NCBI GenBank assembly: GCA_964016885.1
Contig: OZ024742.1
Location: forward strand, 284,952,001 to 285,016,000
DNA: 64,000 nucleotides
From: Eledone cirrhosa
Taxonomy: Eukaryota
Direction: 5' to 3'
The translations under genes were made by a program, and so were the position numbers. Positions within the stretch are counted from its first letter, which is position 1. Every line of letters starts with the position of its first letter. The notes beneath the pieces were generated by a model, which worked only from the letters and a program-made list of their open reading frames with translations, did no database searches and was not told where the DNA came from. This document shows, piece by piece, positions 1 through 64,000 of the stretch.

Positions 1-460
1 GTTTGCCCAAGACCAGGCGCTGAACTCAGTATAGCATAACATTTACAATCAGGTAGAGTCAGAGAAGTGTCGGGTGTGTTGGGAAGGAGTTAAAATTGTC
101 AGTCACATTGTGAATACCTGCTCAATGCTCATGAACAAGGATTACAAAAGGCGTCACAACGAAATGAACATACCAAAATCCTGAGGGACATCATGGTTCA
201 AACAAATAGAGCTAATCAACACACAAAACCTGAAATCATGGTGGTGGATAAGAATGAGAAGTGTTGAATAATTGATGTCGCAGTACCAGGGGATCATTTT
301 CTCAGAGAGAAAGAAAACCAAAAAATTGTTAACTTCTCTAAGTTGAGAGTCGAACAATCACTAAAAACTTAGAGTGTTATTTGAAGGAAATTGATATTTC
401 ATCAAATATAACTACTCGTCAAAAATCTGCTTTGTTAGGAACAGCGAATATTCAGCATGT
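1..460 (+). mobile_element. 3' part of a non-LTR retrotransposon with a restriction-like endonuclease (R4/Dong-like), decayed
   Basis: Manual translation gives the zinc knuckle CRVC..VSHIVNTC, then YKRRHNE, KPEIMVVDKNEKC*IIDVAVPGD (PD-(D/E)xK-type endonuclease) and the C-terminal QKSALLGTANI. Stops and frameshifts are present. Confidence 0.7.
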
Positions 461-746
461 GAAACCCCACATAAAGTGCCGGTTACTTTGTATCGCCATG
501 GGCAGTGAAAATGCCCTCTCCTGTATTAGAAAAGCCTAGTAAGAGTAGGCCTTTTCAGCCTCATCATGCTCTCACCACCATTAGTGAAATACTCTAAAAT
601 GCAGTACCTCCCTCTCCACCGTCACTTTAATTTTCATGTGGTACTTGAAGTAAATGAAGGCTTCGCTGAAAAGGCAAGTTCCTGTTCTCAAACCTTCCAT
701 AGCCAGTATACAGAGAAAAACATACTGCCCTTCCCCTTTATATATA

Positions 747-790
<44 letters not shown>

Positions 791-1399
791 TTGGCAGAAA
801 TTCGTAGATCAAAAGGTCGCAGAAATTCGTAGATGAAATGCTCAATCTGTTCGAAGAGAGCTTACTTAGTGTAAACAAAGTTTCATACACTTAACATGTA
901 TGTGCTACCAATGGTTTCGGGGTCCAGTTCTGGCCAACACTGTGTAATACAGGAGGCGCTTTTAAACTGGCCTTCTTTCAGGCACATGGACGAAAACACG
1001 GAAAAGGGAAGTTGATGTCTTTAGGCCAAATCTCATTTCCAATAGTAAAGAGTGATATTCGATGTAAGGGAGGTAATTCGGAGGGAAAAGTGTATAGGAA
1101 TTTATCAAATTTTCGTAAATAAAGGGAGCTAACTCTTCATATTCCAGGCAGAAAAACGAATGTAAAATGGATATATATATGTGTATGGGTGCCCTGAGTT
1201 TAATGGGGGTGGGGGACCCAATAAGTAAGGTACTCAATACTGTAAAGATAGTGTAAACATTATTTAATGTAGAAATAACTTCTAAAGGACTAGATCATTC
1301 AAAAGAAATCATCAGGAAAGCTTTCCTGGTGATTTATTTTGAATGAAACAGTTTTAGTCCTGTAGAACCTATTTCTATATTAAACATTATATATATATA

Positions 1400-2880
1400 A
1401 TGGCTTACAACAAACGACATTGGTCCGAGAATGAAATCGACCTCCTTATAAATGCATGGTTTTGACTGTCCCAAACTGAAAAATATAGACGCTTTATGTC
1501 TGACTGATATTGCCGAAAAACACAGCCCAAATATTTAATTATTGGTGAGATACTGCAGAAACAATACTGATATGGTTGATCTGAGCTCTATCATTGATAT
1601 TAATCCTCAACATGCTATATCGGACATAACGTTTGACGCCCCTGATGTCTTAGCGGTAATAAACGAAATTAAACACAACTCAGCAGTAGGCCCCGATAGG
1701 TCCCCTGTTAGTGTCCTGAAAGTGTGGCGACACCAACTTGCCACTCCTCTAACTAATCTGTGGAGGAATTCACTGGACCCCGGCTATATACCTGAAAACT
1801 TTCTGTCCCAGTTTTCAAAAAGGGAAACAAGTCCCGTGCATAAATTACCGTCATTTCTCACTCACCTCTCATATCATTAAGGTATTTGAGAGAGTGGTGA
1901 GATCACGAATAACTCACTTTCTTGAAAGCAACAATCTGCTGGACCCCAACCAACACGGGTTCCGTAATGGAAGCGACTGCCTAATGCAGCTCCTGCATCA
2001 CTTTTATGACATTTTAAGAGTTTTGGGAGAGGGCTCCAACACTGATTTCAGCAAAGTCATTTAGAGGGCTGATCATAATATTCTATTGAAAAAAAACTAT
2101 CCAGCGTTGGTGTCTCTGGAAAGTTACTGCAATGGATCAAGTGTTTCCTGACAAACATGGGTGACCGGACATGCCTTCAATCAGATCTTCTTGCTGTTAT
2201 CCAATGGCCGGGAAAAAACAATATGCTGCTGAACGAGGACAAATTCGAGTTAATCCACTTTGGAAAAGAGGATGCATTGAAACTCTCCTATTCCCTTCCC
2301 TCACGTGAAAGCCTCATGCCATCCAACAACATCAGTGACATTGGAGTAATTGTTGATAGCAACACAAGCTGGATCACTCATATAAACAGCAAAGTTGACA
2401 AGGCCCACAGAATATGTTCCTGGATTATCAGAACTTTCCAGTCGCGAGATATTCACACATTATCCTTCTCTTCTCTACTTTTGCCCGACACCACCTTCAA
2501 TAATGTTGTCCACTGTGAGCGCTACATTATCTGCATGATGTGGAAAATATTCCATTAGCGTTGCCCAAATGAAGTTGGCATCATCTTTAAAGTACACTTA
2601 AGGTTTGGCCCCCGTGCTGTCCACCCACAATAAAAATCAAACTTGTATCTCATAACAACATTACGACACAATTATTTCACCTCAACTGGTCCCGCTCTTT
2701 TTAACATTACACCGAAACACATTAAAACAGAAACTGATCCCATAAAAGTCATCCCGGATATGTCTCAGTAAACAACTCTACTTGAGTGGGCCATGGTGTC
2801 CAAATCCTGATTTGAAAGACTTCACCAGGTGCTGCTATTAAGTTAGAGATATGGCCTGGCCGAAACCTATCAGAGTTATA
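1400..2880 (+). mobile_element. CR1/L2-type LINE reverse-transcriptase fragment, decayed
   Basis: ORFs 1542-1880 and 2157-2558 plus intervening frames give SAVGPD, QHGFRNGSDCLMQLL, DFSK, LQSDLLAVIQW..NNMLLNEDKFELIHFGK and DIGVIVD..HINSKVDKA. Confidence 0.8.
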
Positions 2881-3558
2881 TATATTCTCAGTCTCTCTTC
2901 TTTGTCTACATTTACCTCCCTTACAAGCCGTATTTTTTTAAAAGTCGTTTCCCTTAAATTATGGCAACTTTATTTTTCCCTTAAATTGTTTTCGTTACAA
3001 AATACATTTCTAAATGCCAAGACCCCTCCTATTTAAATGGGTTTTCTCACTAATTACTCTCTTCCCGTGTTATGACGAGGATAACAGTCGAAAGAGTTAA
3101 CATTTACAGAGAAAATTAATTGCAGCGATTTGTTTTCTCAGTGAAATTTAGCACTCTAAAATTAGCCTCCAGCACTTCTTGCTTGGGTCCCTTCTACTTG
3201 GATTGCTTGCCAGTCTTTTTACCCCGCTGTAATCACATGCCCGTACTATAATAGTTTACAACAGATTACTATACTAAAACTTTTGAGCTCATTGGTGCAC
3301 TGTTGTTTATTCACGTCATCACTACACACCTTCATAGGAGAAGCAATAAATATCCTTGTTTTCTACGTCCCCTTACTCTTATACAGATTTCAGTCATGCG
3401 ACTGCGATTATGTTGGGGCACCACTTTAAAAGGATTTTAGTCAAACCTATTGACTCTAGTACTTTTCTTTCAAATCGCCAAGACATAAATAAACACACGC
3501 AATGGACTTCACAATTTCTGTCTACCAAATTTCAGTTACAAGACATTGATCCATTCTA

Positions 3559-3673
3559 GGCACCTCTTATTCACAGCGACAGCGCTTTCTTCAAGGTCCC
3601 CTTATACTAATTAAATTAAATTTCGTAGGTGGGGACCTTGAAGAAAGCGCTGTCGCTGTGAATAAGAGGTGCC
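3559..3673. repeat. Left terminal hairpin of the EVE (perfect 43-bp arms, 29-nt loop)
   Basis: ggcacctcttattcacagcgacagcgctttcttcaaggtcccc (3559-3601) is the exact reverse complement of 3631-3673. Confidence 0.95.
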
Positions 3674-3724
3674 CTATTATAATTACCACTGTTTACAAGC
3701 GGAATTGATATTTCATAAACTTCC

Positions 3725-5541
3725 ATGCCACGTAGAAGACGTGAAAAAATCCGCTGATAGAGGATACTATCGAAATACATGCGCCGGGCTACAATTTCCT
3801 AGGTCCAGGAACTAACATTTTCGACAAGTTAAAACACGAACCGAAAAACGAACTAGATCGTCTAGCCAAAGTTCATGACCTCCACTACACCGATCCTTAT
3901 AAAGATACTTGGGACGCAGATAAAGAATTCATCTAAGGAGCTATCAAACAATGCCCTTTGGGGATCTTATCAGCAGGAGCTACTTACGCTAAACACGCTC
4001 TTGGACTCGACAAAGTCTTCAGACCAGAACATTCAGATAATTATCGTAGTCTTTTTCCTCCTCCTAACAATCATCAAACTATGGCGGATTCGAAAGAGGC
4101 CGCAAACAACCAAGTCACGGAACAACAAACATCCAATCGAAGGGAATCTCAGACGATTCGGGAAACTTCAAACGAAGATTCATAATATCGAGAACTTTCC
4201 GAAACTGCATTAAAACAACAGACATGAACCAAGCGACAATCGACTTCAGTAAATTTCAATCTACTGGTGAAAAGTCATACCACAACATAGGACACTATGT
4301 GCAAGGTTTGGCAAAATCAAGAGATTACATCGTACCTTATTGGATGACGACCTGGATAAAAGCAACTCAATGGGAAACTATGACACAAACTGCTACATCG
4401 TACAGAATAGCGAAACAAGGATTCAAAATAGACGACATTATATGCAGCGAATGGGCAACACGTAACAACGAAGAAATCTTCGTAGACGCACCAACGCCAT
4501 ACTTTGAAGTCTATGTAGACACCGGCAAATACATCGGTCACGGTAACTTAAAACAATCAGCAAGTTACCAAATGGAGGTTTAAGGCTAACACAACCTTCT
4601 ACGTTCGAAAACATGGAATTACCAACATACGAATTCATATACAATGCACCTATAGGATTGGTTAACCAATACGTTTCGCCACCTATAGATACAACTGTAG
4701 AAAAAGGATCTACTTTATTATATAATTTCACAGATTGGAGAGATATGAGATCCAAAAAAAAAAATTAAGACAAGGCGATACATTCACACATGTATGGGAG
4801 AACCCATCAAGATTGGAAATTGGTTTAACTAATTTCAGTCAAAACCAAAACTATGCAGTCACAGGACTAACCAACACATATGGCCAAGCATTCAATTGGG
4901 GAAAAAATGCTCAAGTAGACATGACTTGGGATGGATGCTAAGACACAGGAACAGCACCATATGTAGGGACAGTGACAACAGAGAGAAACGAAGGATTCGA
5001 CGTATACAGAAGAAGAGCGCGAGACCCAACACAAGAAGACATTCATTACACAGAACATTCAAATATAACATTCGACCACCAAAAAACGAGAAAGGTGGCA
5101 GGATTAGACATGCTGGATTCGGGAGATATGGTGGTAGCAAACAGAACAGTAATTAACAAAGTTCTTTACACTCCGGAAGAACCACAGGAAATGGTTCTCT
5201 TAAATGTGCCAGTGGTGATAAGACCGAACAATTCACAACCATGTATCTACTTCACATTTGACCTTACATATTACATTGAGTTGGAATGTAACTATGAACA
5301 ATTCAACCACCCACAAGTAGTAGCAACGGCGATCCCCTAACCAGTGCCCAATTAGCGCCAGGTTGGAATCCTAGCCAACATTCATGTACACACCCAAGCA
5401 GGCATCTTCACGGAACAGCAGCCAAAAATAGAAAAACTGGGCGGACCATACAACACAACAAAGAATCGAAAAGACCGTTACAATTTATATCCGGGCACTT
5501 CATCAATAAATAACACGCCCACTGTAAAGCACTTTAGTTAA
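3725..5541 (+). pseudogene. VP1: Parvoviral capsid (VP1/VP2) pseudogene with N-terminal phospholipase A2 domain
   Basis: MPRRRREK[fs]NPLIEDTIEIHAPGYNFLGPGTN..ELDRLAKVHDLHY..DADKEF contains the Ca-binding loop and HDxxY catalytic motif. There is a premature TAA at 3934-3936. The jelly-roll-like segments YIVPYWMTTWIKATQWETMTQTATSYRIAKQGFKIDDI, LRQGDTFTHVW and TFDLTYYIELECNY follow. Several frameshifts and stops occur before the final TAA at 5539-5541. Confidence 0.88.
3875..4213 (+). CDS. Intact 112-aa ORF overprinted on the VP1 PLA2 region (+1 frame), with a predicted single transmembrane helix
   Basis: The ATG lies inside the catalytic His-Asp codons (cAT Gac). The hydrophobic run IQIIIVVFFLLLTIIKLW is followed by the basic RIRKR, and there are no internal stops. 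Expression is not shown. Confidence 0.5.
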   Translation: MTSTTPILIKILGTQIKNSSKELSNNALWGSYQQELLTLNTLLDSTKSSDQNIQIIIVVFFLLLTIIKLWRIRKRPQTTKSRNNKHPIEGNLRRFGKLQTKIHNIENFPKLH

Positions 5542-6647
5542 GTAGCAGTTCAAACTTCTATCGATATATTCACCGAATGGATAAAACATCACAACATCGA
5601 TGCAGAAAAGTTCGCTAGAGAAACATTCGAAATATTTCACAGGATACATCCCCCCAAAAATGGCTTCCACATTACAGGAGTATCCAACAGCGGGAAATCA
5701 TATGTTCTAAGATCTATATAGAAATGGACTTATGAATACAGGAAGAATGAGGTGCCAAGCTGCGGACAGTTTTACTTTCGGCAGTTGTATAGATAAACCA
5801 CTCATCTACACCGATGAAATGTGGTTTACGAATAACAATGTCGAAGAAGGAAAGTGTATACATATTAATGTAAAACACCAAAGCGAACGCATGCTGAAAA
5901 GGACGCCTAGTCTTAGCACTAGTAACACAGATCCATGGAGAGTTGTACCACAGGACGAACAAGCCCTGCGTAACAGATTATTTTATTACATGACACATAG
6001 ACCCATGGACAAGTTGAAAGAATGGGGCAAAATCGAACTCAATCCACTAATGTGGTTAACTATCTGGAAAACATATATTGACAAATATATAGAACACAAA
6101 TATACAGATATTTACTTGACAGACGACAAACCACCAACATCAGATTTATATGTCATCCCATCGGACTTCGATTCGCCAACAACAAAACGACAAATTAACA
6201 CAGTTAAAAGAAAATTGGTAGAACTTTACGAAACACCTAAAATGCAAAAAATACAAAATACATACGACGATTTAGCAAAATTTAGCAAAAGCGTGCTTAA
6301 AAGACATAGAAGAAACAGAAGAATGCAAATACGACCCAGAACAGGACACACAAGCTTGCTTAATACACGGGAGAATAACACCGGCTTGTAATTTTAATTA
6401 CATTAATGCATCAACTGATGATATTGAATGGGTTTCAGCGGAGGATGAATTATGACTGGGGGGAGAGAATTTTTTTAAAGAATACATTCAAACACAGATA
6501 CAGTTACCAAGAAATTATAAAAAAAATTGTTCATGGAATTTCCATAAAAAATTAGCAAACCAAGACCAAAGACAATCTGTTCTTATTTTAAATGATCTAG
6601 GTTTGGAATATTGTTTTGATTATCTACCCTTCCCTATTTGGACATAA
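5542..6647 (+). pseudogene. NS1: Parvoviral NS1 remnant: SF3 helicase plus C-terminal tail, N-terminal HUH nuclease missing
   Basis: Motifs are PPKNGFHITGVSNSGKS (Walker A, 5650-5700), a frameshift at ~5719, LIYTDE (Walker B), HINVKHQSERMLKRTP (B'), STSN (motif C) and ALRNRL (arginine finger). A 10-bp duplication at ~6270-6290 shifts the frame of a Cys-rich acidic tail. Confidence 0.88.
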
Positions 6648-6932
6648 TGCGCATGCACGCGACCAAAAACTTTTGTAAATAACCAGTTCAATGGTACGCG
6701 CATTGTAATCTTTTATATCTTTAATAAATTTTTAAACTTTATATTTGACTTTGTTATTATTATATATAAAAAGAGAGAGAGAGAGAAGGAGATGGCGGCC
6801 ATGACACCAGGGACCAGTGAAAATAAATCAGACTTTTGGGATGCGCGCACACGCGAAAATAAAGTAAGTTTCAGCAATGGCGAAGGTCAGGTAATATAGG
6901 CACCACCCAAATGTCGCTGATACTGGTATTCT

Positions 6933-6996
6933 AAACCTGTACTTTGTTTTCGCAATGGCCCTTAGCTCTGCCATTGCGAAAACAAAGTACAGGTTT
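6933..6996. repeat. Right terminal hairpin of the EVE (perfect 27-bp arms, 10-nt loop)
   Basis: aaacctgtactttgttttcgcaatggc (6933-6959) is the reverse complement of gccattgcgaaaacaaagtacaggttt (6970-6996). Confidence 0.95.
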
Positions 6997-8150
6997 GAAA
7001 AATAAATTTTTTAACTACCATCATCCAACCTTCTATTTAAAATATGCATACTTATATGAAATGAATTGGCAGAATAGTTAGGGTATTGAAAATAATGCTT
7101 TATGGTATTTGTTCCGATTCTCTGTGCTCCGAGTTCAAATCACACCAAGGCCAACTTTGCTTCATCATTTCAGAGACAAACGCTTTAGTGAAATATGTTA
7201 AATTTGATTCCTTGTGGGACCTTGTCTTTGAATAAAACTTTATTTCCTGCTGTTTCAGTCTCCTCAGCTGACAAACATGAATTTCACCTGTAATTCAAAG
7301 GGCCAACATTGTCATGCCAAGAACTACGTTGATGATACATGTGTGACAAATGCTCAGCCATTTGCACCATTGTTCTAATTAGAACACTCGCTGTCAGAAC
7401 TCAAAAACGTACATAACTTTATAAATGTATAAATGATTAATTTGGAGAGAGAGCAAGCAAGAGATAATTAATGTCAGGAACAGCCACTGATTAGAATTCT
7501 GTCTGGATGAAGTGTTCAGTTAGTGATTCAAAGAACATTACTAAATAAAAAAAGGCACTTGAAGTCCAGAGAGTACAGCAACTATAACAATCAAAATGAA
7601 GACAGGAGTTTGAATAAATCAGTGTATCACACCTGGAGAAAATTATTTTATGTTAATTGGAGCTACTGTCCTCCTAAACAGGTTGGAATAATCACGTTTT
7701 GCTCAATACTATCATTTTTTGGCATACTTTCTAGTTGAATGGCCTTCCTAATGCTAATCATTTTACAGAGTGCACTTTAGCATGATGCCAGCAAGTTGTC
7801 ATGTGTGATGAAACTAAAGTCTTTATCCTTTTTTCAGCAGTTTCTATGGTTGGATGCCTTTCCCCAAGACCTACCACTTTTCACATTACAATTTCTTACA
7901 AGAGCCACAAAAAGATATAACAAGAGTTAAATATAAATAAGCCTTTTCATACCAAACTTTCATGATGTTTATATTTTATCTAAAAACCTTCCACCATAAT
8001 TTTATGCAAGAACCTTTGTTAAATTCTGTTGTACATACTAAATAAATAATGAGAAAGTTACATATAATTAAATCCATCCAAATTCTTTATTTTCAAAATT
8101 ATTTGACATTTAAAAAAATATGTTGAATATTTAAAATAGAACAGGTTTAA

Positions 8151-8368
8151 CCCTTTTGACAACCACACCAAGTAATACTAGCTCTGACTATGAAACAAAA
8201 CCATGCATTTTAAAGGGTTCCTATTTAATTTTAAATATTCCACCATAATATATAAAAACAATATGCTAAGTTGCTATCTTACTAATGAAATAATTAACAA
8301 TTTTATTAATCTCTCAAAGTTTTTTCATTAATCAATTGAAAGTGTATTTAAAAATAGTCACAAAAGGG
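8151..8368. mobile_element. TTAA-flanked MITE (piggyBac-like, family A)
   Basis: Ends are ttaa-CCCTTTTG...CAAAAGGG. The internal sequence recurs at ~14411-14635, ~19220-19620, ~27250-27470 and ~57815-58046. Confidence 0.55.
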
Positions 8369-9164
8369 TTTTAAATAACTGAGCAACACAAATCTATTTT
8401 CACCCCCAAAAATACAAAATGAACAACACACTAAATTTTTTTTTTTTAAATAGGTATTTTATTATAGCAATAACATTCGATTTAAACATCTCAGTGCTTT
8501 GAACCGTCTTTTGTCATTTATCTTTGTCATCTAGCCTGTTGTCTGAATAGAATTGTCCATGTCTTTTCCATTTTTTTTTTTTTTAATACATTTAGTTCAC
8601 ATCATTTTATTTTTGTTTTATTTTTCAGTGAGAAGGGAGATGAGAAAGATAGGTAGATAGATAAGTAGGTAGGTAGGCATTTGTAAACTTGTTTTTTACT
8701 TTTAAGAGTAGGTGGTGGTGTTTTCTTTTTTTAATTCTTCTTGGAATATAAGTATCACCCTTTCTCACTCACCAATGAAGTCATGAGAGAAGGGAAAATA
8801 ATTTTTTTTCAAGTAAAAACTTTAATGTAAAAAATAAAATAAAAAAAAAAAAGTATGAAAAGTTGGATATTACGTTTTTTTTTTTATAGTAACATACTTG
8901 AATAGCTCTACATTTTAAACTGATAAAGTGAATTAATTGTAATTAAATGGCAAATTATTTGAGAGTAGGGAATGTGATACTAACAAATTCAACAGCAGAG
9001 ACCATGTTGAAAGTGGTTTTTGACAGGAGAAAAAGAAAAAAATGTTAATGTTTATTTTAGTTGTTTATAAATGGTAGGGTGGGTGTGTGTATGTATGTAT
9101 GTAAGAGCGTGTGCATGTGTGGAGGGGGTGATAAAAGACTTTGCTGGAAGGAAGTATTAACAAT

Positions 9165-62618
<53,454 letters not shown>

Positions 62619-62993
62619 CCTGATCAAGATACCTTACTGTTCTGGGTTATGACGGCAAAGTGCTGAGTATTTATCCAAAATGGCAGATCTCGTTTTGTCT
62701 CGTCTGAAATCACTTGAAAACTCACGATGACTTTGCACAAAAAAATATATTTATATAAAACCTATATATGTATATATACATATATATAGAAACATTGAGA
62801 GAGAAATGTATGCATAATATATATACATATATAGAAACAGAGAGTAAGATATGTAAATATATATATATATATATTCTAAATTACGTAGATAGATTCTTTT
62901 TATTTTATTTTTTCAATAATTGTCGAAAAAAATCGTTTTAACTGGTAAATATGATAAATGATATATATATATAAACATATTAGGTTTATATAT

Positions 62994-63035
<42 letters not shown>

Positions 63036-63282
63036 TGTATACCTTATATATATATATAATTGCGTTTTAAACGTATATCAATTCATTTTTAAAAGCATGT
63101 TTTATGTCTATATACATGTATATATATATATATATGTACACATGTATGTTGTATATAAATAGGTATATATATATATTACTATTCATTATATAAGTGTGTG
63201 TGTCGGTGTTAACCAGAGAAAGTGTACCCAATGCCATAGTAGAGTTTAGTATTTTATTACGGTTGATCTAGATCCAGTAACC

Positions 63283-63385
63283 TGTTACTTTGGAGTTTTT
63301 CCGGCATGACGCAGCTTGCTTAGACAGGAAAAAAAACGTCCTGTCTGAGAAACCGGTCTCATGCCGGAAGAACTCCAGAGTAACA
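63283..63385. repeat. 103-bp hairpin upstream of VCP exon 1
   Basis: tgttactttggagtttttccggcatga...agacagga pairs with tcctgtct...tcatgccggaagaactccagagtaaca around a 9-nt loop. Confidence 0.85.
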
Positions 63386-64000
63386 AACTATCTGCACATA
63401 AAAGAGAGATATAATATACCTACTCTTATGTATAAATCCATACACGTATATACGTACACACATAATTTTCAACTTTAATTATGTTCTACTAAACTTTTAC
63501 GGTATAACTGCAGTTCAGTGCCTCCTTCGAAAATGAAAGTGTATTACGTTTACTTAGTAAATGAAAAAGGAACAAAATACTTTCATTGGTGTATAGTTCG
63601 TTAATGGTTTTATTACTGAATAAAACTGTATTTGAAGCAAGATAAACGTAGACAATGTTTTCGTCATGAATTCCAATTTCATGTTGATAATGAATATCAA
63701 TCAGGTTAATGTCAGATTATTTTTCTACGGAATCATATAATTTCTACTACTATAAATCGCGGAATTTATTTCTTGTTTAATTACAATTTCGAAAACATCT
63801 GTAAAATTTCATTTAAAATGAAGAAAGAGAGAGACTTAGCGAAATTTTCTTTGTTTATCTTATCTGAATCGTGATTTTTTTTTTTCACCTATTTCCCCCA
63901 AAATATTCTATAAACATTAAACACTATAAAATAAGAAAAAAGGTCATATTCTGCTATTAATTTCTTTTTAAAGACGACAAATTTAGTATCAGCACAACTA

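Follow-up and report, generated by a model that had tools for sequence, protein, structure and literature searches.

The question that this locus raises is whether the order of the two parvoviral genes is as fixed as it is usually presented. Parvoviruses are taught as having the replication gene first and the capsid gene second, an arrangement that suits early/late control. In the window (the whole 64,000-nt stretch of DNA analysed here) a parvovirus genome integrated in host DNA lies at 3559-6996, internally deleted and bounded by hairpins; on one strand it reads hairpin-VP-NS-hairpin, the reverse of the canonical layout, in which NS (replication) comes first and VP (capsid) second. We propose with considerable confidence that it is a broken, integrated copy of a linear, ~4.3-kb virus that was natively VP-first, and that it kept both hairpins of this virus. 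The features are as follows.

3373..3551 (about), + strand: host dispersed repeat, cut at the left junction; of 40 genome matches scored, 39 lie elsewhere
3559..3673, no strand: left terminal hairpin, VP side, 43-bp stem; inner arm and loop 79% homologous to the C4 copy
3664..3673, + strand: conserved left-end motif AAGAGGTGCC; in 8 of 14 other family-A loci holding the VP start, upstream of VP
3678..3683, + strand: TATA-like box 47 nt upstream of the VP start, in the likely promoter of this gene
3725..5513, + strand: capsid (VP) gene, broken; 61-75% amino acid identity to the C2 copy
3772..3906, + strand: PLA2 domain of VP1; PF08398, E 7.4e-10, 39.4 bits against a cut-off of 23.9
5514..5545, + strand: deletion junction, ~0.9 kb lost; 913 nt of the C2 copy are passed over in the alignment, where the window has 34
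5545..6455, + strand: NS1 remnant, SF3 helicase and C-terminal tail; PF01057, E 2.5e-4, 20.5 bits against a cut-off of 20
6792..6899, + strand: conserved right-end block beginning ATGGCGGCCATGACACC; also in L026, L034, L044 and L075
6899..6933, + strand: right-end motifs GGCACCAC and TATTCTA, directly before the hairpin; the pair also in L026, L033, L037, L021 and L075
6933..6996, no strand: right terminal hairpin, beyond NS, 27-bp stem; from its fold and comparable positions in two copies
7063..7170, + strand: host high-copy short repeat of the right flank; many matches of ~80% identity, depth ~900

Identity and extent of the element

The initial annotation had assigned a parvoviral origin to this DNA from a few motifs, and these are present as described: GYNFLGPGT and HDLHY share the frame 3745-3936, and the SF3 motifs comprise GVSNSGKS (Walker A, 5677-5700), LIYTDE (Walker B, 5801-5818) and, in the frame 5711-6391, STSN and LRNR. 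The profile searches it had recommended for the two genes bear the assignment out, the PLA2 stretch and the helicase piece of the window each scoring above the cut-off of its Pfam family, and the capsid fold of a paralogue model is likewise parvoviral. The VP gene has in-frame stops near 3935 and 4940 and frame changes near 3740, 4130, 4550, 4760 and 5350, and the NS1 remnant has frame changes near 5720 and 6270; the gene pieces are nevertheless identifiable without repair of the frameshifts. The capsid core gave no Pfam match, either with the window pieces or with the paralogues, and a PDB sequence search returned matches restricted to the PLA2 stretch. In the paralogues, PLA2 and the capsid core lie in one shared open frame. 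A low-confidence model of the C19 paralogue capsid (mean pLDDT 43.8) retrieved parvovirus capsids in 50 of the 50 Foldseek hits listed (best E 7.8e-8) and aligned with VIA at Z 11.5 and rmsd 4.9 (230 aligned), the top 18 entries being parvoviral; as modelled, the paralogue VP thus has the fold of the parvoviral single jelly roll. For NS, longer paralogues match PF01057 at E 1e-16, the NS profile matches AAV Rep40/68 at E 1e-15, and the Atlas score between NS and NS1 clusters is 0.97; the end of the NS1 tail (6455) was set by eye against P0002.

The element was thought to be near genome-scale, and in so far as both hairpins, VP and the helicase are kept, it is; about 0.9 kb is lost, however, including the putative nuclease half of NS1. 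What is missing is the remaining VP-NS spacer together with NS1's N-terminal half, the NS match beginning only at residue 265 of 509, and the deletion junction is spanned without differences by a 2008-nt short-read contig. Adding ~0.88 kb to the span of 3.44 kb gives an estimated genome of ~4.3 kb, of which the window copy therefore represents ~80%. Internal deletions with different breakpoints occur in L021, L024, L030, L033 and L058. In paralogues, the NS N-terminus has an HFH motif and a conserved Tyr; in Atlas it groups exclusively with rolling-circle or origin-binding domains, at scores of only 0.80-0.82, and one member matches Rep_OBD weakly (E 0.005), so that the putative HUH-type nuclease domain is offered as a lead only. 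The description of a compositionally distinct island applies to AT skew (between +0.14 and +0.42 across 3601-6600; -0.05 to -0.10 immediately to the left and ~0 immediately to the right) but not to GC content (33-43%).

Terminal hairpins and host junctions

The arms of the left stem (3559-3601/3631-3673, 43 bp, closing a loop that is itself partly paired) and of the right stem (6933-6959/6970-6996, 27 bp) pair with zero mismatches and share no inverted repeat, as expected from the earlier description of two perfect, unrelated hairpins. Their folding z on the + strand is -19.0 (left) and -7.8 (right), with none of 200 shuffles as good. Of 60 host stretches of 700 nt drawn at random, 6 hold palindromes of similar score, so that long palindromes are no rarity here; it is therefore by position and by the conserved motifs next to them, not on energy alone, that we take the hairpins for termini. 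The distance from NS to the right hairpin is 541 nt here and 538 and 579 nt in two other copies; elsewhere in family A, the large group of copies to which this one belongs, a hairpin survives at the expected place in only two of the 14 left ends and two of the 18 right ends. The termini differ in sequence, structure and sets of conserved motifs, in agreement with the proposed heterotelomeric nature of the virus, and have one short motif in common in inverted orientation, GGCACCAC being an inverted copy of the core of AAGAGGTGCC. The left-end motif is a candidate origin or NS1-binding element. Fold-back junctions with the end motif on both arms exist for the left end (L043) and the right end (L033); they resemble rolling-hairpin intermediates and so are compatible with the predicted rolling-hairpin replication (mechanism per PMC6537627) of a linear ssDNA genome. 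A palindrome between VP and NS in L023 was rejected as a telomere: it is made of VP coding sequence, which indicates that fold-back events also create hairpins. Rfam matches of miRNA type to the hairpins were sub-threshold and were dismissed as matches of shape.

On the host side, the repeat that the element was said to interrupt is indeed present at its left edge; loose ends of short-read contigs carry the continuation of this repeat, and since this is missing from the right flank, the repeat is truncated rather than interrupted. No target-site duplication is visible at the junctions of the element. The neighbouring gene reported at ~2.2 kb, which we take to be VCP from its AAA motifs and C-terminal tail, has its exons on the minus strand; the right hairpin is 2.17 kb away from its stop codon (9165-9167). 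Short-read contigs from one sample span both host-element junctions with zero differences and flank-like depth and probably derive from the assembled individual; a second sample of the same study has identical internal pieces of the element. The element is therefore not an assembly chimera, and germline integration in this sample is probable. A short 'joint' (3538-6954) was rejected as an empty allele, one side being only 24 letters and lying inside repeats.

Origin of the capsid-first order

The locus, a probable endogenous viral element of parvoviral type, is no lone, rare fossil: family A counts at least 27 regions in the genome, the window copy being one. Family-A copies share ~72% identity and have been under strong purifying selection relative to one another (dN 0.15-0.27 and dS from 0.8 to saturated for the window copy against the C2 and C18 copies); having diverged under purifying selection, they represent separate integrations. 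A distant family B is also VP-first. In 47 stretches, VP and NS lie no more than 1.5 kb apart in 33 pairs, of which 28 are of the same family and five are mixed; VP precedes NS in 23 of the same-family pairs (12 in family A, 11 in family B), and all five same-family cases of NS then VP are truncated genes joined together or genes at least 720 nt apart. From the VP C-terminus to the NS N-terminus the gap is 16-199 nt in the family-A copies L016, L023, L026 and L041, leaving no room for telomeres in three of these four. The many independent copies with a common VP-first order likely record an undescribed 'capsid-first' parvovirus lineage that entered the germline repeatedly. The VP-first order, the ~0.9-kb loss and the multi-region family are absent from the initial annotation.

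In the proposed life cycle, rolling-hairpin replication would start from two dissimilar telomeres that have one inverted cis motif in common. The VP promoter would lie immediately inward of the left hairpin, likely with the TATA-like box at 3678-3683; such a box lies 32-47 nt upstream of VP in seven of eight other copies (position -47 in C2, C4 and C8; -32 to -36 in the remaining four). A separate promoter, placed in the short spacer between VP and NS, would drive NS1, mirroring the two-promoter layout that is usual in parvoviruses. The putative nuclease half of NS1 may have been lost in a helper-dependent defective genome or by deletion at or after insertion; break repair would then have joined the genome to host DNA, cutting off the host repeat and leaving no target duplication, after which the window copy, which cannot make NS1, would have decayed neutrally.

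An alternative that we consider unlikely is that the virus was circular, or was transcribed from circles or head-to-tail concatemers, so that 'VP first' is an artefact of the opening point. In that case the right-end block, which follows a TATA-like run and whose ATG and open frame of 35 codons point towards the right hairpin, would serve as a leader exon and be spliced to NS over the joined ends, as in family B, where a leader, splice donor and splice acceptor are placed around VP and NS is likely made by splicing VP out as an intron. The outward direction of the block, the GTAAGT that follows it in the window, L026, L037 and L021, and the absence of a splice donor near the VP start in nine of nine family-A copies would all suit such a mechanism. 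Conservation of a right-end donor is weakened, however, by the lack of the donor-like hexamer in L075, the closest right-end homologue, and in L033; moreover, the window copy is bounded by two different hairpins, left-left and right-right fold-back junctions exist, no clean right-end-to-left-end junction was found (one candidate shows a transposon and a deletion), and TATA-like runs occur just before NS in C2 and C18, the only copies in which such runs are clear in the VP-NS spacer.

Less probable still are two further explanations. In one of them, a canonical NS-VP parvovirus formed concatemers that were rearranged at integration, and the hairpins arose later from host fold-back; many loci are indeed scrambled concatemers mixing families A and B, with the five mixed adjacencies given above, and palindromes are common. 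This reading is largely refuted by the tight VP-stop/NS-start junction that recurs in independent sub-lineages of both families, by the end motifs placed before VP and after NS, and by the failure to find, within one family, an intact NS end closely joined to the intact start of VP. Equally remote is a parvovirus-derived mobile element spreading within the genome in place of repeated infections: elements do cluster on C2, C12, C25 and C841, and family-B VP copies are 99.7-100% identical on four contigs, for which one recent infection accounts equally well. The divergence and purifying selection seen among family-A copies, the retention of both capsid and PLA2 and the lack of target duplication argue against it.

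Known parvoviruses and significance

Assignment to the family Parvoviridae rests on the SF3 domain (PMC13426907), and the layout is a descriptive trait, not a family criterion, although a review describes the NS-left, VP-right arrangement for all parvoviruses (PMC11357303). As described in PMC6537627 and PMC11357303, monosense heterotelomeric Parvoviridae resemble the element in their size of 4-6 kb, terminal hairpins, SF3 NS1, jelly-roll VP with a PLA2 at its N-terminus (a trait of most family members) and two cassettes on one strand; the element differs in having VP first on the coding strand, an NS clade without named members and stems that are short remnants of 64-115 nt. A printed precedent for VP upstream of NS exists in two 7-kb goose-cloaca genomes (MT138329 and MT138334, of 7244 and 7497 nt; Shan et al. 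2022, PMC9001828), in which the structural ORF is upstream of the non-structural one; these have an extra transglutaminase-like ORF, whereas the element, compared with them by description only, belongs to a ~4.3-kb virus of two cassettes in a known host genome.

All of the 15 close matches are Logan proteins without names or flanking context, and the IMG/VR and JGI metagenome scans contained neither relatives with flanking DNA nor a free-living relative with the VP-first order. No RNA dataset was listed as carrying the sequence, a result that does not bear on expression. Among the 20 distant matches whose names were looked up, the best named NS match is 'Turdus hortulorum parvoviridae sp.' (QTE03882.1), with 35% identity over 189 helicase residues; its likeness to family-A NS is confined to the helicase, with no alignment beyond, and it falls outside the family-A clade. 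The genus criterion, as quoted in PMC9001828, is NS1 identity of at least 35-40% over >80% of the length. Of two helicase trees built without an ICTV reference set, a FastTree covered 125 of 126 sequences; in the other, on 38 of 125 helicase rows, families A and B each form a clade at 100/100 on a backbone without firm branching, and an AU test bearing on a single origin of the two families gave p 0.126, which speaks neither for nor against such an origin.

We lean slightly towards the view that this host holds the record of a compact 'capsid-first' parvovirus group, possibly of subfamily level, made up of two deeply split families, A with mirror-image promoters and B with VP inside an NS1 intron and of recent entry. 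On this view the germline entry of family B is so recent that a living virus should still circulate, with possible present-day infections of animals in the wild or on farms. A reversed order with both ends kept and a known host genome would mean that the parvovirus layout is not fixed, and a VP-first lineage makes testable how NS1 gets produced first. The host group, likely cephalopods, would gain a parvovirus record with dozens of datable insertions.

Literature searches found no cephalopod parvoviral elements in print, and the main text of Francois et al. 2016 (PMC5013282) names no octopus, squid or cephalopod. The mollusc parvovirus-related sequences described there are invertebrate endogenous elements that are Parvovirinae-like and outside known genera, and the Atlas matches of our element suggest the same placement for it. 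The SwaBA megaparvovirus 1 lineage and beetle elements also have a PLA2 ORF upstream of NS1, and their complete endogenous copies likewise reveal the host; unlike our element, the lineage is described as ~6.4 kb and likely homotelomeric, with VP downstream of NS1 and a separate PLA2 (PMC13426907). Endogenous densoviruses of tapeworms are multi-copy and concatemeric like the present family, but their order is NS then VP (PMC6880638).

The capsid-first element and its place in host DNA

The element (3559-6996, plus strand) is a real endogenous parvovirus whose parent functions, or once functioned, as heterotelomeric Parvoviridae do, though with an unusual capsid-first genome; the window copy is internally deleted and dead. 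Its main value lies in a gene order common to dozens of copies, more than in its own completeness. The island and motifs described in the initial annotation lie where it placed them, and the unrepaired gene pieces match parvoviral PLA2 (E 7.4e-10) and, barely above the cut-off, Parvo_NS1 (E 2.5e-4). For the capsid (VP), a model was made of the open VP frame of the C19 paralogue (mean pLDDT 43.8); all 50 rows that Foldseek listed for it are capsid entries of parvoviruses, as are the top 18 rows of VIA (Z 11.5, rmsd 4.9, 230 aligned). The perfect terminal hairpins are borne out, all stem bases being paired and shuffled sequences folding far more weakly (200 shuffles; z -19.0 left, -7.8 right):

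3559-3601/3631-3673: left stem, 43/43 bases paired
6933-6959/6970-6996: right stem, 27/27 bases paired

The island is compositionally distinct by AT skew but not by GC, and the host repeat at the junction, present on the left flank, is cut short there; no target duplication is visible at the insertion site. Window 1381-2700, left of the element, holds what we take, from its motifs, to be decayed LINE-like reverse transcriptase frames. As annotated, VCP is the neighbour, its end 2.17 kb away on the opposite strand. The VCP/p97 exons occupy window 9165-28550 on the minus strand, with the element antisense beyond the stop, so read-through would yield antisense viral RNA.

Window 3000-7600 is covered, with zero differences, by overlapping short-read contigs that come from two runs of one sample. 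One contig spans the left junction, and a single 2008-nt contig spans the internal VP-NS junction as well as the right one, at a depth of 10-15, similar to the flank. Both runs probably come from the assembled individual itself; their contigs rule out the chimeric assembly that would have undone the initial reading, and speak for integration in that animal rather than for inheritance. Internal pieces identical to the element also occur in a second sample of the same study, X4, whose type is unrecorded and which amounts to 88 million letters. One X4 contig is identical over window 5519-6710 at depth 36, with the flanks hardly covered; it starts just past the VP stop and ends just short of AATAAA, and such contigs show neither RNA ends nor strand.

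Gene order, genome ends and expression

In the window element VP lies 5' of the replication gene (NS) on one strand; a review places NS left and VP right in all parvoviruses (PMC11357303). The 47 stretches examined contain 33 VP/NS adjacencies no more than 1.5 kb apart, 28 of them within one family, and 23 of these 28 read VP then NS; the remaining five join truncated genes or have a gap of at least 720 nt. VP end and NS start are separated by 16-199 nt in four copies of family A (the window element and its relatives), and on contig C18 NS starts directly after VP and is then split by a host insertion.

The ends carry the same polarity. Of the 14 other copies that retain a VP start, 8 have a 10-letter motif directly 5' of VP; in the window and in L047 this motif marks the left hairpin's inner margin. 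Its inverted core, with TATTC(T/C)A 27-42 nt after, lies just inside the right end in the window and in L026, L033, L037, L021 and L075, loci picked for having the motif. At the left, 2/14 copies keep a hairpin no more than 200 nt from VP; among 18 right ends tested, two copies have hairpins 538 and 579 nt past NS (541 in the window). The background, 700-nt random host stretches with palindromes of comparable score, is 6/60. L043 (left end) and L033 (right end) contain fold-back junctions in which each arm carries the end motif, as expected of rolling-hairpin intermediates (PMC6537627). At the level of sequence, the motifs before VP and after NS confirm the VP-first polarity.

A TATA box lies 32-47 nt 5' of the VP start in seven of eight other family-A copies, aligned with window 3678. 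A splice donor close to the VP start was sought in nine family-A copies and found in none. The C2 and C18 copies have a TATA-like run in the VP-NS spacer about 40-50 nt 5' of NS. The simplest reading would be two promoters, a left one for VP and an internal one for NS1, a mirror image of the common arrangement. A circular or concatemer-dependent genome is improbable, though it could draw on a conserved right-end block that faces the hairpin. This block (window 6792-6899) could be a small accessory gene or a YY1-like cis element. L075 (C6:8.278 Mb) is a lone right-end homologue without NS within 1.5 kb; its 37-codon frame resembles that of the window block and ends at the same motif.

Internal deletion and divergence of copies

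The element had been called near genome-scale, which holds for both hairpin ends but not for NS, whose match starts only at residue 265 of 509. In DNA alignment, 913 nt of the C2 copy are replaced by 34 nt in the window; together these observations put the parent genome at about 4.3 kb. The missing part, as seen in paralogues and relatives from Logan, contains an HFH motif together with a conserved tyrosine and is likely an HUH nuclease, a label to be taken as a lead. Other copies also have internal deletions, at different breakpoints. Defective genomes of MVM and AAV carry deletions while keeping their ends, and the varied deletions fit such genomes; alternatively, the NS part may have been deleted at or after insertion.

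The paralogous copies that the initial annotation proposed to seek exist: the 3.0-Gb genome gave at least 38 helicase, 21 capsid and 20 PLA2 matches and, with neighbouring matches merged, at least 27 separate family-A regions. The nearest copies share about 72% DNA identity with the window element, and against C2 and C18 dN is 0.15-0.27 with dS from 0.8 to saturated. Low dN against such dS indicates, from codon comparison, that the copies diverged as replicating viruses subject to purifying selection and are separate integrations. The window copy has two in-frame stops in 790 codons, which would give a very rough 1.6% of neutral change since insertion, from two events only; some seven frame changes come on top of this. 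Host mobile elements, whose transposase types we assign presumptively, lie in or between viral genes of other copies (L017:5330-6130, L021:2920-4560, L016:1788-3071).

Relatives in print and a second family

All 15 close NS relatives (43-63% identity) and all three VP relatives (38-39%) are unnamed Logan proteins. A profile reached 1506 proteins at E 0.001; among 20 distant ones looked up three had names, the closest being NS of an unclassified bird-associated parvovirus (35% over the helicase). A hypothetical protein from the clam Mactra antiquata is also among the three. Shan et al. describe two goose cloacal genomes (7244 and 7497 nt) with VP upstream of NS (PMC9001828), so the order has precedent in print; compared by description, they resemble the window element in order but carry an extra ORF, host unknown. 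In the megaparvovirus lineage a PLA2 ORF lies 5' of NS1 yet VP 3' of it (PMC13426907), tapeworm elements read NS then VP (PMC6880638), mollusc parvovirus-related sequences fall outside known genera, the main text being without cephalopods (PMC5013282), and the portions of PMC6085071 and PMC6950620 consulted hold nothing bearing on gene order. The open-access literature searched yielded neither cephalopod parvoviral elements nor a compact VP-first lineage.

Family B, a separate and distant clade in the same genome, likewise has VP then NS:

L026:344-3646, L027, L044, L053-L058: family-B loci, on contigs C12, C2, C10, C14, C998, C5, C25

A and B share 23% identity along 488 NS residues and 27% along 255 VP residues. 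In trees without the ICTV reference set, family A forms a long-branched clade (100/100), as does family B a clade (100/100); a single origin of both was not rejected (AU p 0.126), the backbone being unresolved. In family B a GTRAGT donor lies 10 nt 5' of the VP start in 6/7 copies, a pyrimidine-rich AG acceptor 36-42 nt past the VP stop in 5/5 (background 3/25 windows). The reading frame set by a leader ATG, 54 nt 5' of the donor, agrees with that of NS in 5/5; NS is thus likely spliced, with VP serving as its intron, which would be a different answer to the VP-first order from the one proposed for family A.

Family-B VP is 99.7-100% identical across L053, L054, L055 and L056 (C10, C14, C998, C5), and L053 contains a head-to-head palindrome with 957-bp arms centred about 400 nt 5' of VP. 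These integrations look very recent and resemble replication intermediates. A G-rich motif is common to the left and right family-B hairpins. A and B are joined within single loci (L026, L031, L032, L038, L048; five mixed adjacencies), and parvoviral clusters occur on C2, C12, C25 and C841, which suggests co-infection or insertion hotspots.

What the first reader, a model, noticed from the sequence alone, without database searches (positions are those of the whole stretch)
3875..4213. Intact overprinted membrane-protein ORF in the +1 frame of the VP1 PLA2 region (MAAP/X-protein-like)
Seen in the sequence: a 112-codon ORF starts at the ATG hidden in the catalytic His-Asp codons and encodes one strong hydrophobic helix (IQIIIVVFFLLLTIIKLW) followed by RIRKR. 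It stays open while the overlapping VP frame has a stop at 3934. Established: vertebrate parvoviruses overprint small membrane-associated proteins on the VP N-terminal region, such as AAV MAAP, the erythroparvovirus X ORF and protoparvovirus SAT. Inference: this is an analogous viroporin- or egress-type accessory protein in an invertebrate parvovirus. It may be the only product this EVE can still make, though survival of 339 nt by chance is plausible.
Basis: partly seen in the sequence, partly recalled or inferred. Interest (0 to 1): 0.7.

Follow-up and report, generated by a model that had tools for sequence, protein, structure and literature searches.

The report
Hidden membrane gene in octopus parvovirus
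A fossil parvovirus in what is likely an octopus genome hides a second reading frame inside its capsid gene; related copies keep it with a codon pattern pointing to selection, and it is predicted to make a small membrane protein that likely helped the virus leave cells, although this copy is broken just after the membrane helix.

Summary
The 112-codon +1 ORF at 3875-4213 is present and is very likely a real viral gene. All 14 lineage-A copies tested keep a hydrophobic +1 helix just before the inferred VP2 start, though the capsid-frame residues there are not conserved. The helix rests on T at capsid third positions (67%, against 21% in the capsid body). Synonymous change is reduced in the overlap. 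A sister lineage and 21 of 21 unrelated PLA2 genes have a closed +1 frame.

'Intact' is wrong for this copy: a frameshift at 4090-4107 puts the last ~36 codons in another frame. Its survival fits neutral decay.

Likely mechanism: leaky scanning gives an N-out/C-in single-pass protein aiding release; expression and function are untested. It works like X/ARF1 and MAAP but fails their membership tests.

These elements also run hairpin-capsid-NS on one strand, the reverse of the usual parvovirus order. I found neither feature in print (10 searches) or in this scan's notes.

The parts
3559..3673 (.). Left terminal hairpin of the endogenous parvovirus, 52 nt upstream of the capsid ATG
   Evidence: 52-nt arms, 92% complementary; DNA fold z = -18.9; elsewhere in the genome it matches only another viral copy (C4); a host repeat lies just upstream
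3725..5513 (+). Broken VP1/VP2 capsid gene: frameshifts near 3740, 4100, 4550, 4760 and 5340; stops at 3934 and 4939
   Evidence: tblastn with open capsid frames of two other copies; ends in a GHFINK-stop like the outside capsids
3772..4023 (+). PLA2 region of VP1 (calcium loop, His-Asp-x-x-Tyr at 3874-3888), interrupted by TAA at 3934
   Evidence: PF08398 E 2.3e-10
3875..4095 (+). Genuine part of the overprinted +1 ORF (about 72-76 codons), from the ATG in His-Asp to WRIRK
4028..4084 (+). Predicted transmembrane helix (NIQIIIVVFFLLLTIIKL-W), written over the polar VP1u linker just before the inferred VP2 ATG at 4081
   Evidence: 14 of 18 residues hydrophobic against 2 of 18 in the capsid frame; T at 14 of 20 capsid third positions against 4.6 expected; model helix with pLDDT about 88-91 over residues 51-70
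4090..4213 (+). Frameshift (within 4090-4107) and out-of-frame tail of the reported ORF; not homologous to the +1 tail of other copies
5545..6391 (+). C-terminal half of NS1 (SF3 helicase), downstream of the capsid gene on the same strand; the first ~278 residues are absent in this copy
   Evidence: PF01057 20.5 bits against cut-off 20; tblastn with a whole NS frame from another copy
6933..6996 (.). Perfect hairpin, candidate right terminus (viral origin inferred; sequence differs from the left hairpin)
   Evidence: 27-nt arms, 100% complementary; z = -12.5; no second copy of the hairpin found in the genome search

Best explanation
This is the broken fossil copy of a likely genuine viral accessory gene, written in the +1 frame of the capsid gene of a parvovirus lineage endogenised in a likely octopus genome, and predicted to encode a ~110-residue single-pass membrane protein that likely helped progeny virus leave the cell. 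SHOWN: the frame, its ATG and its hydrophobic helix are conserved across divergent copies through synonymous choices in the capsid frame. INFERRED, translation: one capsid mRNA would be read by leaky scanning, from the VP1 ATG to this ORF's weak ATG to the strong VP2 ATG. INFERRED, topology: about 50 residues outside, one helix, a basic cytosolic juxtamembrane stretch and a ~40-residue tail (N-out/C-in). INFERRED, role, by analogy to AAV MAAP: made late with the capsid, it would act on ER or plasma membranes to promote release. My odds: about 0.9 that it is a selected viral gene, 0.75 for the topology and leaky scanning, 0.5 for egress as the role. Selection acted in the virus; this endogenous copy is decaying neutrally.
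For: (a) 14 of 14 lineage-A copies tested have a +1 helix (KD19 1.64-2.76). Resampling with capsid-body codon usage reached the observed value in 0-3 of 20,000 trials for 12 copies, and in 35 and 161 for the other two. (b) Over the 18 codons before VP2, T is at 67% of third positions but 15% and 14% of first and second positions, and C3 is 13% (13 copies); capsid-body T3 is 21%. (c) Capsid-frame identity to the window in that linker is 0-1 of 18 in 7 of 12 copies, yet the +1 frame stays hydrophobic (10-14 of 18). The copies fall on several deep branches. (d) Fourfold-site identity is higher in the overlap than in the capsid body in 12 of 14 pairs, p<0.05 in 7; L037/L040 46/53 against 62/123 (p=2e-6); window/L006 21/31 against 25/64 (p=0.008). 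(e) The frame is open from ATG past the helix in 8 of 10 copies whose His-to-Met stretch was scored, against null rates of 0.02-5%. (f) The start codon switches: His CAT-GAC in 8 copies, Tyr TAT-G in 7, neither in 1. (g) There is 1 ATG between the VP1 and VP2 starts in both copies counted (348 and 369 nt), against 41 in 1,461 and 16 in 993 nt downstream. The ORF ATG has a pyrimidine at -3 in 9 of 9 copies; a purine(-3)/G(+4) ATG follows the helix in 9 of 9. (h) There are 3-5 K/R after the helix in 11 of 13 copies. (i) Controls: lineage B has 10-14 stops in the same +1 stretch in 3 of 3 copies; 21 of 21 scorable unrelated PLA2 loci have at least 2 stops. (j) An outside protein, P0080, runs from PLA2 into a hydrophobic tail that fits the +1 frame of related linkers at 20 of 35 positions, against at most 11 for +2. 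(k) MAAP is a +1 egress factor (PMC8556243, passages; PMC11359079, passages).
Against: There is no evidence of transcription, translation, membrane insertion or function. All DNA-level evidence comes from one host genome; the DNA of the outside capsids P0002-P0007 could not be read. The pairs share two reference copies, so they are not independent, and 2 of 14 show no excess. With a uniform-codon null, three copies are weak (607, 142 and 67 of 5,000). An ATG within 8 codons of His-Asp occurs in 10 of 21 unrelated PLA2 loci, and 3 of those 21 have a +1 stretch with KD19 of 2 or more, so neither feature alone is special. The Trp after the helix is imposed by the ATG-G of the inferred VP2 start, and the N-terminal T/S run by His-Asp-x-x-Tyr (what the sequence shows). 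Only M1, N18 and W70 are invariant among 8 ORFs. The VP2 start is inferred. For B19 X, a knock-out showed no phenotype (PMC10891878, Introduction), so egress is not the only possible role.
Confidence: 0.62

Rival explanations
1. It is a real membrane protein with another job: anchoring or regulating VP1 PLA2, remodelling the nuclear envelope or ER, countering host defence, or killing the cell as an oligomeric viroporin, rather than escorting particles out.
For: The sequence evidence shows selection for a membrane helix but says nothing on function. The helix is uniformly hydrophobic rather than amphipathic like MAAP's (PMC8568889 passages). B19 X has similar features and no known function (PMC10891878).
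Against: The ORF shares the late capsid mRNA and position with MAAP, the one PLA2-overlapping protein with a tested function in the papers read (PMC8556243 passages). No conserved polar pore-lining residue is visible in the helix.
Confidence: 0.24
2. The signal is non-coding: a U-rich element, splice-acceptor tract or ATG-free leader that tunes VP1/VP2 translation, with the open hydrophobic frame as a by-product.
For: The region lies directly before the VP2 start, is depleted of ATGs and has reduced synonymous change.
Against: T enrichment is confined to the third codon position (67% against 15% and 14%) and C is not enriched. Nucleotide and capsid residues diverge while hydrophobicity is kept. 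The frame avoids stops for 100-117 codons in 7 copies, and the ATG moves between two codons without being lost.
Confidence: 0.07
3. Chance: an open, hydrophobic +1 frame imposed by PLA2 and linker residues, or by base composition.
For: His-Asp often gives an ATG (10 of 21 unrelated loci); for this copy alone openness has p about 0.02; other ORFs of about 100 codons occur in the window.
Against: The resampling nulls fix the capsid residues and still fail. The +1 frame of capsid bodies has 114 stops in 1,440 codons and a longest open run of 51. Lineage B and unrelated PLA2 genes are closed.
Confidence: 0.03
4. The host has co-opted this copy's ORF as a membrane protein, the only product the element still makes.
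For: The first ~72 codons are unbroken while the capsid frame is stopped; a hairpin and upstream viral sequence are retained.
Against: The ORF itself is frameshifted. Neutral survival of 72 codons has probability 0.38-0.49. Two short ORFs (3725, 3779) precede its weak ATG. The ORF is broken in 7 of 14 copies tested.
Confidence: 0.04

Closest known systems
Erythroparvovirus X protein and tetraparvovirus ARF1 (PMC10891878; abstract to conclusions read, parts 1-4 of 6)
   Same: +1 frame over the PLA2-coding part of VP1; AUG start; about 80-110 residues; central predicted transmembrane segment followed by a basic, cytosolic stretch; reduced synonymous change; expression unproven.
   Different: In X/ARF1 the helix overlaps the calcium-binding loop, upstream of His-Asp. 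Here the ORF only begins at or after His-Asp, and the helix lies about 50-70 codons later, beyond PLA2, over a non-conserved linker. So the helix here is not tied to conserved enzyme motifs. Host is a mollusc, not a vertebrate.
AAV MAAP (PMC8556243, PMC8568889, PMC11359079; passages)
   Same: +1 frame in the VP1/VP2-unique region; T/S-rich where it overlaps PLA2; hydrophobic helix merging into basic residues downstream of that; similar size.
   Different: MAAP starts at CTG, has a C-terminal cationic amphipathic anchor and is described as unique to dependoparvoviruses. This ORF starts at ATG, has a uniformly hydrophobic central helix and a ~40-residue tail. No database relative was found.
Protoparvovirus SAT (as described in PMC10891878 section 4.4)
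   Same: Short +1 transmembrane protein in the capsid gene.
   Different: SAT is encoded over the VP2 N-terminus, downstream of PLA2. Here the ORF starts inside PLA2 and its helix ends at the inferred VP2 start.
Cephalopod parvovirus-related sequences of the 2016 survey (PMC5013282; passages and supplement rows)
   Same: NS and VP fragments from Octopus and Sepia; mollusc sequences branched outside known genera. The Sepia helicase row resembles lineage-A NS by eye (not aligned).
   Different: Fragments only; the passages seen do not describe gene order, termini or an overlapping ORF.
Swazi bat-associated megaparvovirus lineage (PMC13426907; Introduction and section 3.3.1)
   Same: A PLA2-bearing ORF lies upstream of NS1; known partly from endogenous copies.
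   Different: There the capsid gene still follows NS1 and lacks PLA2. Here the whole PLA2-capsid gene precedes NS1.

Membership tests
Parvoviridae (the element) | NS1 with SF3 helicase | tested here: met
   PF01057 E 9.9e-17 for the whole NS frame in L040; AAV Rep is the best PDB match, E 1e-11; window piece just over the cut-off
Parvoviridae (the element) | HUH endonuclease domain in NS1 | tested here: inconclusive
   A single H-F-H motif at residue 94 of the L040 NS frame; no Pfam nuclease match; that part is deleted in the window
Parvoviridae (the element) | VP1 with N-terminal PLA2 and parvovirus jelly-roll capsid | tested here: met
   PF08398; Atlas first hit PF00740 cluster at 0.95; top Foldseek hits are parvovirus capsids at 9-19% identity, but the model is low-confidence, pLDDT 43
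Parvoviridae (the element) | Terminal hairpins | tested here: met
   Hairpins upstream of VP in the window, L037, L041, L047 and downstream of NS in L040; none found upstream of VP in the other 9 loci scanned
Parvoviridae (the element) | Monosense genomes place NS before VP (recalled general rule; not read as an absolute statement in any paper) | tested here: not met
   VP precedes NS on one strand in the window, L006, L037, L040 (twice), L042, L043, L047, L048, L113, L117
Parvoviridae (the element) | Linear ssDNA in T=1 particles | not testable with these tools
   No virion data
X / ARF1 | +1 frame overlapping PLA2 codons, AUG start | tested here: met
X / ARF1 | Central transmembrane segment followed by a basic region | tested here: met
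   Hydropathy and charge counts; no dedicated transmembrane predictor was available
X / ARF1 | Reduced synonymous variation in the VP1 overlap | tested here: met
   Pooled 252/424 against 343/828; p<0.05 in 7 of 14 non-independent pairs
X / ARF1 | Transmembrane segment over the PLA2 calcium loop, with its conserved positions | tested here: not met
   The ORF starts downstream of the loop, at His-Asp or Tyr
MAAP | +1 frame in the VP1/VP2-unique region | tested here: met
MAAP | CTG start upstream in VP1u | tested here: not met
   ATG start in 15 of 16 copies with the His-Asp region; the frame is closed a few codons upstream in the window
MAAP | C-terminal cationic amphipathic helix | tested here: not met
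   Central, uniformly hydrophobic helix with a ~40-residue tail
MAAP | Sequence homology | tested here: inconclusive
   An 8-sequence profile found nothing at E<=10 among 1,342 candidates of 55-205 aa; no MAAP sequence was compared directly
MAAP | Promotes virus egress | not testable with these tools
   Needs experiments
SAT | Encoded over the VP2 N-terminus, downstream of PLA2 | tested here: not met
   ORF starts in PLA2; helix ends at the inferred VP2 ATG

The most novel reading that the evidence does not exclude
An undescribed parvovirus group of cephalopods, with a reversed capsid-first monosense genome, independently invented a single-pass membrane protein in the +1 frame of VP1u. Its sister lineage with the same gene order lacks it. 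That would make the PLA2/VP1u +1 frame a repeated birthplace of membrane proteins across Parvoviridae (X/ARF1, MAAP and this), each time with the membrane segment in a different place, and would imply a general need for a membrane protein co-expressed with capsid PLA2.
Probability: 0.5. Interest if true: 0.8.

Novelty: new variant of a known kind. Interest (0 to 1): 0.66.

Why it matters
Whether X/ARF1 and MAAP share an origin and a function is stated as open in PMC10891878. This lineage gives an invertebrate case in which the membrane helix sits over a freely evolving linker, so selection on the hidden frame can be separated from PLA2 constraints. It comes with a sister lineage lacking the gene, a natural contrast for dating a gene birth by overprinting. 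Endogenous copies alone were enough to detect it, which shows a way to find hidden genes in viruses nobody has isolated. The capsid-first gene order, if confirmed in free virus, would add a genome plan to Parvoviridae.

Tried and rejected
Expression: no RNA holder listed; the three DNA runs are one sample of one study and may be the assembly's source. Relatives of the ORF protein: Pfam gave only an E 0.95 match; the profile search found none; the Atlas gave no usable hit, with a low recognition value; the profile against proteins already fetched gave a best outside E of 0.03. These blanks are expected for overlapping ORFs and show neither absence nor novelty. DNA of free relatives: two scans of viral contigs found none; the metagenome scan gave 30 loci matching only the PLA2 part, used as controls, 9 of them dropped because my His-Asp pattern did not match. 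Two of 16 lineage-A copies were left out: L024, whose linker is in another frame but shows a hydrophobic run by eye, and L026, whose linker is cut short (KD19 1.54). The ORF model is one long helix with pTM 0.27 and says little beyond helix propensity. No oligomer prediction was obtained, so a pore-forming oligomer is untested. The low K/E/Q/M/W content of outside linkers (30/364 against 366/1,766) fits a +1 helix but is weak: Met is excluded by construction and linkers differ from capsid cores anyway. Concatemer or circle as the cause of the gene order was considered: the VP-to-NS gap is only about 26-75 nt in L040 (twice), L037, L042 and L047, with hairpins outside; L037 has a local inverted duplication of the VP end, not a terminus. 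Not fully excluded without free virus. Literature: 10 full-text searches found no description of this ORF or of a capsid-first parvovirus. The library lacks most subscription journals, and older densovirus papers that, as I recall, mention small ORFs over PLA2 in iteradensoviruses were not found and could reduce the novelty. PMC9500916, PMC11125579 and PMC9616810 (passages) were irrelevant. Supplements of PMC10891878 were not opened.

Full report
1. The observation. Window 3875-4213 gives 112 residues and a stop. The ATG lies within CAT-GAC, the His-Asp codons of a frame that matches the parvoviral PLA2 family (PF08398, E 2.3e-10) and is stopped at 3934. The hydrophobic run and RIRKR are as reported. 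Contigs of one DNA sample show no differences over this stretch; that sample may be the assembly's source, so this only argues against a consensus error.

2. The element. A 52-nt-arm hairpin at 3559-3673 precedes a capsid gene at 3725-5513 with at least 6 breaks. The C-terminal half of an NS1 helicase follows on the same strand, then a perfect hairpin at 6933-6996 whose viral origin is inferred. The genome is 3.0 Gb. The only named capsid relative is an Octopus vulgaris predicted protein, and an unchecked note of this scan calls the genome octopod, so the host is likely an octopus. Four full-length capsids (606-621 aa, 37-40% identical) lie on ~4-kb public contigs, and a profile search found 110 relatives at E<=1e-10. 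NS matches PF01057 and AAV Rep. The capsid resembles parvovirus capsids by language-model features and, from a low-confidence model, by fold.

3. Copies. A protein search of the genome gave 27 matches: 16 copies of this lineage (A) and 8 matches to a sister lineage (B), some copies matching in pieces. With X at every break, the tree separates B, the window's group of four, a group of eight, two single deep copies, the O. vulgaris protein and the five outside capsids (quick method, deep forks unresolved).

4. Is the +1 frame selected? I tested 14 of the 16 lineage-A copies. All 14 have a +1 hydrophobic segment (KD19 1.64-2.76) ending at the inferred VP2 ATG. Holding capsid residues fixed and resampling synonymous codons with capsid-body usage, the observed value was reached in 0-3 of 20,000 trials for 12 copies and in 35 and 161 for two; a uniform-codon null is weaker, with three copies at 67, 142 and 607 of 5,000. 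The cause is visible: T occupies 67% of capsid third positions in the 18 codons before VP2, against 15% and 14% at positions 1 and 2 (13 copies) and 21% in the capsid body. A capsid third position is the middle base of the +1 codon, where T gives F, L, I, M or V. Capsid residues there share 0-1 of 18 with the window in 7 of 12 copies while the +1 frame stays hydrophobic. The frame is open from ATG past the helix in 8 of 10 scored copies (null 0.02-5%) and runs 100-117 codons in 7; elsewhere the +1 frame has 114 stops in 1,440 codons. Fourfold-degenerate sites are more conserved in the overlap than in the body in 12 of 14 pairs (p<0.05 in 7; best 46/53 against 62/123, p=2e-6; window 21/31 against 25/64, p=0.008), though pairs share references. 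The ATG sits in His-Asp in 8 copies and four codons later in Tyr-(G) in 7, and is absent in 1. Controls: lineage B has 10-14 stops over the same stretch and 4-5 of 18 T3 (3 of 3 copies); 21 of 21 scorable unrelated PLA2 loci, out of 30 fetched, have at least 2 stops, but 10 of them also have an early ATG and 3 have a hydrophobic +1 stretch. Outside this genome the evidence is indirect: P0080 passes from PLA2 into a hydrophobic tail compatible with the +1 frame of related linkers at 20 of 35 positions, against at most 11 for +2.

5. A correction. Alignments to three close copies put a frame-shifting gap within 4090-4107. Downstream of it the reported ORF matches their +2 frame, and the true +1 tail lies in the frame of 3874, stopped at 4183-4185. 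This copy is therefore not intact. At the capsid gene's rate of breaks, 72 unbroken codons has probability 0.38-0.49, and 7 of 14 copies have the ORF broken, so nothing suggests host co-option. No RNA holder was listed, which is no evidence either way.

6. How it likely works. In the two copies counted, the only ATG between the VP1 and VP2 starts is this ORF's (348 and 369 nt, against 41 in 1,461 and 16 in 993 nt downstream; lineage B has 5 in 360). The ORF ATG has a pyrimidine at -3 in 9 of 9 copies and a purine(-3)/G(+4) ATG follows the helix in 9 of 9. By established scanning rules this suggests one mRNA giving VP1, the ORF product and abundant VP2 (inference). Basic residues follow the helix in 11 of 13 copies, so the positive-inside rule predicts N-out/C-in. 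The model shows a confident helix over residues 51-70 and little else. The role is the weakest step. MAAP, in the same frame and region, promotes AAV egress (PMC8556243, PMC11359079, passages), so I commit to release at about even odds, against other membrane roles.

7. Comparison. PMC10891878 (parts 1-4 of 6 read) describes X and ARF1 as +1 ORFs whose helix overlaps the calcium loop, distinguishes MAAP and SAT, leaves common origin open, and names no invertebrate case in those parts. This ORF meets the frame, start, topology and synonymous-change criteria of X/ARF1 but not the helix position. It meets MAAP's frame and region but not its CTG start or C-terminal amphipathic anchor (PMC8568889, PMC8556243, passages). 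It is not placed like SAT. It works like them and is not filed under any. No protein relative was found.

8. Gene order. VP precedes NS on one strand in the window, L006, L037, L040 (both lineages), L042, L043, L047, L048, L113 and L117. The gap is about 26-75 nt in five of these, and hairpins lie upstream of VP in four and downstream of NS in one. L045 has a lineage-B NS upstream of a lineage-A VP, which I read as two neighbouring insertions. That monosense parvoviruses put NS first is recalled knowledge. The nearest described case has a PLA2 ORF upstream of NS1 but the capsid downstream (PMC13426907, Introduction and section 3.3.1). A 2016 survey listed Octopus and Sepia fragments and placed mollusc sequences outside known genera (PMC5013282, passages and supplement rows).

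9. Novelty and score. Ten searches found no report of this ORF or of this gene order; the library omits most subscription journals. This scan's notes had nothing on it. Overprinted membrane proteins on VP1u are a known kind; this is a new variant, with good computational support for selection, no functional data, and an unusual genome plan around it. Interest 0.66.

Noticed in passing
window 3559-6996; L006, L037, L040, L042, L043, L047, L048, L113, L117: Capsid gene before NS1 on the same strand, with hairpins outside, in two distantly related lineages (capsids 27% and NS 23% identical). This reverses the usual monosense order and may deserve its own study.
   Followed up: yes
L029-L036; L040:344-3640; L047; L048: A second parvovirus lineage (B) with PLA2 and the same gene order but no overprinted ORF. 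Seven matches on C5, C10, C14 and C998 score identically and five sit in 524-codon open frames, some in inverted pairs, suggesting recent copying or carriage in a larger repeat.
   Followed up: partly
G000 C12 8.97-9.08 Mb, C25 7.43-7.46 Mb, C2 345.37-345.40 Mb, C841: Pieces of both lineages are piled together, mostly on one strand, as would be expected of small-RNA-producing clusters; not tested.
   Followed up: no
P0060, P0069, P0080 (outside proteins): A more distant capsid group with a longer VP1 N-terminus; P0080 runs into a hydrophobic tail that fits the +1 frame, so the overprinted helix may extend beyond this genome's lineage.
   Followed up: partly
L037:4656-4789: A 66-nt inverted duplication of the capsid 3' end changes that copy's C-terminus.
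   Followed up: partly
window about 11100-41000, minus strand: Exons of a p97/VCP-type AAA ATPase gene (name recalled from motifs). The viral element lies on its 3' side on the opposite strand; the last exon was not located, so an intronic position is not excluded.
   Followed up: partly
window 49701-52811 (+): An open 1,036-codon frame with endonuclease- and reverse-transcriptase-like motifs, likely a young LINE, followed by long (TA)n arrays.
   Followed up: no
window 1539-2558 (+): Decayed reverse-transcriptase fragments upstream of the viral element (PF00078 E 1e-4).
   Followed up: no
window 6761-6906 and L106: A 70% match to one other place (C6) with no viral coding sequence nearby; origin unexplained, so the element's right boundary is uncertain.
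   Followed up: partly
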